Source: a virus (lineage: Duplodnaviria; Caudoviricetes). From it: a stretch of 31,079 bases of DNA. Where the stretch lies: IMG/VR virus record IMGVR_UViG_3300046811_000086, positions 1 to 31,079 of that record; one strand, 5' to 3'. Numbering within the stretch: position 1 is the first letter of the stretch; each line of letters begins with the position of its first letter. The notes below the pieces were generated by a model that was given only the letters and a program-made list of their open reading frames with translations, was not told the origin of the DNA and did not search any database. The position numbers and the translations under genes were made by a program. Of the stretch, positions 1 to 31,079 are shown piece by piece.

Positions 1-842
1 AACGCGATATCGTCGTCGGCGCCGAACGCCGCGGCGTCCGCCGGCACGCGCGTCTGGAAAATCTCCGCGAACGGAATCGGGGCATCGGTGCGCAGGCGGA
101 TCAACGACCGCGCCGTCTCGAAGCGCGAGGGCTCACCCGAGAAAAAGTCGATCAACGATTTCCCGATGGCCGGCGTGAGCGACGCCTCGCCGCATTCAAT
201 CGCCGCCCACAGATCCTCAAGCGTGCCGTAGGTTCCGAGCAACTTCGCCGCGGTCACGGCGCCAATCCGATCCGCGCCCTGGACGTTGTCGCTTTTGTCG
301 CCGACGAGGGTTAAAAAATCGCAGAACTGAGTCGGGTGGACCCCGAACTTTTCGACCACTGCCGCCGCGTCATAGGTGCGTTCGGTGGCGGTGCCGAGCG
401 CCGGCCGAAAGACGTGCACGCGGTCGCAGACGAGCTGTAGTAAATCTTTGTCGGCCGAGATGATCAGCACGTCGGCGCCGTCGCTGTCGGGCGGCTGCGC
501 GGCGGCGACCGCCGTCGCGATCAAGTCGTCCGCTTCAAAACCGCGCGCCGCCCAGATCGGAAACCCGTCACCGCGCAGGATGTCGATCGCGACGTTGCCC
601 TGGTGATACAAGGCCGCATCGCGTTCGGCGGGTCGGTTCGCTTTGTAGTCCGTGCTGATCTCCGCGCGAAACGATTTGCCGCTATCACAACAAATCGCGA
701 CATGCGGATGGGCGCTCGCGAGCGCGCGAATTTTCGCGACGACCTGCGTGCTCGTGGCATTCGGGTCGGAGTCCGTGCTCGCGAGCGCCCACGTCGGATG
801 CAGGATCGAACTGAAATCAAGCAACACCAAGCGATCACTCAT
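1..842 (-). CDS. 5'-3' exonuclease (PolA N-terminal / FEN-like); 3' end runs off the window
   Basis: Manually translated from ATG at 842 (absent from the ORF track because no stop lies in the window): MSDRLVLLDFSSILHP...DYKANRP...GFEADDLIAT...IISADKDLLQLV...LVGDKSDNVQGADRIGAVTAAKLL. Contains the YKANR, EADD, DKD and GDxSDN-H3TH motifs. Confidence 0.92.
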   Translation of the reverse strand, partial: MSDRLVLLDFSSILHPTWALASTDSDPNATSTQVVAKIRALASAHPHVAICCDSGKSFRAEISTDYKANRPAERDAALYHQGNVAIDILRGDGFPIWAARGFEADDLIATAVAAAQPPDSDGADVLIISADKDLLQLVCDRVHVFRPALGTATERTYDAAAVVEKFGVHPTQFCDFLTLVGDKSDNVQGADRIGAVTAAKLLGTYGTLEDLWAAIECGEASLTPAIGKSLIDFFSGEPSRFETARSLIRLRTDAPIPFAEIFQTRVPADAAAFGADDDIA

Positions 843-848
843 AGGTCA

Positions 849-1302
849 ATCCAATCGAGCCACACCTTGCCGTGCCCTTCCATAGCGAGCCTTACCTCGC
901 CTCGCCATGCCGCGCCCAACCCCGCCTCACCTACTCCATGCCCTACCAGTCCCGAGCCATCCCCGCCACATCCAGCCTTGCCGTGCCGAGCCATACCCAA
1001 CCTCACCCGACCAGACCGCGCCGCCGCCACACCGGGCCACACCCGACCACGCCCAACAACTCCACATCCGGCCTTACCCCGCCTGACCAAAACTCACCAC
1101 GCCACGCCGCGCCAGACCGCGCCCAACCGGACCGCACCCGACATCGGCCCGCCTCGCCATTCCAGGGCACGCCATGCCAAAGCTCGCCAAGGCCGTGCCA
1201 CGCCTGACCACTCAGCGCCCGTCCAGACCTCGCCCCACCCTCACCCCGCCCTGCCCCGCCGCACCTAGCCGAACCACGGCTAACCTTGCCGAACCAGACC
1301 TG
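849..1302 (-). repeat. Pentameric GGY-NN repeat array 1 (about 90 units), putative non-coding guide-RNA array downstream of the Cas7-like gene
   Basis: The plus strand parses as RCC-nn units, e.g. gcc ac acc tt gcc gt gcc ct. In-phase runs: 849-933, 935-954, 965-1024, 1026-1190 (33 units), 1192-1241 and 1243-1302, separated by 1-nt slips. The triplet is near-constant and the dinucleotide is variable. Strand is inferred from operon direction. Confidence 0.9.
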
Positions 1303-1306
1303 ATGA

Positions 1307-1954
1307 CTAATCCGGCACGACGATCTCGAACTGTTGAATCGCGAACCGTCCGTATGTCGGCCTGAAATCCGCCAGCCCGATCAACCGCCCCGCATTCACA
1401 AGCACATCCTGCAAGGCATCGGGTGGGATGTATTCCGGCAGATTCACCATCAACTGAATTTCCACGGACCATCCCGTGCGCATCGCGGGCCGGACGCGCG
1501 TCACACCGTTGCGCTGAATCATCACGCGCCGCCGATCTTCGTAATCCCAATCGCGGGCACCGAGCGAGGCCAGCGGCGTCAGGCACACAACGCCCGCCTT
1601 AAAGAGATCCATCGCGCTCTTCCTGGGTGACCGCGGATCCTGACGAAACTTCGCGGCATGGATCACCGCCTGCCGCAGATACTCACCAGGAAGCGCCAAT
1701 TCGCCGGCGTCGTCGCGATAGACGTAACTCTCGAGGTCATCGGACTTCTTCGCCTTCGATCCCTTCGCGGCCCGCGCCTTCGTCGCAACGCCTTCAACAT
1801 TCCAGCGATGGAAGAGGAGATCAGCGACGCCGACGATGCGCGCGGACGCCACATACGGGAGCGCATATTCGATGGCCGCCTTCCCGCCGTTCGTCGTCAT
1901 CGGACCAATCGCAATCACTTCGCTTCGTGCTACGCTGCTCGCAGTCGGTGTCAT
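1307..1954 (-). CDS. Solo Cas7/RAMP-like RNA-binding protein (Vipr-like), 215 aa
   Basis: RAMP hallmarks by eye: N-terminal strand RIVGVADLLFH, LALPGEYLRQAV (compare the Cas7/Csm3 YIPGSSLKGALR motif), RVRP..GWSVEIQL and a C-terminal Gly-rich loop AGRLIGLADFRPTYGRF. AGGAG RBS lies upstream of ATG 1954. Confidence 0.75.
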   Translation of the reverse strand: MTPTASSVARSEVIAIGPMTTNGGKAAIEYALPYVASARIVGVADLLFHRWNVEGVATKARAAKGSKAKKSDDLESYVYRDDAGELALPGEYLRQAVIHAAKFRQDPRSPRKSAMDLFKAGVVCLTPLASLGARDWDYEDRRRVMIQRNGVTRVRPAMRTGWSVEIQLMVNLPEYIPPDALQDVLVNAGRLIGLADFRPTYGRFAIQQFEIVVPD

Positions 1955-1981
1955 GTGCTCTCCTCATGTGATGCTGTTGAG

Positions 1982-2006
1982 AGGGTCGCGTGCTGAGCGC
2001 GGCCCT
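1982..2006. other. Stem-loop between array 2 and the Cas7-like gene RBS
   Basis: AGGGTCGCG (1982-1990) pairs with CGCGGCCCT (1998-2006): 9-bp stem with one G-T pair (C-A on the minus strand) and a 7-nt loop. Confidence 0.5.
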
Positions 2007-2013
2007 TTCCCCA

Positions 2014-2204
2014 ATCCAACCTCGCCGAACCAAACCAAACCCGACCTGTCCTAGCCTTACCCGACCTCACCCTGCCATACCGTGCCGCGCCTCGCCCCAC
2101 CGGACCCAAACCTCGCCCTACCACTACCACGCCATGCCTCGCATTGCCGCGCCATGCCCTCACCCGGCCAAACCCTGCCTCGCCCCGCCCGGCCTCGCCC
2201 CGCC
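2014..2204 (-). repeat. Pentameric GGY-NN repeat array 2 (about 38 units), putative guide RNA upstream of the Cas7-like gene
   Basis: Plus strand: atc ca acc tc gcc ga acc aa acc aa acc cg acc tg tcc ta gcc tt ... gcc tc gcc cc gcc. In-phase runs: 2014-2108 (19 units), 2110-2124, 2126-2160 and 2162-2204. Confidence 0.9.
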
Positions 2205-2232
2205 GCTGAGCTCTGAATCTCTGTCTACGTCC

Positions 2233-2460
2233 TCATGGCCGATCGAACTCCGGAATATCAATCGACCGATTGGCGTAGAGGTGATCGCTTAAAACGTGAA
2301 ACGTGATCACGGTCGCTGCCCGCGGATCCCCGCGGAGCAGGCCAGCCGCGAGCAGCTTGCTGATGACGTCACTGCTGATGAACTTGATCCGCTCGCCGCG
2401 TTCGCCGGCGCGGGCGTGGTCGTGCGCTTCCGCCTGGCGGGTTTCGTCTTCCTGCCTCAC
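2233..2460 (-). CDS. Hypothetical early protein, 75 aa
   Basis: GTG start overlaps the stop of 2457-2663 (GTGA coupling). Array 2 decodes in this ORF's codon frame to a similar peptide, which independently supports the frame. Confidence 0.65.
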   Translation of the reverse strand: MRQEDETRQAEAHDHARAGERGERIKFISSDVISKLLAAGLLRGDPRAATVITFHVLSDHLYANRSIDIPEFDRP

Positions 2461-2663
2461 GACGGCACCTCCGAGAACGTCAGGTCCGGATGGCGCTCGG
2501 CCAGGTGCTGCCGATAGAGCTCGCGGAGGAAGATGGCGATTTCAATCCCGTTGTCGCCGAAGTGGATCGCCGCCCAGTCGCAGTCCGGACAGCGAATCGA
2601 GGCCTGGACGGCGGCCCGTGGCGCGACGCCGGGAAACGTCAACAGGCCGGCGACCAGCTTCAT
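2457..2663 (-). CDS. Small putative Zn-binding protein (CxxC...HxxxxH), 68 aa
   Basis: CPDC and HLAERH motifs; start and stop overlap both neighbours (ATGA/GTGA). Confidence 0.6.
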   Translation of the reverse strand: MKLVAGLLTFPGVAPRAAVQASIRCPDCDWAAIHFGDNGIEIAIFLRELYRQHLAERHPDLTFSEVPS

Positions 2664-2893
2664 GGCTTCCCCCGCCCGACGAGGCGCAGGCGCTCGGCGA
2701 CCGGCTGGCCGGACTGGATGCGCGCGGCTTCGCGGCGCTTATCGTCGGCGGCGTCGCGCCGGCGCCCCGCGGCGGCCTGCATCGTCTCGTAGTCGGCGGG
2801 CGTCGCTTTCTGGTGCGTCTGCCGTGGCGTGCGAATCAGCCGGTCGATGAGGCCGTCGTGCTGCACCCAGCGGCGCCAGAACTGGAACGTCAT
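2660..2893 (-). CDS. Hypothetical protein, 77 aa (MTFQFWRRW...)
   Basis: 3' part of track ORF 2660..3274. ATG at 2893 overlaps the stop of the upstream Zn-ribbon gene (ATGA). Confidence 0.6.
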   Translation of the reverse strand: MTFQFWRRWVQHDGLIDRLIRTPRQTHQKATPADYETMQAAAGRRRDAADDKRREAARIQSGQPVAERLRLVGRGKP

Positions 2894-3018
2894 GGTTCGC
2901 GCACCTGCACGTCGGTGTTGCCGCAGCGCGGACACTCGGGACTGGCGGTGGGCGACACCGCCCACTTGTGGCCGCAGTCCAGACAGACGACCTTGACGCG
3001 CACGCGGACGCGCGTCAT
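2890..3018 (-). CDS. Small zinc-ribbon protein, 42 aa (not in the ORF track)
   Basis: Manual translation MTRVRVRVKVVCLDCGHKWAVSPTASPECPRCGNTDVQVREP*, with two CxxC pairs and ATGA coupling at both ends. Confidence 0.7.
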   Translation of the reverse strand: MTRVRVRVKVVCLDCGHKWAVSPTASPECPRCGNTDVQVREP

Positions 3019-3296
3019 GCCTGCCGCCGCGTCGTGGCTTTCCGGCCGAAGACCGGCTCCTCGATCCGCTCACCCTGCAAGTAGCGGTAGACGAGCGTCC
3101 CGGAGAAACAGTGTTTGCCGATGGGATGCTGGACCTTGAAGCGATCGAATTCGCCCGTGGCTTGCCCCCGCGCAAAGCGGGAATTGCCGAACTGGAAGAG
3201 CGCGCCCATGTCGGCCGGGCCCAGCAGGAGCCCCGCCTTGGCCCGCGCGAGCGCGGCCTGCTGCGCCTCGTCATCCAGCCGCCAAGTGGTCTTCAC
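3015..3296 (-). CDS. Hypothetical protein, possibly excisionase/AlpA-like DNA-binding protein, 93 aa
   Basis: Directly downstream of the cro-like gene with GTGA coupling. The layout loosely resembles a MerR-like winged helix; function is inferred mainly from position. Confidence 0.5.
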   Translation of the reverse strand: MKTTWRLDDEAQQAALARAKAGLLLGPADMGALFQFGNSRFARGQATGEFDRFKVQHPIGKHCFSGTLVYRYLQGERIEEPVFGRKATTRRQA

Positions 3297-3532
3297 GCCG
3301 ACCTCTTCGCCGCTTCGGCCACGAGGCGACTGGGCTTCGATTCGAAGTCGACCGGCATCAGTTCTTCCGGCTCGAGATTCAACGCCCGCGCCAAGCGCAC
3401 GACGCTCTCATAGGACGCCGTTTGCCGTTCTCCGCGCTCTAGGCGCGAAATCAGCGTGACGTCGACGCCAGATTTCGTCGCGAGTTGTGTCTGCGTCAGA
3501 CCCGCGATCCGCCGGTATTTTTTGAGTTCCAT
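3293..3532 (-). CDS. Cro-like XRE helix-turn-helix regulator, 79 aa
   Basis: LKKYRRIAGLTQTQLATKSGVDVTLISRLERGER is a typical HTH_3 pattern; divergent from the repressor. Confidence 0.9.
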   Translation of the reverse strand: MELKKYRRIAGLTQTQLATKSGVDVTLISRLERGERQTASYESVVRLARALNLEPEELMPVDFESKPSRLVAEAAKRSA

Positions 3533-3637
3533 AGTTGCGCTTCTAGCTTAACTATTGAGCGCAACTCTAGCGCTGCTATTTGCGTTTTGTCAATACCTCA
3601 TGTATCGTCAGGCGCGTATCAAGCGTAAGTAGTTGCG
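3533..3637. promoter_or_regulatory. Lysis/lysogeny switch region: leftward sigma70-type promoter and operator-like repeats
   Basis: Minus strand TTGACA (3593-3588), 18 bp spacer, TAGAGT (3569-3564). A 9-bp inverted repeat AGTTGCGCT (3533-3541) / AGCGCAACT (3558-3566) overlaps the -10. TAGTTGCG recurs at 3630-3637. The region is locally AT-rich. Confidence 0.7.
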
Positions 3638-3689
3638 TATGCTAAGACTTGCTGTTGCATCCGAGGCTGCCGATCTGAAATATAGCGGT

Positions 3690-4151
3690 ATGGATCCCGC
3701 TGTGATTGGCGCCCGACTGCGGGCGTTGCGTCAAAAACTCAAGTTGACGCAAGCGGCGCTTGGCAAACTCGCAGGCGTCGCGCCGAATACGATCCGCGGC
3801 CTCGAGACGGCGTCGATGGAGACCCGTCGCGAAAAGTATCTGCAGATCGTCGCAGCCCTGGGCACCACGCCCGCGATGGTGGAACGCGCCGACGAACCGA
3901 TCAGTCCTGACGATCCGCGCCTAGAGGGGTTACCGGACGAGGCCTTGGAAATCGCGCAGGCCTACACCAGGGCGCCCACCCGCATGCGACTCCGCGTCGA
4001 ACGCTTGCTGCTGATGCAAGAGAGCGATGCCGGCGTGGCATTACTCGACCGCATCGAGCAGCTCACTGCGCACCGCCAAGAAACGCTGTTGCAGTTCTTA
4101 GCCCAGCACGAAGCAGCCCAGCGCACCGAAGAGGGGAAAAAGCGTCGATAG
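3690..4151 (+). CDS. CI-like XRE repressor (start ATG 3690 preferred; track start 3633)
   Basis: IGARLRALRQKLKLTQAALGKLAGVAPNTIRGLET is an HTH_3. The C-terminus is helical and shows no S24 peptidase motif. Confidence 0.85.
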   Translation: MDPAVIGARLRALRQKLKLTQAALGKLAGVAPNTIRGLETASMETRREKYLQIVAALGTTPAMVERADEPISPDDPRLEGLPDEALEIAQAYTRAPTRMRLRVERLLLMQESDAGVALLDRIEQLTAHRQETLLQFLAQHEAAQRTEEGKKRR

Positions 4152-4192
4152 GATCATCTGTGAATCCACGGTCATCAAACGCGGAGGTTGGC

Positions 4193-4546
4193 ATGCTGAA
4201 GAGTCACGTCGTTGAGTTCCACCGCTTGGCCACAATTCCTGCGCCCAAGCCAGCCAAAGCGATGCTCCGTGCCGATGTGCAGATCAGCGTGCAGCGGTCG
4301 ATCGACAAACTTCCCGTGCTCGGGGAGCGCAATCCAGACGCGGCGCTCTTAATTGAGCGCAGCATTGACGATTTCATGCCCCAGCCCGACGACAATGGCG
4401 GCCAGGGCCAGCCCGTGAACGCCGTCATCGAGATCGAATGTATTCGCCGCATTCAAGCCGACTTGCAGCGCGTGGCCGATGAGCAGTATCGCTGCCTCGT
4501 CGCCATGCTCCGGGATATGTCTGGCGATCTGTCGGCGGCGTCGTAA
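4193..4546 (+). CDS. Hypothetical protein in the repressor-integrase operon
   Basis: GGAGG RBS at 4183-4187 precedes ATG 4193 (track start 4160). Confidence 0.6.
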   Translation: MLKSHVVEFHRLATIPAPKPAKAMLRADVQISVQRSIDKLPVLGERNPDAALLIERSIDDFMPQPDDNGGQGQPVNAVIEIECIRRIQADLQRVADEQYRCLVAMLRDMSGDLSAAS

Positions 4547-4551
4547 TCACC

Positions 4552-4806
4552 GTGCGATCCCTTGACCACGAGGCGGCGCAGGCCTGCGCCCAGCGGCTCA
4601 TTACGCTCGTTGAGCTCTTACTCCGCACCAGGCCGATGGTGGTGCTTGAGATTGAACGCACGGTGCAGCGGATCGTCACGAACGACGTGCGCCAGCAAAT
4701 CGCAGAACGGTTGCAACGCTTCAGCGCGGACGACGTGCGGATCGTGGAAGCCGTGACGGCCCATCTCGATGAACGGCAGGCGGCTCTGAACCCAGAGGAC
4801 CCATGA
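4552..4806 (+). CDS. Hypothetical protein, 84 aa
   Basis: Stop overlaps the integrase ATG (ATGA); shares a motif with 4193-4546. Confidence 0.6.
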   Translation: MRSLDHEAAQACAQRLITLVELLLRTRPMVVLEIERTVQRIVTNDVRQQIAERLQRFSADDVRIVEAVTAHLDERQAALNPEDP

Positions 4807-6029
4807 AACAGAAGCGCACCCGCATCGCCCCGAACATCTACCGCTATTCCGACGGCCGCTATGAAGTGCTCGTGATGGCGGCGGGCCGCGTGGCGCCGCC
4901 GACGCGGTTCCCCGCTGACACCCCACTGAAGCAGATCCGACAGTGGGTGGACGCAGCCCGACAACGGCTGACACGAGAGGCGCGCGACCTGCACCGCGCC
5001 GATTTCGATCGCGATCAAGCGCCCACCCGCACGGGCACCCTCCGCACGACAGCGCCCGATTACTTCGCACAGATCGCTGGGCGCCCGAGCACGGCGGCCG
5101 ATACCTCACACATGCGCGCGTGGTTTGAGGTCCGCGTTGATGGCGTGCTGCTCGGGGATCTCCCGCTCGCCGCGTGGACGACGGGCCATGTGAACAAAGC
5201 GATCGGGCAATGGCAGACCGCACCGTCACCGCACGCCATCCGCCGCGTGCGCATCACCCGCTACGCGCGGAAGGGCCAAGCGATCGAGCACCACGAGCGC
5301 CGCGCGCCGGCGACGAGTGGCCGCATCGTCTCGGCGCTGACCATTCGGCATCGCTGCCGCGTTTTACAGGACTTCTTTCGAACCACGGACGGGAAGAACG
5401 CTGCGACGCCGGTCGATGACGCTAAGGTGCCGGCACGCCACCAGAATCCCCCGCCCACGGTGCCGGTCGAGCTCGTGCGGGACGTGCTCGAGCGCTTAAA
5501 CACGATCGATCCGCAGACGTTCGCGCGCTTCTACGTCGCCGCGACCACTGGGCAGCGGCCCGTGCAGGTCGGCCGCGCCCAGCCGGATGATCTGCGCTTC
5601 GACGGCCGGCGCGGCGTCTGGCTGGTGCGCAATGCGAAAGGCGAACCCGCCCACTCCATCGTCTTGAACCCGTCGCAGTTGGCCGCCTGGGAAGCGTTCA
5701 TCGCCGCCGATGCCTGGGGCGTGTTCGACACCACGCACTACGGGAACGTGATCCACCGGGCGGGCTGGCCCCACGGCATCCGCCCCTATGCGGTGCGACA
5801 TTCGATCGCCCGTGCCGCCTTGCAGCGCGGCGCGGGTCTCGGCGACGTCCAAGCGTTACTCGGGCACCGGGATCCGAACACCACGCGCGCGACCTACGCG
5901 CCGTTCCAAGTCGAAGAGCAACAGAGCATCAGCGATCGACTCGGGTCGTATCTCGCGGACGTGCTCAAGCCGCGCCTCGTCCGGTCGCCGGGGGCAAAAA
6001 CGAGGGGCAAAAAGGAGATCGGGGAATAG
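4803..6029 (+). CDS. int: Tyrosine recombinase / phage integrase, 408 aa
   Basis: Catalytic motifs TTGQR (R), RNAKG (K), YAVRH (HxxR with H replaced by Y) and LLGHRDPNTTRATY (H...Y); adjacent to a tRNA-derived att core. Confidence 0.9.
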   Translation: MKQKRTRIAPNIYRYSDGRYEVLVMAAGRVAPPTRFPADTPLKQIRQWVDAARQRLTREARDLHRADFDRDQAPTRTGTLRTTAPDYFAQIAGRPSTAADTSHMRAWFEVRVDGVLLGDLPLAAWTTGHVNKAIGQWQTAPSPHAIRRVRITRYARKGQAIEHHERRAPATSGRIVSALTIRHRCRVLQDFFRTTDGKNAATPVDDAKVPARHQNPPPTVPVELVRDVLERLNTIDPQTFARFYVAATTGQRPVQVGRAQPDDLRFDGRRGVWLVRNAKGEPAHSIVLNPSQLAAWEAFIAADAWGVFDTTHYGNVIHRAGWPHGIRPYAVRHSIARAALQRGAGLGDVQALLGHRDPNTTRATYAPFQVEEQQSISDRLGSYLADVLKPRLVRSPGAKTRGKKEIGE

Positions 6030-6261
6030 TGGTTTTTCTAGGAAAAACGTGGATATTAGAAACAGCGGCCTACATTGCCCTGACGCCGGGGCAAGTAGGC
6101 CGTTTCCGTAAATTACTTAGGGAATTGAGCGAAAAGGTTGGTTGCGGGGGCGGGATTTGAACCCGCGACCTTTGGGTTATGAGCCCACAAGGTCGGCCCA
6201 AGATAGGCTCGTTTGCGCCTGTTTTCGCCAGATCCCGTTGGGGGCAAACTGGGGGCAAACT
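5991..6261. repeat. Putative integrase arm-type binding sites (GGGGCAAA repeats) flanking the att core
   Basis: GGGGCAAA at 5991 and 6004; inverted TTGCCC at 6075 and GGGGCAAG at 6088; tandem TGGGGGCAAAC x2 at 6239-6260. Confidence 0.7.
6139..6187 (-). other. attP core: 3' half of initiator tRNA-Met (CAT), not a complete tRNA
   Basis: Minus strand TGGGCTCATAACCCAAAGGTCGCGGGTTCAAATCCCGCCCCCGCAACCA covers the anticodon arm (GGG/CCC initiator signature), T-arm and CCA end. Upstream sequence lacks the CGCGGGG acceptor strand and D-arm. Confidence 0.88.
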
Positions 6262-6282
6262 CTTGACACCTACCGGACTCGT

Positions 6283-7413
6283 CTACAGCGGCGTCCCGTC
6301 CGGCCGGCGCCCGCCGTTGCCGTAGCCACGCGCGACCATCCGGCCAGGCGAATTCCCGCACTCGTAACCCTTTAAATTCCCGATGTCCTCGTCGGCCAGG
6401 CGCTCGTCGCCGTCGTCGTCGTTGTTGTATTGGCAGGTCGCGATCGTCTCCCACACGCAGTAATCGATCGGGTGCCCGCGCCCGCTGTCGCCGAGTCCCC
6501 ACAGCCCGCCAGGCGCCAGGCGGTCCAGGCCATCCGTGACGCGCGCGGCCATCATGCCGGCCGTCCAATACGGATCGCACTGATAGCAGATGCCATCGAC
6601 CTTGCCGTAGTTCGCCTGCCAGAAGTCCGTCGGCGTTTCGTGGTTCTCTTGCCAGCTGATGTAGTGCGGGTAGAAGTGCAGCATGATCAGGCAGCGCGTG
6701 CCGATGAGCGCGGCGTCGTGGTCGATCATCTGGCGGCAAACGCTCGGGCTCCAGTAGTTCATCTCCCAGGCTGGCGTTTCCACGTTCATGCAGCCTTCGG
6801 CCAACAGCCGCTCGATGAGCGCGTCCGGCGCGTGGAGCTCGGGCGGCGCGCTCCGCTGCTTCGGGAGCGGCGGCCGGCGGAAGCGTTCCTTTAGGAGGTT
6901 CAGCGTCGGGTCGCGCGGCGCCGACTTCCCCATCGACGGCGTGTAGTACTTGCTGCGCATCAAGTGATGCACGAACAGTCCGGCCTCGCGGCAGCGGACG
7001 GCCATCCGCACGTAGTCGTCTTCGCTCTGGCCGTTCGCGAAGCTGTCCTGCGGCGACAATGAAATGTGCGTGTAGCCATACGACGTGTAGCGCGCCAGGA
7101 TTTCCGGCTCCCACGTCGTGCCGTAGCGGTCGAGAAAATATGTGAGCACGCGATCCTGCGCCGGTCCATCGGCGCCGCCTGGCACGCGCGGCAGTCCCGG
7201 CACGGTCAGTCCCCAGGCATCGCCGCGCCACCAGCGCACATGGGCCGTCGCCGGCGGCTCTTCGCGGAGTGTCGTATACACCGGCAATGGCGCCCCGGTG
7301 TCGGGGTCGGTCGTGTCCGTATCGAAGGGCGGCAGCGGCGGGCGCACGACGATGATCGGCGGCGGCGGGACTGGCGACGACAGCAGCGGCCAGGTGTGCG
7401 CGTAGCCGGTCAT
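6283..7413 (-). CDS. Putative TIM-barrel glycoside hydrolase-like protein, 376 aa (possible lysis enzyme)
   Basis: Alternating beta/alpha pattern (GYTHISL, AGLFVHHLM, AWEMN, LHFYPH, VDGICYQ, CVWET) after a Pro-rich N-terminal linker; last gene of the late operon. Function is inferred. Confidence 0.45.
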   Translation of the reverse strand: MTGYAHTWPLLSSPVPPPPIIVVRPPLPPFDTDTTDPDTGAPLPVYTTLREEPPATAHVRWWRGDAWGLTVPGLPRVPGGADGPAQDRVLTYFLDRYGTTWEPEILARYTSYGYTHISLSPQDSFANGQSEDDYVRMAVRCREAGLFVHHLMRSKYYTPSMGKSAPRDPTLNLLKERFRRPPLPKQRSAPPELHAPDALIERLLAEGCMNVETPAWEMNYWSPSVCRQMIDHDAALIGTRCLIMLHFYPHYISWQENHETPTDFWQANYGKVDGICYQCDPYWTAGMMAARVTDGLDRLAPGGLWGLGDSGRGHPIDYCVWETIATCQYNNDDDGDERLADEDIGNLKGYECGNSPGRMVARGYGNGGRRPDGTPL

Positions 7414-7709
7414 ACGTTCGGAATCTCGTCGCTGTAGGGCAGCAGATAGACCGGGCCGGCGTCGCCAATCGGCGCATAGACCAGACGGTCGACCTTGAGC
7501 ACCGCGAGCTCATACGGGCCTTGCGCGCCGGCGGGCCGCGTCTCGAGCGTCCCATCCGGCTGCACGCTGAGCACCGTCGTCGCGCCGGCGGGATACGTCA
7601 CCGTCACGAGCTCGTCATTGATGCGCGTGATCTGATGTGGGCCGATCGCGAGCACCGCGGTGGCGCCGGTCGACGTGGTGCGAGGCGCCGCCGTCTTCGA
7701 CTCAGGCAT
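7410..7709 (-). CDS. Hypothetical protein, 99 aa
   Basis: AGGAG RBS upstream; ATGA coupling to 6283-7413. Confidence 0.7.
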   Translation of the reverse strand: MPESKTAAPRTTSTGATAVLAIGPHQITRINDELVTVTYPAGATTVLSVQPDGTLETRPAGAQGPYELAVLKVDRLVYAPIGDAGPVYLLPYSDEIPNV

Positions 7710-7720
7710 ACCGACTCCTT

Positions 7721-8989
7721 CTACCGCTCCGACGCGGCCATCGCATCGGTGCTCTTCTTAAACGCGGCGTCGCTGCGATAGAGCCCCGCCCGCCGCGCCC
7801 GGTTGCGCATCACGTTGGCGATCATCTCTGGCGTCAGCTTCTTGATCTTCAAGGCAGGATTCAGCCCCAGGTCCTCCACGTCGGCCACCGTGAGGCCTGG
7901 CGTGGCCGAGGGGACGCCGCGGCGGCTTTTCGAGGCCGGGATGTTCCCCTCCACGTCGACCTGCTCCGGTCGTGGTGCCGCGGCTTCGGCGACGGACGCG
8001 GCCGGCGCCTGCCGCAGTTTCACGAGCGCCTCGAGCACAGCCTCCGGCGGGTTGCCGGCGATGACGTGCGGCACCATCACGTCGAGCTCGGCCTTCGTGA
8101 CAGGGATCCGTGCGCGGGCGGCGGCTTGGATCAGCGCACTCTGGGCGGCCTGCACGGGCGCGGGCGGCGCGGGTGAGGCAGGCGCAGGCGCAGGGGCCGG
8201 CGCGCTCTGCACGGGCGCAGAGGCCGCTGGCGGGGGTTCTACGGGCGGTGCCGCGCCCGGTGCCCATCGGGTGGCAGTTGCCCCTGGAGGGCCAGCCGGC
8301 GGCGCCTGCGGTGGCTGGGGTTGCACGACGCGGTAGCTGGTCTGTGTCGGGGGCACCTGTCCCGGTGTCGCGCCGGTGGTGGTCGTGGGTGAAGCGGCAC
8401 CGCCCACCGGCGGCGGCACCACGCGATACGACGCATTAATAGGCGGCGTCTCGCCAGGCGTCAGGCCGGTGCCGGTCGCACGCGAATTGATCGGGGTGGG
8501 TTCTGCGGCGGATGTGGTCGTCTTCGTCGCGCCGCCCCCGCGATACAGAGAAATGGCCTGCGCGGCGAGCACGGCCAGCGGCGTCGGCACCCCCATCGAC
8601 GTCAAGGCGGTTTTCGCGAGTTCGTATTTCACCGTGGGCGCGAGTTGCGCCGCCGCTTCGACCGCACCCGCGACAGCGCCTGTCCCACGGACCGCGCCGA
8701 CAATCGCGCGCCCTGCCTGCCCAGCACCTAATGCCATCTCCGGCGAGATGCCAATGCCGAACGCCTTCACCATGTCGCGATCGGGGCTGGCGTTGGGGTC
8801 TGGCTGGTTCACCGCGTGCTGAAATTCAAAAAACTTCTGCGCCTCGTCTGGCCGCAGCTTCGCCGCGAACTGTTGTCCTTGCTGCCGCTGGCTCGCCTCG
8901 CTCGACGTCAGCAGGTCATAAATAAACTTGTAGTCGCTCGGGCCGAGTGTGACGTCGGGCGGCGCGGCAGGTTCAGGCACGGGTCGCAC
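7721..8989 (-). CDS. Putative internal virion/ejection protein, Pro/Ala-rich, 422 aa
   Basis: AAGGAG RBS before the GTG start; follows the other ejection-protein genes; low-complexity composition. Confidence 0.6.
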   Translation of the reverse strand: MRPVPEPAAPPDVTLGPSDYKFIYDLLTSSEASQRQQGQQFAAKLRPDEAQKFFEFQHAVNQPDPNASPDRDMVKAFGIGISPEMALGAGQAGRAIVGAVRGTGAVAGAVEAAAQLAPTVKYELAKTALTSMGVPTPLAVLAAQAISLYRGGGATKTTTSAAEPTPINSRATGTGLTPGETPPINASYRVVPPPVGGAASPTTTTGATPGQVPPTQTSYRVVQPQPPQAPPAGPPGATATRWAPGAAPPVEPPPAASAPVQSAPAPAPAPASPAPPAPVQAAQSALIQAAARARIPVTKAELDVMVPHVIAGNPPEAVLEALVKLRQAPAASVAEAAAPRPEQVDVEGNIPASKSRRGVPSATPGLTVADVEDLGLNPALKIKKLTPEMIANVMRNRARRAGLYRSDAAFKKSTDAMAASER

Positions 8990-8993
8990 TCCT

Positions 8994-10619
8994 TCAGGGG
9001 CGATTCAACAGTCCTTGCACGTTCGGCGGCGTGGCGACCGGTTGCGTCGGCCCAGCTGGTTGCACCGGCACGCTGCGGTTGCGCACCACGATCGAGTTCT
9101 CCACGTTGTCGAGCAGCGTGGTGATATTCGCCACTTTCTGCCGCGCGACACCGACCGTGTCGGTCAGCTTCGGAATGTCGTTTTCGATGGCCTGCGCGAT
9201 TTCGGCTTGATTGATACGTAAGCCTTTCGAGCCTGCCGTCGCGCGCAAGGTGTTAATGGCCGCGGTGCGCCACGAGCCGAATGCGGCGATTTGTTCGTTC
9301 GTCTGAAAGATGTCGGCCATCCGTTTATTGATCCAAGCGCCAGGACGACCGCCGGCACTCTCTGGGAGGATCGATTCAATTTGCGACAAGATGGCGCGTT
9401 GATTCGCCCGCGCGTTATCCACTTCCTGCAGGGCGCCCGCCTGCTCTTTGTTGATGATGGGAATCCCCGCAGCGCCTGCGGCAGTGACCGCTTTCTCATG
9501 CGCGCTGCCGGTATAGGTCGAACCGTCCAGATACGTCTTGCCGGTCGCGGTCGTCTGGATATTCGGCGAAATGTCGAGCGGCTTGGCATCCTCCCGTAGT
9601 TTATCCAGCCGTGCCTGCGCTTCATTCACGCTCAGTTTTTTCAGTTCAAGGGCGAGCGCCGCAGCGGCGGGATCTTGTCGGGCCAGTGCCGCCGTCCGCA
9701 TGGTCTTGCTGATGTTCTCGATGGCCTGCCGATCCCCTTTCGTAACCGCCTCGAGCAGTTGTTCGGCAATGGGCCGCGGGGTCTGTGGTTTCAAGATCCC
9801 CATCGCTTTGACGGCATCCGGATCGCCTTGGGCCGCTCTCAACGCGAGTTCTGATTCAGTGGGCGGCTTCGGCTTGACGGTGTATCCCGGCAACGGCCCG
9901 AACGTGGTCGTCCCGCCGCTGCGTTGGGACACAAATGGTGTTGAGCCCTCCGGAATCAGTGTGATCTTCGGTTCGCCGGCTGCGCGTGCTTCTTTCGATC
10001 GGCTGATCCATGCATCGGCCTGCTGGCCCATGAAACCCGGTTGTTCGATGGCGTTTCTCAACATCTGCGGTGCGGCGGCCTTATCGATTAATCCACGCTT
10101 CTGTCCTTCGGCCACAATCATCTGAAACGTGCCGAGGTCGGTCGGGTTCTGCTTTACTTGCAGGCCGAATTCGCCGAGCGCATCGTCTCTGGTAGTTGCC
10201 AGTTTCATCTGCGCTTCGCGATAGGCGGTGCCAGCGGCATTCAGCCGCTGCGCCGCCGTCACGGCGTGCGCGACGACCCGCGGATCATGGTTCCCGGCCA
10301 TCTGTCCAATCTGTTCGGTGTCGAGATCGCCTTCTGGCGTCCGCGGCAACTGGCTGGCGAGCGCGTCGGCATCAGTCTCCAGTTGATTCGCCGCCAGTTT
10401 CTGCTGGCCGAGTGTCAGATTCTGCTGCCCGACTTGCAGGTTCTGCTGCATCTCCTGCTGCTTCAGCCGGTCCTGCTCCAGCTGCCGCTGCTGCTGTATC
10501 GCCTGCCCCGGAATCGAGGACAGATTGCGGATCAAGTCGGCGTAGATGTTGCCGCGCTGCAGCGCGCCGGCGGCGGCGGCGTTGCCCTTCGCAATCAGGA
10601 TGTCGGCAATGCTCGCCAT
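8994..10619 (-). CDS. Putative DNA ejection (internal virion) protein; start ATG 10619 (MASIADILIAKG)
   Basis: Gln/Ala-rich helical protein in podovirus ejection-gene position. ATG 10619 sits 4 nt after the upstream stop, whereas the track start 10709 overlaps that gene. Confidence 0.65.
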   Translation of the reverse strand: MASIADILIAKGNAAAAGALQRGNIYADLIRNLSSIPGQAIQQQRQLEQDRLKQQEMQQNLQVGQQNLTLGQQKLAANQLETDADALASQLPRTPEGDLDTEQIGQMAGNHDPRVVAHAVTAAQRLNAAGTAYREAQMKLATTRDDALGEFGLQVKQNPTDLGTFQMIVAEGQKRGLIDKAAAPQMLRNAIEQPGFMGQQADAWISRSKEARAAGEPKITLIPEGSTPFVSQRSGGTTTFGPLPGYTVKPKPPTESELALRAAQGDPDAVKAMGILKPQTPRPIAEQLLEAVTKGDRQAIENISKTMRTAALARQDPAAAALALELKKLSVNEAQARLDKLREDAKPLDISPNIQTTATGKTYLDGSTYTGSAHEKAVTAAGAAGIPIINKEQAGALQEVDNARANQRAILSQIESILPESAGGRPGAWINKRMADIFQTNEQIAAFGSWRTAAINTLRATAGSKGLRINQAEIAQAIENDIPKLTDTVGVARQKVANITTLLDNVENSIVVRNRSVPVQPAGPTQPVATPPNVQGLLNRP

Positions 10620-10623
10620 GATT

Positions 10624-12276
10624 TTATGTCCCTGCGGGCCGGCCGCTCGTGGTCGCCAACAATCCGCGATTCGCGACGGCGTTGTTCTGATTGAAGAAAT
10701 CCTGCACACCCGTCCGGTTGATGCCGTAGTTCGTCAGGTAGTCAGTCAACTGTCGCTGCTGATCCGCCAGATATTGCGCGTAGGTGTTCTGGTAGCTGTA
10801 TTGCGACGGATTCAGCACGTTGGCCTGATACTCGTTTTCGGCCTGCTGCCGGCCCGCGAGCGCGTTGTTCACCCCGCCCTGGAACGTGTTGTAATTGGTT
10901 TGATACGCGGCGAGCGCATTCGCGAAAGAGCCTTGCCCTTCATTGAAGTTTTGCTGCCGCGCGCCAAGGTCGAGCCCCGCCTGCGTCGCATACTGCCCGA
11001 AGTTTTGCTGCTGGCCCGCCAGCGCCTGATTGAACTGCTGCCCTTGTTCGGCGACGTTCTGACCGCGCGTCTGCAGCGACTGGTTGAACAAGTTGTTGTA
11101 TTCGTTGCTCGCGTAGTCTTGCGCCGCGCGCCCGAGCTCCAGCTGCGTGCCGCCGCTGAGAATGGAGCCACGGGCCGCGGCGCTGCGTTCGCGCGCCTGC
11201 TGGTCGAGCGCGAGCCGTGATTGAAAGCCGGGACTGTTCTGGAGGTCGGCCGCCGACGGGGCATAGAAGGAGGACCACGGCGTCACATTGCTGCCGGGTG
11301 GCAGCGTGACGGTTTCAGGGCCGTTCTCGCCGACCACCGCATTCCCGCCGCTGAAATTCTGCACGCCGGTCGCAAAGTGCGGCAGTGTCGCCGTCGGGTC
11401 GAACGTGTTGCCCGTTCTGAGGGCATCCGAAATCGCCGGCGGCGTGAACTGCCCGCCGGTCCACTGCCGCACCGCATAGGGCGTATTGAGCGCGGGGTCT
11501 TTCGCTGGTGCTTGGAAGTCCCCACCCTGCCATGTCGCGGGCGTGTAGGGCGTCTGCAGATTCGAGGGCACCGGCGGCGGCGTGTAGGCACCGCCCGTCC
11601 ACGGCTGCGACTGATACGGCGTGGTCGGCACGCCGTAGGCCGTCAGCGTGCCAGGCATCGCCCCACCACTGGCGCCGGCGAGGGCATAGTTCACGCCACC
11701 GCCACCGCCACCGCCACCGCCACCGCCGCCGCCGCTGTCTTGGAACCGCTGCACGGTGCCGTTACGCACACCGGCCGCGCCATCGCCGCGATTGATGCGA
11801 TCGAGCCAATACGCCCACGCCGAACCCGCGCCGTTCGGGTCGCTGGAGATTTTCTGATACCAGTATTCGGGGTCGTCCGTGCTGCCGGCATCGCTCAGCG
11901 CCTTCTGAATGCGCGACCGGAGGTCGCCGCCGCCACTCTGCGCGGCGTTGGCGGGATCATGGGCAGACGCGAACGCGTATTCGGACGGTGTGAGCGTCGA
12001 CACCGGCTGGCCGCCTTGCGTCCAAGTGCCCACTGGCGGCAACGTCGAACCCGCCGGCGCGGCACCGCCGCCGGTCGCGATCATCGGCGGTGGCTGATTC
12101 TGCTGAAACCAGTTCGTGTGCGCCTGCGCTTCCCCGCTCCCCTTGATCTGCGCCTCGATGCCGGCGAGGTCCGTCGCCCCGTAGCTGCCGTTAATCCAGC
12201 CGTTCGCCTCGTCCTGCGTGGCATCGCGACCTAGATACTTCTGGTAGAGCGCGTTGATTTGATCGTAGGTAGGCAT
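10624..12276 (-). CDS. DNA transfer/ejection protein (P22 gp7-like C-terminal region), 550 aa
   Basis: LQNSPGFQSRL...ERSAAARGSILSGGTQLELGRAAQDYASNEYNN matches the common SPGYQFR..SAAARG.L.SG...Y.Q.YA..EY motif of podophage pilot proteins. Confidence 0.7.
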   Translation of the reverse strand: MPTYDQINALYQKYLGRDATQDEANGWINGSYGATDLAGIEAQIKGSGEAQAHTNWFQQNQPPPMIATGGGAAPAGSTLPPVGTWTQGGQPVSTLTPSEYAFASAHDPANAAQSGGGDLRSRIQKALSDAGSTDDPEYWYQKISSDPNGAGSAWAYWLDRINRGDGAAGVRNGTVQRFQDSGGGGGGGGGGGGGVNYALAGASGGAMPGTLTAYGVPTTPYQSQPWTGGAYTPPPVPSNLQTPYTPATWQGGDFQAPAKDPALNTPYAVRQWTGGQFTPPAISDALRTGNTFDPTATLPHFATGVQNFSGGNAVVGENGPETVTLPPGSNVTPWSSFYAPSAADLQNSPGFQSRLALDQQARERSAAARGSILSGGTQLELGRAAQDYASNEYNNLFNQSLQTRGQNVAEQGQQFNQALAGQQQNFGQYATQAGLDLGARQQNFNEGQGSFANALAAYQTNYNTFQGGVNNALAGRQQAENEYQANVLNPSQYSYQNTYAQYLADQQRQLTDYLTNYGINRTGVQDFFNQNNAVANRGLLATTSGRPAGT

Positions 12277-13394
12277 TACGGCTGCCCCATCGTGGTGTAG
12301 TGGTTGCCGATGACCGTCGCGCCGAGTTGTTGATAGTGCGCCACCTGGCCGCTGGGGATATCCTGCTCGGTGCCGTCAGGCGCCTTCATTCGCACGGTCG
12401 CGCTCTGCTGCGTGCCACCGGGCGGTTGCACTGGCGGGACGACCGACGCGGCGGGACCGCTGCTCGGTTGCGGCGTCGGCGGCGCGACGCTCGAGCGCGC
12501 CGGGAAGCCGCCCGAGGCGCTCGGCTGCGCCATGTATTGCGCCTCGCGGGAGTTGGCCTCGAGACCCGCCTGGTTGTAGGGCGCCAACCTGCCGAGATAG
12601 TCCCCGTATTGATTGCGGTTGTAGGTCTGCTCTTCCTGTGCCACCTTCAGCGCAGCATCGAACTGCGCCTGCTGCTGTTTCAGCGCCTCTTCGCTTGCAC
12701 CAGCTTGCTTGTTGGCCGCGTAGATATTGCCGAAGACGTTCGCAAGGGCCGGGATGGTGGTGTCCTTGCCCAGTAGTTTCGTCAGCCACGAGGTGGCGCC
12801 GCCACCCCCGCCGCTGTTCGCCGCGATGTCTGCGAGAGTGTTCCCTGCGGCGCCGACGTTGGGAATGGCACTGCCGCTCGCGAACAAGTCCTCGACCGTT
12901 GTCGCGGCGGCGGCCGTGCCGGCTCCCGCGCCGCCCGCCCCAGCCCCCTCCACGGCTGGTCCGAGGAATTCGGTCGATCCCCAGCCCCCCGTCGCGGCTG
13001 TTCCACCAGTGCCGGCACCGCCGCCGCCCAAGGCGGCACCAATCGCCGGCGCCGCGATCCCGGCACCGACGCCGCCCGCGGCGGCCACGCCGATCACATT
13101 CGCCCAATTCGTCGGGTTCTCCCACTGGCCCGTTTGCCAGTTCCACTTCATGCCCTGCTTGAAAAAGCCCTTATCCTGGCCGGCGCGGTCGCCCGATTGC
13201 GTGCCCGTCCCCGTGAACGTCCCGCTCGAATCGAACCACTCCTTGGGGTAATAAGTTTTCTGGCCGCGAATCATGCGCCAGTAGCGGCCCTGCGCGTCCT
13301 GATTGAAGTCGCGCAGGCTCAGGGGATGGCCCAGATTGGCGAGCCCTTCCGTCGTGAGCGGCGTGAGCCCCCACGGTTCCGTGTTCGTTGCCAT
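12276..13394 (-). CDS. Putative ejection/pilot protein, Gly/Ala-rich, 372 aa
   Basis: Gly/Ala-rich hydrophobic stretch and a QQQAQFD..Q..Y.....LAPYNQAG motif; TAATG coupling to the next gene. Confidence 0.6.
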   Translation of the reverse strand: MATNTEPWGLTPLTTEGLANLGHPLSLRDFNQDAQGRYWRMIRGQKTYYPKEWFDSSGTFTGTGTQSGDRAGQDKGFFKQGMKWNWQTGQWENPTNWANVIGVAAAGGVGAGIAAPAIGAALGGGGAGTGGTAATGGWGSTEFLGPAVEGAGAGGAGAGTAAAATTVEDLFASGSAIPNVGAAGNTLADIAANSGGGGGATSWLTKLLGKDTTIPALANVFGNIYAANKQAGASEEALKQQQAQFDAALKVAQEEQTYNRNQYGDYLGRLAPYNQAGLEANSREAQYMAQPSASGGFPARSSVAPPTPQPSSGPAASVVPPVQPPGGTQQSATVRMKAPDGTEQDIPSGQVAHYQQLGATVIGNHYTTMGQP

Positions 13395-13404
13395 ATCGCG
13401 GCTC

Positions 13405-13911
13405 CTAGTCCTGCGCCAGATAGGAAATGCTCAGCAGCATCGCACTCGTGTTGGTGAGATACGTGGGCGCATCCAGCACATTGGGGCCGACCGCCCCCCC
13501 CGCCGGCACGCCGGTGATCGCCACGGAGGTCTGCCCTGGGCTCAGAATCCCCCCGCACCAGCTAAGGGGGAGCGCCAGATTGAAATAGCCCACACTCGCC
13601 GACCACTGCGGAACCCCCACCGGGTGAATCTCAGCCTGAAACGGTAAGCCCTGCACCGAGATATAGCCGCTGACCGTGCCTTTCGCCGAGAGCCCGCATT
13701 GGGCCACGGCCACCACGAGTCGGCCGACTTTGATATAGCGGCCCGCCTGATAGCTATAGGTCTGGCCCGCCGTCGTCGTGTTGCCGCCCAGCACCGGCCG
13801 CCACGTCCCTTCCGTGTAGAGTTGATTGAAGTATTGCTGCCAGAGGTCGGACGTTACCAAACGACCTTCGGTCACCAACGGCGTTAACAGCGGCGGCACC
13901 GGCTTCCCCAT
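13405..13911 (-). CDS. Tail-associated structural protein, 168 aa
   Basis: EGTWRPVLGG...GRYIKVGRLV...ISVQGLPF is a motif common in phage tail-fibre domains; lies directly after the gp10-like gene. Confidence 0.6.
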   Translation of the reverse strand: MGKPVPPLLTPLVTEGRLVTSDLWQQYFNQLYTEGTWRPVLGGNTTTAGQTYSYQAGRYIKVGRLVVAVAQCGLSAKGTVSGYISVQGLPFQAEIHPVGVPQWSASVGYFNLALPLSWCGGILSPGQTSVAITGVPAGGAVGPNVLDAPTYLTNTSAMLLSISYLAQD

Positions 13912-15423
13912 TTAGAGTTGCCCCGTGCCGGGACTCGCCCGCAGGTAGAGTCCCGGCCCCCAGACACACGGCGCGGCGTTATTTTGCACAATCTGAAGCA
14001 CCAGCCGATCCGCCCGCGCGCGGCCCAATTGAAACCACTGGGCCACGGCTTGCCCATCGACCTGAAGGCCGATGGCGGCCGGCATGAACGGCGTCCAGCT
14101 TGCGGACGCGCCGTTATTGGGATTCAGCCGCAACATGACATTGGGCGCCGTCAGCCCGCCGAGCGACGCCTCGATCCCAAGCTCGATCTGCTGCAGAAAG
14201 AACCATTGATTCTCGGCACTGAGATACGGCGCGGTGCGGAGCCGAATGATCGGCTGTGTGGTGGAGGGCGTGCCTGGTAGTTGATCGGTGTAGGTGTCTA
14301 GCGACAACGTGCAGAGCCAGAACGAGTCCACCTGGCCGACCAACGGCGCCGCGAGTAAGCCTGACGCCGGGTTTGCGAACGCGCAACTGGCCCGAGCCGA
14401 CCACCGCAAGTATTGGAAGTCGCCGCCCGCCGCGGCCCAGGTGGCCCGCTGATGCCACGCCTCTTCCGTCAGGTCATAACACCACGTTTGCCCGCGGCCG
14501 CCATTCAGGGAGGGCCACGTCCAACAGATAAACACATGCCCGCGTTGCGTGTAGCTGAGTGCCTCGGCCTCCGCGATATTCGTGCTGGCAGAGATCGCGT
14601 AGCTAATAGGCGGCGTCGAAATCACGCGCGGCTGCAGGCCCGCGCCCGCAAAGATTTGCGCGTGCCCAAACTCTTTCGTGCTGCCCACCCAGAAGACGGT
14701 ATCGGCAATCGTCGTGATCGACTGATAACTGTTCGTGCCTTCGTTCATCACCGAGCCCGGAATCGGAATAAACGGAGTCGTGGCATCGCCACTATCCTGA
14801 AAGAGTTCCGTCGTCTTGCTCCCCAGCGCCCAGATCCGGCGGTTGTTGACCGCAAAGCCCACGAGGTTGTCGGAGGTCGAGGACCGGGTAAAGAAATCCG
14901 TCGCGGACCACGTGAGGCCATTCATCAGATTGGAAAACCACATCTTCGGCGTGTTCTTCTCGTTCGCCAGAAAATACCCGTCCATGTAGCCCACCATGAC
15001 GGGGACAAACGACAACGTCACCGTGGTCCAGACGGCCGTCGCGAGATTGAAGATGTAGAGCGTATTAGCCGAGCAGACCGCGAGTTGGTTGCCGCCCTGC
15101 CCATTACTGGCAAACGTCACGAGCAGCCCATCATTCGCGACCGGATGCACATTCGTGGTGGTCGTCGCGGGCCAGGCCCATTCAAAAAAACTACCGCCGG
15201 CCACGCCAAACACGCGCCCATCCTGACTGAAGAGCCCGCGGCAGTTCACGGCCGGCAACTGCACACCTTGCGAGAGTTGCCCAGGCGTGCCGTAGAACGT
15301 CGCGCGTTTGGGATCGGCCGCGTTGCGCGTCGTTTCAAGAAAAATATTGATGCAGTTATCCGCCGCAATACTGGCCGATTGGGTGAAATACGCTTGACCG
15401 ACGAAATTCGGCCAGAGCGGCAT
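13912..15423 (-). CDS. P22 gp10-like packaged-DNA stabilization / tail hub protein; start ATG 15423 (MPLWPNFVGQAY)
   Basis: About 503 aa with beta-propeller-like repeats (YGTPG, VGYMDGYF, IWALGSKTTE, TWCYDLTEEAWHQR); TGATG coupling with 15423-15692. Confidence 0.75.
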   Translation of the reverse strand: MPLWPNFVGQAYFTQSASIAADNCINIFLETTRNAADPKRATFYGTPGQLSQGVQLPAVNCRGLFSQDGRVFGVAGGSFFEWAWPATTTTNVHPVANDGLLVTFASNGQGGNQLAVCSANTLYIFNLATAVWTTVTLSFVPVMVGYMDGYFLANEKNTPKMWFSNLMNGLTWSATDFFTRSSTSDNLVGFAVNNRRIWALGSKTTELFQDSGDATTPFIPIPGSVMNEGTNSYQSITTIADTVFWVGSTKEFGHAQIFAGAGLQPRVISTPPISYAISASTNIAEAEALSYTQRGHVFICWTWPSLNGGRGQTWCYDLTEEAWHQRATWAAAGGDFQYLRWSARASCAFANPASGLLAAPLVGQVDSFWLCTLSLDTYTDQLPGTPSTTQPIIRLRTAPYLSAENQWFFLQQIELGIEASLGGLTAPNVMLRLNPNNGASASWTPFMPAAIGLQVDGQAVAQWFQLGRARADRLVLQIVQNNAAPCVWGPGLYLRASPGTGQL

Positions 15424-15692
15424 CAGGGCACCTCCGGCGGGAGCGGCGAGGTGACATCGACGTGCGTCCCGACCAGCGCCTGCACGATCACCAGCATCGC
15501 CAGCGTCGCATTCAACCGCGCGAGCAGGGCCACGGCCGCCCGCCGCAGGATCAGCGGATCGAAGAGCAGGCCGCTGGTGCTGACCACGTCCGGCACATCC
15601 GGCAAGCCCGCGCCCTGCGCAACGAGAATGATCAGCAGACTGCTCGCCGGAATATCTGGTTTCACGGATTGAATCAGCACCTCGGTATACAT
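15423..15692 (-). CDS. Hypothetical protein, 89 aa
   Basis: Fills the operon gap; translationally coupled to the gp10-like gene. Confidence 0.55.
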   Translation of the reverse strand: MYTEVLIQSVKPDIPASSLLIILVAQGAGLPDVPDVVSTSGLLFDPLILRRAAVALLARLNATLAMLVIVQALVGTHVDVTSPLPPEVP

Positions 15693-15697
15693 GGCGC

Positions 15698-16012
15698 TTA
15701 CCGTTGGATGCGCTGCGCCCAGTCGAGGAAGACGACGACATCCCCAACCGTGCGCAAGCCGTGGTCGATGCCGAGAAAGCGCGCCGCGTAGTGGAGGACC
15801 GCCTGCACCTTGCCCGCGTCCTCAAGGTCGAAGTCGTCGGCGAACTGCGCGACGGGCAAGCCGATCGCCGAGAAGGAGCGATGGACCGCGCGCCGGATGG
15901 CCGGGTCGATGGCCCAGTCCTCCTCCGGCACGGCGTCCGGATCCGCGCCCCACGCCAGCAGAATCGCGCCGAGCCAGCGGCAGAACCGCCGCCACTGCAC
16001 GAGGAGGATCAT
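15698..16012 (-). CDS. Hypothetical protein with a degenerate acyl-carrier-protein-like C-terminus, 104 aa
   Basis: FADDFDLEDAGKVQAVLHYAARFLGI...LRTVGDVVVFL resembles ACP helices II-IV; ATGA coupling upstream. Confidence 0.5.
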   Translation of the reverse strand: MILLVQWRRFCRWLGAILLAWGADPDAVPEEDWAIDPAIRRAVHRSFSAIGLPVAQFADDFDLEDAGKVQAVLHYAARFLGIDHGLRTVGDVVVFLDWAQRIQR

Positions 16013-17151
16013 GCGCCGGCACCCAAGGCCGCGAGCCGATGGATCACCGCCCCGCCGCTGACGTTCGTCGCCGCGCCCCAGGTGATAAACGTGTTGCTCG
16101 CCTTCTGCGATTGAAAGCTGGCGATGTTGTAATCGAGGCTGCGCGCCACGTTCGAGACGCGCGCCTCGTCAATGTCGCCGTTGAAGTTGGCCCACTGAAA
16201 GGGGCCGGTTTCGAGCTCCACGCCGATGGAGGTCGTATCAAGGCCGGCCGGCGTCACGCCCGCGCCTAAAAATGAGGTGTTCGGACTGATGGATACGCCG
16301 TCCATGTGCAGCGCGAGTGATGTCGCATTCGTGAAGACTGCCGCGAGATGGTGCCAGTTCGTATCGACCGTCACCGCGTAAAAGTTAAACTTCGGGTTGT
16401 TGACGTTATTCTCGAGCACCATCAGATACGTGACATGGTCGGACGCTTGCCGCCAGTAAGCGAGCCAGAACGCCTCGTTCCCGGTCGCTTTCGACAGCGC
16501 GACCATGATGCGCTGTTCGGCATCGGCGAAGGTGGTGTCGGAGAGCTTCGCCCAGCAGTCGAGCGTGACCGGGAACGTCGTGGTGGCGACAGCGGACACC
16601 GAGAGATACTTCGCATTGGGGTTGGCCGTGCGGACGAAATGCGCGCCGCCCGCGATGTCCCCTGTCGTCGCCGTCACGCTGTTCGTATTCGTCAGGTTCG
16701 CGGGCGTGGTGGTGCTGCCGGCGAGCGACAGCGTCGAACCGTCACCGAGATGGTAGACGTTCGTGTAGCCGGTGTTCCACGCGGCGGTCTTCCCAAACGC
16801 GCCGCTGTTCGGGTCCGTGGTGATCGTCGCGTCGCCGTAGAACATGTAGAGGACCGTCGCCGACGCGCGGGTCAGCGTCGGGATGTTCACCCACGCCTCG
16901 AGCTTCCCGTTGACGCCGTCATACAGCACGCGCTCGGCCGGATAGCGCGTGGTCTGTGCGACGCTGTCAAAGAAGGCGATGTCGAACCCATCAGGCCGGA
17001 TGACCCCGCCGTTGCTCGTGTCCTTGAGGTCCGTGTCAGCGGCCTGCGGCCCGTAGCCCCGCCCGATGCACAGCGGCCAGGTGGTCGGGTCGCTGCTCAT
17101 CCCGATACTGTTGCTCGCCAGCGTCAGTTGCTTGTATTTCGCGAACGCCAT
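16009..17151 (-). CDS. DUF2341 + LamG/concanavalin-A-like virion protein, 380 aa
   Basis: DGFDIAFFD...LEAWVNIPTL...LYMFYGD (DUF2341-like), VYHLGD, then DTNWHHLAAVF...LHMDGV...FNGDIDEARVSNVARS (LamG). Confidence 0.8.
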   Translation of the reverse strand: MAFAKYKQLTLASNSIGMSSDPTTWPLCIGRGYGPQAADTDLKDTSNGGVIRPDGFDIAFFDSVAQTTRYPAERVLYDGVNGKLEAWVNIPTLTRASATVLYMFYGDATITTDPNSGAFGKTAAWNTGYTNVYHLGDGSTLSLAGSTTTPANLTNTNSVTATTGDIAGGAHFVRTANPNAKYLSVSAVATTTFPVTLDCWAKLSDTTFADAEQRIMVALSKATGNEAFWLAYWRQASDHVTYLMVLENNVNNPKFNFYAVTVDTNWHHLAAVFTNATSLALHMDGVSISPNTSFLGAGVTPAGLDTTSIGVELETGPFQWANFNGDIDEARVSNVARSLDYNIASFQSQKASNTFITWGAATNVSGGAVIHRLAALGAGA

Positions 17152-18576
17152 CTACGCGCCCTTGTAGCCCGCGATCGACGCCTTCGTGCTCGCGCCGGTC
17201 GTGACGTTCTGCACAAAGATGGCGGTCGCCGTCGTCGGTTGTCGCAGCGGCGTGGGAAACGTCACAACCGCGCCACCTTGTGCGGCGGCGGCCGGCACCA
17301 CCCACAGCGTCGTGCCGTTGCTGCCATCCTGAATCAGCACATCGGTGGCCTGCGTGGCGTGCGTATTCGACACCGTGATCGTGGTGATGTAGTTCCGCAG
17401 GCCCGCCGCCGGGGCGGCGACGCACGTCGTGGAGGTGGTGGCCGTCATCTGGCCGCTCGTGACGCCGGAGACAAAATTCTCCGGATTCGCATAGGGCAGG
17501 ACGATCAGCTTGCCCACCAGATCCGCGACCAGTTGCACCATGCGCCCGGTCGTGACCGCACTATTCTCCGCAGAGACGCCCTGCGCGCCCTGGTTCACCG
17601 GATTGGCGCTGACGGCGACGTTCGTCGCGACGTTGCCGCCGACCGCGAGCGTGCCGTTCACGCCGGCCGTCGCCGTGGTTTGCCCGCCGACCTGCGCGAG
17701 ATTCACGGACTGGTTCGCCGGCAGCGCCACGCTATCGGGCGTCACCAGCAGTTTCGTCATGCTCGCGACGCCCTGCACGGTGACGATACCGCCCGCAGGC
17801 GTGCCGGCGGTGCCGGCGCCGACCACGGTCGCATTGAGGGCGGCCGCCGCGGCCTGGGCGACGGTGAGCGGATCGACGTGCTTGACGTAGAGCTCACCCT
17901 TCGAGGTGGACTTCGCGGTGATGTTGTCGCCGTCCGCGCTTACCTCCGACGAGGAGAGCGTGTCGCGCCGCACCGCGATGAGCATCGTGCCGGTGGGATC
18001 GGTGACCGCTGGGACGTCTTCGGTGTATTGCGTCCCGCCGCCAATCGCGGCGGCGTTGTCCACGTTGACGTGCAAGCGGTGATTGACCGAATCCCAGACA
18101 TCGGCCTGGATCTTGTCGAGGCCGCGCAGATGGCTGTTGACCGTGCCGGCGTTGTCCCCGACGACCGCCGGGTCCGTAGTGCTGCCGGTCGCCGCATCGG
18201 CACCGTCGGCGATTGACACCGCACCGGCGGCGCCACCACCACCACCAGCCGCCCCCCCCGTGGCCGCTTCCACCGCGTTCAACGTCACGACGGCGCTGCC
18301 GCTCGTCCACGCCGACATCCGCACTTGCATCGACACCAGCGGCGCCGCCGCCTGCCAGAGGCCGTTCACCGTGGCTTGGGTCGCCGAGACGGTGCCGCCG
18401 ATCGGCGTCGCACTCAGCGCGGCGAACGTCACGCCGTCGATCGACCCCTCAAACTGGACCGTGCCGGCCCAGGTGCCGGTGATCTGGATGCCGAACCCGG
18501 CCAGGCCAGGCGGCGTCAGACGCACCGTGGCACCGACCGAGGCGAGGAGGCCGACGTTCTGTGCGGAGGGCGCCAT
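17152..18576 (-). CDS. Virion fibre/structural protein, Thr/Ala/Gly-rich, 474 aa
   Basis: GIQITGTWAGTVQFEGSIDG N-terminal beta domain, beta-rich C-terminus, located next to the spike-base gene. Confidence 0.6.
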   Translation of the reverse strand: MAPSAQNVGLLASVGATVRLTPPGLAGFGIQITGTWAGTVQFEGSIDGVTFAALSATPIGGTVSATQATVNGLWQAAAPLVSMQVRMSAWTSGSAVVTLNAVEAATGGAAGGGGGAAGAVSIADGADAATGSTTDPAVVGDNAGTVNSHLRGLDKIQADVWDSVNHRLHVNVDNAAAIGGGTQYTEDVPAVTDPTGTMLIAVRRDTLSSSEVSADGDNITAKSTSKGELYVKHVDPLTVAQAAAAALNATVVGAGTAGTPAGGIVTVQGVASMTKLLVTPDSVALPANQSVNLAQVGGQTTATAGVNGTLAVGGNVATNVAVSANPVNQGAQGVSAENSAVTTGRMVQLVADLVGKLIVLPYANPENFVSGVTSGQMTATTSTTCVAAPAAGLRNYITTITVSNTHATQATDVLIQDGSNGTTLWVVPAAAAQGGAVVTFPTPLRQPTTATAIFVQNVTTGASTKASIAGYKGA

Positions 18577-18846
18577 TTAGATCTGGTAGACCGCGACGAG
18601 GTTGGTGGCCGTCGTGTTCGTCGCGTTGATGCGGCGCACCGCGATCGGATAAATCTGCCCGGTGATGACGCCCGACAGCGTGCAGGTCGTGTTGTCGGCC
18701 GTGACCACGACCAGCACGCCGGCGCCGCCGCCGACGTAAACGCCGTCGGTGAGTTGCTTGGTCTGCGTGTAGCGCGTGAGGTCCACCGTGTCGGACGGCG
18801 TGATGACCTCGCACTTGTTCAGCGGGCCGCGTGTCGTGCCAATCAT
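18577..18846 (-). CDS. Head spike base protein (RcGTA Rcc01079-like), 89 aa
   Basis: VITPSDTVDL...GVYVGGGAGVLVV...GQIYPIAVRRINATNTTATNLVAVY matches the family pattern by eye. Confidence 0.7.
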   Translation of the reverse strand: MIGTTRGPLNKCEVITPSDTVDLTRYTQTKQLTDGVYVGGGAGVLVVVTADNTTCTLSGVITGQIYPIAVRRINATNTTATNLVAVYQI

Positions 18847-19593
18847 TTAATAATTCCCGCTTTGAATGTTGTAGCCGTGTTTATGCGCGGGACCGAACGC
18901 CGTCGCGAAATCGTTCGGCAGGTCGCTCAGCCGCTGATTCGCGCGCATGATGTTGGCGAACGTCTCGCGCGCGAGGATCGCGTCTTCCGCCGGCATGTCG
19001 CGGCCATACGGGCCGGCGAGGCGGCGCTCGAGGTTGTAAATGATCGCCTCCTCATAGCCATCAGGAAAGACATAGCTAGTGGTGCTGAGGTCCGCGAAGG
19101 GTCCAAAGTTGAGTTGCACATAAATACCCAGCGAATGCAGCGCATTATTGGGAACCGGCCAGACAAAGACGGTCGGCGCATTCCCAGGGGCACCGATCTG
19201 GAACCAAATAGCGGTCGGTTGTGTGCTGGATAAGCTCTTGATTGGGATGGCGGTATACATGTCGTCCGTCAGAACGGCTAATGGAATCTCAATGGGGGGC
19301 GTCGTCGTCCCCAGCCGCAGCGTCGCAGACTGGATCTGGTTTTGATTCGACGGCGCGGGCACGGTCGTAATATCGCCGGTTGATGCCCACGAATAGGTGG
19401 ATCTCCCTGCCAGCAATGGCACGCTCACGCCAGCGATTGCGGACGACGTCAGCTGCTGCGCCCACGTCCCCATCATCTGATTGAGGATCGCGAGCGCCTG
19501 CGTGCTCTGCGCCGCCGGCAACGTCACGCCTGGCTGGAACACGTTCAAATTCTCGAACGCGCGCGTGATGTAGGTGAGCGCGGTGCCACTCAT
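18847..19593 (-). CDS. Head completion / head-to-tail adaptor (P22 gp4-like), 248 aa
   Basis: ITRAFENLNV...ALAILNQMMGTW N-terminus and VWPVP...FPDGYEEAIIYNLERRLAGPYG C-terminus are typical of this family. Confidence 0.75.
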   Translation of the reverse strand: MSGTALTYITRAFENLNVFQPGVTLPAAQSTQALAILNQMMGTWAQQLTSSAIAGVSVPLLAGRSTYSWASTGDITTVPAPSNQNQIQSATLRLGTTTPPIEIPLAVLTDDMYTAIPIKSLSSTQPTAIWFQIGAPGNAPTVFVWPVPNNALHSLGIYVQLNFGPFADLSTTSYVFPDGYEEAIIYNLERRLAGPYGRDMPAEDAILARETFANIMRANQRLSDLPNDFATAFGPAHKHGYNIQSGNY

Positions 19594-19597
19594 CGCG

Positions 19598-19834
19598 TCA
19601 CGCCGGCTGACAGCGCGCCCGCACGAGGCGCAGCACGGCCGTCAGCGCCTCGAGCTCGTTGCCGATGCCGCTGGCGGCCTGCGGCCACGACGGCGGATTC
19701 TCCGGATACGGGATCGCACTCCAGTTCCCGCGATCCGGCAGCGCATTGAGCGCCGTGAGCGATTTCACGATCACGGTCGGCCGCGTGGGATGGTAGATCC
19801 ATGACGGGAACCCGTCCGGCGTCACGGCGGCCAT
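19598..19834 (-). CDS. Hypothetical virion-associated protein, 78 aa (paralogue of 19835-20167)
   Basis: PDGFPSWIYHPTRPTVIVKSLTALNALP...W...PYPENPP. Confidence 0.65.
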   Translation of the reverse strand: MAAVTPDGFPSWIYHPTRPTVIVKSLTALNALPDRGNWSAIPYPENPPSWPQAASGIGNELEALTAVLRLVRARCQPA

Positions 19835-20167
19835 CTACTCGACCGCCTTTCCTCGCCGGTGCCGCCCGTTCGCCCCGCGCTCGTGCTCGTGCTCGGGTTC
19901 TGGTTCTGGCTCCGGCTCACTCGCCGCGAGCAGCGCGGTCGTCGCCGGCGGCTCGGGCAACCGCTGCGTCAGCAGCAGCAGAATCGCCAGCATCGCCGCG
20001 AGTGGCGTCCCCGGCACGTCGATCGGCGGGCGCTGCGGCGGGTTCTCCGGTGACGGCGTCGTGCCCCAGAAGCCAGGCAGCGCATTGAAGGCGGCGAGGC
20101 TCTGGACGATCACCGCGGGTTCTGTCCGGCTATACACATATGAGGGGTAGCCATTCGGTGCAGCCAT
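19835..20167 (-). CDS. Hypothetical virion-associated protein; start ATG 20167 (MAAPNGYPSYVY)
   Basis: TAATG coupling with the upstream gene; paralogous to 19598-19834. Confidence 0.65.
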   Translation of the reverse strand: MAAPNGYPSYVYSRTEPAVIVQSLAAFNALPGFWGTTPSPENPPQRPPIDVPGTPLAAMLAILLLLTQRLPEPPATTALLAASEPEPEPEPEHEHERGANGRHRRGKAVE

Positions 20168-20616
20168 TACTTCTCCTTCGGTTTCGGTTGCGCCCATGAC
20201 GCCAGGCCGCTTTTCGGCGGGATCGGCGTCACCGGCACGGACGGCATGTGTCCGGAATAGTCGGCTTCAGCGGCGCGCACTTCGGCGGCGGCTTTCTCTG
20301 ACAGCTTGTATTTGATCTCGTGCTCGCGCTCGGCCGCGAGCTTCGCGAATTCGAGCGCCTGCGCCTCGTGCGCGTCGATCGCCTCGAGCGGCGTCGGCCG
20401 GAAGCCGCGCCCGCGGAGCGCGTCGGCCTGGAGCTCGTCGTCGGCGATCTGTGACTCCATCGGCGCGGTCGTGCTCGGCGACAGCGCGCGATACAGCATC
20501 ATCGGGTATTCGCGAAACACCCACGGGCGCTCGCCTGGGCCGAGCTCGGACGGGTGCGCTTCCCACTTTCTACGCTCTTTGGCGAACGCGCTTTCGGGCG
20601 AGTGGAGGATTGACAC
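20167..20616 (-). CDS. Hypothetical head-module protein, 149 aa
   Basis: EYPMMLYR...QIADDELQADALRGRGFRPTP followed by a coiled-coil-like segment; in operon. Confidence 0.7.
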   Translation of the reverse strand: MSILHSPESAFAKERRKWEAHPSELGPGERPWVFREYPMMLYRALSPSTTAPMESQIADDELQADALRGRGFRPTPLEAIDAHEAQALEFAKLAAEREHEIKYKLSEKAAAEVRAAEADYSGHMPSVPVTPIPPKSGLASWAQPKPKEK

Positions 20617-20629
20617 TTGTTTTACCTTT

Positions 20630-20661
20630 CGAGCGCCTGCCTAAAACAGCGCAGGCGCTCG
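20630..20661. other. Perfect 11-bp stem-loop downstream of the decoration gene
   Basis: CGAGCGCCTGC (20630-20640) / GCAGGCGCTCG (20651-20661) with a 10-nt loop. No U-tract follows on the minus strand, so it is more likely an mRNA stability or attenuation element than a classic terminator. Confidence 0.55.
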
Positions 20662-20675
20662 TTGAGACATCTCAA

Positions 20676-21308
20676 CTACGTGACGACCACGCCGACCGCA
20701 CCCGCCACGTTCCAGAGGCCGTTCTCAGCAATGAGCGTGAGCGTGGCGCCCTTGAACGCCGCGAATGTCGCGGTGGTATGCGGCGAGCCCGTCACGGCAT
20801 CGCCCAGCAGCGTCGTCGCCGTCACGACATGCGCGAACGCCGTCTGCGAGGTGATCACCACGCGCGTGCCGTTCAACGAGAGCGAGGGCGCCGCCAGCGT
20901 CAGCGCTGCCGCGGAGCCTTTGTTGATGTTGTAGACGACCGGGCCGAGCGGCTGCGGAATCGCCCCATCGGCGCCGAGCGTCACTGGGTTGTCGATCGCG
21001 GGATCGATCAACACGATCTGCCCTGGCGCAATCTGGCCGAAGTCGTTCGGGTTGCTCGAGGTGATGACCGGCGCGAGCACATCGTGTGCGGCAGCCACGG
21101 TGCCTTCGCTGCCCCGGCAGCGCACGGTGATCGTGTTCGTCGCCGGCACGCCGGTGAGAAACATCAGCTCGCCATCGATCTGGATCGCTTGCGGCGGCTG
21201 CGCGTTCTGCGTGCCGACGGTCGGAAAGCCGGTGCTGGTGCTGGTGACGCCGAACGTGGTCACCGAGGCCGTGATGGCTGACGTGAGCGTGGTTTGTGTC
21301 AGGGCCAT
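20676..21308 (-). CDS. Putative capsid decoration/accessory protein, 210 aa
   Basis: Thr-rich beta protein (TTLTSAITAS...IQIDGELM...VRCRGSEGTVAAAH); first same-strand gene after the coat gene; AGGA RBS. Confidence 0.6.
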   Translation of the reverse strand: MALTQTTLTSAITASVTTFGVTSTSTGFPTVGTQNAQPPQAIQIDGELMFLTGVPATNTITVRCRGSEGTVAAAHDVLAPVITSSNPNDFGQIAPGQIVLIDPAIDNPVTLGADGAIPQPLGPVVYNINKGSAAALTLAAPSLSLNGTRVVITSQTAFAHVVTATTLLGDAVTGSPHTTATFAAFKGATLTLIAENGLWNVAGAVGVVVT

Positions 21309-21336
21309 GTTTTACGTCCTATGGTAAAATATTGTC

Positions 21337-22044
21337 ATGCCGCCATTACGCGACCTGACGGGGTTGATCGTGGGACAACTGACCGTGCTGCACCGTGCGC
21401 CGAATCTCGGTCAGCGTGCGGCGTGGGCGTGTGCCTGCGCCTGTGGCACTCAGATCGCCGTGCGTGCGGAATCGTTGTTGACCGCCAACACACGCTCGTG
21501 CGGCTGTTGGAAGCGATCGGAAGCGAAACGCCGCCGAGAGAAACCGAAGCCACAGCCTGGTGACCGCTTTGGACGACTGACCGTGCTGGCCTTCTTGGGC
21601 AAGCAGACGCGGTATCCTCGCGTGCGCTGCCAATGCGATTGCGGACAGATCACCGAGCCGCATTGGTATAACCTTAAAAGCGGCAACACGCGCTCGTGTG
21701 GCTGCTGGCACGAAGAGATCATCAGCGCTCGATTCACGACGCACGGACGATCGAGAACACCCGAATACGTCGCCTGGAAACAGCTTAAAACGCGCTGTCT
21801 GCTCGCCACTGGTAAAGACTTTCCACTCTACGGCGGTCGTGGCATTCGTGTGTGCGACCGCTGGCGTTCGTCGTTCGCGAATTTCCTCGCCGACATGGGG
21901 CCACGGCCGACGCCGGGGCATTCCATGGACCGCATCGACCCAGAGGGGCATTACGAACCGACCAATTGTCGATGGGCGACACCCCGCGAACAACGCCTGA
22001 ACCAGCGGCGGATGCATCACGACACTAAACGCAACGCGAAGTAG
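21337..22044 (+). CDS. Free-standing HNH-type homing endonuclease, antisense to the head operon, 235 aa
   Basis: Two G.LTV...CxCxCG...NTRSCGCW repeats, then HGRSRTPEYVAW..LKTRC...YGGRGIRVCDRW..SFANFLADMG.RP...SMDRIDPEGHYEPTNCRWAT..EQ..N. Confidence 0.85.
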   Translation: MPPLRDLTGLIVGQLTVLHRAPNLGQRAAWACACACGTQIAVRAESLLTANTRSCGCWKRSEAKRRREKPKPQPGDRFGRLTVLAFLGKQTRYPRVRCQCDCGQITEPHWYNLKSGNTRSCGCWHEEIISARFTTHGRSRTPEYVAWKQLKTRCLLATGKDFPLYGGRGIRVCDRWRSSFANFLADMGPRPTPGHSMDRIDPEGHYEPTNCRWATPREQRLNQRRMHHDTKRNAK

Positions 22045-23243
22045 GGCAACACGGCGGCCACTCCCCCGATGCTGTCTATTCTGCTTGGTTGCTGATCAGT
22101 CTGGATGTTGTACTGCTCAACGAAACGGAGCGAGATCCCCGTTTCCTTATCGTTCTTGCGCGCCGCATTCGCGCCCGGCAGTTTCGCGGGGAGATCGACC
22201 ATCACAAAAGCGAACGCGGCAGGGTTAAAGAGGAGCGACTGCTTGCTGCTCTGCGCCGACATCGTGCCGGCGACCGCGCCCGTGGCGCCGACCACTAAGA
22301 TGCTCGCGTTGTTCGCGGGCGAGGCCGTCACGGTCTGCAGCGCGCCGCTCGTGATAATCGGCGGGCTGAACGTCAGCGTTGCGGTGCTCGTGCCAGCGAC
22401 ATCCGCCTGCAACACGAACTGTTGCAAGTCGCCGGTGTCGATGTAGGACACCGGATTCACGGCATTGACGCCCGCGATCGTAAACACGTCGCCGGCCTTC
22501 AAGGCGTAGGTGCCCCAGCCGCTGGTGGTGACGGTCGACCCGGTCTGCCCTGCGCTGTTCACCAGCGGCGTGCTCGCGGTGAAGGTGCCGGTCGTGTGCG
22601 TCGGCACGTTCGGATCCCAATACCATTCGTCCACGCCCATCGCCGCGCCCGAGAACTGGCCGGTCTTCCAGTAGGTCGTGATCTGATTTTGGGGATTGAA
22701 TTGCGTGAACGCGGTTTTCAGAATCGCGCTCTGCGATTTCGGGTCGAGCACCGCCACGAATTTATCGGGCACGCCGACGTTGCGGAGTTTCGCGACCGCA
22801 TCGGTATACGTGCCTTCCGCTGACAGCGGGGTGCCGGGGGAGCCGGCCAAGTAATAGACCGACTTGTAGACTTCAGCGCCGGCGACGACATCCCATTTGT
22901 TCGCCTGTGCGGCGCCGGCGGGCTTCGTGTAGCGGTCCTGCACTTCCTCAACGAGGAGTCGGTCATCCGCAGAGGACCACCCCATCCCCACCTGCATTTG
23001 ATGGTTAATCGTGATCGGGACGGTCTGATTGAAAATCGCCTGCTGCACGAGCGCCTGGCCTTCAGTGACGACGAAGCGCTGTTGAATGCGCGCCTGCACC
23101 GTGTAGCCGATCTTCGCGCCGCCGGGATCGTTCTCCCAGGTGCGATCCCACGAGCGATCGAACTGGCCGATTAGTTTGAGGTTGTTCTTAAAGTTGACGG
23201 CGACGTCGGTTGTGACCCAGGACGGCGAAATGAAAGTATTCAA
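22017..23243 (-). CDS. Major capsid protein, P22 gp5 coat family, 408 aa (TTG start)
   Basis: MNTFISPSWVT...NNL...DRSWD...GAKIGYTVQAR, LKAGDVFTIAGVNAVNP...LQQFV and GISLRFVEQYNIQTD...RIDSIGG are characteristic of the family. Confidence 0.9.
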   Translation of the reverse strand: MNTFISPSWVTTDVAVNFKNNLKLIGQFDRSWDRTWENDPGGAKIGYTVQARIQQRFVVTEGQALVQQAIFNQTVPITINHQMQVGMGWSSADDRLLVEEVQDRYTKPAGAAQANKWDVVAGAEVYKSVYYLAGSPGTPLSAEGTYTDAVAKLRNVGVPDKFVAVLDPKSQSAILKTAFTQFNPQNQITTYWKTGQFSGAAMGVDEWYWDPNVPTHTTGTFTASTPLVNSAGQTGSTVTTSGWGTYALKAGDVFTIAGVNAVNPVSYIDTGDLQQFVLQADVAGTSTATLTFSPPIITSGALQTVTASPANNASILVVGATGAVAGTMSAQSSKQSLLFNPAAFAFVMVDLPAKLPGANAARKNDKETGISLRFVEQYNIQTDQQPSRIDSIGGVAAVLPYFALRLVS

Positions 23244-23269
23244 GGTCTGCCCCTGCGGCAGACGATCCG

Positions 23270-24241
23270 TTACGCGCGACGACGACCGTTGCGGTAGTAG
23301 AACTGTTCGTGCGCCGCAAGCGAGGCGTCATCACCCGGCGGTTCGTCACCACCGCGCATCGGACCTGTCCGCACCGGATTAGGCGGGCGTGGGACCTGAG
23401 ATGTCATCACGGGCGCAGTAGCCGATCCGGTGCCGGCAGCTACACTGCGCGTGGAGGGAGACGGCGCAGCGAGGTGCTGCGAAATGAGCGCGAGCGTTTC
23501 GAGTTGATCGAGCGGCGACTGCGCGAGCACGCGCGGGAGCTCGCCGGGAAATTTTTGGAAGTAGTAGAGGACGTCGGCGCCGGTGCGGTGTTCCCAGACC
23601 CAGCGGTCGATTAGCGAGCCTTGCGGAATCGCGGAGGGCGCATTGAGCGCGACGTCGTTGAAATCGGGATACCGTTCCTGCGCGCTCGCCACCTTCTGTT
23701 GGAACGTCTGCGCGAACTGGCGCTCGGCCTGCTGCTGCTGCTGCTGCTGTTCGCGGCGCCGGTAGGTCCAGTCGGCCATCGCTTCCGCGTGCCGCTCGAC
23801 GGCCAGGTTGTAGTCCTCGTCGGGCTTCAACTGGTCGATGAAGCCCTGGAGCCTAGGCGCCTGCGTCGGCGCATTGGCGGGTGGCGCGGCGGGCCGCGGG
23901 GCGGGTGCGGGCGCCGGCGCGGCGCGGCGCAGCGACTCGAGTTCGGCTTCGCGCTCGCGCAGGCGCTTGGTTAATTCGTTGATGCGGGGGGCGTCGGCCG
24001 GCGTGGCGGCGTGGCTTTTCGCGCGCCGGCCCTTGAAGCGGCCCTGTTCATCGCGCTCGCCCGCCGCCGGCTCGGCGCCGTCTGCGCTTGAGGTCGCGGA
24101 CGGCTCTGGAGCGTCGGCGGCGGGCGCGTCACGGTCGTTCTGCCCGTGGTATTGGGCTTCGTGGTCGCTCAGCGACAGTTCGGCCGGTTCGGCGGGGGGA
24201 CTGCCGGCGTCAGCGCTGGGAACCGGGAGCTCGTCGGCCAC
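23270..24241 (-). CDS. Scaffolding protein, 323 aa
   Basis: Directly upstream of the coat gene; acidic/Pro-rich N-terminus, ERDEQGRF, RINELTKRLRE coiled coil, ERYPDFNDV and a basic C-terminal tail. Confidence 0.75.
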   Translation of the reverse strand: MADELPVPSADAGSPPAEPAELSLSDHEAQYHGQNDRDAPAADAPEPSATSSADGAEPAAGERDEQGRFKGRRAKSHAATPADAPRINELTKRLREREAELESLRRAAPAPAPAPRPAAPPANAPTQAPRLQGFIDQLKPDEDYNLAVERHAEAMADWTYRRREQQQQQQQAERQFAQTFQQKVASAQERYPDFNDVALNAPSAIPQGSLIDRWVWEHRTGADVLYYFQKFPGELPRVLAQSPLDQLETLALISQHLAAPSPSTRSVAAGTGSATAPVMTSQVPRPPNPVRTGPMRGGDEPPGDDASLAAHEQFYYRNGRRRA

Positions 24242-24732
24242 GGATGGCCTGTAGTCTGCGCCCAGCGCGGCGGTAGTGTCAAGGATTTGACGGCGTCAAG
24301 AGATTGACGAGTCGCGATGGCGTGCTCGGCCATCCTGATCGTGATGGCCAGATTGTGGAGCAAATCGTTCCGAAAGGGAACGACACGTCGGATTGCTCGA
24401 ACAGACGCTTCACCGAGACGCGGGATGTTCAGCAATTGGCTGTCGAAGAGGACGGCAACATCGTCGACGGTGATAACCCCTGCCTTGCGTAGGGCACGCA
24501 CAATTCGCGTCGCGAGCTGGGGCGGGTCGATAGATGCAAAGCCGGTCTCGATCAGGACACCGTCCGGGTTCCGCGCCTTGGTGGCGGCACTCAGCAATCG
24601 CTTTACGTCCGTGAGGTCAGCCAACCGCCTCTCGCGCCGCCGCGGCACATCGACCACTGGCCCCGTCTCCGTCCCGAGCAGCGCCCGCGTCTCCTGATAG
24701 GCCCGATGCTGCGCCGCCGTTAGCTTCTTCAT
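24169..24732 (-). CDS. Protein with an RNA polymerase alpha-CTD-like (HhH) domain
   Basis: LATRIVRALRKAGVITVDDVAVLFDSQLLNIPRLGEASVRAIRRVV aligns by eye with the RpoA CTD pattern LSVRS.NCLK.AGI.TV.DL....E.DLL.I.NLG.KS..EI. The 3' end overlaps the scaffold start. Confidence 0.65.
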   Translation of the reverse strand: MKKLTAAQHRAYQETRALLGTETGPVVDVPRRRERRLADLTDVKRLLSAATKARNPDGVLIETGFASIDPPQLATRIVRALRKAGVITVDDVAVLFDSQLLNIPRLGEASVRAIRRVVPFRNDLLHNLAITIRMAEHAIATRQSLDAVKSLTLPPRWAQTTGHPWPTSSRFPALTPAVPPPNRPNCR

Positions 24733-24754
24733 ATTGGTATACTTTTTATATCAC
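24733..24754. promoter_or_regulatory. Compact 22-bp divergent promoter region with extended -10 motifs on both strands
   Basis: Plus strand TGgTATACT (24735-24743) precedes hicA ATG 24755; minus strand TGaTATAAA (24753-24745) precedes ATG 24732. There is no room for a normal RBS. Confidence 0.5.
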
Positions 24755-24940
24755 ATGACGGTGCGCGAGGTGCTAAAGCGATTGGTTGCCGATGGGTGGA
24801 TCGAACTCAAGGCCAAAGGCGGCAGCCATCGGCAATTCGTGCATCCGACGAAACCCGGCAAGGTCACGGTCCCAGACCACGGCGGCGACCTGAAGCCGGG
24901 GACGCTCCACAGTATCTGGAAACAGGCAGGACTGAAATGA
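24755..24940 (+). CDS. hicA: HicA-family mRNA interferase toxin, 61 aa
   Basis: MTVREVLKRLVADGWIELKAKGGSHRQFVHPTKPGKVTVPDHGGDLKPGTLHSIWKQAGLK, with GSH, VTVP.H and GTL.SI.KQAG motifs. Confidence 0.92.
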   Translation: MTVREVLKRLVADGWIELKAKGGSHRQFVHPTKPGKVTVPDHGGDLKPGTLHSIWKQAGLK

Positions 24941-25185
24941 GGGCCAGGATGGTAAACGAACCGGAGACACTCGACGCCCTGCGCCGTCGTATCGAAGACC
25001 TCGAGCGCGTGTGCGCGGAAGCCTACCAGTTGGCGGGCGTGGTCGGCGCACCGGTCTGCGTGCTCGATAATCTCGCGGCGGCCGCGGACGGGCTCCCCAT
25101 TCCACATGCGTCCTTTCTCCCTATCACCGCCGACGACTGCGAGGCCGTGCGCGAACGGCCGGTGAACCTCCGCGATGCCCGCTAA
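24937..25185 (+). CDS. Hypothetical protein, 82 aa, in the position normally held by HicB
   Basis: ATGA coupling to the hicA stop; no recognisable HicB pattern. Confidence 0.6.
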   Translation: MRARMVNEPETLDALRRRIEDLERVCAEAYQLAGVVGAPVCVLDNLAAAADGLPIPHASFLPITADDCEAVRERPVNLRDAR

Positions 25186-25423
25186 GAAGAAAGCGGCCAC
25201 CGCGATCACGGCGAAGGCGTTCGACCGGAAGTTTGACGCGGGCGAGGACGTCAAGGAGTACCTCGACCTGAGCAAGGCCCGCCGCCCTGGCCGCGAGGTC
25301 CAGCGCGTCAATGTCGATTTCACGGTGGACATGCTGCAGGCGATCGACGCCGAAGCCACCCGCCTCGGCGTGACGCGGCAGGCGTTCATCAAGATCCGGA
25401 TGGCCGACGCGCTCCGGCGGTGA
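25175..25423 (+). CDS. BrnA/CopG-family ribbon-helix-helix antitoxin, 82 aa
   Basis: AKAFDRKFDAGEDVKEYLDLSKARRPG...RVNVDFTVDMLQAIDAEATRLGVTRQAFIK matches the BrnA-type antitoxin pattern. Confidence 0.8.
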   Translation: MPAKKKAATAITAKAFDRKFDAGEDVKEYLDLSKARRPGREVQRVNVDFTVDMLQAIDAEATRLGVTRQAFIKIRMADALRR

Positions 25424-25456
25424 GAGGGTTGAGACGCTTGATCTCTCTCAGCCGCC

Positions 25457-26053
25457 TCACACCAGCAACTGCGCGCCGAGTTGCGCCGCGAGCTCGGAGA
25501 GGTCCGGCGGCATCAGACGCCAGTCGGCGCGGCACTTAAGGCAGCGTGTGATTTCGGATGCGCCAAGCGATAGCGCGGTGCCCTGCTCGTAAGCACGAAG
25601 ACAGGCTCGACAATACGAGTGACGCCCATTGAAACGGGCGCGCTGCATCGGAAAAGCTTTGAGCGGCTTCACAGCGTGACATCGCGAGCACAAAGCATCC
25701 GTCCACGGATTCCCACCAGCCGCTTGGATTCTCATCCGCGCATGCAGCTGCATGTGATAGGCCTGATCCTGACAAATAACCAACGGAGCATCATCTCGGC
25801 GCGAGCCGTCCGCGTGATGGACAATCGCGCCGGGAGGTAATAGTTTCCCAAGGGCCTTCTCGGCTCGCTGGACGTGAAGAAAGACCCGTCGGCCACGATT
25901 CGTTTGTCGATACCATGCGACGACAGGCTGTCGATGATGCCCTTTGATGAACCGGCGTGGTTGACCTAGCACGAGTCCCCGGCGCGGATCGTTCTGCGGT
26001 GAAATCCTCGTCCGACCACCGCAGCCACACTCACAATATCCAGGCTCGATCAT
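25457..26053 (-). CDS. HNH-like endonuclease with Zn-binding motifs, 198 aa
   Basis: N-terminal CECGCG, central HVQRAEKALGKLLPPGAIVHHADGSRRDD..LVIC.DQAYHMQLH and C-terminal CSRC...CRAC; ATG immediately follows the portal stop. Confidence 0.7.
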   Translation of the reverse strand: MIEPGYCECGCGGRTRISPQNDPRRGLVLGQPRRFIKGHHRQPVVAWYRQTNRGRRVFLHVQRAEKALGKLLPPGAIVHHADGSRRDDAPLVICQDQAYHMQLHARMRIQAAGGNPWTDALCSRCHAVKPLKAFPMQRARFNGRHSYCRACLRAYEQGTALSLGASEITRCLKCRADWRLMPPDLSELAAQLGAQLLV

Positions 26054-28513
26054 TTAGCCTCCACCCATCGGGACTGGTTCTTGCGCAGGCGGGGGAGGCT
26101 GGGCTCCTTGCTCAAGGGCCTGGACGTGTTCTTGAGCGCCGAGCGCGGCCTCATGCGCTCGATCGCGGGCGGCCTGATCAGCTTCGTGTGCTTGCACGCC
26201 GAGCCTGTTCCGCTCGTCCATAAAGAGCTGCATTCGATCGACCTTGGCACCCAATTCAGCCACGGCAAGTTTGACCTCTCGGTCAGCCGCCGCGATCCGT
26301 TCTTTGGAGTCAAGCTCCATCTGTGTTCTTTGAATTTCTGTACGATACTTCGCGTTGTCGCTCTGGATTTCCTGCGAGGCGTGCTGCAGCAGTTTTTCGG
26401 CGTCCTGCAGGCGCTGCTGCAGCTGCTGCATCTGCGCCGCGATCGGCGGCGGAATCGCGCCCTGGCCTTGCGCCTGCTGCGTCAGCATCTGCTGGATCGG
26501 TGGCGCCAGCATCACCTTCGCGCGCTCAGCCATCTCGAGGTGCCCAGGCCCGTCTTGGTTTTTCAAGAACAAGTCGCCGAACCAGGTAATGAGCTGCGGG
26601 TTCGCCTGAATCAGGTCGGCCATCATCGAGGCCTCTTCCTGCCGGCGAGAATCGAAGGCCTTGGTCACGCGGACGACGACGTTGAAGGTCGCGTCCGGCG
26701 TCAGCGTGTAGACGGGCGGCGTCGGGGGCGGCGCCGGCGGCCGCATCATGCCTGGCGGCATCCCCGGCGGCATCATCCCTGGAGGCGGTGCGCCCATTGG
26801 TCCCGGCGGCGGTCCCCCTGGTCCCATCGGCGTGGGGGCGCCAGCGGGAGGCGGCCCAGGCAGACCTGGCATCGGCGGGCCGCCAGGCGCACCACCCATC
26901 GGCGGCGGCATCATCCCTGGCATGGTGCTCGTCGCGCCTTGACCCATTCCCGGCGGCATGAACGTCGGCGTCGGCCGCTGCCCGATCTGCACGGTCTCAG
27001 GCTCGCCTTGGCCGTTGATGATCCGTGCGAGCCTGCCTGGCCGCTTGCCATAAATCGGATAGAGCAGATTATTCACGATCTGCCCTTCGTATCGCATGCT
27101 GCGCCGGAGGTTATTCAAGAAGTGGCTGGTGCCGTGCTGCGACTGCGCGATGAGCACCTGCGCCATTTTGCCGCTGCGAATGCTTGAATCCTGCCGGCCG
27201 ATGTTCGCGTCGGGCACGCCGGTCGTGCTCTTGATCGCCTGGTCAAACATCTGCACGCTAAGGGCGAGGTCGTTGATCGGCGTATCGACCGGCGTCCGGA
27301 ACGGCGGCGGCGCCGGATTGCCCATGAGGTCCGTGGTCTTATACGGCAAGGCCGGCAGCGTCCGCGTCGTCGCCGCCTGATACCACGCGCGATAGACTTC
27401 CCACGTCCCCTCGGCCACCATCCACGGCGGAATCGGCGTCAGGCCGACCGTCTCCACCAGTTTGCTGACCATCGAGTTGTAACCCTGGTTACTATCGCGC
27501 GCCGGCCGCACCATGCCTTCGGCGCGCCGCTCCTGATCGTAGGGGTGGAGCTCCTCGCCGAGGACTTTGACGATCGGAATATCCGGCCCGCCCCAGTCGG
27601 TCTCATCGAGCTTCTGCACGCCGTCGATCTTCGCCCACTGAATGTGCTTCTCGACCACGCGCCGCGTCTCGATCGGGTCCGGTGCGTCGTCGGGGAGCTC
27701 GTCCTGCCACGCGAGCGTGTCATCCGGCATCGTGCAGAGGGTCCGCGTCTCCCGCTCGGTATACCAGTAGTCAACCACCCGCACGCTCTTCGTGAGCTCG
27801 TTCGTATCCGAGAACCACCCGGGCGCCTCGTCGCCGAGCGCCCGCCACTCCATGTCGGAGGCCGCCGCGGCCCGTGCGACGCGGTTCTTCCCAAACTCCG
27901 CTTCGTATTGCGCGATCGGCATGTCGATGCCGACGAATCCCCACTCCGCATCACTCCCGTCGGGTTGTTCATGCGCCGGGTCGAGGCTGACGCTGGCCTG
28001 GTTGTAATAGCGGTGAATGTAGACCTCTTGGTCGCGCGATTTTCCCGGCAGATAGCGCGTCATCACGCCGTAATAGCCGCGGCCGGCAATCGCCGCGCGT
28101 GACGCGGCCCAGAGACGCGCATCGGTCGCCTCCGGCGCGCGTTGAATGCCGCGGACCAGGCCTTCGCGCACATCAATCTCGCGGTCGCGGTCGGCATTCG
28201 GCGTCGCGAGCGGCCCGAAGTCGTCGGCGGCGGCAATCGTGATCGTAAATTCGGCGCCCTCTTCCTGGTTGAGGACTTGTCGGACGGGTTCGCGGACCTT
28301 GTTGATCGTCAGTGTCGGCCGTTCCGGCGTCGGCGGCAGATTGCCGAGCGCCTGCTGCCCTTGGCGCTGCATCTTGGCTTCAGCAGACCACTGGTCACCA
28401 CTATAAAATTTTATGTCGTCCAATTCCCGCTTGCGCTGTTCCTGATCGGCCTGTTCAGCCTGGTGAAATCTATCGCGCGCCAATTTAATGAAGTCGTCTT
28501 CTGTTTTACTCAT
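26054..28513 (-). CDS. Portal protein, P22 gp1-like (start ATG 28513)
   Basis: DDIKFYSGDQW, RPTLTINKV, LDP.....DGSDAEWGFV, IPIVKVLGEE...GMVRPARDSNQGYN and SGKM...Q; long C-terminal coiled coil. Confidence 0.9.
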   Translation of the reverse strand: MSKTEDDFIKLARDRFHQAEQADQEQRKRELDDIKFYSGDQWSAEAKMQRQGQQALGNLPPTPERPTLTINKVREPVRQVLNQEEGAEFTITIAAADDFGPLATPNADRDREIDVREGLVRGIQRAPEATDARLWAASRAAIAGRGYYGVMTRYLPGKSRDQEVYIHRYYNQASVSLDPAHEQPDGSDAEWGFVGIDMPIAQYEAEFGKNRVARAAAASDMEWRALGDEAPGWFSDTNELTKSVRVVDYWYTERETRTLCTMPDDTLAWQDELPDDAPDPIETRRVVEKHIQWAKIDGVQKLDETDWGGPDIPIVKVLGEELHPYDQERRAEGMVRPARDSNQGYNSMVSKLVETVGLTPIPPWMVAEGTWEVYRAWYQAATTRTLPALPYKTTDLMGNPAPPPFRTPVDTPINDLALSVQMFDQAIKSTTGVPDANIGRQDSSIRSGKMAQVLIAQSQHGTSHFLNNLRRSMRYEGQIVNNLLYPIYGKRPGRLARIINGQGEPETVQIGQRPTPTFMPPGMGQGATSTMPGMMPPPMGGAPGGPPMPGLPGPPPAGAPTPMGPGGPPPGPMGAPPPGMMPPGMPPGMMRPPAPPPTPPVYTLTPDATFNVVVRVTKAFDSRRQEEASMMADLIQANPQLITWFGDLFLKNQDGPGHLEMAERAKVMLAPPIQQMLTQQAQGQGAIPPPIAAQMQQLQQRLQDAEKLLQHASQEIQSDNAKYRTEIQRTQMELDSKERIAAADREVKLAVAELGAKVDRMQLFMDERNRLGVQAHEADQAARDRAHEAALGAQEHVQALEQGAQPPPPAQEPVPMGGG

Positions 28514-28896
28514 CGGCCGCATACCAGCCAGCGCAGGCGCTGTGAAAGGGACAGATCTTTCGGCAGCAAACCGCGCTGCACGGTCTGCATCGTGGCGAGG
28601 TGATCATCGTGAATCACGATCATGCCCTCGAGAATGACGACGCGCGTCTCGAGCCGGCGCAGTTCTTCGGCGCACTCCTGCCGTGCGTCGGCAATGCGCT
28701 GTTCGCTACCGTGCGCGTGCCGCTCGAGCGCGGTTAATCGTTCATCGACATTCTCGAGGCGCGCGGTGCTTGCGTTGAGGTTCGGCAGGATCTGGTGATT
28801 GATCGCGTTGGTCTGCGCGTCGATGATGTCGATCGCGTCGGCGCCGACGGTGCGCCGCACCTCACGCCGCAGCGCGCGGGCGGCGCGGCCGTTCAT
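28510..28896 (-). CDS. Hypothetical coiled-coil protein (MNGRAARALRREV...)
   Basis: ATGA couplings on both sides; heptad pattern. Confidence 0.6.
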   Translation of the reverse strand: MNGRAARALRREVRRTVGADAIDIIDAQTNAINHQILPNLNASTARLENVDERLTALERHAHGSEQRIADARQECAEELRRLETRVVILEGMIVIHDDHLATMQTVQRGLLPKDLSLSQRLRWLVCGR

Positions 28897-29147
28897 CGCG
28901 TCGGCGCCTTGACGACGGCGCGTTTCTCTGTAATGCCGCCATACCGCTGCGAAATGATGCACACCCTCGCAGACATATCAGGCGTCAGATAACCGGGCGT
29001 CAACGGCGCGCACTCGACCTCGCCATTCGCGTTGAGACGGATCACCCTGAAGCGCCTCGGGCTGCCATTCGTCTCACGCAGCCACGGAGGCGCATCAGCG
29101 TTGGTGATGCTGATCACGTCACTGACCTGAAAAGCTGGCGCCATCAT
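28893..29147 (-). CDS. Hypothetical protein (MMAPAFQVSDVI...)
   Basis: ATGA couplings; 3' part of track ORF 28893..29228. Confidence 0.5.
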   Translation of the reverse strand: MMAPAFQVSDVISITNADAPPWLRETNGSPRRFRVIRLNANGEVECAPLTPGYLTPDMSARVCIISQRYGGITEKRAVVKAPTR

Positions 29148-29434
29148 CCGCGCCTCGCTTTCATGCGCGCGGCCCGCAACGCCGCGACGTCCTGCGCCGT
29201 GGGGATCTGATCGGCGGCAGTGTCCCACTGCTGCACGAATCGGATCGCGAAGCCGCTGGCTTCTCGCTGTTTGACTTGGTTCACGGTGTCTTGAATCAGC
29301 GCGCGTGTCGTTGCAGCGATGACCTCTGGTGATTCACCGTTGTCGCGCACTTCTGCGAGCAGTTCATCGTCGCTCAGACGCTCAAGATGATCAGCGAGAG
29401 CTTCGAACACACGGTTTATACGCTGCTCGGTCAT
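29144..29434 (-). CDS. Hypothetical protein (MTEQRINRVFEAL...)
   Basis: ATG 29434 overlaps the upstream stop; 3' part of track ORF 29144..29791. Confidence 0.55.
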   Translation of the reverse strand: MTEQRINRVFEALADHLERLSDDELLAEVRDNGESPEVIAATTRALIQDTVNQVKQREASGFAIRFVQQWDTAADQIPTAQDVAALRAARMKARRG

Positions 29435-29619
29435 TGCTTGGCTTTCAGCCGCGCCGCGTAGCTGCTCGCGTGCTCCGGTTTCCCCTTCATCGGCCCGCTG
29501 GCGAAATCGGAGAGTTGCGTTTTCGTCATCGCCTGCCGCAGCTGCTTCGCTTTCGGAAACGTCGCGCCGTGTTCGGCCGCGGCGAACAGACGTTGTTGGG
29601 CCTTGCTGGTGGACGGCAT
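29431..29619 (-). CDS. DUF3008-like small basic protein, 62 aa
   Basis: MPSTSKAQQRLFAAA...AKQLRQAMTKTQLSDFAS resembles the MPAKSKAQQ...M....L.DFAS pattern. Confidence 0.65.
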   Translation of the reverse strand: MPSTSKAQQRLFAAAEHGATFPKAKQLRQAMTKTQLSDFASGPMKGKPEHASSYAARLKAKQ

Positions 29620-29852
29620 CAGGGTGTCTCCGTGGTCGGCGGCAGCGGCAGGGTGTCGGTGACGCGCGCAAACGCCGTGCGATCGAACGCCAGACCGTCC
29701 GGCGCCGCCGGTCGGTCAAACACGCCGGCGTCATTCGCCTCCAACGCCCAGCGTAAAAACGCCGCGCGTGCGTGTCGGCTGTCCATCGCACGCAGCGCCA
29801 GGCTGATGGTCATTAAGGCGCGCACTTCGGGCGAGTGTTTTCGCCGGGGCAT
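29619..29852 (-). CDS. Hypothetical protein (MPRRKHSPEV...)
   Basis: TAATG/TGATG couplings with neighbours. Confidence 0.55.
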   Translation of the reverse strand: MPRRKHSPEVRALMTISLALRAMDSRHARAAFLRWALEANDAGVFDRPAAPDGLAFDRTAFARVTDTLPLPPTTETP

Positions 29853-30271
29853 TAGTGCGCCTCCGAACGCCACATGTCGGCGTTCATGTGATCGCCTTGA
29901 TGCCCCGCGATCATCACGCACGGCGTCCCCATCACCGTCGCCTGACACTGCGGCGGATACGTCACCTCGCCAGCAGACGATCCAGGCGTTGGCTTTGACG
30001 GTGGCAGCGGCGGCGGATTCAACATCTGCGGCGTGAGCGCGCCGCCGGCCGTTGGCGACAGCGGCGCCTGATATGGTCCCCAGACCGCTGCCCCTAGCGT
30101 GAGCGTCGCCGGGTCCACGCGCGCGAGCTCGTCCAACCGTGCGTCAATCTCGCGGATATCCATCGCGGCATCGGCCACGCCGTGGAGATCGTTCGCGTCC
30201 AGCTTCATCCGCGCATACGCCACCAACTGCGCCTTCTGCTGCTCGAGCGCCGCGCGTCGGTCCTCACTCAT
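29852..30271 (-). CDS. Hypothetical protein, 139 aa
   Basis: AGGAG RBS; helical N-terminus, Pro-rich linker and C-terminal C...C...GH.GDH motif. Confidence 0.65.
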   Translation of the reverse strand: MSEDRRAALEQQKAQLVAYARMKLDANDLHGVADAAMDIREIDARLDELARVDPATLTLGAAVWGPYQAPLSPTAGGALTPQMLNPPPLPPSKPTPGSSAGEVTYPPQCQATVMGTPCVMIAGHQGDHMNADMWRSEAH

Positions 30272-30387
30272 ACCGGACTCCTGTTCGGCCGCATTCTACA
30301 CCCCACCTATCTCTCACACGCATGGATCCACACAGACCCATCCACGCCGCCATCTCATCCAGCCCCGCCATGCTAGGCTGGGCGCCG

Positions 30388-30600
30388 ATGAATCTTTTGG
30401 AATCGTTGATCACCCAACAAGTGAGCGCCTCCGTCGTCACGACGCTCAGCCGCACCACCGATAAAATCGCGGAGCAGCTGGCCGCTGAAATCCTAAAAGA
30501 TCCCGAGTTCCGGACGCGCATGCGCGAACTCGTGAAGCGGGCCTTCGACCATGCCTTGGCGAGCCTGGACGCCGAGGCCCCGCCCGCGCCGCCCACGTAA
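30388..30600 (+). CDS. Small antisense hypothetical protein, 70 aa (MNLLESLITQQV...)
   Basis: Amphipathic helical sequence filling the gap between terL and 29852-30271, convergent with terL. Confidence 0.5.
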   Translation: MNLLESLITQQVSASVVTTLSRTTDKIAEQLAAEILKDPEFRTRMRELVKRAFDHALASLDAEAPPAPPT

Positions 30601-30604
30601 CCCC

Positions 30605-31079
30605 TCACGCCTGCCACGACGCCGCCGGTAACCACCGCCCCGCCGTCGTCTGCGCATCCCGCGGCGCTACCGGCATCGCAAACGTCAACGCCAACGCATC
30701 CGCATCATCCGGCGACGCCACCCCCCGCTTCCCCATCGATTCCTTCGACTCGAGCACCAACTTATTGTTCCGCAAATGAAAGCCCGGGCCCGCCAGGTCC
30801 AACGCCAACCGCCCCTTCGCGTCCATCCCCCGCGTATCAATCGCCCCCCGCGTCAACCACTCCTTCATCCGCCGCCACATCGTCGCCCGTAAATTCCCGT
30901 CGCCCTTCTCAATCGTCGGCCCGCCGAAATTCACCTCGAATACCTGCGTGAATCCCAACCCCCGCAACCGCACGACCACCGCGGCGCCAAACGCGCTGTC
31001 GATAAACACCGCATCGGGCGCGTGCGTCCGGATCGCCTCCACCAACGTCGCCACCACCAACGCCCGGTCATCCGCCGCC
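30605..31079 (-). CDS. terL: Terminase large subunit, C-terminal nuclease domain (5' part outside the window)
   Basis: VFIDSAFGAAVVVRL...EVNFGG...NLRATMWRRMKEWL...LESKESMGKRGVASPDDADALALTFA, located upstream of the portal. Confidence 0.88.
   Translation of the reverse strand, partial: AADDRALVVATLVEAIRTHAPDAVFIDSAFGAAVVVRLRGLGFTQVFEVNFGGPTIEKGDGNLRATMWRRMKEWLTRGAIDTRGMDAKGRLALDLAGPGFHLRNNKLVLESKESMGKRGVASPDDADALALTFAMPVAPRDAQTTAGRWLPAASWQA

Follow-up and report, generated by a model that had tools for sequence, protein, structure and literature searches.

A new VIPR locus in a temperate phage with outermost guides that fit kin more closely than self in the flanking genes

How can a phage keep guides against the very genes that flank its guide arrays and still spare its own copies of them? 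The question is raised by the window, the whole 31,079-nucleotide stretch of phage DNA analysed here (IMG/VR record IMGVR_UViG_3300046811_000086). A first-pass annotation had answered it with silent recoding: if wobble bases are skipped, only leucine, serine and arginine codons permit a synonymous escape, and the phage's own genes were held to carry the non-matching variant at such sites, so that relatives would be hit and self would not.

The locus, its Vipr protein and its guides

The window phage is temperate, with a P22-like portal and coat, an integrase and a pair of HTH regulators among its Pfam and PHROG matches. A complete record of 43 kb (G004) is almost identical to the window, and the 24 runs listed with the window stretch are all soil or rhizosphere metagenomes, with no RNA dataset among the listed holders. 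The minus strand carries, in order, a 75-aa ORF (2460-2233), a first repeat array (array A, 2204-2012), vipr (1954-1307), a second array (array B, 1300-847) and a 5'-3' exonuclease gene from 842 (Pfam PF02739 and PF01367, phrog_107). The exonuclease gene occupies positions 3 to 842 and runs past the window edge, leaving the first 280 of about 526 residues in the window; it is present at full length in P0124 and G004. The 75-aa ORF is conserved in related phages (19 proteins found, self included); it gave no Pfam and no PHROG hit, and no member of its family was found in GTDB genomes. Between the arrays lies vipr alone, with no accessory vap gene there; such a gene is typical of VIPR systems but not universal. 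No Rfam match was obtained in 700-2600. Further upstream a sigma-70-like site (10/12) at 3593-3564 on the minus strand, which precedes a 79-aa HTH gene, is a candidate promoter of the early operon containing the VIPR locus.

The 215-aa vipr product (P0001), for which 7245 homologs were found, recovers the SUSP1 Vipr (PDB 36pp), Vipr being a RAMP-like protein, in a phmmer search (E=2.1e-7, residues 133-207 against 116-188). Its R155 and D196-F197-R198 align with R138 and D177-W178-R179 of SUSP1, respectively the thumb arginine and the G-loop triplet, whose roles are described in bioRxiv 10.64898/2026.04.26.720927. P0001 belongs to no Pfam family and the SUSP1 Vipr is its sole PDB match, so no nuclease domain was found. 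In other VIPR systems Vipr is reported to bind each GGY while the NN bases pair with DNA, the third base being skipped and transcription repressed (bioRxiv 10.64898/2026.04.26.720920, 10.64898/2026.04.26.720927). The two arrays, both on the vipr strand, together hold 128 GGY/NN pentamer units, of which 38 in four phase segments make up array A and 90 in five phase segments, separated by single extra bases, make up array B.

When each array segment was scanned with skips of 0-3 against the window only, the sole comparison made for skips of 0, 2 and 3, nothing significant emerged under the 1-nt skip. The exonuclease segment matched at 21/34 with a shuffle P of 0.16, and the match to the 75-aa ORF was not even the best whole-window hit, so that on the window alone (P=0.16 or worse) the guide-to-gene matches could pass for chance. 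Relatives refute that reading, the probability of which we put at practically nil. Units 1-9 of array A match the ORF of a sister phage (L048/L052) at 18/18 bases, one of the best hits when 159 segments were compared with 1.4 Mb, and units 10-16 match the ORF of another relative (L193) at 14/14 in exact register; the 16 units thus span codons 19-34 of the ORF family. This guide (2124-2204, minus strand) matches in the sense orientation and consists of 9 + 7 units across one 6-nt unit. The last array-B guide (857-926, minus strand) has 14 units, runs antisense to codons 3-16 of the exonuclease and is compatible at codons 5-16 with the consensus of 120 homologs. Profile scans from which homologs of at least 85% identity were excluded, and in which codon classes were equally weighted, gave 47 bits (z=18.6) for the array-A guide and 40 bits (z=12.9) for the exonuclease guide, as against shuffle maxima of 20-24 bits; at z of at least 5, zero false hits are expected in 250 tests. 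Once relatives are used both guide-to-gene assignments are real at the level of sequence. In both, the target decodes under a 1-nt skip that falls on the wobble base, and the self-match lies below 80%; by these features and its Vipr homolog the window locus is a VIPR locus.

An exact full-length target of the exonuclease guide had no match in viral and metagenome contigs, and 11 units of the ORF guide had no exact match in viral contigs. For 98 of the 128 units (within 847-1300 and 2012-2122) a search of the window, of G001-G005 and of the other loci yielded no target. Single extra bases produce 6-nt units at 2164-2159, 2128-2123 and 2112-2107 and at four places in array B; as one footprint stays in register across 2164-2159, such units need not mark guide boundaries. 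In array A the additional base that follows unit 16 equals the wobble base of the L193 codon. A near-identical copy of the exonuclease guide is present in L048/L052: between window 857-926 and L048:5918-5991 five scaffold bases differ and only one NN base, and a contig of run X12 has the same scaffold variants. In run X17 the beginning of array A and codon 24 of the ORF are joined on one contig (window 2199-2392), the short side of which has 28 bases and which may be an artefact.

Own and related alleles at the two footprints

The guide's footprint on the phage's own exonuclease (795-836, minus strand, codons 3-16) matches at 20/28 bases (71%), and that of the best and closest outside relative (L195) at 24/28. 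Self differs silently at Leu7 and Ser11 and by amino acid at Arg4, Leu8 and Leu14; its Leu8 is found in 1 of 120 homologs and its Leu14 in 5 of 120. The claimed codons are as the first-pass annotation gave them, with TTG at Leu7 (824-822), AGT at Ser11 (812-810) and, in ORF 2233-2460, CGG at Arg24 (2391-2389), and the decoded guides do read CT, TC and AG at these three places. The guide's codon class is found in 19 of 22 homologs at Leu7 and likewise in 19 of 22 at Ser11, so that both own codons use classes rare in the family and are more telling than Arg24; had neither been swapped, the guide would match the exonuclease at 23/28 (82%). From pairing geometry, the swap at Leu7 should leave the antisense guide with a G-T wobble pair, a mild mismatch, and that at Ser11 with a double mismatch. 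Codon 7 encodes leucine in 116 of 120 homologs, yet it is TTG in the window, GTG in L048 and ATG in L002, and only these three occur in contigs of four runs. Since the valine codon stands on one contig beside a near-identical array B, escape at codon 7 need not be silent. AGT at Ser11 also occurs in L002, which is without the exonuclease guide. Self is not the poorest match among exonucleases: of 15 homologs six match better and five worse, and distant homologs match no better than self.

On the 75-aa ORF the own footprint (2359-2406, minus strand, codons 19-34) matches at 21/32 bases (66%), the lowest of 10 alleles, whereas seven of the nine others reach 26-28/32, the best relatives standing at 28/32. 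Here self shows one silent swap (Arg24) and seven amino-acid differences. Codon 24 is CGN in 9 of the 10 distinct alleles and AGA in L048 only, and of the 490 arginines encoded by 26 window genes 28 use AGR. CGG at Arg24 is therefore the family default and uninformative, and the AG of the guide is the sister phage's rare codon. The window and L048 ORFs are identical at 64 of 69 positions over codons 1-23 and at 89 of 156 thereafter, which places the footprint across a probable crossover. The window allele is a poor match to the ORF-directed guide of L002 too (18/30).

Taken together the two window footprints hold 13 mismatched units, 10 non-synonymous and three silent. The 10 non-synonymous units, which the first-pass annotation had omitted, contribute 15 of the 19 mismatched bases and the swaps four. 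A general preference of the own genes for the non-matching variant is not confirmed, as only three of the seven Leu/Ser/Arg sites are swapped, and Leu5 (TTG), Ser12 (TCG), Arg21 (CGC) and Ser34 (AGC) in the same footprints match. Among these seven sites 3.4 swaps are expected from genome codon usage (P=0.81) as from own-gene usage (P=0.78), and 2.4 from homologs (P=0.43). The appearance of all three codon families carries no information, being forced by the genetic code, as the annotation itself said. Its caveat on AT-rich codons near gene starts has little weight, because TTR makes up 10 of 43 leucines in codons 2-20 and 109 of 596 overall. The two target genes show no gene-wide enrichment in TTR, AGY or AGR relative to other window genes (P 0.26-0.91). 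The proposal that the guides hit relatives and not self is, in contrast, likely right to judge from the alignments, in which the relatives' homologs are matched and self falls below the 80% cut.

Silent swaps across loci and competing explanations

The suggested enrichment check across homologous loci was run on the 75 carriers with arrays, whose 5389 units were each scanned against profiles of the carrier's own genes. It yielded 13 footprints in 9 of the 75 carriers, two of them representing one guide on two paralogs, with 82 matching units, 49 non-synonymous and 10 silent; swaps are thus not the main route. Dropped as non-independent were the exonuclease 3-16 guide as it occurs in L048 and an L237 guide where it recurs in L204, L207 and L212; also dropped were four footprints whose z did not exceed 4.0 and, in G004, repeats of the window guide, and an L002 guide that matches the exonuclease near codons 27-33 was missed by the profile scan and is uncounted. 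Swaps occupy 10 of 19 sites, against 8.1 expected by own-gene usage (P=0.22) and 6.3 by homologs (P=0.028). Where the guide reads CT, TC or CG, a subset picked post hoc, swaps occur at 6 of 12 sites, with 3.2 (P=0.06) or 2.05 (P=0.006) expected. Relative to the best-matching relative and stratified by gene, 7 of 15 are swapped versus 3.7 expected (P=0.044), and without the weakest footprint (L044) 5 of 13 versus 3.05 (P=0.16). What survives of the enrichment claim is a weak excess of swaps, at most twofold (P 0.03-0.2), which is not established. Pooled Fisher tests (7/15 against 60/407, P=0.004; 9/19 against 50/283) were set aside as the background rates of the genes differ; the 9/19 count moreover includes the guide-matching Leu5 and enters a shared guide twice.

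Amino-acid differences were counted likewise. Departures from a consensus of at least 75% number 7 of 21 inside the window footprints and 19 of 209 outside (P=0.004), or 6 of 21 inside when Phe10, which matches the guide, is left out (P=0.016). Across loci such departures are not enriched (9/46 against 77/480, P=0.33; 55 against 47.3 expected, P=0.096). If self-matching guides were filtered out, mismatches of every kind would become more frequent. One locus stands apart: at L044:9953-10620 (array from 10602), vipr of the carrier itself bears a 10-unit footprint (z=4.3) that is protein-compatible at all units and differs only by three Leu/Arg class swaps. This is the best case for the silent-swap idea.

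We propose, at a probability of about 0.65, that the two outermost guides, which match kin alleles of the flanking genes better than self, silence kin and spare self, the own alleles differing mainly by amino-acid changes. The outermost guides would act on the exonuclease and the 75-aa ORF, two early genes, in co-infecting or resident kin; by analogy with other VIPR systems, Vipr would coat the guide RNA, read two bases, skip one and repress transcription. A match of 66-71% would presumably be low enough to spare self, and a guide would persist only where its match to the linked own allele is poor from the outset or turns poor. Escape may come from any mismatch at codon positions 1-2, so that six-codon swaps would be used where a residue is nearly invariant (Leu7, Ser11) and form one minor route among the mismatches. 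Tight linkage would keep the guide together with the resistant allele through recombination. One short footprint of L019 matches self at 12/12 and counts against self-sparing. L002 shares most of the differing residues but has neither guide, its arrays being entirely different, and the guides of L048 revealed no reciprocal targeting of the window phage outside the shared exonuclease.

Some of these observations would also fit own alleles that drifted or escaped the guides of rival phages, the non-matching guides having been acquired later with no selection by the phage's own guides. L002 has the same ORF codons 24-28 along with Ser11, Phe10 and Leu14, without these guides, the window ORF allele matches the L002 guide poorly as well, and the window and L002 have wholly different arrays even though their Vipr proteins are 99% identical. 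This history is a serious possibility, if short of a probable one: it leaves unexplained why two phages that differ in Vipr type have both retained the exonuclease guide, and it still requires that self-matching guides be filtered out. Dated alleles would be needed to separate it from the silencing of kin with sparing of self. Recoding of the own genes at Leu/Ser/Arg codons, with the proteins unchanged, is unlikely as the main mechanism. It draws on the family-rare codons at Leu7 and Ser11, which bring the exonuclease match from 82% down to 71%, on the post hoc subset with half of its sites swapped and on the L044 footprint; these have to be set against the three swaps where 3.4 are expected, the small share of mismatched bases, the default codon at Arg24, the presence of AGT at Ser11 in the guide-less L002, target genes unenriched in the relevant codons, and the mildness of a G-T wobble at Leu7. 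The first-pass idea of silent self-recoding, a minor contributor, is partly supported at Leu7 and Ser11 and not supported at Arg24. We consider very improbable its alternative, that partial pairing tunes the phage's own early genes. Both footprints do lie in genes adjoining the arrays, one over the first exonuclease codons; against such autoregulation, however, the longest perfect run on the exonuclease is two units, the five perfect units on the ORF lie at the 5' end of the guide, whereas pairing in the described structures starts from the 3' end (bioRxiv 10.64898/2026.04.26.720927), and relatives match better than self.

Flanking genes, sister phages and known systems

Every footprint with z of at least 4.2 lies in a gene no more than 130 nt from its own array, those of L019 (two) and L044 being uninformative on this point as only vipr was profiled there. 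For the five footprints in carriers whose neighbours had not been sought out (L010, the L207 group, L210 and, twice, L211), the chance of a flanking position is about 0.006 by codon share, an estimate that ignores the deeper profiles near the cassette and for which the loci were flanks of 6-10 kb. These positions suggest that guides target genes directly flanking the array. Guides of L204, L207, L210, L211, L212 and L237 match families of array-flanking genes, and one footprint in this group has a DPPY consensus, which we take to be a DNA methyltransferase motif. Elsewhere ten successive units of the L045 array (from 3354) perfectly match a gene near 12500 of the VIPR-bearing contig L016.

The insertion site itself varies among relatives. 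In L195 the ORF and the exonuclease are 348 bp apart with no array. In L048 (L048:3570-6000; also L052), whose exonuclease is 98.6% identical to that of the window, the same site is occupied by another Vipr type together with one additional gene and 4-nt separators, although the last guide is almost the same; L197 has a different cassette again. Six-codon escape, if real, shows best in the target and not in self. The L048 ORF (L048:3342-3572) uses AGR for 4 of 9 arginines, as against 5 of 154 in five other L048 ORFs (P=0.0005) and 5 of 72 in the other alleles (P=0.007), and TTR for 4 of 10 leucines against 19 of 158 (P=0.03), all three being post hoc comparisons. This allele mismatches the L002 guide at an arginine via AGG, a possible silent escape in the target, and no L048 guide against its own ORF was found. 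We tentatively suggest, without regarding it as probable, that VIPR cassettes may be nuclease-free, RNA-programmed marker-exclusion elements, whose edge guides silence the flanking alleles of kin while the linked resistant allele travels along. The resulting arms race would be fought at codon positions 1-2, with Leu/Ser/Arg swaps as the sole silent move, the L048 ORF allele as an escapee and the window guide (AG, TT) as the counter-move.

As far as its sequence goes the locus is a new VIPR locus, and the assignment of its two guides to kin is well supported. Already in print are wobble skipping, the targeting of related elements, the lack of self-hits at 80% and low self-match as autoimmunity avoidance. 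The 80% cut is used bioinformatically in bioRxiv 10.64898/2026.04.26.720920, where self-hits are absent at that level and the word "synonymous" concerns the wobble base only. According to bioRxiv 10.64898/2026.10.15.759431 guides against vrRNA and vipr have a lower self-match, read there as autoimmunity avoidance, and escape requires amino-acid-determining changes; "leucine" and "arginine" are absent from its main text. Neither "homing" nor "exonuclease" occurs in the main texts of these two preprints, the supplementary tables of which may already list flanking-gene targets, and we found no further VIPR literature on self-avoidance. In the published view wobble skipping leaves a target no silent escape. 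The present locus gives natural triplets of guide, target and self in coding genes, which show the form of escape, here for the most part a conservative change of amino acid; six-codon swaps may offer a genuine but narrow loophole. The same triplets define a direct test of VIPR mismatch tolerance. The flanking-gene pattern, if it held in an unbiased sample, would hint at how cassettes spread among related phages and where guides originate.

The locus resembles the VIPR of SUSP1 and the type II system of P. fulva, as described in bioRxiv 10.64898/2026.04.26.720920 and.720927, in its Vipr homolog with aligned thumb and G-loop residues, in GGY/NN arrays that flank vipr on both sides with a 1-nt skip in the wobble register, and in targets on either strand with a self-match below 80%. 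It differs from them in that no accessory gene lies between the arrays, one footprint crosses a 6-nt unit, and the assigned targets are kin alleles of flanking genes and not a satellite or a lysogeny regulator. Like the guides of bioRxiv 10.64898/2026.10.15.759431, those of the window are aimed at the homologous sequence of relatives and match self less well. In that system, as described there, the target avoided in self is the vrRNA locus, which is non-coding, or else vipr has been lost from the carrier, whereas the window targets are protein-coding genes that the carrier keeps, and the kind of codon change therefore matters. The free-standing homing endonucleases of T-even phages and their marker exclusion (PMC2988022) offer a further parallel: there too an element is aimed at a related phage near its own insertion site, and here one relative (L195) lacks the cassette, while among sister phages one cassette is exchanged for another. 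As with a homing endonuclease, the target predicted from sequence lies near the insertion site in relatives and the own allele is unmatched. Unlike a homing endonuclease, the VIPR element is RNA-guided and programmable, and as Vipr shows no nuclease domain the expected outcome is silencing and not cutting.

Follow-up and report, generated by a model that had tools for sequence, protein, structure and literature searches.

The DNA analysed here (hereafter the window, 31,079 nucleotides of the IMG/VR virus record IMGVR_UViG_3300046811_000086) carries an integrase gene, two divergent HTH genes and genes for a P22-like portal and coat. The repressor-like HTH gene diverging from the Cro-like one, together with the integrase, indicates a temperate phage. 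On the minus strand, a 75-aa ORF (2233-2460) is followed by array 2, a 215-aa ORF (1307-1954), array 1 and a gene for a 5'-3' exonuclease, and the 75-aa gene, the arrays and vipr share one strand and one promoter-like site. We infer that the 75-aa gene, referred to below as the target gene, belongs to a leftward operon headed by the Cro-like gene, with recombination genes after it. The same locus, identical to that of the window, is present in the records G007 (42,973 bases, spanning the entire window), L016 and L125. No Rfam match was found within positions 700-3700. The features are as follows:

1-842, minus strand: gene for a 5'-3' exonuclease, truncated at the edge of the window; the array 1 last guide has its footprint on the own gene at 795-836
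851-1305, minus strand: array 1, about 90 GGY/NN units, 69 of 88 canonical
857-926, minus strand: last guide, made up of the final 14 units of array 1; antisense to the beginning of genes of the exonuclease family encoded downstream
1307-1954, minus strand: vipr gene, encoding a RAMP protein of 215 aa that matches SUSP1 Vipr
1983-2005, minus strand: GC hairpin of 8 bp lying 3' of array 2, conserved in relatives; candidate vrRNA 3' tail
2006-2055, minus strand: repeat-like 3' stretch of array 2, likely scaffold rather than guide, common to the arrays of G008, L120 and L035, which have other guides
2056-2122, minus strand: central part of array 2 (approximately units 17-29), which probably forms a second guide; no target match above shuffles
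2123-2209, minus strand: units 0-16 of array 2, whose 17 NN dinucleotides make up its first guide; in the skip-one code they spell codons 18-34 of the gene family upstream, in sense orientation, the skipped base being the wobble base
2233-2460, minus strand: 75-aa gene, own allele of the target family, conserved in related phages; no Pfam or PHROG family
2359-2409, minus strand: footprint of the first guide on the own gene, matching at 12/12 in units 0-5 and at 11/22 in units 6-16
3293-3532, minus strand: Cro-like HTH gene, putative head of the leftward operon (target gene, arrays, vipr), with a sigma-70-like site at 3564-3593
3633-6029, plus strand: divergent repressor-like HTH gene (3633-4151) and integrase gene (4803-6029)

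The 215-aa protein matches the Vipr of SUSP1 (PDB 36pp) with an E-value of 2.1e-7, its residues R155, D196 and R198 lying opposite SUSP1 R138, D177 and R179 and being invariant across 65 homologues. Csm3 and Cas7-like subunits were the top Foldseek matches of its model (pLDDT 79); a fold predicted from the single sequence was unusable (pLDDT 33). GGY/NN arrays lie on the vipr strand on both sides of the gene, and between the 75-aa gene, vipr and the exonuclease gene only arrays were found, the vap gene being absent. The cassette therefore consists of vipr and arrays only, with no site-specific nuclease. The Pfam scan of the 33 window ORFs returned no Cas family, and no repeat-spacer family was present among the 20 largest repeat families listed. 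On the own genes, both end guides stay below 80% of NN bases, the first guide reaching 23/34 and the last guide 20/28. The locus is a VIPR system, that is, an RNA-guided gene silencer, and as judged from sequence comparison it appears to be a vap-less variant with a real and well-supported guide-target pair. Both the system and its code were published in April 2026: the discovery preprint (10.64898/2026.04.26.720920) describes the GGY/NN repeats, the skip of one nucleotide, the alignment of the skipped base with the codon wobble position and, for SUSP1, binding of dsDNA. It also reports repression whichever strand is targeted, the targeting of competing phages and the absence of self-hits at 80%. 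The skip-one code seen in the window is therefore not new.

Array 2 consists of 39 units, which are five bases long except for those of 6 nt at 2164, 2128 and 2112. The scaffold of the array is intact: GGY is canonical in 35 of the 37 units after the start of the first guide. The footprint of the first guide covers 17 units and crosses a 6-nt unit, while published vrRNAs have 9-16 repeats; the limits given here are predicted ones within a 39-unit array with a single tail. The hairpin behind the array is kept in 8/8 aligned relatives, with one of its 8 pairs broken in the window and one compensatory change in L123, and its folding alone is not better than that of shuffles (z -0.46). No tail was recognised after array 1.

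According to the original prediction, the NN dinucleotides of array 2, read with one base skipped after each pair, decode to a homologue of the protein encoded immediately upstream. The minus-strand NN series from 2206 and codons 18-35 of the ORF are exactly as it gave them, the first GC is correctly said to lack a preceding GGY, and the first six dinucleotides are indeed identical to the own ORF (12/12 bases from 2409). Beyond these six units the agreement falls to 11/22, resulting in 23/34 over 17 units and 24/36 over 18. In a window-wide local scan (both strands, any frame) the own-gene match was not the top one (p=0.79, 400 shuffles); an in-frame test against the 224 window ORFs gave p=0.01 for 17-18 units (1000 shuffles), and the own gene as the sole, post hoc comparison gave p=0.003. 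Taken alone, the own-gene match is marginal.

The evidence for a target is provided by the relatives of this gene. Of 20 candidate proteins, 19 belong to the family of ORF 2233-2460, namely the ORF itself and 18 homologues at 55-85% identity, and their consensus, AGERGERLRxIANDIVS, equals the decoded peptide. Six of the 18 homologous proteins carry 16/17 of the decoded residues, and the window's own protein carries the fewest (10/17). The decoded sequence is accordingly that of a homologue and not of the own gene, as had been proposed, since the relatives' alleles hold decoded residues which the own gene lacks. At the nucleotide level, 20 distinct non-self footprints were obtained from 27 loci after removal of self copies and duplicates. 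The first 17 units match these with a mean of 27.55/34 and with at least 28 in 13/20, as compared with 23 for the own allele, which fits worse than 19/20 relatives, only L042 scoring lower. The family mean was reached by 0/3000 shuffles, the best of which scored 22.65 when any 17 units, offset and strand were allowed. The match to homologues thus lies far above the shuffled controls.

The match depends on the skip of one nucleotide, which had also been predicted, the family mean dropping from 27.55 to 14.25, 14.2 and 15.65 for skips of 0, 2 and 3. Units 6-16, i.e. the part that matches the own gene poorly, reach 15.75/22 in the family versus 11 in the own allele, a value found in 0/20000 random draws. 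The skipped base coincides with the codon wobble position, modal base frequencies being 0.86, 0.91 and 0.67 at codon positions 1, 2 and 3. A scan of 684 kb produced 20 diagonals of at least 18/20 for skip 1 and none for skips 0 and 2. The highest score, 30/34, is that of the L028-type footprint, with 29/34 for G001 and 25/34 for G008, and no allele matches all 17 units. In G001 the agreement is complete over units 0-9 (20/20), even at the rare codons AGA and TTA, but 9/14 over units 10-16, where L024, L028 and L030 score 14/14. The best-matching alleles thus change at the 6-nt unit at 2164, which may reflect two joined pieces, one unsampled allele or an escape on the 3' side in G001.

In the window, the mismatches of the own allele are confined to the 3' two-thirds of the guide, and in G008, too, they occur on the 3' side. 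Among conserved columns, the own gene deviates in 4/13 within the footprint versus 7/37 elsewhere, and P0015 deviates equally; since the changes are not clearly enriched in the footprint, they lend no support to escape by selection. L023 and the complete records G002 and G005 contain the target gene and show no vipr match. For the 75-aa protein itself, Pfam, PHROG and Atlas provided no lead (best Atlas 0.80), and no homologues were found in GTDB genomes, hence no pointer to a host.

Other parts of the arrays were compared in the same manner. Two exact-seed scans with units 17-37 of array 2 returned 11 and 11 loci, 0 of them extending past the seed, and no target above shuffles was found in 0.7-1.2 Mb of related loci. 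A seed scan with units 6-13 returned 34 loci, none extending or homologous; that with units 0-7 returned 15 loci, including 2 true homologues. The proposed continuation of the decoded peptide, in which the LPGD...LSD of the array was set against the GD-to-LSD spacing of the ORF, is due to chance: 14/36 bases agree (p=0.96), and the 19 proteins are compatible with it at 3 to 7 of 18 residues. Its final units fall within the 3' stretch that is common to arrays with other guides and lies ahead of the conserved hairpin. We also rejected the window's own vipr as a target of array 1: units 17-27 match its antisense (window 1715-1747, plus strand) at 18/22, and the comparison with G008 gives 18/20, both below the shuffle maximum.

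Better fits to relatives than to self recur in related cassettes. The Vipr of G008 is 98.6% identical to that of the window and is accompanied by a different upstream array, the first 17 units of which match the end of the same 75-aa gene family through to the stop codon (mean 26.4 and at most 30/34, with at least 28 in 7/19; score 43.7 against a maximum of 28.9 in 60 shuffles). G008's own gene and the window gene reach 19/34 and 20/34, respectively, and both have a one-codon deletion inside the footprint. The last guide of the window (14 units), antisense to the exonuclease start, matches L023 at 24/28 and its own gene at 20/28, the other 23 non-self starts scoring 13 to 22, so that at least 80% is reached in 1/24 non-self exonuclease starts. 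The last guide of G008, on the sense strand, matches the L023 exonuclease at 24/28 versus 18/28 for its own. L023, in which the target and exonuclease genes are both present with no VIPR between them, ranks among the best matches of four end guides, from the window and G008. The dsDNA target proposed in the original prediction fits these findings, the first guide of the window being sense, its last guide antisense and SUSP1 VIPR binding dsDNA (10.64898/2026.04.26.720920).

G001 shares 9.3 kb with the window; some 100 bases after its target gene comes a vipr that belongs to another clade (26% over 94 aa). Its last guide has 13/14 dinucleotides in common with that of the window and stands beside a very similar exonuclease start; one module of last guide and exonuclease start is therefore joined to two unrelated Vipr clades. 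Relatives are also matched better than self by the guides of L035 (26/30 vs 18/30, first guide antisense), L159 (24/28 vs 21/28) and L119 (20/24 vs 17/24). In a test set beforehand, the L129 guide agreed by hand count with 15/16 residues of a single distant homologue and with 9/16 of its own protein; for the neighbour gene of L158, the same preset test found no relatives in the homologue search. Two end guides match their own neighbour genes above 80%, namely L158:2144 (26/32) and L138:3722 (20/24). Such self-matches of 81-83% are unexpected under pure self-avoidance, and these two guides are candidates for self-regulation.

Whether guides resemble their flanks in general was assessed in two sets. 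The viral set comprised 44 Vipr loci, of which 32 had arrays, 28 remained after removal of duplicates and 27 after exclusion of L155 (array remnants); 17 and 24 had a non-vipr flank upstream and downstream, respectively. The first 16 units best match the own upstream 450 bases in 7/17, on the sense strand (p=5e-5), and the last 16 units match the own downstream flank in 5/24, antisense (p=2.5e-4). Sense guides upstream and antisense guides downstream both point inward (p=1.5e-4 and 0.0023). The signal is limited to the array ends and the closest 450 bases: internal blocks, other skips and flanks shifted by 450 bases were null, and one flank shifted by 900 bases gave p=0.026.

The held-out set, analysed with identical settings, consisted of 73 GTDB loci, 63 of them with arrays, 41 and 40 after filtering and 22 and 23 without similar flanks. 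The match of last units to the downstream flank recurred (4/23, p=1e-4); this time, though, it was sense (p=5e-5) and not antisense (p=0.84), and the match of first units to the upstream flank was weak (3/22, p=0.07). Other skips were null; crossed controls were nominally positive (p=0.044 and 0.013), as was a shifted upstream flank (p=0.012). Many held-out arrays are short, so that their first and last units overlap. We conclude that the resemblance of guides to nearby own genes is general and that a side-specific placement is plausible; a fixed strand geometry is not supported, and the inward pairing of guides, positive in the viral set, was rejected as a rule after failing in the held-out set.

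As the first guide fits related alleles well and the own copy poorly, it is likely to silence the early genes of rivals while sparing its own. We consider it probable that the first 17 repeats of array 2 are a VIPR guide against the neighbour gene as related phages write it, acting on this gene and the early operon in rivals, with the own allele predicted to escape. Following the VIPR papers, Vipr subunits would coat the guide RNA, the NN pairs would invade dsDNA from the RNA 3' side and binding would block transcription. When a related phage or prophage is present in the same cell, the complex would occupy the rival's Cro-headed early operon, and the downstream block would affect genes for recombination and replication as well as, in several rivals, the vipr that they carry. 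The rival vipr starts about 100 bases after the target gene in G001 and one gene later in G006, L039, L041 and L031, so that binding would be polar on such genes. The own allele would escape via its mismatches on the guide 3' side, where SUSP1 pairing starts, the long-array case being an extrapolation from this. The guide may be kept adjoining the resistant allele because recombination with relatives then rarely separates the pair; the simplest explanation of their adjacency is linkage where recombination is frequent, to which the shared module of guide and exonuclease also points. A wider idea, which we put forward as a tentative possibility, is that VIPR cassettes serve as allele drives among sibling phages, programmed by RNA and free of any nuclease: the guide would travel with the sole allele it cannot attack, suppress all others in co-infection and spread with its flanks through the phage population.

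Several other explanations need to be weighed against this. In a process akin to homing, the end guides would bracket the empty site of relatives, Vipr would stall transcription or replication there and recombination would copy in the cassette with its flanking alleles, as with the free-standing homing endonucleases of T4, which cut neighbouring genes of relatives (PMC2988022). The rank of L023, where both genes are present without VIPR, among the best matches of four end guides and the inward-pointing end guides of the 17 and 24 viral cassettes would suit such a process, but the held-out last guides are sense, the G008 last guide is sense and the L035 first guide antisense, the cassette has no nuclease gene, and SUSP1 VIPR represses, with cutting not reported; we regard homing as unlikely. 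Autoregulation, whereby weak binding of the guide to the own upstream gene would damp the operon that makes Vipr, the better fit of relatives reflecting an older own allele, is decidedly unlikely in our view. It would explain the 12/12 match in the first six units, the arrangement of gene, arrays and vipr behind one promoter-like site and the self-matches of L158 and L138, yet the own allele is worse than 19/20 relatives, its mismatches are on the 3' side, where SUSP1 VIPR pairing begins according to the structure preprint (10.64898/2026.04.26.720927), and in G008 one codon is missing from the own gene within the stretch matched by its guide.

The guide could also be a neutral, decaying relic of acquisition, array ends gaining repeats written from nearby DNA whether useful or not. 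The restriction of the viral-set signal to array ends and the nearest 450 bases, as well as the switch of alleles at the 6-nt unit (G001 to L024, L028 and L030), are compatible with this, but repeats copied from the own flank would be expected to match self best, and a relative was better in 7/7 cases with a homologue at hand; moreover the scaffold is intact (35/37 GGY), making a relic very improbable. As for a chance likeness of a G-rich repeat to a GC-rich gene, it could be entertained for the own-gene match with its window-wide p=0.79, but it is refuted by the family match (0/3000 and 0/20000 controls), the diagonals confined to skip 1 in the 684 kb and the guide scores of related loci against shuffles, and we give it practically no credence.

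In comparison with the VIPR systems of SUSP1 and a Pseudomonas fulva prophage, the window shares a RAMP-fold Vipr (RRM) with G-loop and thumb residues, GGY/NN repeats on both sides of vipr, a 1-nt skip that falls on the wobble base, targets that lie in competing phages and may be on either strand, self-matches below 80% and a structured 3' tail. It differs from them in that it has no vap, a gene that is typical rather than universal, its arrays are long (39 and about 90 units), with occasional 6-nt units, no internal tails and a simple hairpin tail, and its predicted target is the allele of a cassette neighbour in close relatives and not a satellite or a lysis-lysogeny regulator. A third preprint (10.64898/2026.10.15.759431) reports guides that match the vrRNAs of rivals more closely than their own, and a requirement of SUSP1 for vap1 during infection; the lack of vap in the window counts against the silencing proposed here. 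Those solo vrRNAs against rivals' vipr and vrRNAs resemble the window in the better fit to relatives, read there as autoimmunity avoidance, in the wobble alignment and in the conflict between related phages. The self/non-self contrast is drawn there for vrRNA-targeting guides, and the window differs in having ordinary flanking genes as targets, a complete cassette and a guide adjoining its own allele. A fourth preprint (10.64898/2026.10.21.760802) is concerned with the computational recovery of VIPR arrays.

The fold predicted for Vipr resembles the backbone RAMPs of Class 1 CRISPR (Csm3/Cas7), from which the window differs in having no cas operon or repeat-spacer array and a non-contiguous code. 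With the T4 endonucleases SegF, SegG and MobE, which are responsible for marker exclusion (PMC2988022), it shares a logic, not membership: an intergenic element acts on the relatives' neighbouring conserved gene in co-infection. As with free-standing homing endonucleases, the target lies in the neighbour gene of relatives without the element (L023, G002, G005). The T4 enzymes cut DNA with a specificity coded in protein, whereas the specificity of the window lies in RNA, there is no nuclease, and gene conversion would be hypothetical. Targeting of, or linkage to, neighbour alleles was not found in the main text of 10.64898/2026.04.26.720920 or in the parts covered of the other preprints, although the supplementary target tables of these papers may hold cases; the linkage of a guide with a resistant neighbour allele is probably undescribed.

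For a Vipr clade remote from the two that have been characterised, these results supply natural target alleles that can be tested, and with a matched resistant allele from the same genome, self/non-self discrimination without a PAM becomes directly measurable. If guides are generally kept beside a resistant allele, this would explain array order, would allow targets to be predicted from cassette neighbours and would bear on the acquisition and retention of VIPR guides.

Some further observations were made. On the minus strand of the window, weak Pfam matches below curated cut-offs were obtained at 24169-24732 (RNA polymerase alpha C-terminal domain), 25457-26053 (HNH_3) and 29144-29791 (LEM). 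VIPR cassettes of two other Vipr clades occupy nearly the same locus in the related phages L021 (5329-7645), L026 (5961-8105), L039 and L041; they have a vap-like gene and arrays with interspersed 4-nt units, like the staggered arrays of the preprint. In the cassettes of related phages, a phrog_15946 gene adjoins vipr. The arrays L132:2251-2473 and L123:3154-3717, from more distant Vipr loci, match genes of G002, G004 or G005 (28/34 and 31/40), which suggests, on the basis of sequence, a host range in common with these phages. Guides directly 3' of vipr at L133:3114 and L158:3097 match the vipr of other phages at 20/22 to 23/26, as is already in print.
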